A program made the position numbers and the translations under genes. From contig CAVOVB010000010.1 of assembly GCA_963699755.1 (NCBI GenBank), positions 160,001-224,000 on the forward strand: a DNA stretch of 64,000 bases, read 5' to 3'. The stretch's first letter is position 1. Each line of letters starts with the position of its first letter. Below the pieces are notes generated by a model, which saw only the letters and a list, made by a program, of their open reading frames with translations, made no database searches and had not been told where the DNA came from. Source of the DNA: an uncultured delta proteobacterium. GTDB taxonomy: Bacteria > Myxococcota_A > Polyangia > Polyangiales > Houyiibacteriaceae. This document shows positions 1-64,000 of the stretch, in pieces.

Positions 1-2619
1 GATGGCAATCGATGCCGGGTCGCCCCCGTGCTCGCCACAGACGCCGGTTTCGATGTCAGGACGGGTCTTGCGCGCCTCGGTGACCGCCATGCGCATGAGC
101 TTCCCGACGCCCCCCTCGTCGAGGGTGGCGAACGGATTCGCCGGGAGGATGCCCTCGCTGAGGTAGCGCATGAGAAAGCCCGACTCGGCGTCATCGCGAC
201 TCATGGCGAACGTGGTCTGGGTCAGGTCGTTGGTCCCAAAGGACAGGAACTCGGCGTACTCGGCGATTTCATCGGCGGTCAATGCCGCACGGGGTACCTC
301 GATCATCGTCCCGAACTGGTACTTCACGTCGACACCCTGCTCTTCCATCACCTTCTTAGCCTCGGCTTCGAGCACCGCCCTTTGGCGACGCAGCTCATTC
401 ACGTGGCTGGTGAGCGGAATCATGATCTCCGGGATCGCTTTGTGACCTTCTCGCGTCACCTCGCAAGCGGCCTCGAAGACGGCCCTCACCTGCATCCGGG
501 TGAGCTCAGGGATCAGTATTCCGAGTCGCACCCCCCGCAAACCGAGCATTGGGTTCGCTTCTTTGAGAGCCGCGACCTTGTCGAGCATTGCCTTTGTTTC
601 CACCAACTTGGACGTGATTTCTTCAACTTCTTCGAGGCTGCGCGCGTTGGTGATTCGAATCTGATGGTCCGTCAGCTCGCGCGAGAGCTCTTCGAAGCCC
701 GGGAGGAACTCGTGGAGCGGCGGATCGATGAGCCGAATGATGACCGGAAGCCCGTCCATCGCCCTGAACAGTCCTGCGAAGTCGGCCCGCTGGAACGGCA
801 GGAGGGCGTCCACCGCCTCGCGACGCTCACCGGGGGAAGGGGTCGTGATCATCCACTGGACGGTGGGCAGCCGCTCTGGCTCGAAGAACATGTGCTCGGT
901 TCGGCAGAGGCCGATTCCTTCCGCGCCATACTTCCGGGCGCGCTCAGCGTCCTCCGGATAGTCCGCATTGGCGCGAACCCCCAGCCGACGGAACTCGTCG
1001 GCCCAGCCCATGAGACGCGACAGCCATTCGTCGTCCATGTCGGGGACGACGGTCTCGAGCTGGCCGATGAAGACCTCGCCCGTCGTCCCATCGATCGAGA
1101 TCCAGTCGCCTTCACGGATCTCCTGTTGGCCGACCGTCATGATTCGTTTTCCGAGATCGATGCTGATCGCCGACGCACCGACGACCGCCGGCTTGCCAAA
1201 CTGCCGGGCGACGAGGGCGGCATGGCTGGTTCGGCCGCCGCTCGATGTCAGGATTCCCTTGGCCGCAAGCATCCCGTGAACGTCGTCGGGCTTGGTCTCG
1301 GGCCTCACCAACAGCACGGCGCGCTTGTTCTCCTTGGCCCAACGCTCCGCGAGGTCGGGATCAAACGCCACGACGCCGGTCGCCGCACCAGGCGACACGT
1401 TCAAGCCCTTGGCGATCACTGGGTGCCCTGCCTTGGCCGCAGCCGAGAACTGCGGATGCAGAAAGAAGTCGATCTGCTCGGGTGCAACCCGGAGAACGGC
1501 CTCTTCGCGACTGATCAGCTCCTCGTTGGCGAGCTCGACGGCGATTCGCACGGCCGCCTGTGCAGTCCGCTTGCCGTTGCGAGTCTGAAGAATCCAAAGC
1601 TTCCCGCGCTCGACCGTGAACTCCATGTCCTGCATGTCGCGGTAGTGACGCTCCAGCCGCCGAGCGATCTCCTCGAACTGCGCGTAGACCTTGGGCATCT
1701 CGCCCTTGAGCTGCTCGAGCGGTTTGGTCGGCCGCGTCCCCGCAACGACGTCTTCACCCTGCGCATCCGTGAGATAGTCGCCTTCGAGCACGTTCTCACC
1801 AGTGGTGGCGTTTCGTGACATGGCGACACCGGTCGCAGACCCTTCGCCGAGGTTTCCATACACCATGGTGATCACGTTGACGCCGGTTCCGAGGTCGTGC
1901 GGGATGTTGGCGGCTTCCCGATAATCACGGGCGCGCTTCCCGTTCCAGCTGTCGAACACGGCTAGGATCGCCATGCGAAGCTGCTCTTCTGCGCTCGTAG
2001 GAAAGTTGATGCGCGCATGACGTCTCACGATCTCTTTGAACTCGACGACGATCGCACGAAAGTCTTCGCCGCCAAGATCCGCATCGCTGCTCACCCCTCG
2101 CCGTTCGCGATGGTGAGCGAGCACGTCTTCGAAAGGCTCGTCGCGCACACCGAGTACCACCGTTCCGTACATTTGAATCAGCCGCCGGTAGGAGTCGTAA
2201 CCAAAGCGCTCGTTGCCGGTCAACTTGATCATGCCCTCGGTGACGTCGTCGTTGAGCCCGATGTCGAGGACGGTGTCCATCATGCCGGGCATCGAAAACT
2301 TCGCGCCCGAGCGGCACGATACGAGCAGCGGATTCGCCGGATCTCCGAAGCGCTTCCCGGTCTTCTGCTCCATGGTACGGAGTGCCGCCAAGGCCTGCTC
2401 CCAGAGCCCTTCAGGAAGCTCACGGCCACGAGCGAGGTAGGAGTTGCAGGCCTCGGTCGTGATGGTGAATCCGGGAGGGACCGGTACCCCGAGTCGGTTC
2501 ATCTCGCCTAGGTTCGCACCCTTGCCGCCGAGCAGACCTCGCACGCGATCCCAGTCGCCGTCCACGGCCGCTTCGGCCTGATTGATCTCGTCCAGCGTGT
2601 ACACCCACTTGGTCGTCAT
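1..2619 (-). CDS. ppdK: Pyruvate, phosphate dikinase (3' end runs off the window)
   Basis: Not in the ORF track because it has no stop in the window. Manual translation from ATG at 2619 gives MTTKWVYTLDE...LLGGKGANLGEMNRLGVPVPPGFTITTEAC; the same frame gives VFDSWNGKRARDY near 1920-1960 and the catalytic-Cys motif GVCGEHGGDP near 20-45. Confidence 0.96.
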   Translation of the reverse strand, partial: MTTKWVYTLDEINQAEAAVDGDWDRVRGLLGGKGANLGEMNRLGVPVPPGFTITTEACNSYLARGRELPEGLWEQALAALRTMEQKTGKRFGDPANPLLVSCRSGAKFSMPGMMDTVLDIGLNDDVTEGMIKLTGNERFGYDSYRRLIQMYGTVVLGVRDEPFEDVLAHHRERRGVSSDADLGGEDFRAIVVEFKEIVRRHARINFPTSAEEQLRMAILAVFDSWNGKRARDYREAANIPHDLGTGVNVITMVYGNLGEGSATGVAMSRNATTGENVLEGDYLTDAQGEDVVAGTRPTKPLEQLKGEMPKVYAQFEEIARRLERHYRDMQDMEFTVERGKLWILQTRNGKRTAQAAVRIAVELANEELISREEAVLRVAPEQIDFFLHPQFSAAAKAGHPVIAKGLNVSPGAATGVVAFDPDLAERWAKENKRAVLLVRPETKPDDVHGMLAAKGILTSSGGRTSHAALVARQFGKPAVVGASAISIDLGKRIMTVGQQEIREGDWISIDGTTGEVFIGQLETVVPDMDDEWLSRLMGWADEFRRLGVRANADYPEDAERARKYGAEGIGLCRTEHMFFEPERLPTVQWMITTPSPGERREAVDALLPFQRADFAGLFRAMDGLPVIIRLIDPPLHEFLPGFEELSRELTDHQIRITNARSLEEVEEITSKLVETKAMLDKVAALKEANPMLGLRGVRLGILIPELTRMQVRAVFEAACEVTREGHKAIPEIMIPLTSHVNELRRQRAVLEAEAKKVMEEQGVDVKYQFGTMIEVPRAALTADEIAEYAEFLSFGTNDLTQTTFAMSRDDAESGFLMRYLSEGILPANPFATLDEGGVGKLMRMAVTEARKTRPDIETGVCGEHGGDPASIAI

Positions 2620-2769
2620 TGGAGCCCTTCCTGACGCGCACCGCGCCGTCTGGATGCCTTTAGCAAGGCCGCATCGGAGCGCAACGGAGCGCCGCGGCAT
2701 TGTTGCTATCGGTCAACCGAGCGGCGAGCCGCCAGGCCAGCACCGGCGGTCGCCAGGCGTCCCTGCGCG

Positions 2770-5130
2770 ATGGGCTGCGTTTCCGCGGCATGTCTCGTCG
2801 GCACGCGGATTGCTCGACGACCTCTGGTGCTCGTGTGGATCGCAAGCGGATGGCTGACCGGCCTATTCCTGGGCGCGCAATGGCAGCCTCAGTTGGGGCC
2901 GCTCTTAGCCGGTCTGGGCTTCGCCGGGTCGCTCATGGTCGCCGCGCATGGTGGCGAGCTCCGGTCTCACCTCTGGGGCGCGCCACTTGCCATCCTCGCC
3001 GTCTGCTGCGGCCTAGGTGTCGCGCACTCGGCGCCGGCGCCTTGCTCCGTTCGCGGAGAGGCTCGGCTGCGGGCGCGAGTCGAGTCGGTGCGCCACGGTG
3101 TCGCGGATGCCCGTCTGCGATTGAGCGTTCTCGAAGGCCGTTTCCGGGAATCGGGGCAAGCCCTGCCGCCTGGTCTTCAATTGTCCGCCAAGCTCGTGGG
3201 GGGTGCCACGCCCCCGCCCTCGGGCATCATCGAGATCGACGCAGATCTCCGTCCGCGTTCCGAGCTTCGCAACCCCTCGCCGCATCCGCGTCTCTCTCCT
3301 CCTCGCGCCGCTGGCTGCTGGGCTCAGCTCGACGAAGCCACCCCGTTCGAGCTCGTCAACGCCTCCCCCTCCACGGTCGCCATCGCCGACGCCCGTTCTC
3401 GGGTCCGCCTCCACATGGACAATTCATTGCCGCCGGACGTGGCGGGGGTGGCGCGAGCCTTGGTTCTCGGGGACGGCGCGGCGCTCGGCTACGAGCAGCG
3501 GCAAACGATCGCCGCAGTGGGTCTCGCTCACCTGTTCGCCGTCTCCGGCCTTCACGTGGCCCTGCTGAGCGGCACCTTGGTTCGGGTTCTTCACTGGCTG
3601 CTACGTGGGCTCGCGCTTGGTTTCGACGCTCGACGCCTGGCCGCGGCCATCGGTATCCCCCTCACCTTGTTGCACGCGCTTTTCGCGGGGGGCTCCCCAA
3701 GCGCCTGGCGGGCTGCGATCACCGCAGCCCTCACCTGGGCGTTCTTGCTCATCGGCCGACGACCTTCCGCCACCGCCGTCACGGCAGCCGCTGCGCTTGC
3801 GCTTTCTGCCCCCGACCCGGCCATGGCGCTCCGCCCCGCGTTTCTTCTCTCGATCGTTGCCACGTCGTCGATCTTGAGTGCGCCGCAACCTTCCGCTTCC
3901 GAGCGCTGGAGGCGACTTCGCTCGTCCGCGACCATCAGCGCGAGAACGCTCGTCGCCACGACACCGATGGTCTGGTGGTGGTTCGGTGGGGTGCCGCTGA
4001 TCGGCTGGCTCACGAACATCGTGGTTCTCCCGTTCGGAAGCTGGGTCGTCATCCCGCTGGCCCATCTCTTTGCGCTGACGGCCATCGTACCCGCCCTGGC
4101 CCAGACGGCAGGAGCTGCGCTGACCGTGGCTGTCCACGTCCTGCTCTCGATCTGCGACGCCTTCGTCCCACTGACAGTCACCCAACGGCTCCCGCCCCCC
4201 GACCTAGCGCAAGGCCTGGTCATTTTGGCCGCTTCTCTGCTGCTTTTGCACAGCCGAAGCTGGCGCCAGCGCGTCGTGGTAGTGACGGTTGCCGCCCTCC
4301 TCTGGTTTGCCGAAGACCAGCAGCTCATCGCGCGCGAGCAAGCTCGAGGCTCGCTTCGGGTATCCTTTGTCGACGTCGGCCAGGGAGACGCGACGCTCAT
4401 CGATTTCCCCAACGGACAGCTAGCGCTCGTCGACACCGGCCAAGGTGGACCTCATCCGGCCGCGCGTGAGCTTCGCGCCCTCCTCGACGCCCGCCGCCGC
4501 TCACGAATCGATCTGATCGTGATCACCCACGGCCACCCCGATCACTTTGGAGGCCTTCACGACTTGATCGGCGAAATCGAAATCGGGGAAATCTGGCTCA
4601 ACGGGCAGCTTCTCACCGAGGAACGCGACGGCGCCATGGCCCAGCTCCTCTCCTCGGCGATGGCACTTGGGACCAAGCTTCGCTTCGCGCCGGAGCTATG
4701 CGGCACGGCGCAGCGCTTCGGAGATGCGGAGCTCGAAGTCCTTTGGCCCTGTCCTCGCTACGATGCGGCCTTCGGTCTGAACGACAACTCGATGGCGCTG
4801 CGGCTCGCGTACGGACACCGTGCCTTCTTGTTCACTGGCGACCTCGAGCGCGAGCCGGAGCGTCTGCTGGTCACCGCCGGTCGCATCGAGCCTGCCGACG
4901 TGCTCCAGGTCGGTCACCACGGCTCCAAGACATCAAGCTCGCCTCTCTTCGTCGCGGCGGTTCGCCCTGCCCTCGCCGTGATCAGTTGCGGTGCCGGCAA
5001 TCGCTACGGCCACCCAAGCCCCTCGGTGGTTGCGCGATTGCGCGAAGCCGGCGCGGCAGTCTATCGAACCGATCTTCGCGGTGGCGTCATCATCTCCACT
5101 GACGGGAAGCGACTCGACATCCATCGCTAG
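2770..5130 (+). CDS. comEC: DNA uptake channel ComEC/Rec2 (competence domain plus metallo-beta-lactamase domain)
   Basis: GLAHLFAVSGLHV competence motif, many TM segments, DVGQGDA, THGHPDH, FTGDLE, VGHHGSKTSS, GNRYGHP. Start codon uncertain. Confidence 0.93.
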   Translation: MGCVSAACLVGTRIARRPLVLVWIASGWLTGLFLGAQWQPQLGPLLAGLGFAGSLMVAAHGGELRSHLWGAPLAILAVCCGLGVAHSAPAPCSVRGEARLRARVESVRHGVADARLRLSVLEGRFRESGQALPPGLQLSAKLVGGATPPPSGIIEIDADLRPRSELRNPSPHPRLSPPRAAGCWAQLDEATPFELVNASPSTVAIADARSRVRLHMDNSLPPDVAGVARALVLGDGAALGYEQRQTIAAVGLAHLFAVSGLHVALLSGTLVRVLHWLLRGLALGFDARRLAAAIGIPLTLLHALFAGGSPSAWRAAITAALTWAFLLIGRRPSATAVTAAAALALSAPDPAMALRPAFLLSIVATSSILSAPQPSASERWRRLRSSATISARTLVATTPMVWWWFGGVPLIGWLTNIVVLPFGSWVVIPLAHLFALTAIVPALAQTAGAALTVAVHVLLSICDAFVPLTVTQRLPPPDLAQGLVILAASLLLLHSRSWRQRVVVVTVAALLWFAEDQQLIAREQARGSLRVSFVDVGQGDATLIDFPNGQLALVDTGQGGPHPAARELRALLDARRRSRIDLIVITHGHPDHFGGLHDLIGEIEIGEIWLNGQLLTEERDGAMAQLLSSAMALGTKLRFAPELCGTAQRFGDAELEVLWPCPRYDAAFGLNDNSMALRLAYGHRAFLFTGDLEREPERLLVTAGRIEPADVLQVGHHGSKTSSSPLFVAAVRPALAVISCGAGNRYGHPSPSVVARLREAGAAVYRTDLRGGVIISTDGKRLDIHR

Positions 5131-6263
5131 GCGCCGATGGGCTTCTCGAACAGTCGATAGCGCTTGTATATTGTGGACCCCATGCTGCGAATCGCGGCGT
5201 TGATGAGCCGGTTGTCTTCGAGCGTCCAGCCGAGCTCGGCCCAGGCGTAGCCTTGCTTGAGACCGCGGCGCACCAGCTCCGCGATGACAGCCATCGCCAA
5301 GGGCGCGTAGCGCTTCTTCCCACGGAGCTCGGTTCGAATCCCGAGTAGCATCAGGCGCGCCGACTTTGGCCGCCGGATCTTCAAGCGCCAGATCAGCTTT
5401 GCAATGGTGACCGGCCCGAGCTTGCCCTCGAAGTCGTAAATCACCTCGTTGAGGTTTGGCAGGCAGATGCAAATCGCAACCGGCTGGCCGTCGATCTCGG
5501 CGAAGAAGGAGAGCTCCTTGTCGAGAATGAGCTGCAGGTCCGCAGCCATCTTCTTGGCTTCGGAGTCGGTGGCCGGGACGAAACCCCAGTTGTGCTGCCA
5601 GGCGTCGTTGAAGACGTCGAGGATGTCGTGGACCTCCTTTTTGAGCTTGCGTGGGTTGACCGAGCGGAACCGCACCTCGGGAAGGCTGCTGATCGCCTCC
5701 CAAGCCCTCTGGGCGCGCGGCGGCGCGGGCACGACGTGGTGTTTCCAGCCGTAGCAGTCCTTCACCTTCTCGAGCCCCGCCCCTTCGGCCAGCGCGCCCT
5801 GATACGGACGGTGGTGCGGCGACATGATGGTCGGTGGCGAATCAAAACCTTCGACCAGCATCCCGGTCTCCTCGTTGATCGACAGCGAGAAGGGACCGCG
5901 CATCAGGGTCATCCCACGGATCGCAAGCCAGTTCTCGGCGGCAGCGACCAAGGCCGAAGCTACCTCCTGATCATTGATCGTATCGAAGAAACCGAAGAAG
6001 CCGGCGTTGTCTTTGTGAATACGCAGATGCTCGTGATCGATCTGCGCCGAAATCCGACCGACGGCTTTCCCGTCTTTCCATGCGGTGAAGAGCGCAACCT
6101 CCGCATGCTCGAAGAAGGGGTTCTTCTCGGGAGTCAGTCGGTCGGTGATTTCCATGTTGAGCGGCGGCACCCAGGCCGGGTCGTCGCGATACACCTCGAA
6201 GGCAACCCGAATGAATTCCTTCAGGTCCCGGCCGGGCTGATGCCGCTTGATTTCGACGCTCAT
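5127..6263 (-). CDS. GNAT-fold acyltransferase of the YghO / bacterial ceramide synthase-like family
   Basis: Real start inferred at MSVEIKR (ATG 6263, overlapping the fumC stop). Motifs [78 protein letters not shown]. Confidence 0.75.
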
Positions 6264-7651
6264 ACCTTCAGCGGGCCTACCATCTCTTCGGGCCGCACCG
6301 CTTCGTCGAACTGCTCGCCGGTCAGCAAACCAAGCTCGATCGCCGCCTCCCGAAGGGTCGTGTTGCTCTTGTAGGCGTGCTTCGCAATCTTGGCCGCGTT
6401 GTCGTAGCCGACGAGCGGGTTCAAAGCGGTCACCAGCATCAGCGAGCGGCGAAGCTTGTCGTCGATCGTCTCGAGGTTCGGTTCGATGCCAACGGCGCAG
6501 TGGTCGTTGAAGCTTTGTGAGGCATCGCCGAGCAGTCGAATCGATTGAAGCAGGTTGTACGCCATCACCGGCTTGTATACGTTCAGCTCGAAGTTGCCCT
6601 GTGACCCGGCAATCCCGATCGTCACGTCGTTCCCCATCACCTGCGTGCAGACCATCGTCATCGCTTCGCACTGGGTGGGGTTCACCTTACCCGGCATGAT
6701 CGAGCTTCCGGGCTCGTTCTCTGGAATCCGGATCTCGCCGATACCCGATCGCGGGCCCGACGAGAGCCAGCGCACGTCGTTCGCGATCTTCATCAGCGCT
6801 ACCGCGAGCTGCTTGAGCGCGCCACTGGTCCCGACGAACGCGTCGTGTGCCGCGAGCGCAGCGAACTTGTTTGGTGCCGAGACGAAATCCTTCCCGCTGA
6901 GGTCGGCGATCTTCGCGGCAACCCTCTCGGCATATCGTGGGTGCGTGTTGAGGCCGGTTCCCACAGCCGTCCCCCCGAGCGCAAGCTCGCGAAGCGGAGG
7001 CATGGTCGCCTCGATCGCGGCCAATCCGTGGTCGATCTGTGAAACCCAACCGCTGATCTCCTGACCCAGGGTCAATGGTGTCGCATCTTGTAGGTGGGTC
7101 CGGCCGATTTTCACGATCTGTGAGAAAGTCTTGGCCTTGCTGTCGAGGGTGTCGCGAAGCAGGCGAACCTTGGGAATCATCCCCTCGACCGCGATGACTG
7201 CCGCCATGTGCATGGCCGTCGGAAAGGTGTCGTTCGAGGATTGAGAGCGATTGACGTGGTCATTGGGATGCACGGGCGTCTTGCTGCCCAATTCGCCACC
7301 GGCGAGCTCTATCGCCCGGTTCGAGATCACCTCGTTGACGTTCATGTTCGACTGCGTTCCCGATCCGGTCTGCCAGACGACCAGCGGGAAGTGCTCGTCG
7401 AGCTTCCCCTCGATGACCTCGTCGGCCGCACGCACGATCAAGTCGCAGACGTCCTCGTCGAGGTTGTCGAGGTCGCGGTTGGTGAGCGCGGCAGCCTTCT
7501 TGAGGATCCCAAATGCACGAATCACTTCGATCGGCATCCTCTCCGTGCCGATCCGGAAGTTCATGCGCGACCGCATGGTCTGCGCGCCGTAGTATTTGTC
7601 CGCAGGCACCTCGACCGGGCCCATCGAATCGGTTTCTACACGCGTCGTCAT
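6260..7651 (-). CDS. fumC: Class II fumarate hydratase
   Basis: [55 protein letters not shown] signature. SD-like GGAGG upstream of ATG 7651. Confidence 0.97.
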
Positions 7652-7717
7652 CTTGCCTCCGGGCGCTCCCTTACCGCGTCCTTGACCCAATGTCGATTCC
7701 TCGTAGGACCTTGCGAG

Positions 7718-9874
7718 ATGCACCCTGCACGGCCGCAACTACCCTCTCGGCCATGCCCTGCTTGCGGGCAGGCGGTTGACCCGCTGCGCGCCCGCCGCGT
7801 CCTCTGGCTCGAGGACGGCGCCAGATTCCTCTGCGACGCTGAATGCCATCTTCGTTTTGAGCTCGGTGATCGCGCGTTCGACGCCCGCTCGAGTCAGCCT
7901 TCGGAGCGGCCGCGCGTCGAGCGACATTCCATTCCAGAGCTGGTTCGAGAAGCCACGCTTCCCCGCAAGGACCCTACCCCAACGGAGGGCGACGGAGCCC
8001 GTGCCCAACCATACGACCCGGTCATCGCAACCGGCCTCGCCTGCCTCGCGCTCGCCCTGCTCTTGCTCACGCCAGGCCGCGAGCTCGGATGGCTCGCTGC
8101 CTTCCTCGTCCTTCTCTGCGCGGGCGTGAATGCTGGCATCCCACTCACCACGCTGCGTGCGAGTCGATCGCTCAGAGTCGTAGCCCCACTGGGGCTCGTA
8201 TTCGCATCCGTCGCCGCAGTCATGAGCGTCGACGCGGAAACTCAGCGCTGGTCGCTCGCGGGGGCGGCGGTCGCAGCGATCGCGGTCTCGGTCCGCAACT
8301 GGCTCCACGCTTCATTGTCTTTCTCGCTGGAGAACGCCTCGGAGTCGCTTCGCGAAACCCTGCCGCTCCACGCGCGTGTCCCGACCGACGACTCTTCGGC
8401 CTACGAAGAGGTAGCAGCCGACAGCTTGCGTCAAGGAGACCTCGCCGTCGTCCTCGAGGGCGAGTGCGCGGCTGCCGATGGCGTCGTCGAACGAGGCTCG
8501 GGCTCGGCTTTGCGCTACCCTAAAGCGGCGCACTCGAGGCGGTACGCCGAAGGTGATTTCATGCTCGCCGGGACGCGTGTGCTTGAGGGCGCCGTAACGG
8601 TTCGGGTTCGACGGACCGGCCAGGAGCGAGGGATGCTTCGCACCGTCGAGCTTGGGAGAGGCACCCAGCAGGACATGGCTGCCGCGTCTCGACTACGCTT
8701 CGCGCTCACACACTGGAGTTGGCTCCTTTTGGCGCCAGCGAGCGTTGCGGCCCTGCTTTGGGCGGGACCGGCCGGGGCGGCGACCTTTTTGCTCGGGGTC
8801 CCCGTGCTCGCCTTGCTGGCCTCACTCGACGCACCCTTGGACGCTGGCGCGCTCGCTTCGGCACGGCGAGGCATGTTCTTTGGCAGCGCGCGCACCCTCC
8901 GTGACGCAGGCCGCGTGAGCACGACCGCAATCTTGCTCAGAGGTTCTCTGACCGCGGGTGAGCCGGTCGTTCGGCAGGCGCATCCGCTCGGGCATACCAA
9001 CCTCGATAGGGTCCTCGCCCTCGCAGCCGCGGCCGAACAGGCGGCCGAGGACCATCCAATCGCTCGGGCGATCCAGCGCTTTGCCGAGGAACGCGGCCGC
9101 GCTTCGGCCTCGGTTCGCAAGGCGCGCGTCCGGGCCGGTCTCGGTGTCACCGCCGTCACCTCGCACGGCGTCCCAGTCGTCGTCGGTCGACGACAGCTAC
9201 TCCTCGACGAAGGCGTCAGCGTGGCCACGGCGGACAGCGACGCGGCTCACATCGAGAGCGAAGGTTTGACACCCATCTTCATCGCGGTCGACGGCCGACT
9301 CGAAGCGTTGCTTGCGGTGCTCGACCCTACCCACGTCGGCGCGCGGGACGCAGTGCAACGCATCGTCGACCTGCCCTGTGAGGTGGTTGTCCTCTCCGGG
9401 GATGACCGGCGCACGGTCGAACGCATCGCAGCCAATCTAGGCGCCCCGCGCGTCAAGGCTCCGCTGCTGCCGATAGAGCGTGTCGCCGAGGTGCGCGCAC
9501 TCGCTGAAACCGGCGGGGTCACGGCGGCAGTCGGCCGAGGCGGCGTGGACGACGCGGTGATGGCCGCTGCGGATGTTCCGATCTCGCTTCGCCTCGTCGG
9601 CTCGGCATTGGAAGACAGGGGCGTGGTCATCGCCAGCCAGGATGTTCGTGACGCCGCCGGCGCGCTCTGGATCGCCCGGGCCGCACGACGGGCGACCTGG
9701 CGCAGCATTGGCACCTCGGTCCTGGCGACCCTACTCGTCGTTCTCGGCGTGGCTTTCGAGTGGATGACTCCGGTCATGGCAGCCCTCTGCGCAGTCATGA
9801 CCGAGGTCTGGACCCTTCGGGCTGGCTCCCGCCTGCTTCGCCGTGTAGATCTTCGTGTGCCGATGCAGCAATAG
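7718..9874 (+). CDS. Degenerate (probably catalytically inactive) P1B-type heavy-metal ATPase homolog with an N-terminal Cys cluster
   Basis: Colinear with the CopA/ZntA architecture (A-domain GD...[28 protein letters not shown]), but the DKTGT position reads LLRGS, CPC reads GVP, TGES is absent and GDGxND reads GRGGVDD. N-terminus CPACG...FLCDAEC. Confidence 0.8.
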
Positions 9875-9887
9875 TGGAGAACAAAGG

Positions 9888-11279
9888 ATGAGTGACAAGG
9901 CATGGGGCGGCCGGTTCCAGAAGGAGCTGGATGCGATCGCAGCGAGCTTCAGCGCAAGCGTGGATGTCGACGGCCGTCTGTGGGCACAGGACATCGACGG
10001 ATCGATCGCACACGTGCGCATGCTTGCCGACCAGAACATCCTCTCCATCAAGGACGCTGCGCAAATCGTCACAGGCCTCGAAGAGATCCGCGCATCCATT
10101 GCGCGGGGCGAGTTCGACTGGGACGAAAGCAAAGAAGACGTTCACATGAACATCGAGGCTGCCCTGACGAGCGCAATCGGCGAGGCCGGCGGCCGCCTCC
10201 ACACCGGGCGAAGCCGCAACGACCAGGTCGCGACCGACATGCGGCTTTGGACGCGACAGGCCTGCGCGTCCACGGTGGCGGATATCGATGCCCTGCTCGA
10301 GGTCCTGGTCGACAAGGCCGATGGGCACCTCGACTTCCTGATGCCTGGGTACACGCACTTGCAGCGGGCTCAGCCGATTCGCCTAGCGCACCATCTGATG
10401 GCCTGGGCCGAGATGCTCGACCGCGACCGAGGCCGACTCGTCGATGCAGCGAAGCGCATGAACGAGTGTCCGCTCGGCAGCGCAGCTTTGGCCGGTACGA
10501 CGTTCCCTATCGACCGCGAAGCCACCGCCAAGGCGCTGGGCTTCGATCAGGCCATGCGCAACTCGCTCGATGCGGTCAGCAGCAGGGATTTCCTCCTCGA
10601 GGCAGTGAGCGCGCTAGCGATCTGCGCCGTGCACCTCTCGCGGATAGCCGAGGAGCTGGTGCTCTGGTCGAGTCAGGAATTCGCCTTCATGCAGATGAGC
10701 GACGCCTTCACGACGGGCTCGTCGATCATGCCGCAGAAGAAGAACCCCGACATGCCCGAGCTGGTCCGTGGCAAGACGGGACGTGTCGTCGGCTCGCTGG
10801 TGAACCTCTTGGTCATCCTCAAGGGCCTTCCGCTCAGCTACAACCGCGACCTCCAAGAAGACAAGGCGCCGGTCTTCGAAGCCTTCGATACGGTACGCGA
10901 GTGCCTAGCGGTGCTGAGCGGCGCGATTGGCTCGGCGACCTTCGACAAGGAGCGGATGGAGGCCTCACTTCGGTCCGGCTTTCTAGACGCCACCGAGGTC
11001 GCGGACTGGCTTGCGTCGCGGGGAGTGCCATTTCGGGATGCCCACCATGTCGCGGGTAAGCTGGTCCATCGGGCCGTGCAGGAGGGCAAGACGCTCTCTG
11101 AGCTTCCCCTCCAGGTCTACCAAGACGAGCACGAAGCCTTCGACGACACGATCTTTGGAGCGTTGGACATGGAAACTGCAGTCGAGCGCCGCGATGTCGT
11201 GGGTGGGCCGGCCCGGGGCAGGGTCGCGGCCGCGATCGCCGAGCTACGGGGTCGACTCCAGGCGCGCCGGGACGCATAG
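9888..11279 (+). CDS. argH: Argininosuccinate lyase
   Basis: WGGRF, EDVHMNIE, LHTGRSRNDQ, MPGYTHLQRAQP, TGSSIMPQKKNPD. Confidence 0.97.
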   Translation: MSDKAWGGRFQKELDAIAASFSASVDVDGRLWAQDIDGSIAHVRMLADQNILSIKDAAQIVTGLEEIRASIARGEFDWDESKEDVHMNIEAALTSAIGEAGGRLHTGRSRNDQVATDMRLWTRQACASTVADIDALLEVLVDKADGHLDFLMPGYTHLQRAQPIRLAHHLMAWAEMLDRDRGRLVDAAKRMNECPLGSAALAGTTFPIDREATAKALGFDQAMRNSLDAVSSRDFLLEAVSALAICAVHLSRIAEELVLWSSQEFAFMQMSDAFTTGSSIMPQKKNPDMPELVRGKTGRVVGSLVNLLVILKGLPLSYNRDLQEDKAPVFEAFDTVRECLAVLSGAIGSATFDKERMEASLRSGFLDATEVADWLASRGVPFRDAHHVAGKLVHRAVQEGKTLSELPLQVYQDEHEAFDDTIFGALDMETAVERRDVVGGPARGRVAAAIAELRGRLQARRDA

Positions 11280-11288
11280 AGGGCCGCG

Positions 11289-12584
11289 ATGTCCAACGTG
11301 CACATTCCCGAGTCGCCCTGGTTCTCGTACCGAGATGGCGCGCTCGCCTGCGAAGGCGTCGCACTCGAGTCGATTGCCAACGAGTTCGACACGCCCGCGT
11401 TCGTGTATTCCGGTGCGGCGATCGACGAGGCGTATCGTTCGATCGACGAGGCGCTGGCCTTCGCTCCGCACCTGATCGCCTACGCCGTGAAGGCCAATGG
11501 CAACCTGTCCGTCCTCGCGCGCCTCGCCTCGCAGGGCTGCGGCGCAGACATCGTGTCGGCGGGCGAGATGCAGCGCGCGCTCAAGGCCGGCTTCCCGCCC
11601 GAACGGATCATCTACAGCGGCGTCGGAAAGCGGCGCGAGGAAATCGTGGCCGCCGCCAAGGCCGGCATTCGCGCGCTGCACGTCGAAAACATCCAGGAGC
11701 TCGATGTCGTCGAAAGCGTCGCTAAGGAGCTCGGTCGTACGCTGGCCATCGGCTTGCGGGTCAACCCCGATGTCGACCCGAAAACCCATCCCTACATCGC
11801 CACCGGCCTCCGCGAATCGAAGTTCGGCCTCGCGATCCCCGTGGCCGAGTCGATCGTTCCTCGCGTGGTCCGTAGCTCGCAGCTCGTCCTCGAAGCGGTG
11901 GCCTGTCACATCGGCTCCCAACTTTCGTCTCCACGCCCTCTCCGTGAAGCGATCGAGATTCTCGGCAACTTCGCCCGCCATTGCATCGATCAGGGGGCTC
12001 GCCTGCGCGCGATCGACGTCGGCGGCGGATGGCCGATGCACTACGGGCAGGAGCTCGACCCGTACCCGCCCACTGCTGTCTTTGGCCATGCGATTCGCGA
12101 AGGCTTGGAAGCATCCGGGATGCTGCGCCCGGATATCGAAGTCATCACCGAACCGGGACGCGCGCTCGTGGGGGACGCAGGCGTGCTCCTGACCCGTGTT
12201 CTGTACACGAAGATGCAAGGAGATCGCCGCTTCGTAATCGTCGACGCTGCGATGACCGAGCTCATCCGTCCCGCACTCTATGGCGCCTACCACGCGATCA
12301 TGCCCCTCGAGGAGCCTGACCCGAACGCCGATCTCGTTTCGGTCGACGTCGTTGGGCCCGTCTGCGAGTCGGGCGACTTCGTCGCGAAGGACCGCCCCTT
12401 GCCCGAGGTGAAGCAGGGCGACTTACTTGCCATTCGCGGAGCTGGCGCTTACGGACGGGAGATGCAGAGCATGTACAACGCACGCCCGCTGCCCCCCGAG
12501 GTTCTCGTCGATGGGTCGCGATCACGCCTGGTGCGTCGGCGCAGCGATGCAGAAGCGCTCTGGCAAGGCGAGATCCTCGCATGA
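11289..12584 (+). CDS. lysA: Diaminopimelate decarboxylase
   Basis: YAVKAN (PLP lysine), THPYIATG..SKFG, HIGSQ, EPGR, VGPVCESGD, GAYG. Confidence 0.95.
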   Translation: MSNVHIPESPWFSYRDGALACEGVALESIANEFDTPAFVYSGAAIDEAYRSIDEALAFAPHLIAYAVKANGNLSVLARLASQGCGADIVSAGEMQRALKAGFPPERIIYSGVGKRREEIVAAAKAGIRALHVENIQELDVVESVAKELGRTLAIGLRVNPDVDPKTHPYIATGLRESKFGLAIPVAESIVPRVVRSSQLVLEAVACHIGSQLSSPRPLREAIEILGNFARHCIDQGARLRAIDVGGGWPMHYGQELDPYPPTAVFGHAIREGLEASGMLRPDIEVITEPGRALVGDAGVLLTRVLYTKMQGDRRFVIVDAAMTELIRPALYGAYHAIMPLEEPDPNADLVSVDVVGPVCESGDFVAKDRPLPEVKQGDLLAIRGAGAYGREMQSMYNARPLPPEVLVDGSRSRLVRRRSDAEALWQGEILA

Positions 12585-13639
12585 GCGGCGTGACGATCAT
12601 CGGGACGGGTCGCTACCTGCCCGGTGAGCCTGTGCCCAATGACGCCCTCGCCCGCGTGATGCACACGAGCGATGACTGGATTCAATCACGCACGGGGATC
12701 AAGCAGCGCTACTTCGCGCGCGACGGACAGGGACCGAGCGACCTCGCCGTCGAAGCGGCTCAGCTAGCGATCGACGACGCCGGCATCGAAGCCTCAAACA
12801 TCGAGTACATCATCTTTGCCACGATGACGCCCGACTATTTCTTTCCCGGTTCGGGCCCACTCTTGGGTGCGAAGCTCGGGCTCTCCGGTGTTCCCGCGCT
12901 CGATATTCGGCAGCAGTGCGCAGCAATCCCCTTCGCCTTGCAACTTGCCAATGGTCTGGTGCAATCCGGCGCTGCAAAGACGATTTTGCTCGTGGGCGCC
13001 GACGCCCATGCTGGCTTCATGCCTTGGTCTGACTGGGACCTGGTCCGTTCCGAATCGGAAGGGCAAGTCTCTCCCGAAGCCTATGAGCGCGCCAACCGCC
13101 ACCGGAGCCTGGCCGTGGTCTTTGGAGACGGCGCTGCGGCGATGGTGCTCGAGAAGAGCAAGGCGCCGACCGGCGGTTTCATCGGCGCCGAATTGCACAG
13201 CGACGGGGACTCGTTCGACCATCTGTTCGTCTCGGGCTGCGGGTTTCGGAACGTCCCCTACGTGACCCCGGAGGCAGTGCTCGCCGACGAGCACATTCCG
13301 CAGATGCGCGGCCCTTCACTTCTCAAAAAGGCGGTTCAAACTCTTTCGCGCACCGTAAAGTCGCTCTGCGAGACCCATGGCGTCTCCCAGAGCGAGATCG
13401 ATTGTTTCATCGCACATCAGGCCAACGATCGAATCAATCGGGCCGTCCGCCAGGCGCTCAAGATCCCGGAATCGAAGATCCCCTCGAACATCGCGCGCTA
13501 CGGCAACACCTCGGCCGCGACGATCGGCATTCTCACCGACGAGCTTCGGCGCGACGGACGCATCCGCGAAGGCGACCTCCTGTGCTTCCTCGCGCTCGGC
13601 GCCGGCTTGAGCTGGGGCGCTACCCTGCTTCGCCTCTGA
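12581..13639 (+). CDS. fabH: 3-oxoacyl-ACP synthase III family protein
   Basis: TSDDWIQSRTGI, catalytic Cys in DIRQQCA, FGDGAAA, HQAN, GNTSAA (Cys-His-Asn triad). Confidence 0.85.
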   Translation: MSGVTIIGTGRYLPGEPVPNDALARVMHTSDDWIQSRTGIKQRYFARDGQGPSDLAVEAAQLAIDDAGIEASNIEYIIFATMTPDYFFPGSGPLLGAKLGLSGVPALDIRQQCAAIPFALQLANGLVQSGAAKTILLVGADAHAGFMPWSDWDLVRSESEGQVSPEAYERANRHRSLAVVFGDGAAAMVLEKSKAPTGGFIGAELHSDGDSFDHLFVSGCGFRNVPYVTPEAVLADEHIPQMRGPSLLKKAVQTLSRTVKSLCETHGVSQSEIDCFIAHQANDRINRAVRQALKIPESKIPSNIARYGNTSAATIGILTDELRRDGRIREGDLLCFLALGAGLSWGATLLRL

Positions 13640-13663
13640 ACGAAGCTTCGCTGCTCCATGGGT

Positions 13664-14740
13664 TCAGTCCCGCAATACGTCGGGGCGCTCACCAATCTTT
13701 GGTCTGATCACGCCGCGCTCCGTGTAGATCGCATCGATGAGGCGCGCTGGGGTGATGTCGAACGCAGGGTGCCGGCACGGGATTCCGTCCGAAACCAACT
13801 TGCTGTTTCCGATGGTTGCCACTTCCTCTCGCGAGCGCTCTTCGATCGGTATGTCCGCACCGGACCGTGCTCGCGGGTCGACCGTGCTCCAAGGCGCTGC
13901 AACCGTGAACGGCACCTCGTGATGATTGGCGAGAACGGCGAGCGAGTAGGTCCCGATCTTGTTTGCTACGTCGGAGTTGGCCGCGATTCGATCGCTGCCC
14001 AGCACCACGAACTGGATCTCCCCCTTCTGAAAAAAATGCCCCGCCATGCTGTCAGTGATCACCTCGACCGGGATCCCATCTTGATGAAGCTCCCATGCAG
14101 TGAGTCGCGCACCCTGAAGATAGGGGCGCGTTTCGCCCGCAAGGACGCGAATGCCTTTGCCCTGCGCGTGAGCCGTGCGCACCACGCCCAGCGCGGTACC
14201 ATAGCCCCCGGTCGCCAGGGCTCCAGCGTTGCAATGGGTGAGGATCAGAGCGCCTCGGGGAACATCCGCCGCGCCGAGCTCGGCGATCGTCCGACACGCT
14301 TCGACGTCTTCTCGGTGAATCGCCTCGGCCTCTTCGAGCATCGCCTCATAGCGCGCCTCCGGAGCCAGGTCGCAGACCGCTCCGGCACGTCGAGACATCC
14401 TCGCGATCGCCCAGGCCAGATTGACGGCCGTCGGCCGCGTTGCATTGAGCGCGCGACCGGCGACCCCATTGGCCACCAGAAACATTCTCGCGTCACTCTG
14501 CTCGCCCCGCGCAACCATCGCCAGCGCATAAGCCGCCGCGATCCCGATCGCGGGCGCCCCGCGAACCACCATGTCGCGAATTGCCTTCGCTACCTCATCC
14601 GGCGTGCGGTAGCGGTGATATTTCACCTCGGCCGGAAGGAGGCGCTGGTCGAGCATGACCAACTCCTCGCTGGCCGGGTCGAATTCGACTGCGAACCAAG
14701 CGGCGCCGCTCAGAGGTGGGCGCGAAAGGTTCCCGCTCAT
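13664..14740 (-). CDS. mtnA: S-methyl-5-thioribose-1-phosphate isomerase
   Basis: LDQRLLP, MVVRGAPAIG, TRPTAVNL, THCNAGALAT, ETRPYLQGARLTAWEL, ANKIGTY. ATG 14740 overlaps the gatB stop. Confidence 0.95.
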   Translation of the reverse strand: MSGNLSRPPLSGAAWFAVEFDPASEELVMLDQRLLPAEVKYHRYRTPDEVAKAIRDMVVRGAPAIGIAAAYALAMVARGEQSDARMFLVANGVAGRALNATRPTAVNLAWAIARMSRRAGAVCDLAPEARYEAMLEEAEAIHREDVEACRTIAELGAADVPRGALILTHCNAGALATGGYGTALGVVRTAHAQGKGIRVLAGETRPYLQGARLTAWELHQDGIPVEVITDSMAGHFFQKGEIQFVVLGSDRIAANSDVANKIGTYSLAVLANHHEVPFTVAAPWSTVDPRARSGADIPIEERSREEVATIGNSKLVSDGIPCRHPAFDITPARLIDAIYTERGVIRPKIGERPDVLRD

Positions 14741-16200
14741 CGGTCGTCCAAGAGTCGCCGGAGTATCTCGTTGACCACCTTTGGATTGGCGGCGCCCTTG
14801 GTCGCCTTCATCACTTGCCCAACGAAGTAGCCCATCACGTTGGTCTTGCCCTCTTTGTACTGGGTGACCTGGGCGGGGCTCGCTTCGAGGATGCGGAGAA
14901 CCTCTTCCTCGATGGCTCCTGTGTCTGTCACCTGCGCCAAGCCTTGTTGCTCGATGATGACTTTCGGAGCCGTACCGCTCTCGACCATCGAAGCGAATAC
15001 CTTCTTTGCGATCTTGCCGTTGATCGTCCCGTCTTCGACGCAGACGAGAAGCTCCGCGAGCGCGCTCGGTGCAACCGGAAACAAGGCCTCGAGCCCGTCC
15101 GTCGTCACGTGCCGCAGGACTTCCGCTTGTACGAAGTTGCCCACCTTCTTGCCAGCCTCGTCGGCCTCCTTGCCCGACAGCTCCACGAACGAGCGCGTTG
15201 CCTCTTCGAAGTACCTGGCAACTTCCGGGTGGCTGGAGAGCACCCCCGCGTCGTATTCGGTCAGTCCAAGCTCCGCCTGCCACCTCACTCGCTTGGCACC
15301 GGGAAGCTCAGGAAGAGCTCCGCGAAGCTCTTTGATGCGGGCCTCGGTCACCACGATCGGCGGCAGGTCCGGATCTGGGAAATAGCGATAGTCATGCGCC
15401 TCTTCTTTGCTGCGCATCGAAATCGTCTTGCCCTGCGCCTCGCTCCAGGTGCGGGTCTCTTGGATCACCGTGCCCCCGCTCTGAAGCACGCCTTCTTGGC
15501 GCGCGATCTCATGGTCAATCGCCTTCTTCACGAAGCGAAACGAATTGATGTTCTTGAGCTCGGCGCGCGTGCCGAGCTCCTCTTGGCCGACGGGACGAAT
15601 CGACACGTTGGCGTCACAGCGAAACGAGCCTTCCTCGAGGTTGCCATCATTCACGCCGATGAACATCAGCACGTCGCGCAGCTTCCGAAGGTATGCCTCG
15701 GCCTCCTCTGCACTTCGCAGGTCCGGCTCGCTGACGATTTCGACCAGGGGTGTGCCTCCTCGGTTGAAGTCGACCAGCGTGACCGCGCTCGAGCCGGTGC
15801 CGTGAATGTTCTTCGCCGCGTCTTCCTCGACGTGGATGCGTGTGATCCCAATCCGTTTGGTCTGGCCGTCGACTTCGATGTCCAGATGGCCCCTCCCATT
15901 GAGCGGAAGCTCGAACTGGGAGATTTGATAGCCCTTGGGCAAGTCTGGATAGAAGTAGTTCTTCCGCGCAAAAACACTATGGCTGGCGACCTCGCAGTCG
16001 AGCGCCAGCCCGGCCTGAATGGCAAGCTCGATCGCCTTTTCGTTGGGCACCGGCAAGGCGCCTGGGAGGGCAAGGCATACTGGACATGTGTGCTCATTGG
16101 GGGGCGCCCCGTACTCCGTCGGACACCCACAAAACAGCTTCGTCCGTGAACGCATCTGGGCGTGCACTTCGAGTCCAATCACCGGCTCATAAGCGGTCAT
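14737..16200 (-). CDS. gatB: Asp-tRNA(Asn)/Glu-tRNA(Gln) amidotransferase subunit B
   Basis: VIGLEVHAQ, RKNYFYPDLPKGYQISQ, EEGSFRCDANVS, YRYFPDPDLPP, GYFVGQVMKAT. Confidence 0.98.
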   Translation of the reverse strand: MTAYEPVIGLEVHAQMRSRTKLFCGCPTEYGAPPNEHTCPVCLALPGALPVPNEKAIELAIQAGLALDCEVASHSVFARKNYFYPDLPKGYQISQFELPLNGRGHLDIEVDGQTKRIGITRIHVEEDAAKNIHGTGSSAVTLVDFNRGGTPLVEIVSEPDLRSAEEAEAYLRKLRDVLMFIGVNDGNLEEGSFRCDANVSIRPVGQEELGTRAELKNINSFRFVKKAIDHEIARQEGVLQSGGTVIQETRTWSEAQGKTISMRSKEEAHDYRYFPDPDLPPIVVTEARIKELRGALPELPGAKRVRWQAELGLTEYDAGVLSSHPEVARYFEEATRSFVELSGKEADEAGKKVGNFVQAEVLRHVTTDGLEALFPVAPSALAELLVCVEDGTINGKIAKKVFASMVESGTAPKVIIEQQGLAQVTDTGAIEEEVLRILEASPAQVTQYKEGKTNVMGYFVGQVMKATKGAANPKVVNEILRRLLDDR

Positions 16201-16295
16201 GCGCGTGGTTTATAGCGCACCGAGGATGGAAGGCCATCTCCTCGAGCCGGAGATACATTGGCATTTGCTTATCAATTTGCCCATCATGAGGGCGG

Positions 16296-17819
16296 GTGGA
16301 AATGCCTTCAGAGACCGGCCAAGGGGAACAAACGCCTGAAGCCTTTCGCGTGCTCGTGGTCGACGATAGTCGGTCGATCCGTCGTCGCGTCGTGCAGAAG
16401 CTCCAGACGATGAACTTCCAGATCACCGAAGCGGCTTCTGGCGAAGAAGCGCTGGCGCTCAGCCTGGAGCAGACCTTCGACTTGGTCGTCAGCGACATCG
16501 AAATGGGCGAGATCACCGGTGTCCAGCTCTGCCGCGTCTTCCGTGGCGACCCGGGCATCGCCGACATCGCCTTCGTTCTACTGACTGCGGCCAAAGAAGC
16601 GAAGACCCGTTTCTGGGGCCGAAACGCCGGGGCGGATGTCTACCTCGCAAAGGAAGACATGGAGGAGAAGCTCCTGCCGGCCGTCGAGAAGATCATGGAA
16701 GGCCGGACGCCACGCAAGAGCAGCCGACCCGAGCTCACGGGCACACCGCTTGAACGGGTGAGCGCCGTACTCGAGCACCATCTGTTCGAGGTAGTCGTCC
16801 AATCCGAAGTCCGCCGCCTGATGGACCATGTTCACGATCGACACGAGTTCAGCGAAAAGGTCCTGGAGCTCGCCGGCGAAGTCGTCGGCTGTCCGTATCT
16901 GGTTCTCCAGCTTCTCGGGCCCGGAGGGCCCAGCTATGCGATCCGGGCGCGCGGACCCTGGCCCGAGGACGAGCCCACCGCAGGGCTGGCCGCACTAGGG
17001 ATTCCCGAGAAGAGCATCGCGGCGACCCGGACGGCGCTCGATCCCGATCCGAAATATGGCACCGGCCGCCACGTGGTCGGCGGGCGCTCCTACAACTGCG
17101 AGATCCGGGTCCGTGACGAGTCCCTCGGCACCTTGCAGGTCTTTGGCGGAGCAAACGTCTGCGCCCCGCCCGATCTTCGCAGCTTGGAGCTCATCGCCGA
17201 TGCCTTGGGCGTCGTGGTGAAGTCCCTTTTTCTGGTCGAGCAAACGCAACTCCTGGCCCTGACCGACGGCCTCACCGGGCTCTACAATCGCCGCCATGCA
17301 AGCCAGCGCCTGGAAGAGGAGATTGCGCGCGCGCGCCGCAACAACACCGGCCTCTGCGTCGCCATGTGCGACGTCGATCACTTCAAAGCGATCAACGACG
17401 AGTTCGGGCACGCAGCGGGCGATCACGTCCTACAACAAATCGCGAAATCATTGTCCGAGTACGTTCGCCGAAACGACATCGTGTCGCGCTGGGGCGGCGA
17501 GGAGTTCCTCGTAATCTTCTCCGAGATCAAACTCGCGGCTGCGCGCATCGTTGCCGAGCGGCTTCGGGGCCGGCTTGCGAAGACTCCGCAAGGCGAGGAT
17601 GGTCCGGACCAAATCAGCGTCAGCATCGGACTCGCGATGCTCCGCCCGGGCATCAGCGCAGAAGCTCTGGTCGAACAGGCAGACCAAGCGCTCTACCGCG
17701 CGAAGGCCCGGGGGCGAAACCGAGTCGAGGTCGCCGGCGAGGAACGACGTGCGAGACCCTCAATCAGAACGCAGGGAATCGTTGCGGAAACCGAGTCGAA
17801 GCATCCCGAACCCAAGTAG
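16296..17819 (+). CDS. Response-regulator diguanylate cyclase (REC - GAF-like - GGDEF)
   Basis: REC VLVVDDS...SDIEM; ALTDGLTGLYNRR, DVDHFKAINDEFGH..GD, I-site RRND followed by RWGGEEF, ADQALYRAK. Confidence 0.92.
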   Translation: MEMPSETGQGEQTPEAFRVLVVDDSRSIRRRVVQKLQTMNFQITEAASGEEALALSLEQTFDLVVSDIEMGEITGVQLCRVFRGDPGIADIAFVLLTAAKEAKTRFWGRNAGADVYLAKEDMEEKLLPAVEKIMEGRTPRKSSRPELTGTPLERVSAVLEHHLFEVVVQSEVRRLMDHVHDRHEFSEKVLELAGEVVGCPYLVLQLLGPGGPSYAIRARGPWPEDEPTAGLAALGIPEKSIAATRTALDPDPKYGTGRHVVGGRSYNCEIRVRDESLGTLQVFGGANVCAPPDLRSLELIADALGVVVKSLFLVEQTQLLALTDGLTGLYNRRHASQRLEEEIARARRNNTGLCVAMCDVDHFKAINDEFGHAAGDHVLQQIAKSLSEYVRRNDIVSRWGGEEFLVIFSEIKLAAARIVAERLRGRLAKTPQGEDGPDQISVSIGLAMLRPGISAEALVEQADQALYRAKARGRNRVEVAGEERRARPSIRTQGIVAETESKHPEPK

Positions 17820-17822
17820 ACA

Positions 17823-19289
17823 TCAGCCAATCGCAGGGGGCCGAGATCCCATGAGGCCGCACTCACGTTCCACCGCCTGCGCCACGCTACACAGTAGCTC
17901 TTCTTCGAACGGAGCTGCCACGAGCTGAATGCCAATGGGGAGCCCTCCTGAAGAAAGGCCGCACGGGGTGCTCACCGCGGGCAAACCGGCAAGGCTTGGA
18001 GGCAAGGTGAAGATGTCGGCGAGGTACATCTCTAGTGGGTCGCCGGTTTTTTCACCGAGGGCGAAGGCCGGCGTTGGCGTCGTCGGCGTACAGACGACAT
18101 CGCAGCTCTCGAATGCCCTGTCGTAGTCGCGCCGGATCAGGGTTCGAACGCGCTGCGCCTTGAGATAGAAGGCATCGTAGTACCCTGCCGAAAGCGCGTA
18201 GGTCCCGAGCATGATGCGTCGGCGGACCTCTGGGCCAAAGCCCTCGGCTCGAGTCCTCATGTAGGTCTCGGTCAAGTCGTCGCCGGGCACCCGAAGTCCG
18301 TAGCGGATCCCATCGAAGCGAGCGAGGTTGCTCGACGCCTCGGCCGTCGCAATCAAGTAGTACACCGAGACGGCGTGCTTGGCGTGTGGCAGAGAAACGT
18401 CGACCAAGGTCGCGCCTTCTTTCTCGAGCGCGCTCAACGCCGATTCGGTTGCCACCCGAACGTTCTGATCTTGAAGGCCCGCGATCAGGTCGCGGACCAC
18501 GCCCACACGCAGCCCCTTCACGCCGCGATCGCAGGCGGCCAGGTAGCTGCCCGTCTCTCGCTCTGCCGACGTTGCGTCGCGCCCGTCATGGCCGGCCACT
18601 ACTTCGAGTAAGAGCGCAGCCTCGCGTACCGAACGCGCCATCGGTCCGACCTGGTCGAGCGACGATGCAAAGGCCACGAGGCCGTACCGAGACACTCGGC
18701 CATAGGTCGGTTTGATCGCCGTGATACCGCAGAACGCCGCTGGTTGCCGCACCGACCCGCCCGTGTCGCTGCCAAGCGCGAACGGCGCCAAGCCCGCTGC
18801 AGTTGCCGATGCCGAGCCACCCGAAGAACCGCCTGGGGCACGATCGAGAGCCCAGGGATTGTGCACGATTGCAAACGCCGAGTTCTCGTTGGACGAGCCC
18901 ATCGCGAACTCGTCGAGATTTGTTTTCCCGAGAATCACTGCCCCTGATGCGCGTAGCGCCTGGATGACGTGTGCATCATACGGCGGGATGTAGTCGCCGA
19001 GTATCTTCGATGCGCAGGTCGTGCGAACACCTCGCGTGCAGAGGTTGTCTTTCACCGCGATCGGAACCCCAGCCAAGGCTCCAAGCGCTTCACCGGCGCC
19101 TCGCATGCGATCGACTTGCGCAGCCGCCGCGAGCGCTCCCTCGTGGTCGATCGTGACAAAGCAACAGAGCGTCGGGTTGAGCGCTTCAGCCCGCGCGAGA
19201 TAGGCGCGCGCAACCTCGACCGCCGTCACTTTCCCGGCAGCGACCTGCTCTCGAATCTCGAAGGCGCTCTGCCAAGGAAAGTCGCTCAT
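17823..19289 (-). CDS. gatA: Amidotransferase subunit A
   Basis: AVKDN, GKTNLDEFAMGSS, GGSSGGS, GSDTGGSVRQPA, SSNLARFDGIRYG, EVRRRIMLGTYALS. Confidence 0.98.
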   Translation of the reverse strand: MSDFPWQSAFEIREQVAAGKVTAVEVARAYLARAEALNPTLCCFVTIDHEGALAAAAQVDRMRGAGEALGALAGVPIAVKDNLCTRGVRTTCASKILGDYIPPYDAHVIQALRASGAVILGKTNLDEFAMGSSNENSAFAIVHNPWALDRAPGGSSGGSASATAAGLAPFALGSDTGGSVRQPAAFCGITAIKPTYGRVSRYGLVAFASSLDQVGPMARSVREAALLLEVVAGHDGRDATSAERETGSYLAACDRGVKGLRVGVVRDLIAGLQDQNVRVATESALSALEKEGATLVDVSLPHAKHAVSVYYLIATAEASSNLARFDGIRYGLRVPGDDLTETYMRTRAEGFGPEVRRRIMLGTYALSAGYYDAFYLKAQRVRTLIRRDYDRAFESCDVVCTPTTPTPAFALGEKTGDPLEMYLADIFTLPPSLAGLPAVSTPCGLSSGGLPIGIQLVAAPFEEELLCSVAQAVERECGLMGSRPPAIG

Positions 19290-19591
19290 CCATCGGCCTC
19301 GAGCACGAGCGGCACCGCGTAACCACCCGCTTCGCTTGCCGGCGCCTGCGCAAGCGTCTCGGCGCGGTCAGCGCAGCGTTCGGGCACGTCCCGCCGCAGG
19401 GGCGCATCCATCGGAATCGAATGAAACGTCGGCGGGACGTCCGAAACGTCGAGCTCGCCCAGCCCGTCCATGTATCCGAGGATCGCGTCGAGCTGCGCCT
19501 GCATCTGTCGCGCCTCCTCATCGGACAGGGCCAGCCTGGCGAGCTTCGCGACGTGCAAAACCTGCTCTAGCGTGATCTTAGGGTCCGCCAT
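19286..19591 (-). CDS. gatC: Amidotransferase subunit C
   Basis: ITLEQVLHVAKLARL...LDVSDVPPT...LRRD; overlaps the gatA start. Confidence 0.95.
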   Translation of the reverse strand: MADPKITLEQVLHVAKLARLALSDEEARQMQAQLDAILGYMDGLGELDVSDVPPTFHSIPMDAPLRRDVPERCADRAETLAQAPASEAGGYAVPLVLEADG

Positions 19592-19741
19592 GGGGCGCCG
19601 AAGGTAGCAGATCCGTCCTTTGAGGCGAGGTCTGCGTCCTCACTCACCAAAAATTGCGATTCGATTGACGAATCAGTCCGAAAAGGCTTACCTTTTTGCT
19701 TGAAACGGACATTTGCGGTGGCATCAGAACTAATCCGTTGG

Positions 19742-21142
19742 ATGGCTAACCAACTCCGCCTCAACCTCCTCGAAGAGGGGGAGAACGGCACCGTGAAAGC
19801 TAACCCGGGCGCAATCGTCGCGCTCCGGGGGGAGTTGCCCGCGGACTTGTTCGAAGGCGCTCGGCAATTGCTCGGGAACGTCGACGAGCTCGGTTTGAGG
19901 GATGCCATCGAGCGCGCGCGCGAAGGGAAGCCATCGGCCTTCGCCCCGCAGCCCGGCGTGCAACTGCTTGCGGTGCCCATCGCCGCTGGGCGCGCGGCCG
20001 TCTTGGTGACGTCGCAAGAGAGCCCACTCGCCGAGAACGTTCAGGCGAAGGCCGCCGCTGCCGATCTCGCCGCAGGCGTTTCACACGAAGTCGCCAACGC
20101 ACTGAGCGCGATCGTTGGCTGGGCGCAGGTGGCCCGCGAGCGACCCGACAAGGCCCCCCCAGAAGAAGCGCTCAGCTTGATTGAGAAGAGCGCACAGGTC
20201 GCTCGCGACGCCACGCAAGACCTCTTGCGCATGGTGCGGCACACCAATCACGAAAGGACACACACCGACTTGTCGGTAGTCATTCGCGACGTCGTGCGTC
20301 TCATTCGTCCCGAAGCCCAGAGCAAGCGCGTGAACGTCGAAGCCGAAGTCGAGGACTCTTGCTGGGTCGAGGGCAAGCGATCGCAACTCTTTTCGATCGT
20401 CTGGAACCTCGCGCACAACGCCGTGCAGATGGTTCCCGCGAACGGAAAGGTCTCGATTCAGGCCCGTCGACGCGGTTCCCTCGTCGAGCTCGAAGTTCTC
20501 GACAACGGGCCCGGAATGTCCGAAGCCCAACAAGCGCGCGTGTTCGAGCCATATTACACCACCCGAACCGAGGGCACCGGCCTAGGCCTCGCAATCGTTC
20601 GCGGGACCGTCGAGTCACTCGGGGGCAGAATTCGTCTCGACACCTCGCCTGGACGAGGCGCGAGGTTCCGCATCGAGCTTCCCGAGGTAGGCGTGAAACG
20701 TGATTCCGACCTGGTGCCGAAGCCATCCCGTATCAGTCGGGTCATCAAGCCCGAAGAGGTGCAGAGCAGCCATGTGCTCGTCGTGGAAGACGACGAAGGC
20801 GTGCGCGGCCTCATCGCGACGACTTTGATGCTCACCGGTGTCGCCTCTACCTGTGTCGGAACGGCAAGAGAAGCACTCGAGAGCAGCGGGCCCTTCTCTG
20901 CGGCGATGATCGACCTCACCCTTCCCGATGAGCGCGGAGACATCCTCCTCGGCCAGCTGCGAAAGAAGGGCTTGGTGACCCGGGCTGCGATCATGAGCGG
21001 CGCACCACCGCCGGACGATGCCGATCCCGACGGCAAACCCGAGCGCTGGCTTCGCAAGCCCTTCGACCCCTCGGATCTTCTTCAGACTGTCGGGGAGCTC
21101 CTCGAATCGGATTCGGACGCACGAAGCGCATCTGGCTCTTAA
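19742..21142 (+). CDS. Cytoplasmic hybrid histidine kinase (HisKA - HATPase - REC)
   Basis: H-box GVSHEVANAL, N-box WNLAHNA, DNGPGM, FEPYYTT..GTGLGL; C-terminal REC VLVVEDD...IDLTLP...KPF. Start ATG 19742 preferred over TTG 19700. Confidence 0.9.
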   Translation: MANQLRLNLLEEGENGTVKANPGAIVALRGELPADLFEGARQLLGNVDELGLRDAIERAREGKPSAFAPQPGVQLLAVPIAAGRAAVLVTSQESPLAENVQAKAAAADLAAGVSHEVANALSAIVGWAQVARERPDKAPPEEALSLIEKSAQVARDATQDLLRMVRHTNHERTHTDLSVVIRDVVRLIRPEAQSKRVNVEAEVEDSCWVEGKRSQLFSIVWNLAHNAVQMVPANGKVSIQARRRGSLVELEVLDNGPGMSEAQQARVFEPYYTTRTEGTGLGLAIVRGTVESLGGRIRLDTSPGRGARFRIELPEVGVKRDSDLVPKPSRISRVIKPEEVQSSHVLVVEDDEGVRGLIATTLMLTGVASTCVGTAREALESSGPFSAAMIDLTLPDERGDILLGQLRKKGLVTRAAIMSGAPPPDDADPDGKPERWLRKPFDPSDLLQTVGELLESDSDARSASGS

Positions 21143-21957
21143 GTAAAGCGATCCGCCAAGGCCTGAATGTGGCGCGGCCCCGTTCCACAGCAACCCCCGA
21201 TGACCGTCGCGCCGGCTTCCCTCCATCGTTCGGCAAGGTCTGCATAGGCCTCCGCGACCGCTGTGCTCGTCGCGCCCCAGCCAAGCGCCTCGTCTCTCCG
21301 TCCAGCGTTGGCATACACGCCTGTCGGAACCGCTAGCGAAGCGATCGCGTCGACGTAGGCCCCGATCTGCGACGCGGCGATGCAGTTGACCAGAAGACGG
21401 CCGATGCCGATCGACACCGCATCCTTTCCGATCCGGGCAAGCTCGGCCGCCGAGAGGAGCTCACCGAAAGGGCCCGCCGTCAGAGACAACCAGACGGGCA
21501 AACCAGTCCGTATCGCTTCCTCGGCGGCAACGAGCGCCTCCTCCCCGTTCGCGAAGGTCTCGCAAAGCAGGATGTCGCAACCCGCAACCGCGAGCGCCGT
21601 CGCCACCTGCCGATGCTCCGGCCGAGCCCCCCGGCCGGGGCTCAGCTCGGGTCGGTAGCAATCCTCGACAGGCGCCATGCTTCCGAGGACTGTCCCCCCG
21701 GGCCCCACTGCATCGCGCGCGATGCGAACCGCGTCCCGGAGCCGGGCAAGCCAATCGTCGCCGAACGCGCGGGGCTGCGTCCGAAACGTGTTGGCGGTGT
21801 GAAGCGTAGCGCCCGCCTCGGCGTACCGAACATGGAGCTCCGTGAGCAACTGTGGAGCCTCGCATATCGCTCGGGCGCTCCACTCCGGCGCCTCGAGGTC
21901 TAGGCCGCTCGAAGCCAGCTCGGTCCCGATCGCTCCATCCAGGATCTGCAACACCAC
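21139..21957 (-). CDS. Homocysteine S-methyltransferase family protein
   Basis: ILDGAIGTEL, WSA, HVRYAEAGA..TANTF, CET, VNC, YAN, IGGCCGTGP Zn ligands. Start inferred at GTG 21957; the longer ORF overlaps the opposite gene. Confidence 0.88.
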   Translation of the reverse strand: MVLQILDGAIGTELASSGLDLEAPEWSARAICEAPQLLTELHVRYAEAGATLHTANTFRTQPRAFGDDWLARLRDAVRIARDAVGPGGTVLGSMAPVEDCYRPELSPGRGARPEHRQVATALAVAGCDILLCETFANGEEALVAAEEAIRTGLPVWLSLTAGPFGELLSAAELARIGKDAVSIGIGRLLVNCIAASQIGAYVDAIASLAVPTGVYANAGRRDEALGWGATSTAVAEAYADLAERWREAGATVIGGCCGTGPRHIQALADRFT

Positions 21958-22012
21958 GACGAGGCCTAGTCTAGCAACTGACCCGGCCCGAGGGAGCTGA
22001 TAGGCTTCGACG

Positions 22013-24148
22013 GTGGACGCCAGGACCCAGACCTCGTTCATCGCGGCCCTTCTCTGCTTCGCGCTCGCCGCCAGCGTTCTTCTGCGCACCCAACGCCAAC
22101 GCAACCGCTGGCTTTTTGGAATCCTCGCTACGAACACCGGCCTCTGGTACGTCAGCACTTTCGTGCTCGGCCTGGTCGGCCGAGTACCGTTCTGGGAGCG
22201 CTTCAATCTGATCTGTGGCGTCTTGCTCCCCCTCGCAGCAGTACGCTTCTTCGGGGTGTTCGCACCCTGGGAGACCGGACGCACGCGCTTTCTCGCCCGT
22301 GCGTCGGTCGTCGCCGCCGTCGTGCTCCTCGGCGCCATGTTGACCCCCTTTTACGATCACGCAGTCGTCGTCGGAGGCCTGCTTCTCTACGCTACCGTGT
22401 TTCTCTCCCTCGCCCTCGGCTACCTCTACAAGCTCGGCTTCGAGACGGATTCTCGTGTCGAAGGCGCGCGTCTTCGCTACATCGCACTGGTCGGCGGATT
22501 CGGCGGCCTCTTCACGTTGATCGAGTATCTCCCCTACGTCGGCCTCGACATCCCCCCCGTCGGAACGATCCTGATCCTGGTCTTCCTCTATGCCCTCTCC
22601 CAGTCGATCACCCACTACCGCCTCTTCGACCTCTATGAGCTCGCCGGCCGCCTTGGTGTCCTGACGGCTCTCGCCTTCGTGCTGGCCTTCATCTTGTGGC
22701 TCATGCGCCTGGTTTCTGGCGAGCAGCTATTCCTCCACGTCGTCGTGTCTGCGTTCGTCGTGCTCATTCTGTTCGACCCGGTCCGAAGCAAGGTTCAGGA
22801 ATGGATCTCGCAAGTGTTCTTCCACGAACGCTTCGAGCTCGAGCGAACGATTCTGGCTCTTCGTAGGTCGGTCGCCCACATCCTCGACATCGACGAGCTC
22901 GGGCAAGTGCTGGTCGAAGGGCTTGCCGCATCGCCGCGATTCACTCAGGGCGCGCTCTACCTTCTCGGTCCCGATGCGCGGGTGTTCAAGCTGAGAAACC
23001 ACTTCGGCCCCAAGTCCGCGGAGCGAGTCGAGATGGCGCCGGCGCGACCCCTGCTCGACCGCCTCTCGAAAATGGGCACGGCCGTGCTCGAGAACGCCGA
23101 ACGCGAGCTCGAAGAGCGAAGGCTCGTCGGCGACGACCGAGAAGCCGAAACCGCGCACGACATCGCGGTCACCATGCGAGCGCTCCAAGCCTCGGTCTGC
23201 CTGGGTCTCCGCGGCGAGTCGGGGCACCTCTACGGCTTTCTCACCCTGCGGGACGATCGCTTGCGGGACGCCTTCTCGCGCGAGGAGGTCCAGCTTCTGG
23301 CAGGCTTGGCCACTCAGGTCGCGGTCACCGTCGAGAACTCCGAGCTCTATCAACAGATGAAGGAAAAGGACCGACTGGCCGCGCTCGGGGAAATGGCCGC
23401 CGGCCTCGCGCACGAAATCCGCAACCCCCTCGGTTCGATCAAGGCGAGCGCCCAGTACTTGTCGGAGACCTCAGCCCAAGCTCAAGACGGCGCCGAGTTC
23501 CTCGACATCATCGTGGACGAGGTCGACCGGCTCAATCGCGTCGTCAGCTCGTTCCTCGATTACGCGCGCCCCGCCCATAGCGACCCTGAGCCAATCCACG
23601 TCAACGCTGCCGTCGAGTTGACGCTCCAATTTCTCCGACCTGAATGCGATTCCGCCAACGTCAGCTTGCACGTCGCGATGGACGAGGACTTGCCGAAAGT
23701 GCGGATCGACATCGAGCACCTCCGACAGGTGCTGATCAACCTCGTCCAGAATGCGGTTCAAGCGATGACGAGCGGCGGCGACATCTTCGTAGAGACGCGC
23801 AGCCAGGATCGCTTCGGCATCGGCGGCGGTGCACGACGCTGGGTTCAAATCAGCGTTCGAGACACCGGCCCAGGAATCGCGCCTGGCTTGCTCGCAAACC
23901 TCTTCGTTCCCTTCGTCACCACCAAACAGCAAGGGACAGGTCTCGGGCTCGCGATCTCACAGCGAATCGTGGCGGAGGCCGGCGGCCGCATCGACGTCCG
24001 CAGTCGCCAAGGGTTTGGCACTACCTTCGTGGTTTTGCTCCCCGCCGAAGGCGAAGCGTCTCTCGACAGTTTCGAGGCCGAAGGAGCAATCGATCGCAGC
24101 GGGGAGACGGCCAGACCGGCCGCTCACCTCGAGCCGGTCAAACCCTGA
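22013..24148 (+). CDS. Membrane-bound sensor histidine kinase (multi-TM - GAF - HisKA - HATPase)
   Basis: Hydrophobic N-terminal third; GAF-like region ending AVTVENSELY; LGEMAAGLAHEIRNPL, NLVQNA, DTGPGI, FVTTKQQGTGLGL. Confidence 0.92.
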   Translation: MDARTQTSFIAALLCFALAASVLLRTQRQRNRWLFGILATNTGLWYVSTFVLGLVGRVPFWERFNLICGVLLPLAAVRFFGVFAPWETGRTRFLARASVVAAVVLLGAMLTPFYDHAVVVGGLLLYATVFLSLALGYLYKLGFETDSRVEGARLRYIALVGGFGGLFTLIEYLPYVGLDIPPVGTILILVFLYALSQSITHYRLFDLYELAGRLGVLTALAFVLAFILWLMRLVSGEQLFLHVVVSAFVVLILFDPVRSKVQEWISQVFFHERFELERTILALRRSVAHILDIDELGQVLVEGLAASPRFTQGALYLLGPDARVFKLRNHFGPKSAERVEMAPARPLLDRLSKMGTAVLENAERELEERRLVGDDREAETAHDIAVTMRALQASVCLGLRGESGHLYGFLTLRDDRLRDAFSREEVQLLAGLATQVAVTVENSELYQQMKEKDRLAALGEMAAGLAHEIRNPLGSIKASAQYLSETSAQAQDGAEFLDIIVDEVDRLNRVVSSFLDYARPAHSDPEPIHVNAAVELTLQFLRPECDSANVSLHVAMDEDLPKVRIDIEHLRQVLINLVQNAVQAMTSGGDIFVETRSQDRFGIGGGARRWVQISVRDTGPGIAPGLLANLFVPFVTTKQQGTGLGLAISQRIVAEAGGRIDVRSRQGFGTTFVVLLPAEGEASLDSFEAEGAIDRSGETARPAAHLEPVKP

Positions 24149-25086
24149 TCGATCGACACGGTCTGCATCCGCACTCGATACAGGCGAAGATCGCTTCGCC
24201 CGAAGCTGTCCTCGGGGAGCCCGTTGTTGCGGAACAGCTTCTTGTACGCTTCGGTCGGGCTGCCCGCCATCTGAGTCGCTCGCGGCAGAAGATAGCGCCA
24301 TCGTGCCGGCTGCTCATAGGCCACCCCGTGCTGTGGCTTCACCAGCGCGTCGATCAGCGAAATCGCCCCCGGGTCGAAGGTACCATCGTCGAACAGGAAG
24401 GCCACCTCGACGTCGAGCTGATCGAGTCGCTCGCCAAGGGGCCCACCCATCATCTCCGTCCGCTCTTCCCAGCGCTCTCTCGCCGCAAGCGACGCAGTGG
24501 TCAGGGCATCGGTGATCGACTGGGCCCGCGCCGAACGCCAAAGCCGTGGACCGAGCGCACCGCTCAGCAAGACCAACACCTCGACCGCTTGTTCCTCGGT
24601 GAGCTCTTCGGGGAACGCGTCGATCGGAGGGGGATCCCTCCCTTCGAGAATGCCCCGCGCCACTCGGGCGAGCACCCGGTCGGAAAGCGCGACCGGCCAC
24701 TTGGTTTCGTCGATGACGTAAAGCAGGCCCTGCTCCGTCAGCGCCGCGCCTCGAAACCCGCGAACCACGCCGCCTGAGGCCAAGCGTCCCGCCAGCGATA
24801 GCTCCGCCCCCGATGGCCGCTCGACAGATACGCCAACCCAGAGGCCCTGAAGCCCGGCGGCGCGGAGCGCCTCGCGCAAGCGTTCGGGATCGACCCCCTC
24901 GACCGCATCCTCGATCGCTGGGTAGGCTCGCACTGGATCCCAGTCGAGACCGCGAGGCGGCGGCACCAGCGCCACGACCCGCGTCCACTGCCGCAGCAGC
25001 GCCGGCACCTCGGGCCGGCTTTGACGCCAGACGAGCAGTGCCCCCGCGACTCCCAAGATTACCAATAGCCAGCCGCGCTTTGCCAT
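24124..25086 (-). CDS. Membrane-anchored hypothetical protein with a divergent AMMECR1-like C-terminal domain
   Basis: N-terminal signal/TM (MAKRGWLLVILGVAGALLVW). C-terminal pattern LARVARGILEG...LDQLDVEVAFL...QHGVAY...YLLP...NGLP...LYRV resembles AMMECR1 by eye. Confidence 0.55.
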   Translation of the reverse strand: MAKRGWLLVILGVAGALLVWRQSRPEVPALLRQWTRVVALVPPPRGLDWDPVRAYPAIEDAVEGVDPERLREALRAAGLQGLWVGVSVERPSGAELSLAGRLASGGVVRGFRGAALTEQGLLYVIDETKWPVALSDRVLARVARGILEGRDPPPIDAFPEELTEEQAVEVLVLLSGALGPRLWRSARAQSITDALTTASLAARERWEERTEMMGGPLGERLDQLDVEVAFLFDDGTFDPGAISLIDALVKPQHGVAYEQPARWRYLLPRATQMAGSPTEAYKKLFRNNGLPEDSFGRSDLRLYRVRMQTVSIDQGLTGSR

Positions 25087-25114
25087 CCCGTTACCCCTTA
25101 TCGTAAGAAGCGGC

Positions 25115-25624
25115 ATGCCCCAAGGTCCCAAGCTCCGCGCGGCCCCGACGGCCAGCCCTTTTCGCGTGGTTTTGGTCGAGCCGGAGATTCCACCCAACAC
25201 CGGAGCGGTCGCCCGCACCTGTGGAGCGACCCAATCACCGCTGCACTTAGTGGGACCGCTCGGCTTCCAGATCGACGAGCACGCGGTCCGCCGCGCGGGT
25301 CTCGACTACTGGGACCTGGTTGAGATCCATCTCCACGAATCATTTGAGGCCTTCGAGGAATCCAATCCACATGTTCGAATTCATTTGTTTTCCGCGAATG
25401 CATCTCGGTCGTACTTGGAGGCTGCGTTCGAGCCCGGGGACGCCTTGGTCTTCGGCCGGGAGTCGGTCGGCCTGCCCCGAGAGCTGTTAGAAGACCGCCA
25501 ACACGTCTGGGCTATCCCGACCATCGGAGCGGTCCGCAGCCTCAATCTGAGCAACGCCGTCGCCATCGTTCTCTACGAGGCTCTGCGCCAGAACCGTGCA
25601 TTCGAGGACACCTTTCTGGGCTAG
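25115..25624 (+). CDS. trmL: tRNA (cytidine/uridine 34-2'-O)-methyltransferase
   Basis: VLVEPEIPPNTG, RRAGLDYW, FGRESVGLP, RSLNLSN, YEALRQ. Confidence 0.95.
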   Translation: MPQGPKLRAAPTASPFRVVLVEPEIPPNTGAVARTCGATQSPLHLVGPLGFQIDEHAVRRAGLDYWDLVEIHLHESFEAFEESNPHVRIHLFSANASRSYLEAAFEPGDALVFGRESVGLPRELLEDRQHVWAIPTIGAVRSLNLSNAVAIVLYEALRQNRAFEDTFLG

Positions 25625-25669
25625 CGGCTGCAGCCGTGAATACCGCCGGACGGGGTGCGTCCGAGCTTC

Positions 25670-26608
25670 ATGGCCAACTCACGCGTAGTCTCTTTTCTTC
25701 CGCTGCTGCTCCTCGCTGGCTGCCCCGTCTACGGCTCGGGGCCGGTCCAGCGCGAAGTTCAGGTCTCCTGTCAGAGCGACTTTGACTGTCCGGCGGACGC
25801 GTTCTGCGATCCGGGGACCCACAGTTGCATCGGCTATGACTTCGGGATCTGTCTCACCTCCGGCGATTGCCCAGTCGGTAGCTACTGCGACCGTGCCGAC
25901 GGCGGATGCTACATCCCCCCCGTCGCCGAATGCCGCACTGACCCCGATTGCATGTCGGGCTTCGAGTGTGACTTCCGCGACAGCTGCCGCCCCGCCGTCG
26001 CTGGGAATTGCCTGGACGATGACGGTTGCTTCGGAGGCGAGCTCTGCATCGAAAACCTCTGCCTCGCGGTCAACGAGACCTGCCAGTTCGACTTCCAGTG
26101 CGCTGCTGGCTTCGCCTGTGCCAACAACCGCTGTCGGCTCCTCTGCGGTCCTGACACGATCTGCCCAAGCGGCACGGCATGCGAGGCAAGTCTCTGTCAG
26201 CCGATCGTGGCCGAGTGCGTCGACAGCAGCGAATGCCCGGACCTCAAGACCAACTGCGTCGAAGGAACTTGCCTGCGTCGCTGCGACGAAGGCTGCAACG
26301 CCGCGATCGAGACTTGTGACCCGGAAGGCTTCTGCCGGCCACGCACCAGCCCGGACCCCGCAGCGCCCATACCCTTCTGCCGCACCGATGCCGACTGCGA
26401 CGGCAGCATCTGTGTCGAGGGATTGTGCCGCACCGAGTGCGACGCTAGCCTTCCCGAGCCCGACTTGATCTGCGCTTCGCGTGACGGTCAGGTTCCCCTC
26501 TGCGGCCCTGACGACCTCTGCTACGCCGAAAGCGAGCTCGAGAGCGACTGCCGGGTCCAGCGTGATTGCCCCGATGGGCAGGACTGCGTCGACGGCAAGT
26601 GCCGCTAG
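25670..26608 (+). CDS. Cysteine-rich repeat lipoprotein
   Basis: Lipobox LLAGC followed by 44 further Cys in eleven 4-Cys modules, many of type CxxDxDC. Confidence 0.85.
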   Translation: MANSRVVSFLPLLLLAGCPVYGSGPVQREVQVSCQSDFDCPADAFCDPGTHSCIGYDFGICLTSGDCPVGSYCDRADGGCYIPPVAECRTDPDCMSGFECDFRDSCRPAVAGNCLDDDGCFGGELCIENLCLAVNETCQFDFQCAAGFACANNRCRLLCGPDTICPSGTACEASLCQPIVAECVDSSECPDLKTNCVEGTCLRRCDEGCNAAIETCDPEGFCRPRTSPDPAAPIPFCRTDADCDGSICVEGLCRTECDASLPEPDLICASRDGQVPLCGPDDLCYAESELESDCRVQRDCPDGQDCVDGKCR

Positions 26609-27771
26609 ACCACCTGGTAGCGTAGGCGCCGGAGGTCCCGAAGGACCCGGTCGATCGAATGCGCGGGCTCGTACCCCAACTCGGTTCGAGCCCGCGTGTC
26701 GTCGACCATGCAGACGTAGCGCAGGTGGTCGAGCTCTTCCGATGGAAACGAGCTGAGCCGTAGCTTCCAGAGCTGGTCGAGCGCTACCTTGGCGAGCGGG
26801 GATGGCACGATTCGCGGACGCCCACCGGTTTTGCGCACGAGATGCGAAAGCGGCATCTCCCCGGGGCCACGGATGTTGAAGATGCCGCGCACGCCAGGAC
26901 GCAGCGCAAGCTGAATCGCGCGAACCACGTCTCGCTCATGCACGACCTGCATCATCGGGTCGAAGCCCATCACCATGACCGGGCGCTCGAGCCGGAGATA
27001 GTTGCTCGCGGCGTTGTGGACCCGGCCGACGATGTGGCAGGGCCGAAGCACCACGGTTTCAGTGTCCGCCTGCTTCCAGAAGAAACCCTGAGCGAGCATA
27101 TCAAGCTCTACTAGATCCCGCATGCCGCCGAAGTGCTGCGCGCCGAGCAGAGGCGCGTCCTCGGTGAGGAACTGAGGGTTGTTGGGCTGGGGGCCGTACA
27201 CATTGGCGCCCGAAAGCACGACCAGCTTGGGCACTTTGTACTGCGTCATGTAGTCGAGCAGCTTCTGGAAGGCGACGATGTTCCAGGAATGCCGGTCGCG
27301 ATCGCTCCGCCGAGGGTCGTGCAGGATCCCGAGGTGGACGACCGCGCGAATGTCGCGGCTGCGGAAGATGTCTTTCATCTTCTTTCGCCGCATGTCGATT
27401 TGATGATGCACGATGTCCTTGGGACGGTCGTCGAAGGAACGGCGGTCGACACCCACGACGCGATCGGTGCGATGCAGCTCTCGCGCGAGAAGCTTCCCGA
27501 GACGGCCACATACACCGGTCACCAAGACCGCGCCCTCGAGCGCGGGCCCTGGACGCTTGCCGGTCGCCGGCTCGGTTCGCGCTTGCACGCGCGCCTGCGC
27601 CTCGGGAGGCCGCTCGAAGTCCACCGCGGGGGCGCTCGAGTGCCCGAAGACGCCACGCGCGACCGGCGTCCTTGTGGAGGGACGCTCCCGAACGGGCTCA
27701 GTCCCCCGGCGTACCCTCGGCTTGCTTCGGTTTCTGGCCTGTGGATTTGGCATCGCTGCTGTCTTGGTCAA
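26605..27771 (-). CDS. NAD-dependent epimerase/dehydratase (extended SDR)
   Basis: VLVTGVCGRLG Rossmann motif, VVHLG, VYGP, LRP..IVG, MQVVHERD. Low-complexity basic N-terminal extension; start uncertain. Confidence 0.85.
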   Translation of the reverse strand: MTKTAAMPNPQARNRSKPRVRRGTEPVRERPSTRTPVARGVFGHSSAPAVDFERPPEAQARVQARTEPATGKRPGPALEGAVLVTGVCGRLGKLLARELHRTDRVVGVDRRSFDDRPKDIVHHQIDMRRKKMKDIFRSRDIRAVVHLGILHDPRRSDRDRHSWNIVAFQKLLDYMTQYKVPKLVVLSGANVYGPQPNNPQFLTEDAPLLGAQHFGGMRDLVELDMLAQGFFWKQADTETVVLRPCHIVGRVHNAASNYLRLERPVMVMGFDPMMQVVHERDVVRAIQLALRPGVRGIFNIRGPGEMPLSHLVRKTGGRPRIVPSPLAKVALDQLWKLRLSSFPSEELDHLRYVCMVDDTRARTELGYEPAHSIDRVLRDLRRLRYQVV

Positions 27772-28697
27772 ATGAAGACGCCCTTCCGCTCACGCAGGCC
27801 GCGGTTCACCATGCTCTGGATGGTACTTTTCACGAGCCATACTTTTTGTTCGATGACGGAGTCGTCGTCGTCCGGGTCGCCTTCGAAGCGAAACGGATCG
27901 CCAAAGTAGAGACGGTATTTCGTAGGCAGGGGTGCAATGATGCCGAAGAAGATCTGCGGCATGACGGGGAACGCCGGCATTCGCAAAAGCCGCGCTAGGG
28001 GTTTGAAGTCAGCGACGGACGGATACTGCTCTTCACCACCGATGACCGCTACCGGGACGATCGGTGTCTTGGTTTCGAGAGCCAGCCGAACGAAGCCCAG
28101 ACCGAAATCGGTCAGCTGATAGCGCTGGTCGAAGGTCTTGCTGATGCCGCGGGCGCCCTCCGGAAAAACGATGAGGCTCTCTTCCTGGCGAAGGAGGCGG
28201 CGCGCGTTTTCGGGCGAGCCAACCACCTGGCCGAGCCGCGGATAGAGGGTGGAGATGAAGGGGAGCTCTGCGGTCCAGGTTTCGACCATGCTCCGCGGGA
28301 ACCTGGGAGGATCCGCATCGAGCATCATGGCGCTGCCGATCATCACCGCATCGACCGGCAATTGGCCAGAGTGGTTGGCCACGATGAGCACTCTGCCCTC
28401 GGGAACCCGGTCGATGCCAAAGACCTCGGTCCGGAAATAACGACGGTGAAGGAGCGCGGCGACCGCCAGGGCATATCGGCTGGTCTCTGGGTCGAAACCG
28501 AACGGATCGTGACCCACCTCGTTGGGATGGGTCTTAATGCCGGCGATGCGGGCATCGAGGTCTTGACCGACCACCTCTTCCGCGAATCGCACCGCCCGAT
28601 TGCCGATGGATCTCACCGCCTGTCGCAGAGGAGAGTCCCCCAGCAACCGAGTCCGCCGCCAGCCGGCGAATGGCACGATCGACCCCCGTTGCGCCAT
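27768..28697 (-). CDS. Lysophospholipid acyltransferase family protein
   Basis: ANHSGQLPVD (HxxxxD-like), VFPEG, GFVRLAL, PIVPVAVIG. ATG 28697 preferred. Confidence 0.88.
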   Translation of the reverse strand: MAQRGSIVPFAGWRRTRLLGDSPLRQAVRSIGNRAVRFAEEVVGQDLDARIAGIKTHPNEVGHDPFGFDPETSRYALAVAALLHRRYFRTEVFGIDRVPEGRVLIVANHSGQLPVDAVMIGSAMMLDADPPRFPRSMVETWTAELPFISTLYPRLGQVVGSPENARRLLRQEESLIVFPEGARGISKTFDQRYQLTDFGLGFVRLALETKTPIVPVAVIGGEEQYPSVADFKPLARLLRMPAFPVMPQIFFGIIAPLPTKYRLYFGDPFRFEGDPDDDDSVIEQKVWLVKSTIQSMVNRGLRERKGVFI

Positions 28698-28768
28698 AGG
28701 GGCTATCGTGGAGACAGAAGATGGAGCCGTCAATTGGAAACGGAGGAACGAGGGGCCATGCTCCAGCC

Positions 28769-29566
28769 ATGAGCGAAGTGTTCGACATCAGTCGTATTGG
28801 CGGGCCGGCCGGATTACGCGCGTTGGAAGAGGTTGTGCGGCGCGCAGGAGACGCCGCGTTGAAGCATTTTCAACAAGGCGTCGTGCCGGAGAAGAAGCCG
28901 GACCGCAGCCCGGTGACGATCGCCGATCGCGAAGCGGAGCAAGTCATTCGGGATCACATCGTCTCGGCCTTTCCGGACGCCAGCTTCCTGGGCGAAGAAA
29001 CCGGCGTTCGCGAAGGCAGCTCCGGGCTCCGATTCATCGTCGATCCGATCGATGGCACCCGCGCCTTCGTTCGCGGCTGGCCGACCTGGTCGGTCCTGCT
29101 GGGCGTCGAGGCCGACGGCGTTCCGGTCGTGGGCATCGCGTACATGCCCGCCGCGGGCGACTTCTTCGTCGCCGTGCAGGGAAAGGGCGCGACACACAAC
29201 GGCAATCGAGTGCGCGTTTCCAGAATCGGGCCGCTCGCCGACGCCACGGTGACCCATGGCGGACTTCAGCAATTTACGATCAGCGGGGTTGGAGAGGCGC
29301 TCCTTCGCTTGTCGGACGCCTGCGACATCGCGCGGGGCTGCCCCGACTTCGACGGCTACCGGCAAATTCTGCTCGGACGCTCGGATGCGATGGTCGATCC
29401 TGGCGTTCAACCCTATGATATCTGCGCACCAGCGGTGCTCATCCGCGAAGCGGGTGGAAGGCTCACGTCCTTCCGTGGCGATGAGACGATCTATGGCGGT
29501 GGAGCCATCGCGAGCAACGGAATCATCCATGACGAGCTCGTCGCGGCGCTAACGGCTACTCGTTAG
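28769..29566 (+). CDS. Inositol monophosphatase family protein, probably a HisN-like histidinol-phosphatase
   Basis: SPVTIADREAE, LGEE, VDPIDGTRAFVRG.P.W, PYD...LIREAGG, ASNG..H. Confidence 0.85.
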   Translation: MSEVFDISRIGGPAGLRALEEVVRRAGDAALKHFQQGVVPEKKPDRSPVTIADREAEQVIRDHIVSAFPDASFLGEETGVREGSSGLRFIVDPIDGTRAFVRGWPTWSVLLGVEADGVPVVGIAYMPAAGDFFVAVQGKGATHNGNRVRVSRIGPLADATVTHGGLQQFTISGVGEALLRLSDACDIARGCPDFDGYRQILLGRSDAMVDPGVQPYDICAPAVLIREAGGRLTSFRGDETIYGGGAIASNGIIHDELVAALTATR

Positions 29567-29657
29567 ATTTACCTGCGCAAACCGGGCGATCGACGCAGCG
29601 GCTTGCTTTCAGGGGCGTCTTGCAGAAAGTTCCCCGCCCGAACCTCAGGAGAGAACT

Positions 29658-32024
29658 ATGACGGAACCAGTACGGCGAGCAGGTGTGATCGGAGCGGGCG
29701 TAATGGGCAGCGGCATCATGGCGCACTTTGCCAACGCCGGGGTCGACGTGGTGATGCTCGACATCGTGCCACCGGGACTGAGCGACAAAGACAAGAAGAA
29801 TTCGGCGAAGCGGAACCAGTTCGCGGTGGGAGGTCTTCAGGGGGCCCTCAAAGCGAAGCCAGCGGCCTTCTTTCACCCGGTCTACGCGAATCGCGTGACG
29901 GTCGGGAACCTCGAGGATGACATCGATCTCCTCAAGGGATGCGACCTGGTGATCGAGGCGATCATCGAGAACGTCGACATCAAGCGCAGCCTCTTCGAGA
30001 CGCTCGAAAAGACGCTCGACGAGGGGACCGTCGTCGCTTCGAACACCTCCGGGCTTCGCATCGCCGACATGCTCCAGGGTCGCGGGGAGGCCTTCCGCAA
30101 GAACTTCCTGGTCATGCACTTCTTCAACCCGGTTCGTTACATGAAGCTCTTAGAGCTCGTTGCCGGAGAGGACACCGACCCAGCCACCATGGACCGCATG
30201 AGGGTCTTCGGGACGGACCAGCTTGGCAAGGGCATCGTCGTCGGCAAGGACACGCCGAACTTCGTCGGCAACCGCATCGGCTGCTACTCGATGTCACTCA
30301 CGATGAACCAGATGCTCACCGACGGCCTAACACCCGAGGACGTCGACGCGATCACCGGGCCGCCGATGGGTCATCCGAAGAGCGCGAGCTACCGCACCGC
30401 CGACATGGTCGGGCTCGATACCTTCAAGCACGTTTCCGACAACTGCTACGCAGCGCTCCCCGGTGACCCCGAGCGCGACGTCTTCAAGCTCCCCGAATTC
30501 ATGAATGTGATGGTCGAGCGAAAGATCCTCGGCAACAAGACCCGCGGTGGCTTCTACAAGAAGACCAAGGAAGGCATTCAGACCTTCGATCCGGTCAAGC
30601 TCGAATACCGAGCGAAGGCCGGAGACGAGGGGATCAAGAAGTTCTGCAAGAGCTTGAAGGGCTCGCCGGCGCAGCGCGTGAAGGCGCTGGTGGAGAACGA
30701 CGGCCCGGCGGGCAAGTTCGCCTGGACCGTGCTCTCGCGAACCCTCGCCTACTCGGCCAGCAGGATCCCGGAGATCACCGACAGCGTCGAGGCAGTCGAT
30801 GACGCGATGAAGTGGGGCTACAACTGGGACCTCGGCCCGTTCGAGACCTGGGACGCCATCGGCTTCAAAGCTGCATACGACCGCATGAAGGCCGACGGGC
30901 TCTCGCTTCCCGCCTCGATCGACAAGATGGCGGCTTCCGGCGCCGAGCGCTTCTACACCGACGATGGCCGCGTCTACAGCCTCGTCACGGGAGAATACGA
31001 GAAGCGCGACATCGACCCCCGAGACGCGACTCTCACCGTCCTGCGGCGGGGCGATGCGCCGGTCTTCAGCAACCGGGGAACCGAGGCATGGGACCTCGGT
31101 GATGGCATCTTGGGGCTGACGTTCACTACCAAGGCCAACAGTATCGACGACACGGTCGTGGAGGGACTCAGTCAGGCCACTGAGATCGCAGAGCGCGACT
31201 TCCGTGGCCTGGTCATCTGCAACGAAGGCGACCACTTCTGCGTGGGCGCCAACCTGTTCGCGGTCGTGATGGCCGCGCAGCAGAAGGCCTGGGATCAGCT
31301 ACGCCAAACGATCAACGGGCTGCAGGGAGCGCTTCAGCGCACCAAGTATTCGACGATCCCCGTCGTCGCGGCGCCTTTCGGCATGACGGTGGGCGGCGGA
31401 TTCGAGGTCTGCATGGGCGCGGATGCCGTGCAGGCTGCCTCCGAAACCTACGTTGGCCTCGTCGAGGTGGGCGTTGGGCTCTTGCCGGGCGGCGCAGGCA
31501 ACATGAACATGCTCTGGCGTGCGCTCGAGGGGATCCCCGATGGGACCGACGTCGACGCCCTTCCCTTCGTGTCGCGCACATTTCAGAACATCGCCATGGC
31601 GCGCGTGGCCACTGGCGCCGGCGAGGCACGGGAGTTTGGCTACTTCCGCAAGACCGACGGGATCTCGTTCGACAAGGCGCGGCTCTTGACCGAGGCCAAG
31701 GCTCGGGCAGTCGGCATGGCGGAGGCCGGCTACCATCCGCCTCCTCGGCGTTCGTACCGTCTGCCCGGCGAAAGCGGTATCGCGACGCTAGAGATGATGA
31801 TCGACTCGCTGGTCGCCGGCGGATACGCAAGCGAGCACGACGCGCTGATCGCACGCAAGGTCGCGCACGTCCTCTGCGGAGGCCCATCGGGTCATGCGCA
31901 CGAGGTGACCGAGGAGCAGATGCTGGAGCTCGAACGTGAGGCGTTCATCAGCCTCTGCGGCGAGCCCAAGAGCCAGGAGCGCATGCAGCACATGCTCACC
32001 ACCAACAAGCCTTTGCGTAACTAG
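29658..32024 (+). CDS. 3-hydroxyacyl-CoA dehydrogenase / enoyl-CoA hydratase (FadN-like)
   Basis: [38 protein letters not shown], crotonase part [23 protein letters not shown]-terminal KPLRN. SD AGGAG. Confidence 0.93.
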
Positions 32025-32067
32025 GCTGCCCCGAACGCCGAGCCAACCAGGAATCAGGAGTAGAGAG

Positions 32068-33237
32068 ATGAGTAAGATTGTCGTCGTAGATGCGGTTCGA
32101 AGCGCCGTCGGGCGTGCGAAGAAGGGGTCCCTGGCCAACCGGCGTCCGGATGAGCTCGCGGGCGAGGTCGTGCGCAACCTGATGGCGCGAAACCCTAAAG
32201 TCGATCCAAGCAGCGTCGAGGACCTCGTCCTCGGCTGTGCGTTCCCCGAGGGGGAGCAAGGCATGAACGTCGCCCGAATGGTCGGTAGGCTGGGTGGTCT
32301 CCCCGAGGAGAGCTCGGGGATGACGATCAACCGCTTCTGCTCGAGTGGCCTTCAGGCGATCGCGTTGGCGGCCGGATCGGTGAAAGCGGGTTTCGATGAC
32401 GTGGTCATCGCAGGCGGCATGGAGTCGATGACCATGGTGCCGATGACGGGCAACAAGCCGAGCATGTCGCCCGAGGTGATGGAGAAGTACCCTGAAACCT
32501 ACACGCCGATGGGCATCACGGCGGAGAATGTCGCCAACCGCTTCAAGATCAGCCGCACGCAGCAAGACGAGTTCGCGGCGTGGAGCCATGAGAAGGCGCT
32601 GGCCGCAATCGAGCGGGGTGCCTTTGAAAACGAGATCGTGCCCGTGCACGGCGTGACGTTCGACGACAACGGTGAGCGGCAGATGTTCGAGTTCAAGATC
32701 GACGAGATGCCGCGGCCGGGGACCACGGTGGAAGCGCTTTCCAAGCTTCGGCCCGTGTTTGCTGCCAGCGGGAGCGTCACTGCCGGCAACTCGTCGCCGC
32801 TCTCGGACGGCGCGGCCGCCGTCATCGTCATGAAGAAGAAGCGCGCCGAGAAGCTCGGCATCAAGCCGCTGGCGATCTTCAAATCGTTCGTGACGGTCGG
32901 CGTCGACCCGTCGATCATGGGCATCGGCCCGCTCCCGGCAGTCCAAAAGCTCCTCCGCAAGAACGACCTGAAAATCGACGACATCGACGTGTTCGAAGTG
33001 AATGAGGCCTTCGCGAGCCAGGCGGTCTACGTCCAGAAGGAGCTCGGCATCCCGAACGACAAGCTGAACGTCAACGGCGGTGCCATCGCCCTAGGTCATC
33101 CCTTGGGCTGCACGGGCGCCAAGCTCACGGCCACGGCACTCAACGAGCTCAAGCGCCGAGGCGGCAAGTATGCGGTCGTCACGATGTGCATAGGCGGCGG
33201 CATGGGTGCCGCGGGCTTGTTCGAAGCCCTCGATTAG
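32068..33237 (+). CDS. Acetyl-CoA C-acyltransferase (thiolase)
   Basis: [43 protein letters not shown]. Confidence 0.95.
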
Positions 33238-33252
33238 GTCAGGCCGGCCTCG

Positions 33253-35127
33253 CTATGAAGCGCTGTCCCCAGAGGCGAACGCGGCGCGATCCCTTGGGAT
33301 GCGCTCTTCTTCCTTGTCGAAACCAGTAGGCTCACTGCTTTCGCGGACCATGGACTTCGTAGGGGACGAGCGTTCACCCGAACTGGCGCGGAGGAACTGG
33401 CCCGCGCCCACGGTTCGGCCGATTTCGGGCAGGACCTCACCGTCCTCGACGACGAGGGTGCCGTTGACGAGGACCGCGGGCACGGCCTCCGGGTTCCGAC
33501 GCACGAGTCGAAGATAGTTGCCGAGCTCGGGGATTTTTTCTTCGTGGATTTCCTCGACGTGGTAGTCGAGGTGGGCGGGGTCAATGATGACCAGGTCGGC
33601 GCGCTTGCCTTCTTCGAGGGTTCCCGCTTCGATTTGGAACCATTCGCCAAGCTCGCCGGTGAGCTTGTGGACTGCCTTCTCGAGCGGCATGACGGGCTCG
33701 CCACGCTGCTCGGCATCCTTGACGAACCGGAGCATACGAAGCGGGAAGTTGTAGAAGGCCATGTTGCGAAGGTGCGCGCCCGCGTCCGAGAAGCCCAGCA
33801 AGTTGGAGTCGCTGTTCATCATCTTGGCCAGGGGTTTCGGCCTGTCGTTGCCGGTCACGGTGTACCAACGGAGCGTATTGCCATAGGCGATCACGAGATC
33901 GAGAAACGCATCCACCTCGGACTTGCCCTGCAAGACACCGATCTCGCGGAAAGTCTTTCCAATGAGCGAGCTGTCGGGGCAGTCCATGACCGTCGCCTTC
34001 CCGAAGTTTCGGTGGAACACTTTGGGGATCAGCGGGTTGTTCCATTGCCGGTTGAACTTGCGGCGGTAGCTCGGGTCTTGGAAGAGCTTCCGCCGTTCGG
34101 CCATCGTCTCGAGGTGAAGGCCTGCGGCGCCTGCCCCGAACTCTTCGAAGACGACGTTCTCGAAGCCATCGGCCCAGAGGTCGAACGGAACGGGCAAGAA
34201 CTGATATCGGAACTTCCCACGGAATACTTTGTTGACCGCCCAGCCAAGCCCTTGGAGTGCCCGCCAGATCAGACGGTTCGAGCGCAGATCCATGATCGAG
34301 ACGATGCTAGTCTTCAGCGCGTCTCGAACGAAGAGCCCGGCGCTGAAGGCCGCGTAGATGAAGATCTGGTACTTGGTCGAAACATTGGGGATCGCCTGCA
34401 GGTTCAAACCGTGCTCGCGAACGCCACGCACCATCCGTCGAAGCTCCTTCCACGACGCATAGGTCGAGGGAAGACACTTGCTGCGAAAGCGGTCGCCGCC
34501 CATTTTGTCCCAATAGAGGCCGTTGAGGGAGAGCCCGAGGAAGCCGGCGTCGTAGCCCTCTTCGATGACCTCTTCCATCTTCTCGAGCTCCGCTTCGGTC
34601 GCCTTCGCCTTTGCGTCGAGGGCGCGCTCGAGGCCCATCGCTTGGGCCCGGACCGCGGAGTACCCCACGAACGAAGCCACGTTGGGACCGAGCGGAAGGC
34701 TATTGAGGTGGTCGACATACTCGGCGTGCGTCTCCCAGGTCTTTCTCTCCGTCATGAGGGGGAGCAGATGCTCGTAGGGGATAGCCTCGACGCGCGTGAA
34801 CATGTCGGCGATGTCGATCGGGTCGCCCACCGCGACGCTGAGCGAGCAGCTCCCCATGAACACCGTGGTGACACCGTGACGCAGCGATTCATGCAGCGAG
34901 GGTATCGCCTCGACCTCGGCGTCATAGTGCGTGTGGATGTCGATGAAGCCGGGCATGATCCATTTGCCTTCGGCGTCGATGACCTTGGCGTCTGCGGGGG
35001 CCGGAATCTCACCGTCCGCGATCTTCACGACGCGGCCGTTCGACACTTTCAGATTCTTGGTCGCGGCGGGGCTCCCCTTTCCGTCGAAGAAGCGCCCGTT
35101 CTTGATGATGATGTCTTGTTTCTGCAT
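33253..35127 (-). CDS. Amidohydrolase, N-acyl-D-amino-acid deacylase family
   Basis: PGFIDIHTHYD, HGVTTV.MGSCS, SDAGAH, ADLVIIDP, VLVNG. Confidence 0.88.
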   Translation of the reverse strand: MQKQDIIIKNGRFFDGKGSPAATKNLKVSNGRVVKIADGEIPAPADAKVIDAEGKWIMPGFIDIHTHYDAEVEAIPSLHESLRHGVTTVFMGSCSLSVAVGDPIDIADMFTRVEAIPYEHLLPLMTERKTWETHAEYVDHLNSLPLGPNVASFVGYSAVRAQAMGLERALDAKAKATEAELEKMEEVIEEGYDAGFLGLSLNGLYWDKMGGDRFRSKCLPSTYASWKELRRMVRGVREHGLNLQAIPNVSTKYQIFIYAAFSAGLFVRDALKTSIVSIMDLRSNRLIWRALQGLGWAVNKVFRGKFRYQFLPVPFDLWADGFENVVFEEFGAGAAGLHLETMAERRKLFQDPSYRRKFNRQWNNPLIPKVFHRNFGKATVMDCPDSSLIGKTFREIGVLQGKSEVDAFLDLVIAYGNTLRWYTVTGNDRPKPLAKMMNSDSNLLGFSDAGAHLRNMAFYNFPLRMLRFVKDAEQRGEPVMPLEKAVHKLTGELGEWFQIEAGTLEEGKRADLVIIDPAHLDYHVEEIHEEKIPELGNYLRLVRRNPEAVPAVLVNGTLVVEDGEVLPEIGRTVGAGQFLRASSGERSSPTKSMVRESSEPTGFDKEEERIPRDRAAFASGDSAS

Positions 35128-35202
35128 TGGCGTGCTCCGGTTTCCAAACCCATCGTCGGCGGTACGCGTTCATGGATGATGGCACTATCGGGCTGCCGCA
35201 AC

Positions 35203-35238
35203 TTGACTTTTCACGACAAACTTTTATCTTTTCGCGAC
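35203..35238 (-). promoter_or_regulatory. Tandem direct repeat with a 21-bp period, putative AraC-family binding sites
   Basis: Plus strand CTTTTCACGAC (35207-35217) and CTTTTCGCGAC (35228-35238), lying between the divergent amidohydrolase and AraC genes. Confidence 0.6.
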
Positions 35239-35245
35239 TGGAGGC

Positions 35246-36247
35246 GTGCCGATGTCGATGGTTCGCGCGTCCGCGTTGAGCGGGTACCGAGAGCTGGTGG
35301 ACGAGCTCGGCGGGCAAGCGGAGCCTCTGCTCCAGCGGTTTCGGATCCCCGCGTCCGCTTTGGTCGAGCCCCAAGGCTTCGTGAGCTACGGGTCGCTGAT
35401 TCGGCTCTTGGAAGGGACCGCCAAAGAGCTCGACTGCAAGGACTTCGGCCTCCGTCTCTCGACCCGGCAGGACCTCGGCATCCTCGGTCCTCTCGGTGTC
35501 GCCGTGCGCAACTGCGAGACCCTTGGCGAAGCGATGCAGTGCGCTTCGCGGTACATGTTCGTCCACAGTCCGGCAATCTCGTTTACCCCCCAAGTGGCAG
35601 AACGGAACGACCGCGTCCTGCTGGTCTTTCGAATTCTTCTCGATCAGAAGCATGGCTCCACCACCCAAGTCACCGAGCTAAGCATCGGGCTGGCGGCGCG
35701 GATCATCGCCATGCTCACCCGAGAGGCAGAGCCACTGGTCGGCGTTCGATTTCGCCATGCGCGTTGCGCCCCCGTGGCGAGCTACGGGGCGCACTTCCGC
35801 GCGCCCGTCTCTTTTTCGTCGGCGGTCTCGGCCGTCGAAATCGACATGCGCACCCTGGGGTTGGCGATTCATGACGCCAGCCTTCAGCTCCGAGAGCTCG
35901 CCGAGGACTACCTCGAGCTCCGGCACGCCGATCCGCACACCCCCCTTTCCATTCGCGTGCGCCTCGTGATTCAGCGCTCACTCGGCACCGGGGCCGCATC
36001 CTGTGTGGATGTCGCGTCGGCGTTTGCCCTTCATCCGCGCACACTGCAGCGCCAGCTCCGCCGGGAAGGCACGACATTCGAACGGCTCAAGGACGAAGTG
36101 CGGTCGGAGCTCGCACGCGCCTACATCGAGAATCCGGAGCTTCCCCTGTGCCAGGTCGCGGCGCTCCTGGACTACAGCGAGCAATCCGCACTCACGCGAA
36201 GCTGCCGACGCTGGTTCGGTCAGGCGCCAAGGCAGCTCCGGACCTAG
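35246..36247 (+). CDS. AraC family transcriptional regulator
   Basis: N-terminal ligand domain (DFGLRL...LG.LG) and C-terminal double HTH (VASAFALHPRTLQRQL...VAALLDYSEQSALTRSCRRWFGQAP). Start may be ATG 35252. Confidence 0.93.
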   Translation: MPMSMVRASALSGYRELVDELGGQAEPLLQRFRIPASALVEPQGFVSYGSLIRLLEGTAKELDCKDFGLRLSTRQDLGILGPLGVAVRNCETLGEAMQCASRYMFVHSPAISFTPQVAERNDRVLLVFRILLDQKHGSTTQVTELSIGLAARIIAMLTREAEPLVGVRFRHARCAPVASYGAHFRAPVSFSSAVSAVEIDMRTLGLAIHDASLQLRELAEDYLELRHADPHTPLSIRVRLVIQRSLGTGAASCVDVASAFALHPRTLQRQLRREGTTFERLKDEVRSELARAYIENPELPLCQVAALLDYSEQSALTRSCRRWFGQAPRQLRT

Positions 36248-36277
36248 CACTTGGACCGCCAAGGGACGCGGCGCGCG

Positions 36278-36718
36278 CTACCAGCTACCCGTGTTCTCCA
36301 TCGAAGCCCAGGGCTCTTTCGGCTCCAACGGATCCCCCTTCTGGAGTAACTCGATCGAGATCCCATCGGGCGATCGAATGAATGCCATCCGCCCATCGCG
36401 AGGCGGACGGTTGATCGTGACGCCAGCATCCATCAGGTCACGACACAGTTTGTAGATGTCTCTCGTTTCAAACGCGAGATGCCCAAAATTGCGACCGCCC
36501 GTGTATCGCTCGGGTTCCCAGTTATAGGTGAGCTCGATGAGCGGGGAGGCTTCGCCGATCGCGCGCCCCCGGTCTTCTGGCGCCACCAGAAAGACGAGCG
36601 TGTACCGCCCCGCTGCACTCTCATGCCTCCGATGCTCGAGCAGGCCAAGCTTGTTGCAGTAGAAGTCGAGCGACGCATCGATGTCGCTCACCCGGATCAT
36701 CGTGTGCAAATAGCGCAT
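36278..36718 (-). CDS. gloA: Lactoylglutathione lyase (glyoxalase I) family
   Basis: [32 protein letters not shown]. Confidence 0.88.
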
Positions 36719-36807
36719 GGAGTGGATTCTAGCGCCCTCCCTGGCCCTGTCACTGACGCGGCCATTCGCGCTGGCGCTGTCACGGGCGGTAGGCCAGACT
36801 CCGCCCA

Positions 36808-38217
36808 ATGGCCAACGACTTTGAAGCAATCGTCATCGGCGGGGGCCCCGGCGGCTACGTCGCTGCCATCCGGCTCGGACAGCTCGGGGTGAAAACACTC
36901 TGTGTCGAAAAAGAGTTCATGGGCGGGGTCTGCCTGAACTGGGGCTGCATCCCGTCCAAGGCCCTGATCGCCGCAGCGAATCTTGCCGACAAGGTTCGAA
37001 ACGCCGGTCACATGGGCATCGCGGTCAAAGACCTCGAGGTAGACGTCGCCAAGATGCAGGAGTGGAAGGAAGGCATCGTCAAGAAGCTCACCGGTGGCGT
37101 CTCGAGCCTGGTGAAGGGCAACGGCGGCACCATCGCCATGGGAACAGCGACCATCAGTGGGCCCAACACCGTCGAGGTGAGGAGCTCCGACGGCAAGCGC
37201 GAAACCTACACAGCGAGCAAGGGCATCATCGTCGCAACCGGTACGAACATGATTCAGATCCCGGGCTTCGATCCGGATGGAGACGTCGTGATCACCGCAC
37301 GCGAGGCGGTGAGCCTTCAGAGCGCGCCGCAAAGCATGCTGATCATCGGCGGAGGAGTTATCGGGCTCGAGCTCGGGATGGTATATCAGAAGCTAGGGAC
37401 CAAGATCACCGTGGTGGAGCTGATGGACCAGTTGCTTCCCGGAACTGATTCCGACCTCGTCAAAGTCGTCCAGAAACACCTCGAGAAAGCTGGCGCCGAC
37501 ATATACCTCAAGAGCAAGGCGGTGAAGCTCGAGAAGAGTGGCGGCCGCGCCAAGGTGACCATTGAAACCGGCGGCAAGCAGCGAGTCGTCGAAGCCGAGA
37601 AGGTACTCGTCGCCGTAGGCTTCAAGCCCAATTCCGCTGGCCTCGGCCTCGAAGGTGTCGGCGTGAAGCTCGATGCTCGCGGCCACATCGCGGTCGATGA
37701 TCAAATGCGCACGAACGTGACGTCGATCTACGCCATTGGCGACGTCGCGGGGATGCCCTACCTCGCGCACAAGGCTTCCAAAGAGGGTGAAATCGCCGCC
37801 GAGGTCATCGCGGGCCACAAGGCGGCGCGCGACTACCGCGGAATGCCCGCTGCAATCTTCACGGACCCCGAAATCGCAACTGTCGGCCTCACCGAAGCCG
37901 AGGCCAAAGCGCGGGGCAAGAAGGTGAAGATCGGGAAGTTTCCCTTCGCCGCGTCCGGGCGCGCGATGGCTGTGAGTGAGACCGACGGCTTCATCAAAGT
38001 CATCATCGACGAAACAGACCATCAGCTGCTCGGCGTCGCCATCGTCGGACCAGAAGCAAGCGACCTCATCAGCGAATCGGCGCTCGCCCTCGAGATGTGC
38101 GCGTTTGCAGAAGATGTCGCGCTTACCGTGCATCCTCACCCCACCCTCGGCGAAGGCGTCATGGAAGCGTTCAAGCATGCCTTGGGCGAAGCGGTTCACA
38201 TCATGAATCGCTCTTAG
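36808..38217 (+). CDS. lpdA: Dihydrolipoyl dehydrogenase
   Basis: [23 protein letters not shown] redox disulfide, [21 protein letters not shown]. Confidence 0.97.
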
Positions 38218-38221
38218 AACC

Positions 38222-38890
38222 GTGCTGTTCTGCCGCCTCGGAACTGTCGACTACGCAGAAGCGCATCGCGTTCAGAAGGAGCTACAGAGCAAACGGATTG
38301 CTGGCGAGATCGGCGACACCGTCCTGCTGCTCGAGCACCCGCCGGTCTTGACGATGGGACGCTCCGCCAAGGAGCAGCACGTGTTGGCACCACGCGAGGC
38401 ACTCGAAGCGCGAGGGATCTCAGTCCACCATGTCGGGCGCGGTGGAGACGTGACCTATCACGGGCCGGGACAACTGGTTGCCTATCCGATCATCGACCTC
38501 AAGCCCGACCGGAAGGACGTCCGCAAGTACGTCTCGTCACTCGAAGAGGCCATGATTCGGAGCTGCGCCGAGTTCGGTTTGACGGCGGCGCGTGTCGAGG
38601 GACTCAACGGCGCCTGGATAGGCGATCGCAAGGTGGGCGCGGTCGGCGTGAGGATCAGCCGATGGGTCACGATGCACGGCCTCGCGCTCAACGTGAACAG
38701 CGACCTCCGCCACTTCGAGATGATCGTACCCTGCGGGATCGCGGACAAGGGGGTGACCTCTCTTTGCTCGGAGCTCGGCCGCCCAGTCCACGTAAGCGAC
38801 GTGATCGAACCACTTGCGCGACATTTCGCCAAGCTCTACGACGCCGAGATCGAGTGGCAGGACGGGCTGCCGAGAGGGCTCAGCTCCTGA
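38222..38890 (+). CDS. lipB: Lipoyl(octanoyl) transferase
   Basis: LEHPPVLTMG, RGGDVTYHGPGQLVAYP, KVGAVG, HGLALN, IVPCG. Confidence 0.95.
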   Translation: MLFCRLGTVDYAEAHRVQKELQSKRIAGEIGDTVLLLEHPPVLTMGRSAKEQHVLAPREALEARGISVHHVGRGGDVTYHGPGQLVAYPIIDLKPDRKDVRKYVSSLEEAMIRSCAEFGLTAARVEGLNGAWIGDRKVGAVGVRISRWVTMHGLALNVNSDLRHFEMIVPCGIADKGVTSLCSELGRPVHVSDVIEPLARHFAKLYDAEIEWQDGLPRGLSS

Positions 38891-39926
38891 GGAAGTATTT
38901 GATTGCGCTCTGACCTATTGCGGTGGTACCGGCACCCGCGACCCCGGCTGAGACGACATTGCCCGCGCCCGGGACGAGCTTCGCAATCGTCTGCGCCGAG
39001 AAGCGCAGGCCCATTCCAATGGCGCCGACCAAACCAAGGCTGCCGAGAAACTCGGCGACCGTGTTCTTGCCCCAGCTGCGGCCGCTCAGGTACGCTAGAG
39101 AGCTCACCATCATCGCTTGCAGCGGGCCGAGCAGAACCATATCGGAAAACGGGATCGGCGTGACACCCACGGTGACCGAAACAGCCGTGCAGGCTTGGAC
39201 GATTTCATTTCCGATTCGAATGCGCGCTTCTTTGGCGCGCGTGAGCGCCCTCGCCGCTTCGAGTCGGGTCTCCTCCGGCAGCGCGAGAATCATCGCCTCG
39301 GAAAGCCCTTCGAGGCCGTGTCCGCTGATCGCCGACAGGGCGCGTGGCGGATCGGCGTGGAGCCCCCAATCCCTGATTTTCGCCTCGAGCTCGTTGCGCG
39401 CCGCGTCCACAGCAGCATCTCCTCTCTCGATCAAATCCGAGTGGGTGAGCAGCGGGAACACCCGCAAGGCCTTGACCCCTTTGGGAAGGTCGGGAAGCAA
39501 GCTCTTGGCCCGATCGACGATCGGTTTCGCATCGGGCAGATTGCGGGGCTCGAAGGTGAGAAGCACCAGGTCGGGCGTTTCCTTCTCGAGCGCAGTCTTC
39601 CACTGTGCCCGCGCCCTTGGATCGTCCAAGTCGATCTCCAGCCAGTCGATCTTCGCTCCCTCGTGCTCGAGGTGTACCCACTGCCCGTGCTCCGCGTCCA
39701 AGGCGCCGCGCCCCGGCTGCCGTTCGATGAGGGAGCGGAGCAGCGTGGATCTGCCGCTACTCGCAAGCCCCAAGGCGACGATCCGCGGCGGTCGCCGACG
39801 GTAGAGCAACGAACGAAGGGCGCTCAGATCGCTTTTCACAGCCGACACCAGGGGCACTCGATCGAGAACTTTGACGAGTTGGTCCAACGCGACTTCTTTG
39901 GCGCGATCCTTCATTGCTTGATTCAT
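38880..39926 (-). CDS. GTPase-like domain plus DUF697-like C-terminal domain
   Basis: P-loop-like GLASSGRST, G4-like THSD, G5-like SAISGHG; C-terminal TPIPFSD...LQAMMV...KLVPGAG..VSAGVAGAGT.AIG. Confidence 0.75.
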   Translation of the reverse strand: MNQAMKDRAKEVALDQLVKVLDRVPLVSAVKSDLSALRSLLYRRRPPRIVALGLASSGRSTLLRSLIERQPGRGALDAEHGQWVHLEHEGAKIDWLEIDLDDPRARAQWKTALEKETPDLVLLTFEPRNLPDAKPIVDRAKSLLPDLPKGVKALRVFPLLTHSDLIERGDAAVDAARNELEAKIRDWGLHADPPRALSAISGHGLEGLSEAMILALPEETRLEAARALTRAKEARIRIGNEIVQACTAVSVTVGVTPIPFSDMVLLGPLQAMMVSSLAYLSGRSWGKNTVAEFLGSLGLVGAIGMGLRFSAQTIAKLVPGAGNVVSAGVAGAGTTAIGQSAIKYFLRS

Positions 39927-39984
39927 TCTTCTTGCAGTCTATGCGCGCAAGCCGAGTCGTGTTAACGTCGTATTGGGGTAGCTG

Positions 39985-41148
39985 GTGAGGGCGGATTGGC
40001 TCAGTGCTTTAGAGGACGTCGGGGGGCGTCTGGTGCTGGCAGCACGGGATTTCTTGCTCTCACAGCCCCCTCCTTTGCCCGAGAAGGGGGCCTCGGGTGT
40101 GCGCTGGCTTGCGGCCCAGCTGGAGGATTTCGTCGATCGCGACAGCGATGAAGCCGAAGACGATCGCTTCATCGAGGGTGCGGGCGCAGTTCTCGGCCTG
40201 CTGCTGATCGAACACCTCGGCGGCAGGACGCGTGAGCGTGATGGCTGCCATCGCGTGCAACTTGGGCGATTTGGCTGGTTCGACCCCTTTGCCGCGATTG
40301 AGGAGATCCTCGATTCGGACGACCCACGAGGCCGTCTGTCCGAGTATCTTTCGGTTGCGACGCGCGAAGCTGAGTCCACCGGCCCTGTTTCGCGTGTGGT
40401 TCGTGTGTTCGCGGACGAGTTGCGGCGGGCACGGCCAGACCTCGACATCGAGTCGCAGTTTGCGCTGACGGTCGACCTCAACAATGGCGCGACAGTCGAT
40501 TTGGCGCGCCTGGAACGGGTCGCGCGCGACCAGGACGACGTGGCGGCGCGCGAAGCCGCACGACGCATCATCAGCATGCTTCCAGGCTCCGAGACGCATG
40601 AAGCGACTCCCTGGGATGAAGTGACCCCTCGGTTGCTGCCACGGCTGGTCTCCCAGAAGTTCCTCGAGCGCCTGCCGCCCGAGCAGGGCTTGCATCTGCA
40701 AGCCATCGGGCACGATGTGTGCTTGACCCTTCAGCTCCGCTACGGAACGCGCGCGCGCTACGTGCGCCAGAGTGAGGTCGACGCGTGGGCGGTCGCGCGA
40801 TCGCTCGAGCCGGCCAAGATCCGTCAGCGGGCGATCGACAACCTCCTTGCCAAGTCGCGTTCATTGCGCCTCGAACGAGCCGGTTGCGATATTCTGCGTG
40901 TGCGTCATGGTGACGGCTTGGACGGTGCGCGGCTGCTCGTTCCCGATCTCGCCGGCCGACTCGAGGGCATCGCCTCGGGCGAGTGGCTGGCTGCAGCGCC
41001 GCATCGCGATCTGCTGCTGCTGGGACCCGCGCACACGCTCGCCGCGCTTTCCAAGCAGGCCGAGGACGCCGCCCAGCGCGCGCCCCATCCGATTTCCGCG
41101 TCGCTCTTTGCAGTTACGGCCGAAGGCCCTCGTCCGCTGCAACCCTAG
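39985..41148 (+). CDS. Hypothetical protein with a DUF1444-like C-terminal region
   Basis: Long coding-like ORF; RLLPRL, AIDNL, DGLDGARLL, AAPHRDLLLL resemble DUF1444/YtpQ motifs by eye. Confidence 0.6.
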   Translation: MRADWLSALEDVGGRLVLAARDFLLSQPPPLPEKGASGVRWLAAQLEDFVDRDSDEAEDDRFIEGAGAVLGLLLIEHLGGRTRERDGCHRVQLGRFGWFDPFAAIEEILDSDDPRGRLSEYLSVATREAESTGPVSRVVRVFADELRRARPDLDIESQFALTVDLNNGATVDLARLERVARDQDDVAAREAARRIISMLPGSETHEATPWDEVTPRLLPRLVSQKFLERLPPEQGLHLQAIGHDVCLTLQLRYGTRARYVRQSEVDAWAVARSLEPAKIRQRAIDNLLAKSRSLRLERAGCDILRVRHGDGLDGARLLVPDLAGRLEGIASGEWLAAAPHRDLLLLGPAHTLAALSKQAEDAAQRAPHPISASLFAVTAEGPRPLQP

Positions 41149-41159
41149 CGGATTCCGTA

Positions 41160-42233
41160 TCAGAACCGGGAGGGGTCGAGCGGCATGGCGCCCATGTCGA
41201 AGGGCGTGTCCGCCGTTGCTTCGGCAAACTTGGCGAGCTCGTCGGCGAGGAGCGTAGTCACCTGCGGCACACGAGTCCGCCGGCCTCTGTCGGCACGATG
41301 CTGCAGCACCGCAGCGGTGACCCGTTTCGGGCCGACGTCCCATTGCTTGCGCTCGGTCAACTGCCGGAGAAGCGAGGCGAGCACGGCCGCGTCGTTGAGT
41401 CGATCGTCCGGGTCCTTGGTAATCAACTTGCGTACGATGGCATCGGCCTCTTCACCTTCTTGCATCGTTCCTGCGAGCGCGGGCACTTCGCAGCGCGCAA
41501 TCGCCCGAATCGTTTCGCGCTCGCCGCGACCGCCGAACAAGGGGCGACCCGCCAACATCTCCCAAAAGACCACTCCGAGAGCAAACAGGTCAGCTCGATG
41601 ATCGCTGTCCTCGCGACGGATCACCTCCGGCGGGAGATAGCCGAGCTTGCCTCCAATCATGTCCTCGCCCCGCACGTGCTCGTGTACCGTGGCGTCAGCG
41701 AGACCGAAATCGGTGAGCTTGACCGCCCCGTCTACACCGAGGAGCACGTTCTGCGGTGAGACGTCCCGGTGCACGATCGCGAGCCCACGCCCAGTCGCGT
41801 CTCGGGCCCGATGCGCGTACGCCAGCGCTTTGGCGAGCTCTTGAACGACGTACACGGCGAACGGCACGCCCATCGAGCGCTTCGCGCCGTGCGCAGCGCG
41901 TGTGAGCGACCGCAGCGACTCTCCCTCGACGAGCTCCATCACCATGATGTACGTCCCGTCGATATCGCGCGCGTCGTAGACGCGAACGATGTTGGGATGG
42001 CGCAACAGCATCCCTAGTCGAGCCTCGTCGAGGAACATCGTGCGGAACAAGGTGTCCGCAATAGAAGGGATGACGCGCTTGATCGCAACCGGGTGCTTGC
42101 CCCCATCATCGAAGATCGCATTCGCCCGCCATACCTCCGCCATGCCGCCGACTGCGATCCGTTGGGTGGGCTCGTAGCGCGTAGGCGCCCTACGCAGCTC
42201 CATTGACAGATTGGGTTGCGGCTTCAGCCCCAT
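41160..42233 (-). CDS. Hanks-type Ser/Thr protein kinase (soluble)
   Basis: GGMAEVW, VAIK, HRDVSPQN, DFGLA, GKLGYLPPE, DLFALG; no TM segment. Confidence 0.95.
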   Translation of the reverse strand: MGLKPQPNLSMELRRAPTRYEPTQRIAVGGMAEVWRANAIFDDGGKHPVAIKRVIPSIADTLFRTMFLDEARLGMLLRHPNIVRVYDARDIDGTYIMVMELVEGESLRSLTRAAHGAKRSMGVPFAVYVVQELAKALAYAHRARDATGRGLAIVHRDVSPQNVLLGVDGAVKLTDFGLADATVHEHVRGEDMIGGKLGYLPPEVIRREDSDHRADLFALGVVFWEMLAGRPLFGGRGERETIRAIARCEVPALAGTMQEGEEADAIVRKLITKDPDDRLNDAAVLASLLRQLTERKQWDVGPKRVTAAVLQHRADRGRRTRVPQVTTLLADELAKFAEATADTPFDMGAMPLDPSRF

Positions 42234-42295
42234 GATGCGAGCGTGGCAAACTGTCCGGAACGCGTCAAACTACGTTCCTTCGCGAGCGCTCCATC

Positions 42296-45070
42296 ATGCG
42301 AGATCACCCCTACGCACCATTCATCGATCGCGTGCACAAACCCTCCCAATATCTTGGCGGCGAGCAGGGAATCACAAGCAAAGGCTGGGATACGGTGAGC
42401 TGCCGAATCTGCCTTGCCTTCCCCGACCTCTATGAAATCGGGATGAGTCACCTCGGCTACAAAATCATCTACGACGTCGTGAATCGGCAACAGGAGCTCT
42501 CGGCGGAACGGGCGTACGCGGTATGGGAAGACATGGAACGGGAGCTCCGTTCGCACCAGGTACCCCTATGCTCACTCGAGAGCGCCCGTCCCCTCCGGGA
42601 TTTCGACATCTTGGGCTTCTCCCTTCAATACGAGCTCACCTACACCAACATCCTGCAGATGCTCGAGCTCGGGTGTGTCCCGCTACGCGCAGACGAGCGC
42701 AACGATGCCGACCCGCTGGTAGTCGCCGGAGGACCGACCGCAACTCACGCTGAACCGATCGCACCTTTCATCGATGCGTTTTTCATCGGCGACGGTGAGG
42801 CCAAAGTCCCCCAGCTCATGCAAGCCTGGACCGAGATGAAACATGAAGGCCTGCCACGAGCGGAGCGGCTGCTTCGAGTCGCCAAGCTCGGCGGCTTCTA
42901 CGTGCCTTCGCTCTACCAGAGCGTGCCGACGGAGGAAACGAAGATTCATGTCGTTGAACCGGTCCACCCGGAGGCACCCTTCCCGGTTCGTCGCGCGATC
43001 GTCGAAGACTTGAACGACTTTCCCTTCCCTGTAGACGGTCCAATCGCCAACTGCCAGACGGTGTTCGACCGTGCTTCGATTGAGGTCGCCCGTGGTTGCA
43101 CCGAAGGCTGCCGGTTTTGCCAAGCCGGGATGATTTACCGCCCGGTCCGTGAGCGAAAGCCAAGGGCCATCATCGACGCCATGCTGCGATCGGTCTCTGA
43201 AGCGGGCTACGACGAAGCTTCCCTGACCTCCCTCTCCACCGCGGACTACAGCGCGATCGCACCGCTGGTCCACGAATCCATCGAGGCGCTAGCCCCGCAC
43301 CAGGTGTCCCTCAGCATCTCTTCGCTTCGCGCCTACGGGCTCAGCGAGGACGTCCTCGACGACATGAAACGACAGCGGGCGGGAGGCTTGACCTTCGCGC
43401 CTGAGGCCGGCAGCCAGCGCATGCGCGATGTGGTGAACAAGAACGTCACCGATGAGCAACTCATGGAAACCGCTGAGCGCGTGTTCTCGCGGGGCTGGAA
43501 CAAGATGAAGCTCTACTTCATGATCGGTCTGCCGAGCGAAAAAGATGAGGATGTTCGGGACATCGTGCGCACTGGCGCTAGGGCTCTCGATGTCGCCCGT
43601 CGGATTCAGCGAAGCAAGCGCGCGCGTGTAACGGTCAGCGTTTCGACGCACGTTCCGAAACCACACACTCCCTTTCAATGGTGCGCGATGGATTCCCAGG
43701 AGGAAATTCGCCGCAAGCAATCCATCCTTCGTCAGGAGGCTGACAGCACAGGCGTGCAACTCAAGATGCACAAATCCGATGGATCCTGGCTCGAAGGCAT
43801 GCTCGCACGGGGCGACCGCCGCTTGGCCTCGGTGATCCACGGAGCATACCTGCGCGGCGCGCGCTTCGACTCCTGGGATGAGAAGCTCGACCTCGACGCT
43901 TGGACCAGAACGCTCGAAGAGACGAAGATCGATCCCGCCTGGTTTCTCGGAACGATTCCTGTGTCCGCGAAGCTGGCCTGGTCTCACATCGACGTCGGGC
44001 TCGAGCATGGATTTCTAGCGCGAGAGTATCGCAAGGCGCTTCGCGACCGATTGAGCCCTCCGTGCGGCAAGACGGTCGGCAGCTTCGTGCATCACACGAA
44101 CGTGCAGGACGCAGAGGCCGAGAAGCGTCGCCTCGTCTGCTACGACTGCGGCATCGCCTGCGACCTGACCCGGATGAAGGATGAAAGGATCCAACACCTG
44201 AGGAGCATGAACGCGCTTGCGCCCCTAGAGGCACCCCATTGTCCTCAGCACGCCGACGACGACCTAGTCGACCGGCGCCCGCTCCATGGCGTCGACCAGG
44301 GTCCCGCGATGCGCGTCCGACTCGGCTACCGAAAGCTCGGCCGTACGGCCTACGCGTCTCACCTCGATCTCGTGCGTAGCTTCCCGCGGATGCTTCGACG
44401 CTTGGGGCTTCCCCTCTTTTACAGCGAAGGCTTTCGTCCGCTCCCGCGCCTCACCTTTGGGCCCGCGCTTCCCGTCGGAACCGCCAGCCTTTGCGAGCAC
44501 GTCGACATCAGGCTTCGAGCTTCCGAGAACCCCGACCTCGAACGACTCTGTGAGCGATTGAACCAAGTTGCAATCGATGGAATCGAGTTCTTCGGCCACA
44601 GGGTCCTCGGCCCTCACGACGCCGCCCTCAACCGGGTGATCGAGGAAACCGAGTTCGTCGTCGCGTTGTCGAAGCACGAGCTCGCGAGTCTCGGCATCGC
44701 AGATGAGGCAGCGCTAAAAGCGATACTGAGCAAGCGACCGTCCGAGCTCCACATCGATCGAGACATCAAGGGCGTGAAGAAGCGCGTCGACGTCGGCGCC
44801 GCTCTCATCGACATCCGTGTCGGCGAAGGCGAGGAAGCGCTAGCCGAGGCTGGCCTCGCGGGCGCTTTGTTGCCGGTGACCATCAGGCTCCGTCTCGGGG
44901 GCAAGACCACACCCCGCCCCGGCGAGGTACTTCGGGCGCTGACGGGAATGGACGAGCGCACCCCTCGGGTGGTGCGGACCGGACTATTCGCGTTGCGGAG
45001 CGCTGGCCCGGTCGCGCCCTTGCAGTTGGAGTCCCTTCGCATCAAGTCACCTCTACAGGCTGCTGAATGA
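42296..45070 (+). CDS. Radical SAM protein (TIGR03960-like) fused to a radical-SAM-linked domain (TIGR03936/DUF2344-like)
   Basis: FPDLYEIGMSHLG, RGCTEGCRFCQAG (CxxxCxxC), FAPEAGSQRMR, PKPHTPFQW; C-terminal SHLDL...YSEGF.P.PRLTFGPALPVG. Confidence 0.9.
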   Translation: MRDHPYAPFIDRVHKPSQYLGGEQGITSKGWDTVSCRICLAFPDLYEIGMSHLGYKIIYDVVNRQQELSAERAYAVWEDMERELRSHQVPLCSLESARPLRDFDILGFSLQYELTYTNILQMLELGCVPLRADERNDADPLVVAGGPTATHAEPIAPFIDAFFIGDGEAKVPQLMQAWTEMKHEGLPRAERLLRVAKLGGFYVPSLYQSVPTEETKIHVVEPVHPEAPFPVRRAIVEDLNDFPFPVDGPIANCQTVFDRASIEVARGCTEGCRFCQAGMIYRPVRERKPRAIIDAMLRSVSEAGYDEASLTSLSTADYSAIAPLVHESIEALAPHQVSLSISSLRAYGLSEDVLDDMKRQRAGGLTFAPEAGSQRMRDVVNKNVTDEQLMETAERVFSRGWNKMKLYFMIGLPSEKDEDVRDIVRTGARALDVARRIQRSKRARVTVSVSTHVPKPHTPFQWCAMDSQEEIRRKQSILRQEADSTGVQLKMHKSDGSWLEGMLARGDRRLASVIHGAYLRGARFDSWDEKLDLDAWTRTLEETKIDPAWFLGTIPVSAKLAWSHIDVGLEHGFLAREYRKALRDRLSPPCGKTVGSFVHHTNVQDAEAEKRRLVCYDCGIACDLTRMKDERIQHLRSMNALAPLEAPHCPQHADDDLVDRRPLHGVDQGPAMRVRLGYRKLGRTAYASHLDLVRSFPRMLRRLGLPLFYSEGFRPLPRLTFGPALPVGTASLCEHVDIRLRASENPDLERLCERLNQVAIDGIEFFGHRVLGPHDAALNRVIEETEFVVALSKHELASLGIADEAALKAILSKRPSELHIDRDIKGVKKRVDVGAALIDIRVGEGEEALAEAGLAGALLPVTIRLRLGGKTTPRPGEVLRALTGMDERTPRVVRTGLFALRSAGPVAPLQLESLRIKSPLQAAE

Positions 45071-45681
45071 CCGACCGTTTCGACATCTTGCGCAGTTGGG
45101 TTCGCCTCGCGGCGGACCGGGCTGTGGACCGCCTCACCAGCACCAAACTCGCCGCAGCGACGAAGCAGGTGCTCGAACGTCTAATCCAGCAGCGATGGCG
45201 ATTGAGCGACGAGTTGCTGACCGCCGCGGCAGCTCACGCAGAAGGCGTCGATTCCGCGATGGTTTCCTGTCGCTCGGGCAGGATGTTCGTGGACGCATCG
45301 ATGACCAACGGCAGGGAGGTCCAGTTCAGCTTGGCGCCACACGCCGTTCGGTTTGCACCCCGAGGCGCCAAAGAAATTTCCTTCGACGTCGAGCCTCCAG
45401 ATGCGCACGACACTTCGATCGTCGGCGCCCTGGCGGCCTGCATCGCGAGGGCGACTTGGCCGATGATCGCGTCGCCGGACTTAGGCGACCTGGGCGGCGC
45501 CATCGTCGAGCGTGAAAGCGCCGGCCGCCTGCGAGTCGACCTCCGAAGCGTTCCCGCCGTCCGCCGTTTCGCGTCCACCCAAGCCGCTGCCATGGTATTC
45601 GACCTGCTCGAGCTCGAATCAATCCGGGTAGAGGCGGGCGCCCTCGCCCTGAAGCTCAAGCTCCCGCAGCTAGCGCCGTAG
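45067..45681 (+). CDS. Hypothetical protein
   Basis: 204-aa ORF with an ATGA overlap on the radical SAM stop codon; no recognised motif. Confidence 0.7.
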   Translation: MTDRFDILRSWVRLAADRAVDRLTSTKLAAATKQVLERLIQQRWRLSDELLTAAAAHAEGVDSAMVSCRSGRMFVDASMTNGREVQFSLAPHAVRFAPRGAKEISFDVEPPDAHDTSIVGALAACIARATWPMIASPDLGDLGGAIVERESAGRLRVDLRSVPAVRRFASTQAAAMVFDLLELESIRVEAGALALKLKLPQLAP

Positions 45682-45712
45682 TTCGACCCTCTGTTGGACG
45701 CCTGGCAGGACT

Positions 45713-47386
45713 TTACAGCTCTTCTCTCCATTTCTGCGACAGCGCGACCTCGGCCTTGTAATCGTCGACTGAGTGCTGACGCTCCTCTTCGGACCAGCCA
45801 ATCAGCTCCGCCATCCGAGTCGCGACCTTTTCGACGGAGCCGAGCCCCTGCTCGAAGTCCCGGAAGAAGATCTGCGTCCGCCGAATCATCACGTCGCTGA
45901 CGCTTGCGGCAAGCTCTTCCCGAACTCCGAAATCGACCTGCGCCATGATCTCCAAGCGTCCAGGCACGATCGGCTCGGCCAGAGCAGGATCGGCCTCGCA
46001 GAGCTTGGCAAGCTCGAGCGCCCGCATGCCGTAAGTATCGACCAAATGGCGGCCAACTTCTTTCGAGAGCGCGCAATCACATTGCGCCGCCATTTCGACC
46101 ACCACCCTCTCGTGGTCATCATCTTCGGGCCAGCCGACCGCTCCCGGAAGCGGAAACTTGAAGGTTTGGCCGGACCGGAGGTGTTCGGGAAGCGCACCCG
46201 AGAGCTTGAGCAAATTGACGGCCACATCCACGCACTCTTTTGCCATCTTCCGATAGGTCGTGAGCTTGCCGCCGGCAATGGTGATCAAGCCATCTTCGCC
46301 GATGACGATCTGATGCTCGCGGCTGACCTGCGACTCGGACATTTCTCCGAGCTCGGGTTCGGGCGCGATGAGCGGGCGCAGCCCGGCCCAGGTGGAGATC
46401 ACGTCGTCATGACGAATTTTCTTGGTTGGGAAGTAGTAATTCGAGGCGTCGATGAGGTAGTCGACGTCTGCGAGCGTTGCGGCCTCTCGGCCGGGTGCGC
46501 CGTCGTAGTCGGTGTCGGTCGTGCCTATATAGGTGCGTTCGCCCCAGGGTAGTGCGAAGAGAACACGATCGTCTTCTGGATGGAAGAGCACGACGGCATG
46601 CTCGACCGGAAGCTTCTCCCGCTCAACGACGATGTGAATACCCTTGGTCGGACGGAGCATCTTGCTCTTTCGCGGGCCGCTCATCGCCAGCACCTCGTCC
46701 GTCCATGGACCGGTTGCATTGATGACCGTGTGTGCCTTCACCTCGCGAAGGCTTCGGTCGCGCTGGTTCTTCACGACCACTCCGGAAACGCGGCCTTGGT
46801 CGTTCTTGGTGAGCGCTTCGACACGAGCCCAGTTCACCACCACGCCGCCGTTTTGGATCGCATCGATGATCGTTTCGAGCGTGAGCCGAGCGTCGTCTGT
46901 GGAGCAGTCGTAGTAGACGGGAGCGCCTTGCAGTCCCTCCTGCTTGAGGAGCGGCTCCTCTTCGGCGACCTCACTGGGTTTCAAGGTGCGGTGGCGCTTC
47001 GGCGAACGAAACAGCGCCAGGCCATCGTAGAGCCACATGCCGGCGCTGATCATGCGCAAGCTCTTTCGCGAGCCCTGAAAGACGGGAAACAAGAAGGCGA
47101 GCGGATTCACGAGATGCGGCGCGAGGTCCATGACGACACGGCGCTCGCTCACCGACTCGAAGACCAAGCTGAACTCGTAGCTCTCGAGGTAGCGGAGCCC
47201 TCCGTGGATGAGCTTGCTAGAACGGGAGCTCGTTCCGTACGCGATGTCGTTTTGCTCGAACAGCGCCACGCGCATTCCGCGCCGCGCCGCATCTCGTACG
47301 ATCCCGGCGCCTGTAATACCGCCGCCAATGACGACGAGGTCGACTTCTTCGGGGACTTGCTCCCACATCTCTTCACGCGAAGGCAT
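45713..47386 (-). CDS. glpD: FAD-dependent glycerol-3-phosphate dehydrogenase
   Basis: Start MPSREEMW at 47386; IGGGITGAG, GTSSRSSKLIHGGLRYLE, DDARL, NATGPW, GTTD, GLRPL, GGKLTTYR. Confidence 0.93.
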   Translation of the reverse strand: MPSREEMWEQVPEEVDLVVIGGGITGAGIVRDAARRGMRVALFEQNDIAYGTSSRSSKLIHGGLRYLESYEFSLVFESVSERRVVMDLAPHLVNPLAFLFPVFQGSRKSLRMISAGMWLYDGLALFRSPKRHRTLKPSEVAEEEPLLKQEGLQGAPVYYDCSTDDARLTLETIIDAIQNGGVVVNWARVEALTKNDQGRVSGVVVKNQRDRSLREVKAHTVINATGPWTDEVLAMSGPRKSKMLRPTKGIHIVVEREKLPVEHAVVLFHPEDDRVLFALPWGERTYIGTTDTDYDGAPGREAATLADVDYLIDASNYYFPTKKIRHDDVISTWAGLRPLIAPEPELGEMSESQVSREHQIVIGEDGLITIAGGKLTTYRKMAKECVDVAVNLLKLSGALPEHLRSGQTFKFPLPGAVGWPEDDDHERVVVEMAAQCDCALSKEVGRHLVDTYGMRALELAKLCEADPALAEPIVPGRLEIMAQVDFGVREELAASVSDVMIRRTQIFFRDFEQGLGSVEKVATRMAELIGWSEEERQHSVDDYKAEVALSQKWREEL

Positions 47387-48000
47387 CAGGGTTCTCCTAG
47401 GATGTTCTGTTCTTCCAAGTAACGAATCACGAGACCAGCCGCTTCGTCGACGCTGAGGTGCGCGGTCTGAAGGCGAATCTCCGGATGCTCCGGAGCTTCG
47501 TACGGCGCGTCGAGCCCCGTGAAGTTCGAAATCTCGCCCGCCCTGGCCTTTTTGTATAGACCCTTCGGATCGCGCGCCTCGCAGATCTCGAGGGGGGTGT
47601 CGACGAACACTTCGATGAACTCGCCGGGCTTCATCAACCCGCGCACGCGGTCGCGGTCCGTCCGGTAGGGAGAAATGAAGGCCGACAGGACCAAACCACC
47701 GGCGTCTACAAAGAGTCGCGCAACCTCCCCGATGCGCCGAATGTTCTCGACCCTGTCTTCTGGAGCGAAGCCGAGATCGCTGTTGAGCCCTTGCCTTATA
47801 TTGTCGCCGTCGAGCACGTAGGCGAAGGCGCCGCGCTCGATCAGCATCCGCTCGACGCGATGCCCGATGGTGCTCTTGCCAGACCCCGAAAGGCCCGTGA
47901 ACCACAGGACGGCGCCACGATGCCCGTGTGCGGCCGCGCGGGCCTCCGGGTCGACCTCGCCGATGTGCCAGGTCAGGTTTTCGGACTTGGGCGCGCTCAT
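47386..48000 (-). CDS. cysC: Adenylyl-sulfate kinase
   Basis: [53 protein letters not shown]. Confidence 0.96.
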
Positions 48001-48036
48001 GGCGCGGAACATAGCCTCGCTCCCCCGGGGAGCAAG

Positions 48037-49050
48037 CTAGTCGGCAAGCAGCTCCGCCAGGGCCAGCACCGTCAGCGGAGAGGAGCCCTCGGCCTTGTTG
48101 TTCACGATCACGTAGCACTCGATGTCGCGCTCGAGGGCAGCTCGAACCAGCCGGACGACGTCCTGCCGCATCTCGGACTGGGGCTCGACCAATCGGTCGA
48201 AGGGAGCGTATGCCTCTTTGAGCTCTGCGTAGCGCTGCCCAGGGGGTAGCAGCAGCCGAATGACGAGCGGCGAGGCTCCGACCAAGCCATCGACACGCAT
48301 TTGGTCGGCGATCCGGGGCATCCGCGACCAGTAATTGAAAACGTGACTGGCACCGTGCTTCTGAAGCGTCCTCGCATATTGGGTGGTCAGCAACTTGCGA
48401 TCGCGAAGCTCGACTGCGAAAGGAAAGTCTTTCGGCGCAGCCTCGAGAAATGCGTCGAGCTTCTCGCAGAACCAAGTCGGGTCGAGCGGCGATGGGGACG
48501 GCGCAATCTCGACGATCCATGGGCCCATGTGCCGACTGAAGGCCCTGCGCGCCGGCTCGTGGACCGCGTGCGCAAAGAGCTCCGCATCGAGAAAGCTAGG
48601 ATTCTCCTTGCCGGCGTCCTCTCCGTAGCGATGGTGTCTCGGGTACCCCGGCATCGTGACGCGTTGCCATACTTTCACGGCGGCGCGGAAGTCATCGGGA
48701 AGCAGCCGAGAGTATGCCGCAAGCTCTTCCTCGGGAACAGGCTGGTAATAGCCTCGATCCACGCCGACCGTTCTCATCAGTGGGTGCTGGGCGTACTCGC
48801 CCAGAGATTCGCGAAGAAAGGCGCGCTGGTTCGCATACCGCCGGCGATAGACGAGGCCGGCCCATCCAGGAAAGGTCCAGCTCGATGTGCCGAAGCGAAG
48901 CTTCGAAGGAAGGCGGTCGCGAATCGATTCGAGCTCACGCTGCGCGTCCTCAACCAGATCGGCAGCCTGTTGCCCGGGCTGGTCGAAGAGCCCGAGCTGC
49001 GACTCCTCGTCGCCAAAAAGAGGGCTCTTAGGGCGCCGCCGCCGAGTCAT
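48037..49050 (-). CDS. DUF72 family protein
   Basis: FGTSSWTFPGW.G..Y, TVGVDRGYY, VK, AVELR, VNNKAEG. Confidence 0.85.
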   Translation of the reverse strand: MTRRRRPKSPLFGDEESQLGLFDQPGQQAADLVEDAQRELESIRDRLPSKLRFGTSSWTFPGWAGLVYRRRYANQRAFLRESLGEYAQHPLMRTVGVDRGYYQPVPEEELAAYSRLLPDDFRAAVKVWQRVTMPGYPRHHRYGEDAGKENPSFLDAELFAHAVHEPARRAFSRHMGPWIVEIAPSPSPLDPTWFCEKLDAFLEAAPKDFPFAVELRDRKLLTTQYARTLQKHGASHVFNYWSRMPRIADQMRVDGLVGASPLVIRLLLPPGQRYAELKEAYAPFDRLVEPQSEMRQDVVRLVRAALERDIECYVIVNNKAEGSSPLTVLALAELLAD

Positions 49051-50159
49051 TCCTGACCGTTACGCCGAACTGCGATGTTGTGCTGACGAAGCGTCTTGCT
49101 GAAGTGGTGCTGCCCTCCGCCCCGTGCGACGAAGTAGAAGTATTCATGCTTTTCCGGTTTGATGACCGCAGCGATTGACGCCGCTCCCGGATTGCTGATC
49201 GGACCTGGTGGCAGCCCCGAATGCCGATAGGTGTTGTACGGGTTTTCGGCATCGTCCAGCATCGCCCGGGTGATTTGGCCGTCGTAGCCCGCGCACGATG
49301 GCGCGGCTTCGGGGACTGACATACAACCGTATTGGACCGTTGGATCGGCTTGAAGTCGTCGACGCGGCAAGAAGCGGCGGGAGTTCAGTCGGTTCCAAAA
49401 CACGCCGGCGATCCTGGCCCGCTCTGCCGGCACCGCGGCTTCTTTTTCGACGATGGAAGCCAAGGTGATGATGTCGTGCGTCGTCCAGTCCTTCAGCTGG
49501 GCGAGCTCTGCGGCATACTTCTCCTCGAGCTCTTCGTACCTGCGAGTCCAGTTCGCCAACATCCGTTCGACGACTCGTCTGGGCTTGGTCTGATCGTCGA
49601 ACTCGTAGGTATCGGGAAAGAGATACCCCTCGGCGTCGTTGGCTTCGACACCATAGCTCGCAAGCAGGGCCGCATCTTCGCTCGCATCGAGAAAATCGTC
49701 CGCCGAGCAAACCCCGTACTCTTCGAGGCGGTCCGCGATCTCGAATCGTGAAAAACCTTCCGGGATCAGCAGCCGCACCTGAATGCGGCCCAGGCGCGTC
49801 GTCGCGTGACGCGCAACCTCTTCGGGTGTCATCGGCACGCGGAACCGCACCTTGCCTTGACGAAGGTGCCGGTCGAGGCCGCGCATGCGCATGTAGAGAG
49901 ACCAGACTCTCGGGTCATCGATGACCCCTTCGCTCCTGAGCTCCCCGGCGAGCTTGCGGAGGGTCGTCCCTTCCGAAACCTCGATCACGACTTCCTCGAC
50001 CCCCGCGGAAGGGCCCCCGCTATCGGGGTAGATGACGAACAGCCAGCCGAGCGCGCCGAGAAGGCCGAGGATGGCGATCAGCGTGACGAGGCTAAGGGCT
50101 CGTCCGATGGTCGCTCCAACGTCGCTCTCCACCTTGATGGGCTGTCCGGGTCCTTCCAC
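49047..50159 (-). CDS. mltG: Endolytic transglycosylase
   Basis: N-terminal TM, IPEG, EGYLFPDTY, LASIVEKE, LQADPTVQY, PYNTY...GLPPGPISNPG, YFYFV. Confidence 0.95.
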   Translation of the reverse strand: MEGPGQPIKVESDVGATIGRALSLVTLIAILGLLGALGWLFVIYPDSGGPSAGVEEVVIEVSEGTTLRKLAGELRSEGVIDDPRVWSLYMRMRGLDRHLRQGKVRFRVPMTPEEVARHATTRLGRIQVRLLIPEGFSRFEIADRLEEYGVCSADDFLDASEDAALLASYGVEANDAEGYLFPDTYEFDDQTKPRRVVERMLANWTRRYEELEEKYAAELAQLKDWTTHDIITLASIVEKEAAVPAERARIAGVFWNRLNSRRFLPRRRLQADPTVQYGCMSVPEAAPSCAGYDGQITRAMLDDAENPYNTYRHSGLPPGPISNPGAASIAAVIKPEKHEYFYFVARGGGQHHFSKTLRQHNIAVRRNGQE

Positions 50160-50168
50160 GCTCCGACC

Positions 50169-50582
50169 TCAATTGGCGTCTAGATACCCTTGTAGCAAAA
50201 TTGTCGCCGCTGATTGATCGACAACTTCACGGCCTTTGGCCCCTCGGCGACCCATTGCACGGAGTGAGCGCTCCGCCGCCACGGTGGTCAGGCGCTCGTC
50301 CCAGAACCTGACCTCGACGCCGAGTACTCGTCCGAGGATTTCGCCGAAGGCCCGCGCGCGCCGGGCTGCCTCCCCTTCGCTGCCATCGAGTCGTAGAGGT
50401 AGCCCTACCACGGCCAAGCCAACATCGTCATCACGGAGCGCGTGCAGCACCCTTCTTGCTGCCTCTTCGGGGCTGCCCCGCGCCTGAACAGTCTCTCGGG
50501 GAAAGGCGATCGAGCGGAGCTCGTCCGAGATCGCGATGCCTATCCGGGCCTCGCCCGGGTCGATTCCGACGATTCGACTCAT
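50169..50582 (-). CDS. ruvX: YqgF/RuvX family nuclease (pre-16S rRNA nuclease)
   Basis: IVGIDPGEARIGIAISD, VVGLP, WDERLTT, VDQSAATILLQGYLD. Confidence 0.93.
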   Translation of the reverse strand: MSRIVGIDPGEARIGIAISDELRSIAFPRETVQARGSPEEAARRVLHALRDDDVGLAVVGLPLRLDGSEGEAARRARAFGEILGRVLGVEVRFWDERLTTVAAERSLRAMGRRGAKGREVVDQSAATILLQGYLDAN

Positions 50583-50583
50583 T

Positions 50584-52020
50584 TCAGCCTCCGACCACGG
50601 GCTGCGGCCCACCATCGGGAGGCGGAGCCGGTCGACTCGACGCGATTCGCTGACTGAGCAGCGGCAACACGTAGGGGAAGCCGACTTGGAATTGATCGAC
50701 GTCGGGCGCGATTTGCCCTGCTAGCCAGAACATCATCACGGCCGCTCGCTCTACGTAGAACCAACCGTCCGGATAGTGGAACGAGCGCATCAAGGTCCGA
50801 AGCTCGCGGCGTTCGACCTCGGGGTCGGCCAGTGCTTCGAGCTCTCTCGAATTGGCATTCATGAGCGCGCCTGGGGTGCGCTCTTTTAGCTTAAGGAGCT
50901 TCTGGAAATACGTTTTCACCGTCTGCTCGAGCAGCGCCCGGTCGCCGCCCTCTGCTACGAAGCCCATCGCCTCGATGCCCTCCATCGCCAAAGAGTCGTT
51001 CTGCTCGAAGAATCCGCGAAGGACGTCCACCATCCCATAGACGGTCTTGTCATCGACTTCGCTGATGGCGCCAAAGTCGAGCACCACGAGCTTGGCGTCG
51101 TCGGAGCCTGCTACCGGTTGGACGAGGAAGTTGCCCGGATGTGGATCCGCATGGAAAAAGCGGTCGACGAAGAGCTGCTTGTAGAAACTCTTCACGAGCC
51201 GCTCGGCAAGCTTGTGCAGATCGACCCCGCGTTCCCGAATCGCGTCTACGTGTGTGATCTTGATGCCCTCCATGAAGGTCATCGTGAGCACGTCTCGAGT
51301 CGTGGCCTCCGCGATCACTTCGGGGAACAGAATGTGATCATCGTCAGCGAAGTTCGCGGACATGCGGCGCATACAATCAGCCTCGTGCAAATAGTCCGTC
51401 TCGCGACGCAAGAGGTCGACGAGCGACGAGTGAACCGCCTCTATGTTTTGCACGGGGACGAACCACTTGTAGACGCGGACCATCAGCTTGACCACGCGCA
51501 TGTCGATACGGACGATGTCGCGAATCCCAGGGTACAAGACCTTGACCGCGACCTTGCGGCCGTCGTCCATGTAGGCGACGTGCACCTGCCCCAAGGAGGC
51601 CGCTGCAACCGGCTCACGCTCCATGTTTCGAAAAAACGCCTCAGGTGGGCCGCCGAGGCTCTCGATGAAAGCCTGCTCGATCTCGTCGAACGAGTGCGGC
51701 GGAACGGCGTCCTGGAGAGTCTCGAGACGCTTGATGTAGACCGACGGCAGGAAGCCGCCCATGATCGACAAGACCTGCCCCAACTTGATGTAGACCCCCC
51801 GCAGCTTGAGCATCCCCGCGAGCATTCGCTTCGAGTTGTTTTCGTCGACCCGGAACTGACGTCGTGCCAGCCAGGCGGGGACGACGGGCTCCTCGCGCCC
51901 TGTCTCGCGATCGTGACGCCAGCGTCGGAAAACCTTCAGGAGGCCCAATTGCACCAAGTAGCTGGCGAGAATGACGCCAAAGGTGAGTTGGGCACGGACA
52001 AGGCGGATGAATAGTTTCAT
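50584..52020 (-). CDS. ABC1/AarF/UbiB family atypical kinase
   Basis: YIKLGQ, LQD.VPP, AAASLGQVH, VAVKVLYP, FHADPHPGN, LDFG. Start MKLFIR at 52020. Confidence 0.92.
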   Translation of the reverse strand: MKLFIRLVRAQLTFGVILASYLVQLGLLKVFRRWRHDRETGREEPVVPAWLARRQFRVDENNSKRMLAGMLKLRGVYIKLGQVLSIMGGFLPSVYIKRLETLQDAVPPHSFDEIEQAFIESLGGPPEAFFRNMEREPVAAASLGQVHVAYMDDGRKVAVKVLYPGIRDIVRIDMRVVKLMVRVYKWFVPVQNIEAVHSSLVDLLRRETDYLHEADCMRRMSANFADDDHILFPEVIAEATTRDVLTMTFMEGIKITHVDAIRERGVDLHKLAERLVKSFYKQLFVDRFFHADPHPGNFLVQPVAGSDDAKLVVLDFGAISEVDDKTVYGMVDVLRGFFEQNDSLAMEGIEAMGFVAEGGDRALLEQTVKTYFQKLLKLKERTPGALMNANSRELEALADPEVERRELRTLMRSFHYPDGWFYVERAAVMMFWLAGQIAPDVDQFQVGFPYVLPLLSQRIASSRPAPPPDGGPQPVVGG

Positions 52021-52110
52021 GCTAGGTGGCGTCGAGGCAAGCGTAGCAGCGATTGGGTAGCGGCCCACCGCTTTGGCTGCGGCGCCCGATCGGTATAAGG
52101 TTGTAAGGTA

Positions 52111-53511
52111 GTGTCGGGTAGTCCAAGCCGGAAGCTCCGGGAAAAACTGCATAGCGCCCTGCGTAGGGAGCGGCTCACGGAAGCGCTGCGCCTGTACGAG
52201 GCACTCGAAGAGGTGGAGCCCCACGAAGCTCGCTGGCCGCATCGTAAAGGCGACCTCCTGAAGCGTCTAGGACGACCCCACGATGCAGTCGAGGCCTATG
52301 AGCACGCAATCGACCTCTATGCGCAACAAGGTTTCGTGGCCCGCGCGGCGGCGATGGCCAAGGTGGTGATGGGCATCGTTCCGGAGCGCGACGAAGTCCT
52401 CTCGCGCGTGAATCCGGACACCGCGCGCAGGCTCCACCGCTCGACGAGGTCGACGGTCGTCACGGCCAATCTAGAGCCAGAGGCTGACAGCCAAGAGATC
52501 ACGCAGACCAAGACCAAACGCATTTCGGCCGACGCGCTTCCGCTGATCGCGGACGAGTCTGCGCTGGATGAGGCGCTCCGATTCACGAGGCCCCCCGACC
52601 CTCGCCGTCCGACACTCGCGCTCGACATCTCGGACGCGGAGCTGCAGGACCGGCTCGCACTGGACGAGGACGGCCTCCACGAGCGACCGACGCCGGAGCA
52701 CCTCGCCCAACTTCCGTCGGTGCCCTTGTTCGCGGAGGTCCCGCAGTCGATCTTGGCCAAGATGGTCAAAGAGTCGCGCCTCGTGAATCTCGAGCCGGGC
52801 GAGAATCTCATCGAGCGCGGCACGACCGCCGATGCGCTCTACGTGCTCGTCGACGGTAGCGTGCAGCTGATTCGAGCCGCCGATGAAGACGCGATGATCT
52901 TTTCGGAAGGCGACGTCGTCGGCATCTCCTGTCTGCTCGAACGCGTTCGCTACGAAGGGGACGTGACGGCGCGAACGAAGGTCAGCGCGCTCCGAATCAG
53001 CAAGCTCTTGCTCGATCGGCTCGTCGCGGAGCACCCCCCTCTGGACGAAGTCTTACTGGAGGTTCTGGGCCGACGTCTGGTGTCGACGTTGGTTCGCACT
53101 GACCCAATGTTTGCGGGGCTCGACAACGGCACGCGCTCGGAGGTCACGGCGATGTTCGAGGTACGCCGCGCCGCTCGGGGGACCGCGATTTTGAAGGCGG
53201 GCAGGAGGGCCGATGGCCTCTACGTCCCCATGGTCGGCGAGTTGATCGCGATCGGGATGGAAGGCGAAGAGCTCGGCAGGCTGAAGCTAGGCCGGGCGCT
53301 CGGTCAGCACTCGATTCTGACCCAAGCTCCGTCGCCCTTCACGGTGATGGCCGCCTCCGATGTCTTGGTCCTTCGGATGTCCGCCCGGCGCTTCCATGAG
53401 GTGGCCTCCAAGCGCCCTTCGGTGATGGCACACCTCGAGGAGCTCGCTAGTAGGCCCGACACCCCCACCTTCTCGCTCATGCCGGCCCCCTTTGGAAAGC
53501 GCAGCGGCTGA
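52111..53511 (+). CDS. TPR plus tandem cyclic-nucleotide-binding domain protein
   Basis: N-terminal TPR-like ([21 protein letters not shown]) and two cNMP-like domains (LIERG..ADALYVL..G; ILKAG..ADGLYV...G). Confidence 0.8.
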
Positions 53512-53565
53512 GCGCGGGCGGAGGCGAGGTGCGCGGCTCGACGAACCGCCTATACTGCCGCTCCC

Positions 53566-54906
53566 ATGAGTTACAGCGCATCCTTTCGTTGCGTCGCCGG
53601 TTGCAGCGGGTCTTATCCTCTCACTCAGGTGATCTACTCCTGCCCGAGCTGCGGAGAGCTCCTCGAAGTCCAGCACGACATGGAAGCTTTGAAGACCCGA
53701 AGCGGCTCCTCTTGGAGCAAGCTTTTCGATCAACGTTGGATGACGCGGGACTGGCCGTACGGTAGCGGAGTCTGGGGCAAGAAGGAGTGGGTGCAGCCCA
53801 TGCTGCGTGACGAGAACGTCGTGTCCATGGCAGAAGGCGGAACCAACCTCTTCTGGGCGGAGCGCTACGGCAAAACCCTCGGCCTCGACGATGTGTGGAT
53901 CAAGAACTGCGGCAACAGTCACACGGGCTCCTTCAAGGATCTCGGCATGACCGTCCTGGTGAGCACGGTGAAACAGGCGATTGAAGACGGGCAACCGATT
54001 CGTGCTATCGCATGTGCATCGACTGGTGACACCTCGGCCGCGGTTGCGGCGTATTGCGCCTCCGCAGGGATCCCCTCGGTGGTCTTGCTGCCGAAGGGCA
54101 AAGTAACCACAGCGCAGCTCGTTCAGCCCTTGGCCAACGGCGCACTCGTCTGCGCGCTCGATACCGACTTCGACGGCTGCATGGAGATCGTCCAGAAGCT
54201 CACGACCGAACAGGGCATCTACCTCGCGAACTCGATGAACTCTCTTCGACTAGAAGGGCAAAAGACGGTCGCCATCGAGATTGTCCAGCAGTTCGACTGG
54301 AAAGCACCCGACTGGGTGATCATTCCAGGTGGCAATCTCGGTAACGTCGCCGCGCTGGGCGCGGGCTTCAACATGATGCTCGAGCTTGGTCTGATTTCGA
54401 CGCGGCCACGGATCTGCCTGGCGCAGGCCGAACAAGCCAATCCCCTCTATCGGGCGTACAAGCAAGGCTGGGACAGCTTCGAACCAATCACCGCCGGCCC
54501 GACCGAGGCCAGCGCCATCCGAATTGGCAATCCCGTGAGTGTCCGCCGAGCGATTCGGGCGCTCGAGGCGTTCGATGGCGTGGTCGAACAGGCGAGTGAG
54601 TCAGAGCTCGCTGAAGCGTCGGCGGCGGCAGACCGGGCTGGCAGCTATACCTGCCCCCACACCGGCGTTGCGCTTGCAGCCCTCGAGAAGCTTCGCGCCC
54701 AGGGCATGATCGAACCCGGGCAGCGCGTCGTGGTCATCTCCACCGCCAACGGCCTGAAGTTCACCCAGTTCAAGATTCGCTATCACGAGAACGAAATCCC
54801 TGGGGTCGAGAGCAAGCACCCCAATACGCCAGTGAGTCTCCCAAGCGAGTTCGAAGCGGTGAAGGCTTCGGTGTTTCGAGAGCTCGACAAGCGAGCCAAG
54901 GCCTAG
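53566..54906 (+). CDS. thrC: Threonine synthase
   Basis: [15 protein letters not shown] (PLP lysine), [40 protein letters not shown]. Confidence 0.95.
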
Positions 54907-54924
54907 CGCCCTCCCGGCGGCAGC

Positions 54925-55185
54925 TCAGGTTCCGAGTCTGCTCGCCAGCAGCTCTCGATCTTCTCGGCGTAGGTTGACGAAGCGCATCCGGACTTCGAAA
55001 TGCGTTTCGTCGACGCGTTTCGCGCCGAGCACCCTGCCCTCGAAGATCCGGTCGCCCGCATCACTGCTTGCCCTGAAGCGAATCGGCGAACCCGGCGCGA
55101 ATGCTCGCGGGCTCAGGAGCTTCATGAGGTCTCGATCGAAGTCGATCGCCTCGGCGTCCTCGCCGCTCTCCAAGCGAAGCTTCAC
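54925..55185 (-). CDS. Small PilZ-like beta-barrel protein
   Basis: 86 aa, 3 nt downstream of smpB; ends FEGRV...VRMRFVNL..EDRELL like PilZ C-termini. Confidence 0.55.
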   Translation of the reverse strand: MKLRLESGEDAEAIDFDRDLMKLLSPRAFAPGSPIRFRASSDAGDRIFEGRVLGAKRVDETHFEVRMRFVNLRREDRELLASRLGT

Positions 55186-55188
55186 GGC

Positions 55189-55677
55189 TCAACCCTTTCG
55201 CCGCTGCATCGCTGCCCGCGCTTCCTTCAGGTCTTCCTGGCGACGGATCGATTCGCGTTCGTCGCCCTTCTTCTTGCCCAGGCCCAGGCCGAGCTGAACC
55301 TTCGCGACACCGTTCTTGAAGTACACCTGAAGGGGAATCAGCGCGTACCCGCGCATCGTCAGCCGGCCGCGGAGCTTTTCGATTTCACGCTTGTGCACCA
55401 GCAGCTTTCGACGGCGCTGCGTCTCGTGACCCGCATGGCCTCCCATTTCGTAGGGCGCGATGTGCATGCCGTAGAGGAAGAGCTCGTCGGCATCGATTCG
55501 GCAGTAGGCGCCCTCGAGGTTGGCGCGGCGGGCCCGCAGGCTCTTCACCTCGGTACCGTAGAGTACCATTCCGGCCTCGAGCCGCTCCTCGATGTCGTAT
55601 CGCTTGGCGGCCATTGGGTTCCGGCACACCAGGAGCTCCATCCCTGGGACACCTTTGTCAACGCGCTTCTTCGCCAT
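55189..55677 (-). CDS. smpB: SsrA-binding protein
   Basis: EAGMVLYGTEVKSLR, MHIAPY, RKLLVHKREI, GKKK.D.RE..R. Confidence 0.96.
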   Translation of the reverse strand: MAKKRVDKGVPGMELLVCRNPMAAKRYDIEERLEAGMVLYGTEVKSLRARRANLEGAYCRIDADELFLYGMHIAPYEMGGHAGHETQRRRKLLVHKREIEKLRGRLTMRGYALIPLQVYFKNGVAKVQLGLGLGKKKGDERESIRRQEDLKEARAAMQRRKG

Positions 55678-56434
55678 CGCCTGCCGGCTCTAGCACGGCG
55701 TCTCCGCCTTTGCGAAGCCGTTCGAGCCATTCGAGCTCCGCTTTGAAGCGCGCGGCAGCGGGCGAATCGCCGCGCGTCTCGGCGTCTCCAAGAGCCCGCT
55801 TCCGCTTCTCGATCTCGCGGTCCCAATCGGCGACGACGGAAGGTGAGTCATCGGGCGTCCAGCCACGAACCGTCGCTCTGACCGGAAACCGAACACGCGC
55901 GTCGCGGGTCGGCGCGCCGGGAACCGTCACCTCGAGAAGAAGGCGCGGCCATGACGGATCGATCTCGATCACGCAGGGGAGCTCGCCCCAATCGGGGCTC
56001 GGTCGGAAGACCTCCGACACGAAGCCCTCGGGACTGACTTGAGCCCAAACCAGACAGGTCCTCCCGCGCTCTCGAATCGCCACCACGATGTCGCGCTGCC
56101 CGTCCCGGTCGAAGTCCGGGCGAGGATCGGGCGCGAGCTCCACCCAGAGCCATTCGAGCCAGCGAACATCGGGAACCTGTATTGAGAGGGCAGGCCCCCG
56201 CGAGGTGACGACACGGACTGTCGAGTCGGGGCCACGCTTCGCACCAAAGGCCACGTAGTATCGTTCGTCGATCCGCCGGCCAAGCGTGAATCCGTGATTG
56301 CGAAGGTCTTCGATGATCGCATTCGCTTCCTGGCGAGGGTCCACGCCGATCCGCAGGTAGTCCAATGGGTCTTGGACCTGCTCGGACTTGGCGCATCCGA
56401 TCACGACTGCGCATGCAAAGACGATAGACCGCAC
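55658..56434 (-). CDS. Putative lipoprotein of unknown function
   Basis: Lipobox VVIGC after a short hydrophobic stretch; DFDRDGQRD (Dx[DN]xDG-type) motif. Confidence 0.65.
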   Translation of the reverse strand: MRSIVFACAVVIGCAKSEQVQDPLDYLRIGVDPRQEANAIIEDLRNHGFTLGRRIDERYYVAFGAKRGPDSTVRVVTSRGPALSIQVPDVRWLEWLWVELAPDPRPDFDRDGQRDIVVAIRERGRTCLVWAQVSPEGFVSEVFRPSPDWGELPCVIEIDPSWPRLLLEVTVPGAPTRDARVRFPVRATVRGWTPDDSPSVVADWDREIEKRKRALGDAETRGDSPAAARFKAELEWLERLRKGGDAVLEPAGDGEEAR

Positions 56435-56443
56435 GCTGTGACT

Positions 56444-57067
56444 TTACGTCGCCTGAGCAAGAACGCGAGTCGCCAAGACCAAGGTTTTCACCTCCAAGAC
56501 ACCTCCAGCTCGCAGGGCTTTCGAGGCCGCCCGCAAGGTTGCCCCGGTGGTTCTGACGTCGTCGATTAGAAGAACCCGCGGGAGGCCTCGCAGTCGCCGA
56601 GGCGCAAATGCTCCAGCGATGTTTCTTTGTCGTTCACGATGTGGCAGATCGACCTGACTCGGCGTGTTGCGAACCCGACGAAGGCCACGAAGCAGCAGAG
56701 GAACATCGAGCGCCTTCGCCACAGGTTTCGCAAGAAGCGCAGCTTGATCGTAGCCGCGTGAGCGTCTCCGGCGCCAATGCAGGGGAACCGGCACGACTGC
56801 ATCGACATGGCCAGCTAGTCGTTGCGCATGAGCAGCCATTAGCGCTCCGAGTGCCGCAGCGAGCTCACTGCGACCATCGTACTTGAAGCGCTGAATCGCA
56901 TCCGCGATGGGACCGCCATACTCGAAGATCGCGCTCGGTTCGGAGGCGCGCTGGGCGAGCACTGAACATGAAGCGCAAAAGACGGCGGCGACATCCGATA
57001 CTTCATCGCATCCTGGGCACCGATTCGGCGCCAGCAAGGTTAGCAAGCCGTGGAGGAGATGGGGCAT
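56444..57067 (-). CDS. comF: ComF family phosphoribosyltransferase-like protein
   Basis: CPGC...CASC zinc ribbon, FKY, VPVPLH..R..RGYDQA, LLIDDVRTTGAT. Confidence 0.92.
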   Translation of the reverse strand: MPHLLHGLLTLLAPNRCPGCDEVSDVAAVFCASCSVLAQRASEPSAIFEYGGPIADAIQRFKYDGRSELAAALGALMAAHAQRLAGHVDAVVPVPLHWRRRRSRGYDQAALLAKPVAKALDVPLLLRGLRRVRNTPSQVDLPHRERQRNIAGAFAPRRLRGLPRVLLIDDVRTTGATLRAASKALRAGGVLEVKTLVLATRVLAQAT

Positions 57068-57155
57068 GGCGATGTATCGGACTGTCGCCTAGCCCGTTGC
57101 CCTCCCGGACCCTTGCGATGGAACCGACGCCGGCGCTGGCACTATCTCCGCCCCG

Positions 57156-57596
57156 CTAGTGGTCGTAAGGCTCCCCACGGAGAATCGAAAAACCCCGGTA
57201 GATTTGCTCGGCCAGAAACAGGCGGGCGAGCCGATGCGGCAGTGTCATCGCTGAGAGCGACAGACTGAGATCCGCATGCTTCGAGAGCTGCTGCGGAAGC
57301 CCGTACGCGCCACCGATTAGAAAGACCACTGATTGCACCGAGTCGTTTTCGGCATGCCCCAACCAGGTCGCGAGGTCTCGGCTGCTCAAGGAGCGCCCCT
57401 CGACTTCGAGCGCAATGACCCTCGAGCGATCCGGAATGTGCCGGGCGAATCGTTCCGCGAGCTCTTCGACGTCCCCGTCCTTGAGCTCAATCTCTTCGAG
57501 CTTTGCGTAGCGCCCGATGCGCGCATAGTAGTCGCCGAGCAATGACCGCAGAGCGCGGTCCTTTGCTTTTCCAACAGCGATGATGCGTACGCGCAC
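57156..57596 (-). CDS. rlmH: 23S rRNA (pseudouridine1915-N3)-methyltransferase
   Basis: IIAVGK, FLIGGAYGL, SLSAMTLPH, EQIYRG..ILRGEPY.H. Confidence 0.95.
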   Translation of the reverse strand: MRVRIIAVGKAKDRALRSLLGDYYARIGRYAKLEEIELKDGDVEELAERFARHIPDRSRVIALEVEGRSLSSRDLATWLGHAENDSVQSVVFLIGGAYGLPQQLSKHADLSLSLSAMTLPHRLARLFLAEQIYRGFSILRGEPYDH

Positions 57597-57605
57597 GACC
57601 TGGGT

Positions 57606-58049
57606 CTAGGGGAACCTAAAGCCTTCGTCGGGCTCTTGGCCTTCGAACTGCACGCGTTCGGCATCTAGCCAGAGCCCTTCGAGGTCGTAGTAGCCGCGGG
57701 TGTCCTGATGGAAGATGTGCACGACGACATCACCGAAATCAAGCAGCACCCACTTGCCCTGCGGGAGCCCTTCGACACCTGAGCAGCGCGAACCATACTT
57801 GTGCTTGAGGTCCTCCTCGATGCCACGTGCGATCGCTGCGACCTGGCGATCGCTTCGCCCGCTCATCACCACGACATAGTCCGTGTAGTCGACCTTGCCC
57901 CGGACATCGATGATTTCGATCCTCGCTGCCTTTTTCTCGAGCGCCGCCTCGGCGACCTTCAAAGCCAGCTCGCGGCCGACTAGTTGGTCTTTGTTCGTAG
58001 CGGAGCTCGTGTTCGCGTCCAGTTGTGCGCCTTCTGCTTGTTTGGCCAA
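57606..58049 (-). CDS. rsfS: Ribosome silencing factor
   Basis: EKKA..I..IDV, DYVVVMSG.S.RQV, EG....WVLLDFGDVVVHIF....R.YYDLE.LW. TTG start with strong SD AAGGAGG. Confidence 0.94.
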   Translation of the reverse strand: MAKQAEGAQLDANTSSATNKDQLVGRELALKVAEAALEKKAARIEIIDVRGKVDYTDYVVVMSGRSDRQVAAIARGIEEDLKHKYGSRCSGVEGLPQGKWVLLDFGDVVVHIFHQDTRGYYDLEGLWLDAERVQFEGQEPDEGFRFP

Positions 58050-58062
58050 CTAGTCTCCTCCT

Positions 58063-59328
58063 TCACTGCCGAACTTGGCCGTCGCCTTGGCCGACCCATT
58101 TGAGAGCACAGAGCTCAGCCAGGCCCATTGGACCATACGCATGGAGCTTTGTTGTCGAAATTCCGATTTCGGCGCCCAGGCCGAGCGCAAATCCGTCGTT
58201 GAAGCGAGTCGACGCATTGACGAGAACGAGGCTCGCATCGACTTCTCGCAACCAGCGATCGGCGTTGGCCTTGTCCTTGGTGACGATCGCCTCGGTGTGA
58301 TTCGAGCCGTGCTCGGCCACGTGCGCGAGCGCACCATCGATTCCATCGACGACCCCTACATTGAGAATCAAGTCGAGGTACTCTGTGTCCCAATCCGTGT
58401 CGCTCGCCCGCTTCGCTCCGGCCAAGTACGCGATTGCGCGATCGTCTGCCCGGATCTCGACGCCTTCAGCAGCCATCGCCGCACCGAGCTTCGGCAGGAA
58501 AGTTGGCGCGAGGTCGGCGTCGACCAGGAGCGTTTCCATCGCGTTGCAGACGCCCGGACGCTGCACTTTGGCGTTCAGGGCGATCTGGATGGCCATTTCT
58601 GGGTCAGCGCTTCGGTCGATAAAGACGTGACATACACCTTTGTAGTGCTGAATGACAGGAACTCTAGCGTGCTCGGCGACGAACCGAATCAATCCTTCTC
58701 CACCCCTTGGTATAACCATGTCCAGGATACCATCAAGACCGATCATCACCAAAGTCGCTTGTCGATCCGTCGTAGGAAGGAGCGTGACGGCCGCAGGGGG
58801 CAGCCCCTCCGCCCCGAGCGCCTTCGTGAACACCTCTGCGATCGCCGAATTGCTGTGAAACGCTTCCTTGCCGCCACGAAGCAGGACCGCGTTCCCACTC
58901 TTGAGGCAGAGGGAGGCCGCGTCTGCCGTCACGTTCGGCCTAGATTCGTAGATGATCCCGATGAGCCCGAGCGGTGCGCGCATCTTGCCGACGCGAAGGC
59001 CGTTGTCGAGCACACGTTCTTCGACGACGGTGCCGACTGGATCGGGGAGCGCGGCGACTTGGTCGAGGCCGTCAGCGACGCCATCGAGACGCTTCCGATC
59101 GAGCAGCAGGCGATCGAGCATCGCTTTCGAGAGGCCCATGGTTTCGGCTGCACGCATGTCTTTGACATTCGCTTCGATCACGCGATTGCCAGCCGCGCCG
59201 CGCAGCTCTTCGGCCGCTCGGCGCAGGACGGCATTCTTCTGCTCGGTACTTGCGTTCGCAATCAGCCGAGAAGCGTCTTTGGCTCGTTGGGCCAGGCCCC
59301 TGACGAGCGCGGTCAGGTCATCGCTCAT
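58063..59328 (-). CDS. proA: Glutamate-5-semialdehyde dehydrogenase
   Basis: LDRL, PLGLIGIIYESRPNVT, PRGG, CNAMETLL, VNASTRFNDG, GAEIGIST.KLHAYGPMG. Confidence 0.97.
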   Translation of the reverse strand: MSDDLTALVRGLAQRAKDASRLIANASTEQKNAVLRRAAEELRGAAGNRVIEANVKDMRAAETMGLSKAMLDRLLLDRKRLDGVADGLDQVAALPDPVGTVVEERVLDNGLRVGKMRAPLGLIGIIYESRPNVTADAASLCLKSGNAVLLRGGKEAFHSNSAIAEVFTKALGAEGLPPAAVTLLPTTDRQATLVMIGLDGILDMVIPRGGEGLIRFVAEHARVPVIQHYKGVCHVFIDRSADPEMAIQIALNAKVQRPGVCNAMETLLVDADLAPTFLPKLGAAMAAEGVEIRADDRAIAYLAGAKRASDTDWDTEYLDLILNVGVVDGIDGALAHVAEHGSNHTEAIVTKDKANADRWLREVDASLVLVNASTRFNDGFALGLGAEIGISTTKLHAYGPMGLAELCALKWVGQGDGQVRQ

Positions 59329-59374
59329 AGCCGGTGACGGTAGCACCTTTTCCCGCAAGCGGGAGCCGGGCTGC

Positions 59375-60484
59375 TCAGGCCCCATTCTTGGTCAGAACGA
59401 TGTCGTCCCGATGCACGACTTCGTCGCCTGCGTGACTTCCGATTCGCTCTGCGATCTGCTGACTGTGTCCGCCTGCCAGAACACGAACCTCGTCGGCACC
59501 GTACCGCGCGAGACCACGCGCAAGCTCGATTCCCGACTCGTTGACGATCGACACTGCGTCCCCGACCTTGAACGACCCCGCCACCGAAACGACGCCTGCC
59601 GGCAAGAGACTCGAATGATGCTTCTCGAGCGCGCGGCATGCGCCGGCGTCGACCACGATGCGCCCACGCGACTTGAGCGTGTACGCGATCCAGTGCTTTC
59701 GGCTCGGCAGAGGCGAACCGTGCGGTAGCAGCAGCGTTCCCACATCTTCGCCTTGCATCAGCGCCTCCAGGAAGCCTGGCGATCCCGCCGGACCTATGAC
59801 GACCGGCAAACCATGCAGTGTGGCACGTCGCGCGGCCTCGACTTTCGATTGCATCCCGCCGAGCCCCACGTCGCCCTCGGACGGCTTGATGAACCCTTCG
59901 ACGTCCGAAACTTCGCGCACGAGCGAGACCCGCGTGCCTTGATCATCGAGAATGCCAACGACGTCGCTCAACAAGACCAGCAGGTCGGCGCCTACCAAGG
60001 TGCAGACCATCGCGGCGAGCTGATCGTTGTCGCCGAAGCGGAGCTCATCGATCGACACGGTATCGTTCTCGTTGATGATCGGAACCACACCGAGCTTGAG
60101 AAGCTCATCGATCGCCTGGCGTGCGTGAAGATAGCGATCTCGGTCCGTGACTACGTCGTGAGTCAGCAGGACCTGCGCCACGTGAATTCCAAGTCGCTCG
60201 AACGCATCTTCGTAGGCGCGCATCAGCAAGGACTGCCCCGTCGCGGCTGCTGCCTGAAGCAGCGAAATCTTCTTGGGGCGCTCGGTCAGCCCGAGCCGCT
60301 CCTTGCCGACTGCGACTGCACCCGAGGAGACGACAACGACCTTTCGACCTGCCGTCAACTGGGTCGCGACCTGGGTGGCCACCTGTGCGAACCGGCCCCC
60401 TTCGGCGCAGAGCGCACGGCTGCCGATCTTGACCACCATTCGCTTGCAATCGCGAAGGGCGGTTCTGGTTTGGTCGTGAGTCAT
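59375..60484 (-). CDS. proB: Glutamate 5-kinase with PUA domain
   Basis: VVKIGS, VSSGAV, INENDTV..DEL.FGDND, GGMQSK, PUA domain SLLPAGV...HRDD. Confidence 0.97.
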   Translation of the reverse strand: MTHDQTRTALRDCKRMVVKIGSRALCAEGGRFAQVATQVATQLTAGRKVVVVSSGAVAVGKERLGLTERPKKISLLQAAAATGQSLLMRAYEDAFERLGIHVAQVLLTHDVVTDRDRYLHARQAIDELLKLGVVPIINENDTVSIDELRFGDNDQLAAMVCTLVGADLLVLLSDVVGILDDQGTRVSLVREVSDVEGFIKPSEGDVGLGGMQSKVEAARRATLHGLPVVIGPAGSPGFLEALMQGEDVGTLLLPHGSPLPSRKHWIAYTLKSRGRIVVDAGACRALEKHHSSLLPAGVVSVAGSFKVGDAVSIVNESGIELARGLARYGADEVRVLAGGHSQQIAERIGSHAGDEVVHRDDIVLTKNGA

Positions 60485-60570
60485 TTCCAGCCCCTTCAAT
60501 CGCACCCTGAACGCCCCGCTGCAACTGGGGTCCAAAAAGGGGACAGGCGCCTTGTGGCTGGTAGCATGGG

Positions 60571-61476
60571 ATGATGCTTGCAGCCGAGGTAGCGCGCTGG
60601 TTCGTCTGGCTGGTGGCTTTCGCGTGGGGTGCCGCCTGGGGGAGCTTCTTCAACGTCGCGATCTACCGCTGGCCGCGGGGCATGTCGGTGGTACGTCCGC
60701 CGAGTCATTGCCCCGGTTGTGGGGAGCCGATTCGGGTGTGGAACAACGTACCGATTCTCGGCTGGCTCTTCTTGCGCGGAAAGGCCTCCTGTTGCGGCAC
60801 TGCGATCTCGCCACGCTATCCGCTCGTCGAGCTTCTGACCGCAGTCCTTTGCGTTGCGATTTCGGAGATCTGGATCGTCCGAGCTCCTCCGGGAACGCTT
60901 CTCCTTCACGCCACCATCGAAACGATTCTCTACTTCGTGTTTGCGGGCGGACTCCTGATCGCCACTTTCGTCGATCTCGAATGGCTCGAGATCCCCGACG
61001 AGGTGAGCCTGCCCTGCGCGGCGCTCGGCCTGATGAGCGCTCCGCTTCGCACCGAGCCTGGACTCTGGTCCTCCGCGGTCGGCGCAGGTGCCGCCTACCT
61101 CGTGGTGCAGTTGGTCTTCGTCTGGGGTTACGAGCACATCGCCGGGCGCCGGGGCATGGGCGAAGGGGATTCGAAGCTCCTGCTCATGATCGGCGCGTTT
61201 CTGGGGTGGAAAGGCGCGCTCTTCAGCGTTGTCGCGGGGTCCCTGCAAGGGCTGCTGTTCGCGGCCTTCGCCCTGGTCACCGGGCGAAAACTGATGCCGG
61301 AGATCGACGAACGCGTCATCGATGGGGAAGTGATCGAGGCGCCCGAGGAGCCCGACGCCAGTCGCTTCGGACAACTCAAGCTTCCATTTGGGCCGTTTCT
61401 TGCCCTAGGCGCTCTCGAGTACCTTCTCGCCGGAGACGCGATTCTGTCTTGGTACTTCGGCCTCCTGCAACGCTAG
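60571..61476 (+). CDS. pilD: Type IV prepilin peptidase
   Basis: GSFFNV.IYR.P, SHCPGC, ISPRYPLVE, D....IPD, GMGEGD.KL, PFGPFL. Start may be ATG 60574. Confidence 0.94.
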   Translation: MMLAAEVARWFVWLVAFAWGAAWGSFFNVAIYRWPRGMSVVRPPSHCPGCGEPIRVWNNVPILGWLFLRGKASCCGTAISPRYPLVELLTAVLCVAISEIWIVRAPPGTLLLHATIETILYFVFAGGLLIATFVDLEWLEIPDEVSLPCAALGLMSAPLRTEPGLWSSAVGAGAAYLVVQLVFVWGYEHIAGRRGMGEGDSKLLLMIGAFLGWKGALFSVVAGSLQGLLFAAFALVTGRKLMPEIDERVIDGEVIEAPEEPDASRFGQLKLPFGPFLALGALEYLLAGDAILSWYFGLLQR

Positions 61477-61480
61477 ACGT

Positions 61481-61783
61481 CTAGCGTCGGTACCCGCCGC
61501 GGCCACCACCACCGCCGCCGCCGCCGCCGCCGCCCTCACGCTCGCGCGCAAGGTCGACGCGAATGGTACGGCCGCCAAGCGAGGCGCCGTCCATCTGATC
61601 GCGGGCTGCCGCAGCGGCCTCTTCCGTACTGAAGGTCACGAACCCGAAGCCACGCGAACGTCCGGTCTCGCGATCGCTTACAACCTTGGCGTCTGTAACC
61701 TCACCGAACGGGGCGAATGCATCCTGAAGGTCTTCAGTGGTCGTGGCCCAGGCCAGGCCCCCGCAAAACAGTCTCTTACTCAT
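61481..61783 (-). CDS. RRM RNA-binding protein with a Gly-rich tail
   Basis: RNP2 LFCGGL, RNP1 RGFGFVTF, DRETGRS, C-terminal poly-Gly/RGG. Confidence 0.93.
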   Translation of the reverse strand: MSKRLFCGGLAWATTTEDLQDAFAPFGEVTDAKVVSDRETGRSRGFGFVTFSTEEAAAAARDQMDGASLGGRTIRVDLAREREGGGGGGGGGGGRGGYRR

Positions 61784-61834
61784 GGTCAACTCTTTCACTG
61801 TGCAGCTGAAACGGCGCCGTGCCGAGGCAGTGCT

Positions 61835-62200
61835 TCAATTCGATTCCGGCTTGCCGGATGCGCTCGATTGTACAGCTTGGAACCGATCCCACAAGGCCGG
61901 GGTCGACTGCTCACCCAAACTGGCCTTGTAGTCTTCGTCTTTCGCCCGGCCCTGGAGCTTGGCGATCTCGCCGATGAGCTTCTCACGGGAACCGACGTTC
62001 TTGCTGACCGCTTCGAAGACCTTCTCGAGATGGAGGAGCTTCTTGTTGGACACGTGATCCAAGCCCTTTTCTTCGCTCAAGCGCTCGAGCCAGAGGTCTT
62101 TGCCAGCGACCTTCTTGACGGCAGCGACCAGTTTCTCTTTCGCCTTCTTCGGGTCCTCTCCGAAGCGCGCTTTCACAATCGATAGGGGGGACTTGCTCAT
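61835..62200 (-). CDS. Small Lys-rich hypothetical protein
   Basis: 121-aa ORF from MSKSPL (ATG 62200), 19 Lys, coding-like codon usage. Confidence 0.75.
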   Translation of the reverse strand: MSKSPLSIVKARFGEDPKKAKEKLVAAVKKVAGKDLWLERLSEEKGLDHVSNKKLLHLEKVFEAVSKNVGSREKLIGEIAKLQGRAKDEDYKASLGEQSTPALWDRFQAVQSSASGKPESN

Positions 62201-62340
62201 CAGGTGCACCTTCGCACCAAGACACCAGGTTTTCTGGGCTTTGGAGGGCCCGGAGTAGCACGGAGGCCCTCCTGCGCAAGCCGCCAAGCCCGTCCTCGCG
62301 GATTGAAATCAGCCGTGTAGAGCCTCGATAGAGGCCTCGC

Positions 62341-62384
62341 TTGACGATTATTCACAGCACTGTTACTAACAACACTGTGAATAA
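62341..62384 (+). promoter_or_regulatory. Putative sigma70 promoter overlapped by a 37-bp palindromic operator
   Basis: TTGACG (62341-62346) - 17 nt - TACTAA (62364-62369). Perfect 10-bp arms TTATTCACAG (62348-62357) / CTGTGAATAA (62375-62384) plus inner TGTTA/TAACA, all centred on 62366. Confidence 0.7.
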
Positions 62385-63051
62385 CCAGCGACTCAGTCGA
62401 ATCCAGGCGGTTTCCGGACTCCTCTTCTCCCTCTTCGCCCTGGTTCACCTCAGCAATACCGCCCTCGCGGTGCTGGGACCCGATCTATACGACGGCTTCC
62501 AGCGCTCGGTTCGGCGCTTCTACCAGTGGCCGCTCCTCGAGGTCGCCCTCGTCACGACCCTCGTCGTTCACACCGGCGCCGGCGTGCTGCGCATCCGCGG
62601 ACGGCGCGGTGGCAGGGCAAAGCCTCCGCTTCGACTCCGGCTCCACCGGTATGCAGCCTATTGCCTCGCCCTCTTCGTGTTCGGCCACATGGCGGCGACC
62701 CGGCTGCCTGCGCTGCTCGTCGATGCGCCGCCGTTCTTTGGGGGCGTGTCGTTCTCCCTCCACTACCTGCCCTGGTTCTTCTTTCCGTACTACGCGCTGC
62801 TCGGAATCGCTGGCCTTTACCATTTACTCTACGGCGTTCCGGTGGCGCTGGGCGTACTCGGCATCCGCGCGCCGCAAGCGATGCGTCGAGGCCCGGGCTT
62901 TTGGATTCCGGTCAGCGCAGGGGCGGCCATGATCGTCGTGGCTCTTCTGGGTTTTGGTGGCGCGCTCTACGAGATCGACGACCCGTTCGACAACGACTTT
63001 GCGCGCGCCTACGAGACGGCCGCGGCGTACTTCTGCGGCGAGGCGAAGTAG
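62377..63051 (+). CDS. His-containing integral membrane protein (MCP1/DUF1691-like or cytochrome b-like)
   Basis: About 5 TM helices with LVHLSN, VVHTGAG, FGHMAATR, LYHLLYG. GTG 62377 preferred over TTG 62341, which lies in the -35 box. Confidence 0.7.
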   Translation: MNNQRLSRIQAVSGLLFSLFALVHLSNTALAVLGPDLYDGFQRSVRRFYQWPLLEVALVTTLVVHTGAGVLRIRGRRGGRAKPPLRLRLHRYAAYCLALFVFGHMAATRLPALLVDAPPFFGGVSFSLHYLPWFFFPYYALLGIAGLYHLLYGVPVALGVLGIRAPQAMRRGPGFWIPVSAGAAMIVVALLGFGGALYEIDDPFDNDFARAYETAAAYFCGEAK

Positions 63052-63053
63052 CG

Positions 63054-63653
63054 ATGGGACGACCCAAAGACGCGGACCCGGAGCGAACCCGGCTCACCAT
63101 CCTAAACGCTGCCGAAGACGAGTTCGCAGAGCACGGTTTCCATGGGACCCGAATGGTGGCGATCGCCGAGCGCGCCGGGGTCACACACGGGCTGCTTCAC
63201 TACTACTTCGACTCCAAGGATCGGCTGTACGAAGAAGTGGTCGGGCGTCTCTTTCGCCGCCATCTCCGCCTGTTCGAACGGCTGGCTTCCGATGGAGCCG
63301 TGGTTTCGGCGCGCGACCTCGTCCTGCAAAGCTTCGATCTGTTCTGGGAATACCCCAATCAGGTGCGGATCATGCTCTGGGAGATGGCCTCGGGCGATGA
63401 CCGCGTGGAACGCTCGATGAAAGACTTCTACGACGGGATGGCGCGAGCCCTCGCGACCCTGCCGGCAAAAGCCCCATCGACCGAGCCCGGGCGAGACCCG
63501 CGCGATGTATACGTGTCGATACTCGGGGCGCTGGTCGTCTACTTCTTTCGCGACCCCGCCATCAAGAGGCTGTTCGGGGAGGAGCGTTTCACCGAAGCGG
63601 ACCGGAAACGCAGGCGAGCACACATGGGCGCGCTCCTCGACTTGTTGCTTTGA
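63054..63653 (+). CDS. TetR/AcrR family transcriptional regulator
   Basis: MGRPK...ILNAA..EFAEHGF.GT....IAERAGVT.GLLHYYF.SKD.LY. Confidence 0.95.
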   Translation: MGRPKDADPERTRLTILNAAEDEFAEHGFHGTRMVAIAERAGVTHGLLHYYFDSKDRLYEEVVGRLFRRHLRLFERLASDGAVVSARDLVLQSFDLFWEYPNQVRIMLWEMASGDDRVERSMKDFYDGMARALATLPAKAPSTEPGRDPRDVYVSILGALVVYFFRDPAIKRLFGEERFTEADRKRRRAHMGALLDLLL

Positions 63654-63704
63654 GCGACTGTCCGGTGGATTCGGTCTGCCTGGCGCAGTAGAGTCAGCCC
63701 GTTC

Positions 63705-64000
63705 ATGGGCGCCGAATTCGTTCACCTGCACGTTCACAGCGAGTTCTCGATGTTGGACGGGGCCATTCGGATTCCGCAGCTCGTCGAGAGCGTCGGGAAA
63801 ATGGACATGCCCGCGGTCGCCCTGACCGACAACGGCAACATGTTCGGGGCCGTCCAACTGGTGCGCGCGTGCACGAAGACCAAGGTCAAGCCGATACTCG
63901 GCTGCGAAGTGAGCTTCACGTCCGGCGACCGGCGCGACCCCAGCAATCACGAGCTCCATCACTTACTGCTGCTCGCCAGCTCGCAGGAGGGCTACCAGAA
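63705..64000 (+). CDS. dnaE: DNA polymerase III alpha subunit, N-terminal PHP domain (truncated by the window)
   Basis: Manual translation: MGAEFVHLHVHSEFSMLDGAIRI...PAVALTDNGNMFGAV...KPILGCEV...HLLLLA..QEGYQ. Confidence 0.92.
   Translation, partial: MGAEFVHLHVHSEFSMLDGAIRIPQLVESVGKMDMPAVALTDNGNMFGAVQLVRACTKTKVKPILGCEVSFTSGDRRDPSNHELHHLLLLASSQEGYQ

Follow-up and report, generated by a model that had tools for sequence, protein, structure and literature searches.

We conclude from its sequence that the 718-residue protein encoded at positions 7718..9874 of the window (the whole 64,000-nucleotide stretch of DNA analysed here, from an uncultured delta proteobacterium of the order Polyangiales) is a selected, non-pumping pseudoenzyme: the catalytic residues of a P1B-ATPase are gone and purifying selection has maintained the gene. 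Since the catalytic pocket has been relined with arginines and selection is retained, the protein is likely to act as a nucleotide-binding switch or scaffold at the membrane, not as a metal exporter. More specifically, we suggest, with a probability of about one half, that it binds an adenine nucleotide independently of Mg and acts as a switch or scaffold anchored in the membrane, with a four-cysteine finger as its docking module. Of the three functions that an earlier note on this DNA had offered, the nucleotide binder or scaffold appears to fit the sequence and the structural model best. Throughout a bacterial order this Asp-less P1B copy is retained almost as a core gene, and its replacements are conserved; it offers a natural setting in which to ask what remains possible for a P1B headpiece once phosphorylation is gone, and how a pump turns into a sensor. 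The natural deletion and A-domain-less variants are ready comparisons.

Fold and descent

7718..9874, + strand: P1B-ATPase pseudoenzyme gene, 718 aa (CopA colinearity; CopA-like fold of the AlphaFold2 model)
8018..8317, + strand: membrane helices MA, MB, M1 and M2 (model)
8327..8683, + strand: A-domain without TGE (alignment)
8684..8833, + strand: helices M3-M4, CPC changed to VPV with the proline alone kept (alignment)
9689..9856, + strand: helices M5-M6 without YN and MxxSS; Glu696 in M6

The frame runs uninterrupted from the ATG at 7718 to the TAG at 9874 on the + strand with no internal stop, as the earlier note had stated, and the colinearity with heavy-metal P1B-ATPases described there holds in an alignment to CopA. 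The best solved relative is Legionella CopA (3rfu, E 7.8e-34); the TIGR01525 score is 180 bits, under the curated cut-off of 346. The AlphaFold2 model (pLDDT 88.8, pTM 0.82) bears out a CopA-like fold, with all eight helices (MA, MB, M1-M6) and the A, P and N domains present. Its P and N domains superpose on those of Archaeoglobus fulgidus CopA with Z 28.6 and an rmsd of 1.6 Å over 263 residues, and the full model is closer to the E1 state of CopA (TM 0.66) than to E2P (0.39). The apo CopA P/N structure 2b8e fits equally well (Z 28.2), so the structural fit is uninformative on nucleotide occupancy.

In a rooted tree, where supports may have been displaced by re-rooting, the family sits on a long stem (0.90) amid Cu-type pumps with weak backbone support; an unrooted FastTree leaves its sister group open. 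The ancestor was a P1B-ATPase, likely of the copper type. We considered descent from CcoI/FixI (CopA2-type, PF12156), which was hinted at by midpoint placement and by a similar N-terminal CxxC...FCxxxC layout (Atlas 0.87, a lead only; seen in L098 and L099). These proteins are intact pumps without the DPLRA motif of the finger. They have the lowest family-profile scores (160-168 bits), and the rooted tree does not group them with the pseudoenzyme family, so that this origin is unsupported. The P1B-7 subgroup has intact catalytic motifs and no clear membrane metal motif; the loss of DKTGT throughout the family (below) excludes membership.

The membrane helices are unconserved: none of the 98 columns of MA-M2, and none of the 207 columns of all membrane regions, reaches 80% conservation. 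The A-domain is absent from 4 of the 150 representatives and has been deleted in three families (L080, L081, L082). Unconserved helices and a deletable A-domain make pumping implausible. They also weigh heavily against a passive or nucleotide-gated carrier, whose helices would still let a solute through with no cycle of phosphorylation. Such a carrier would agree with the eight helices kept in the model, with the acid at position 696 in M6 (30 of 30 sequences of the genus) and with arginine-gene neighbours that could hint at an amino acid; however, the acid is found in only about one-third of the representatives, which weakens Glu696 as an ion site, and Glu/Asp696 may instead pair with Arg193 (covariation is weak). 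We regard a carrier as very improbable.

Loss of the catalytic and metal sites

8933..8947, + strand: DKTGT site, changed to LLRGS, with Leu406 in place of the Asp and Arg408 in place of the Thr
9479..9481, + strand: Arg588 in place of the catalytic Lys (alignment)
9533..9550, + strand: former GDGxND, now GRGGVD; Arg607 for the Mg-binding Asp, Asp611 kept

P-type ATPases are customarily defined by the phosphorylated Asp of DKTGT (PMC10654040). Alignment confirms that the corresponding residues 406-410 read LLRGS, with no Asp. Relatives carrying DKTGT, or an intact motif displaced along the chain, had been named in advance as findings that would count against this reading; in fact, DKTG occurs in none of 424 homologues, close or distant, an Asp occupies the phosphorylation site in 1 of the 424, and a shifted intact DKTG is absent both from the 718-residue protein and from all 424. 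Among 150 representatives the site holds Cys in 103 and Asp or Glu in none, with Ser, Ala and Arg also seen; in the window's genus it is Leu in 29 of 30. TGES is missing as well, as first read: the aligned segment is ALRYPKA (8507-8527), and the column of the TGE glutamate holds Ala in 66 of 75 loci and 116 of 120 proteins, Glu not being among the residues listed. The intramembrane CPC is indeed lost, but it was misread as GVP (8795-8803, in the M3-M4 region); it aligns to V361-P362-V363, and the proline is kept. By the definition of P1B metal ligands in M4 (CPx/SPC) and M5/M6 (PMC9433437), the M5/M6 ligands YN and MxxSS are absent and the M4 proline is only partly kept across the family.

GDGxND occurs in none of the 150 representatives, in keeping with the alteration first noticed, and position 607 is Arg in 54, His in 50 and Asp in 2 of 149. 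The last Asp of the motif, D611, is kept in 140 of 149, so that the claim that every catalytic site had been lost is mostly correct but fails for this residue. The conserved P-domain Lys (Lys in 40 of 40 intact pumps) is gone as described and aligns to Arg588 (PIER), which is Arg in 136 of 149 representatives. At position 408, of the 150 representatives, 108 have Arg, 16 have His and 14 an acidic residue. Two or more of positions 408, 588 and 607 are basic in 134 of 150 representatives and a single one in the other 16; the intact pumps have Thr, Lys and Asp here in 40 of 40. On these alignments the replacements are conserved, not random, and the Asp, TGE, Lys and Mg site of a functional P-type pump are all lacking.

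The same positions raise the question of a rewired enzyme, in which arginine (often cysteine) chemistry would replace Asp and Mg to give a slow nucleotide hydrolase or phosphatase. Arginine-assisted phospho-cysteine chemistry is that of the tyrosine phosphatases, and it counts for this proposal, as does Cys at the nucleophile position (103 of the representatives, 219 of the 424 sequences). Pseudoenzymes are, in addition, sometimes active through migrated residues (PMC10211241). Against it, the genus of the window has Leu at the nucleophile site with its arginines intact and omega at 0.03, and the site also accepts Ser, Ala and Arg elsewhere. We consider a rewired enzyme improbable.

The retained nucleotide-site residues

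8963..9328, + strand: N-domain with the nucleotide-binding set E440, H446-P447, G474, G476 and G490
9338..9382, + strand: newly conserved P-domain stretch R543, Q547, D551, E555
9395..9403, + strand: SGD loop (TGD in pumps), kept

The retention of the HP motif and of SGD, both noticed at the outset, is upheld by the alignment. The N-domain has the full Glu, HP, GxG and Gly nucleotide motif, equivalents of E440, H446, G474, G476 and G490 making up the P1B nucleotide-binding set (PMC5089723). In the 150 representatives E440 is kept in 115, H446 in 89, P447 in 123, G474 in 142, G476 in 146 and G490 in all 150; the five residues of the set that were counted are present in 30 of 30 sequences of the window's genus. 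Isolated N-domains of HMA6 and HMA8 with the full residue set bound no ATP (PMC5089723), so the presence of the motif is no guarantee of binding. A stretch of the P-domain has become newly conserved: R543 is found in 136, Q547 in 134, D551 in 132 and E555 in 130 of 150 representatives, compared to 7, 3, 7 and 8 of the 40 intact pumps.

The arginines at 408, 588 and 607 could merely pair with the acids near them: D562, D611 and position 612, which is D or E in 113 of 149 representatives. These acids, the partial erosion of H446 and the many newly conserved surface positions all suit a ligand-free structural scaffold in which salt bridges plug the old site and lock the headpiece, leaving only the finger and the new surface to matter. 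We suggest that this is unlikely, since the adenine-pocket glutamate and the three glycines are kept at 76-100% (30 of 30 in the genus), whereas a plugged pocket would be expected to have acquired bulky residues.

The N-terminal finger

7754..7846, + strand: four-Cys finger CxxC-VDPLRA-x-F/LCxxxC, TRASH/YHS/FCS-like, residues 13-43
7886..8005, + strand: flexible linker, residues 57-96 (pLDDT <50, omega 0.22)

The YHS/TRASH-like cysteine cluster reported at the N terminus is real and takes the form C13-x2-C16...C39-x3-C43. Counting non-gap representatives, C13 is kept in 111 of 112, C16 in 114 of 116, R24 in 123 of 125, C39 in 125 of 125 and C43 in 111 of 127, and with its four cysteines conserved the finger is a putative treble-clef metal binder. 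Pfam matches are weak (DUF7576 in 15 of 30, zf-FCS in 2 of 30 and Arc_trans_TRASH in 1 of 30, at E up to 0.1), and the Atlas leads of 0.84-0.87 all lie below 0.9. An unrelated single-helix protein with HEAT repeats, from a sister family, begins with the same finger, in keeping with a docking module that is portable. The covariation signal between finger and body is dominated by invariant columns and is uninformative.

Proposed function

In the switch or scaffold that we prefer, ATP, ADP or a related adenosine phosphate would lie in the N/P cleft with R408, R588 and R607 replacing Mg2+. No aspartyl-phosphate would form, so that the protein would rest in an E1-like state and transport nothing, with its eight helices acting as an anchor. 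Nucleotide binding would drive the switch or scaffold action on a cytoplasmic partner, and the output would pass through the DPLRA finger and the newly conserved surface residues R467, S501, A503, R543, Q547, D551, E555 and H578. A bolder version, which we put forward only tentatively, is a stand-alone P-type ATPase turned signalling receptor: a Mg-free sensor that reads adenylate charge or an adenosine second messenger and whose DPLRA zinc finger contacts a conserved myxobacterial partner. If true, it would be the first signalling receptor made from a stand-alone P-type ATPase, its headpiece converted by three Asp/Thr/Lys-to-Arg swaps, membrane-tethered, co-expressed with arginine and lysine genes and with a portable zinc finger.

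Comparison with known systems

The pseudoenzyme shares with P1B-1 CopA (Archaeoglobus fulgidus 7r0g and 3a1c-e, Legionella 3rfu; 24-33% identity, Z 27-29) the eight-helix topology, the A, P and N domains, HP, the nucleotide-site Glu and glycines, and a TGD-type loop. Unlike CopA, it lacks the equivalent of D424, TGE, CPC, YN, MxxSS, the catalytic Lys and the Mg-binding Asp; it has three conserved arginines, a finger in place of the ferredoxin-fold HMA domain, and a dispensable A-domain. The P4-guanylate cyclases of alveolates (P4GC-beta, Cryptosporidium) contain a degenerate P4-ATPase module, a P-type ATPase body whose DKTGT and dephosphorylation motifs are altered and which has been proposed to play a supporting part other than as an ATPase (PMC13466520). 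That module is eukaryotic, derives from a flippase, is fused to a cyclase and has degenerated in some lineages only, whereas the present protein is bacterial, stand-alone and P1B-derived, with replacements conserved across an order. Pseudokinases that have lost catalytic and metal-binding aspartates keep their fold and act as switches or scaffolds (PMC10211241); the likeness lies in the loss of Asp with the fold kept, the difference in the fold itself. The word 'ATPase' is absent from the main text of that review, and the main texts searched, with few subscription papers among them, contained no description of an Asp-less bacterial P1B family. Databases misname the family as Cu+-exporting ATPase, P-type Cu+ transporter, cation-translocating P-type ATPase or P-type Zn(2+) transporter family, and such pump-type names would inflate counts of metal resistance in Polyangiales.

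Distribution and selection

By a profile of its signature finger the gene was found in 274 of the 301 genomes searched in the order, nearly always in single copy, with full-length open frames across the order. The dN/dS ratio is 0.103 overall, far from the value near 1 expected of decay, with 0.033 and 0.031 in the two P-domain segments, 0.066 in the N-domain and 0.047 in argH; purifying selection is strongest in the P- and N-domains. Together with the absence of DKTG, intact or shifted, this supports the earlier view of a selected pseudoenzyme. Decay, assembly error or a frame held open merely by overlapping promoters might be argued from the 9% contamination of genome G000, from a likely argH promoter in the last 20 codons and from an omega above that of argH, fumC and CopA (0.078 versus 0.054 in a five-sequence control). 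The order-wide open frames, the omega of 0.03-0.07 in domains far from that promoter and the survival of the argH promoter alone after gene deletion leave this explanation almost no weight.

The gene has been deleted from at least 5 genomes of the family that retain argH, cleanly so in one subclade, and it is lost in four genomes that retain CopA. Conversely, it is the one P1B match found in each of G170 (98% complete), G038 (96%), G048 (95%) and G156 (97%); the remaining pumps that G048 and G156 carry are P2-type. No pump gene occurs in the flanks of 155 orthologue loci tallied. Its persistence where no other P1B pump was found, its absence from the side of any pump and its deletion in a subclade indicate that the gene is not essential and that regulating a pump is not its main role, which weakens that part of the earlier proposal. 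They also speak against a metal-homeostasis regulator, in which Zn or Cu would be sensed by the finger and the protein would tune Fur or an active P1B pump. An origin from a metal pump and the resemblance of the finger to TRASH/YHS and, as a lead only, to the CcoI metal-binding domain would favour it, and fur is the next gene downstream at 56 of 80 and 7 of 15 Polyangiaceae-type loci. However, fur is a neighbour in this one family only, and on sequence grounds a metal sensor would depend on that neighbour and the four-Cys finger. We think such a regulator doubtful, the nucleotide-binding switch or scaffold remaining our preference. A fur promoter spotted by eye after the gene stop is not supported (0 of 76).

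Gene neighbourhood and promoters

6260..7651, - strand: fumC, divergent neighbour in this genus
7668..7696, - strand: likely fumC promoter TCGACA, 17 nt, TAAGGG, overlapping the pseudoenzyme promoter
7682..7709, + strand: likely promoter of the pseudoenzyme gene itself, TTGACC, 16 nt, TAGGAC, with its end 8 nt upstream of the ATG
9822..9850, + strand: likely argH promoter CTGGCT, 17 nt, GTAGAT, inside the pseudoenzyme 3' end
9888..11279, + strand: argH, 13 nt past the pseudoenzyme stop

Downstream of argH lie lysA (11289-12584) and a FabH-like gene. The position upstream of argH, suggested earlier as conserved, recurs in 12 families; there is no arg neighbour in f16 (0 of 5) or in f10, f12 and f21 (0 of 1 each). 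The two arrangements of neighbours can be derived from a single ancestral argD-argF-gene-argH-lysA cluster with a split on either side, and the link to argH would thus reflect ancestral gene order plus the likely argH promoter in the 3' end. A functional tie to arginine synthesis is unsupported, as argH survives loss of the gene and some families have no arg neighbour. We rejected a replacement of argG, which G000 carries on another contig.

A strict sigma-70 consensus scan gave 0 sites. Read by eye, TTGACC and CGTA are present in 34 of 34 upstream regions of the genus with sequence, and both have disappeared from the two deletion genomes in which the junction with fumC could be read; the own promoter would likely give a leaderless or near-leaderless mRNA. 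The fumC promoter element persists in two deletion genomes, L257 and L258; it is missing from L020, in which fumC is not a neighbour. The argH-promoter element is genus-specific and kept in four deletion genomes; its codons are CGT in 34 of 34 and GTA in 33 of 34, GTA making up 116 of 2262 Val codons in the gene body. RNA data gave one run with 0.10 of the words, its contigs mostly less than 90% alike and leaving most of the gene uncovered, which speaks neither for nor against expression. Cultured carriers of the gene are Sorangium cellulosum So ceGT47, Polyangium fumosum DSM 14668 and Chondromyces apiculatus DSM 436.

Sequence, fold and lost motifs

The gene runs from its ATG at 7718 to a TAG at 9874 and encodes 718 residues without an internal stop, as the earlier note had claimed for an ORF colinear with P1B-ATPases, and the first structural matches are CopA structures (3rfu, E 7.8e-34). 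Pfam matches E1-E2_ATPase and Hydrolase, while the NCBIfam heavy-metal P-type models fall far under their cut-offs (TIGR01525, 180 versus 346 bits). Alignment reproduced the motif losses and retentions described in that note, except that the residues aligned with the lost CPC site are VPV rather than GVP.

Motif sites in the pseudoenzyme, by alignment
8933-8947 (+), former DKTGT site, reads LLRGS
TGES loop site, reads ALRYPKA
CPC site, reads VPV
P-domain lysine site, reads PIER
GDGxND site, reads GRGGVD
HP and SGD motifs, retained

The AlphaFold2 model (mean pLDDT 88.8, 30-sequence alignment as input) has linker 57-96 as its only disordered stretch. The comparison with CopA that the earlier note had called for gives an E1-like CopA fold: the full model fits the E1 structure of A. 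fulgidus CopA (7r0g) with a TM of 0.66, compared to 0.39 for E2P structures. The P and N domains superpose on those of CopA with Z 28.6 and an rmsd of 1.6 Å over 263 residues; the apo CopA P/N structure fits equally (Z 28.2).

The catalytic losses extend across the family. The DKTG string, which the earlier note had considered might be present in all close relatives, occurs in none of 424 pooled, redundant sequences. In 150 representatives chosen at 50% identity, the Asp site is occupied by Cys (103), Ser (11), Ala (10), Arg (9) or Leu (5) and never by Asp or Glu. One pooled sequence of the 424 has an Asp there (L080:4780-6687 (-), genome G038, FDTHGT), and it lacks the A-domain; this sole member seen with the residue is either a reversion or a retention.

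P-type ATPases hold Mg2+ with two aspartates, the phosphorylated one and that of GDG, and with the Thr backbone. The DKT Thr has become Arg408 in 108/150 representatives (His in 16), the catalytic Lys is Arg588 in 136/149, and the GDG Asp is Arg or His607 in 104/149 (Asp in 2); in 40/40 intact pumps these positions are still Thr, Lys and Asp. As basic residues replace those that hold Mg2+, the pocket has switched from acidic to basic. An enzyme rewired to use the new Arg and Cys residues would draw on the same substitutions, and we regard it as improbable. Other residues (for example R304, R467, S501, A503, E513, R543, Q547, D551, E555 and H578) are conserved in the family without being so in pumps, although shifts in the pump alignment may account for some, such as E513.

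The N-domain retains E440 (115 of 150), H446 (89), P447 (123), G474 (142), G476 (146) and G490 (150). Equivalent residues are described as lining the nucleotide-binding site of P1B-ATPases (PMC5089723, section 16) and include E457 and H462 of CopA (bioRxiv 10.1101/2024.07.05.602285). However, isolated HMA6 and HMA8 N-domains with these residues did not bind ATP (PMC5089723), so nucleotide binding by the pseudoenzyme can only be inferred. A scaffold that plugs its own cleft is possible but, in our view, rather unlikely.

The membrane metal ligands of CopA (as listed in PMC9433437) are missing from the family, and 0/207 membrane-region columns are at least 80% conserved, compared to 30/120 in P2; a passive carrier, which would use this region, is very improbable. 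The A-domain is absent from L080, L081 and L082 (loci of three families) and from 4/150 representatives. Pumping depends on the phospho-Asp, on the A-domain and on a membrane site; as none of these is maintained, the protein almost certainly does not pump. The family is a P1B-ATPase by descent and not a pump by its defining features.

Distribution, descent and selection

Searched with the protein, 165/201 genomes of the order match at E <= 1e-40; a profile of the N-terminal finger matches 274/301 (one row, G712, is flagged unpublished), nearly all once. Named carriers include Sorangium cellulosum So ceGT47, Polyangium fumosum DSM 14668 and Chondromyces apiculatus DSM 436, and homologue sources include 'Polyangiales bacterium'. 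Some non-matching genomes held divergent orthologues once fetched (L072, L079-L083); among five others checked, G079 has a 128-bit match, the gene of G076 is truncated by the end of its contig, and G005, G184 and G085 lack argH as well as a match.

The gene was not found outside Polyangiales among the genomes searched. Ten high-scoring loci fetched from the class search (whose first, stricter round includes one unpublished row, G404) all carry DKTG and GDGxND. The finger profile matched 11/252 phylum genomes outside the order, and of their 13 loci, all of which were fetched, none is the pseudoenzyme gene. Some divergent orthologues score no better than intact pumps do (L082, 241 bits), so a very divergent copy may exist elsewhere.

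The earlier note had proposed testing for a conserved clade; the orthologues do group together, apart from 41 intact P1B sequences (support 1.0). In the rooted tree this clade branches among copper-type pumps and has a long stem; as the placement is weakly supported, a copper-type subgroup is only the likely donor.

The dN/dS (omega) of the gene is 0.103 over 30 full-length genus sequences, below 1 as expected of a selected protein; argH (29 sequences) gives 0.047 and fumC (28) gives 0.027. By region it is 0.12 (finger), 0.22 (linker), 0.15 (first helices), 0.10 (A), 0.09 (M3-4), 0.033 (P1), 0.066 (N), 0.031 (P2) and 0.24 (M5-6), the last being high because a putative embedded promoter constrains synonymous sites. 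A five-sequence control gave 0.078 for the gene versus 0.054 for CopA. These values are rough, with synonymous sites near saturation, yet every one lies well under 1, and constraint is strongest in the dead catalytic domain. Family-wide motif loss together with low omega supports the claim of selection rather than decay, and we consider the protein almost certainly a selected pseudoenzyme that does not pump.

The finger and a proposed function

C13, C16, R24, C39 and C43 of the finger are nearly invariant among representatives. The leads from profiles and from the Atlas are to TRASH/YHS/FCS and to the CcoI N-terminal domain; none passes a firm threshold. In a sister family (f33), four genomes carry the same finger, CxxC-VD(P)(L/V)RA-FCSxxC, heading an unrelated protein that continues with a Pro/Ala linker, a single predicted helix and HEAT repeats (Pfam HEAT_2, 3/3 scanned).

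f33 finger proteins
L162:4085-5656 (-)
L163:5484-6830 (+)
L164:4045-5604 (-)
L165:4150-5472 (-)

As the motif is kept on two unrelated membrane proteins, the finger is likely to dock on an outside partner. The f33 gene lies directly 3' of a Fam20C-like kinase gene, with a thioredoxin-like gene nearby. Two N-terminal FCS-type fingers also occur on ParA/Soj-like ATPases (assigned by eye from KGGTGKTT) of several Myxococcota families (L167, L169, L171, L174, L175, L176).

Selection retains the N/P cleft, its basic relining, the finger and the residues newly conserved on the surface. The reading that needs the fewest assumptions, with a probability of about 0.5, is a membrane-anchored protein whose N/P cleft would bind an adenine nucleotide without Mg2+ and which would present a docking surface, as a switch or scaffold. 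A regulator of metal or of a pump is a doubtful alternative: CopA is intact in four genomes that have lost the gene (G003, G017, G021, G125). Among ten carriers selected because they gave few matches, no second P1B match occurs in G170, G038, G048 or G156, a further four show just one P1B hit below the cut-off, and two possess full pumps. No intact pump gene flanks any of the 155 loci tallied, the two DKTG strings there lying in non-coding frames. The window's genome has two copA copies, 96% identical (C7:135355-137517 and C1:1862138-1864300), two similar CcoI-like pumps and two similar P2 pumps, which may be binning duplicates (contamination 9%).

The nearest precedent seen occurs in some alveolate P4-guanylate cyclases, whose degenerate flippase module is discussed as having a supporting, non-ATPase role (PMC13466520); the alpha form requires its Asp (PMC7858053). 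The passages searched in a P-type review (PMC10654040), a pseudoenzyme review (PMC10211241) and a copper review (PMC7558416) do not mention an Asp-less bacterial family, PMC11672702 gave no matching passage, nor did a search of main texts, accessible in part, find such a P1B family. Databases name the members copper, zinc or cation pumps. The family is real and conserved, and apparently undescribed.

Gene neighbourhood and likely promoters

In the window the gene and fumC point away from each other; 13 nt past the gene comes argH, then lysA and a FabH-like gene.

Features at the locus
2770-5130 (+), ComEC/Rec2-type competence gene, upstream and ordinary
5127-6256 (-), GNAT-like gene, likewise
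7652-7717, 66 nt between fumC and the pseudoenzyme gene, with two likely promoters back to back and overlapping

The position directly upstream of argH, whose conservation the earlier note had proposed to test, is kept in 34/36 loci of f1 and in a further 11 families; in sister orders other genes, such as those for Fic proteins, precede argH. Directly upstream of the pseudoenzyme gene lies argD or argF in 11/15 f17 and 67/80 Polyangiaceae-type loci, and fur is downstream in 7/15 and 56/80. In 7 loci, which belong to 6 families, an L,D-transpeptidase gene is upstream, and f16, f10, f12 and f21 loci have no arg neighbour. The association with arg genes may reflect nothing more than ancestral gene order.

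A TTGACC-16-TAGGA element just 5' of the ATG is conserved in the genus, and the last codons are fixed there (CGT 34/34, GTA 33/34; elsewhere GTA makes up 116/2262 Val codons). The four deletion genomes, all of this genus (96-98% complete), and G096 have argH and no match to the gene; fumC and argH are 138 nt apart in G003 and 129 nt in G017, both of which have lost the TTGAC and CGTA elements, whereas all four deletion genomes still have the 3' element. Since the upstream element is lost with the gene and the 3' element stays with argH, we infer that they are the promoters of the pseudoenzyme gene and of argH, respectively; a strict sigma-70 scan recovered neither candidate. Natural deletions and rearrangements also separate the elements of the two promoters in the fumC-pseudoenzyme interval.

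In Sorangium, Polyangium and Chondromyces (L253, L224, L255), the argD-gene-fur block and grpE-dnaK are arranged back to back; the block of the Sorangium record lies at most about 12 kb from position 1, with hrcA close by. Elsewhere in the window's genome (L150, C5:3000-20000), one strand carries argB-argD-argF, then DnaJ/TPR, dnaK-like and unknown 200-aa genes, argG and CNNM/CBS.
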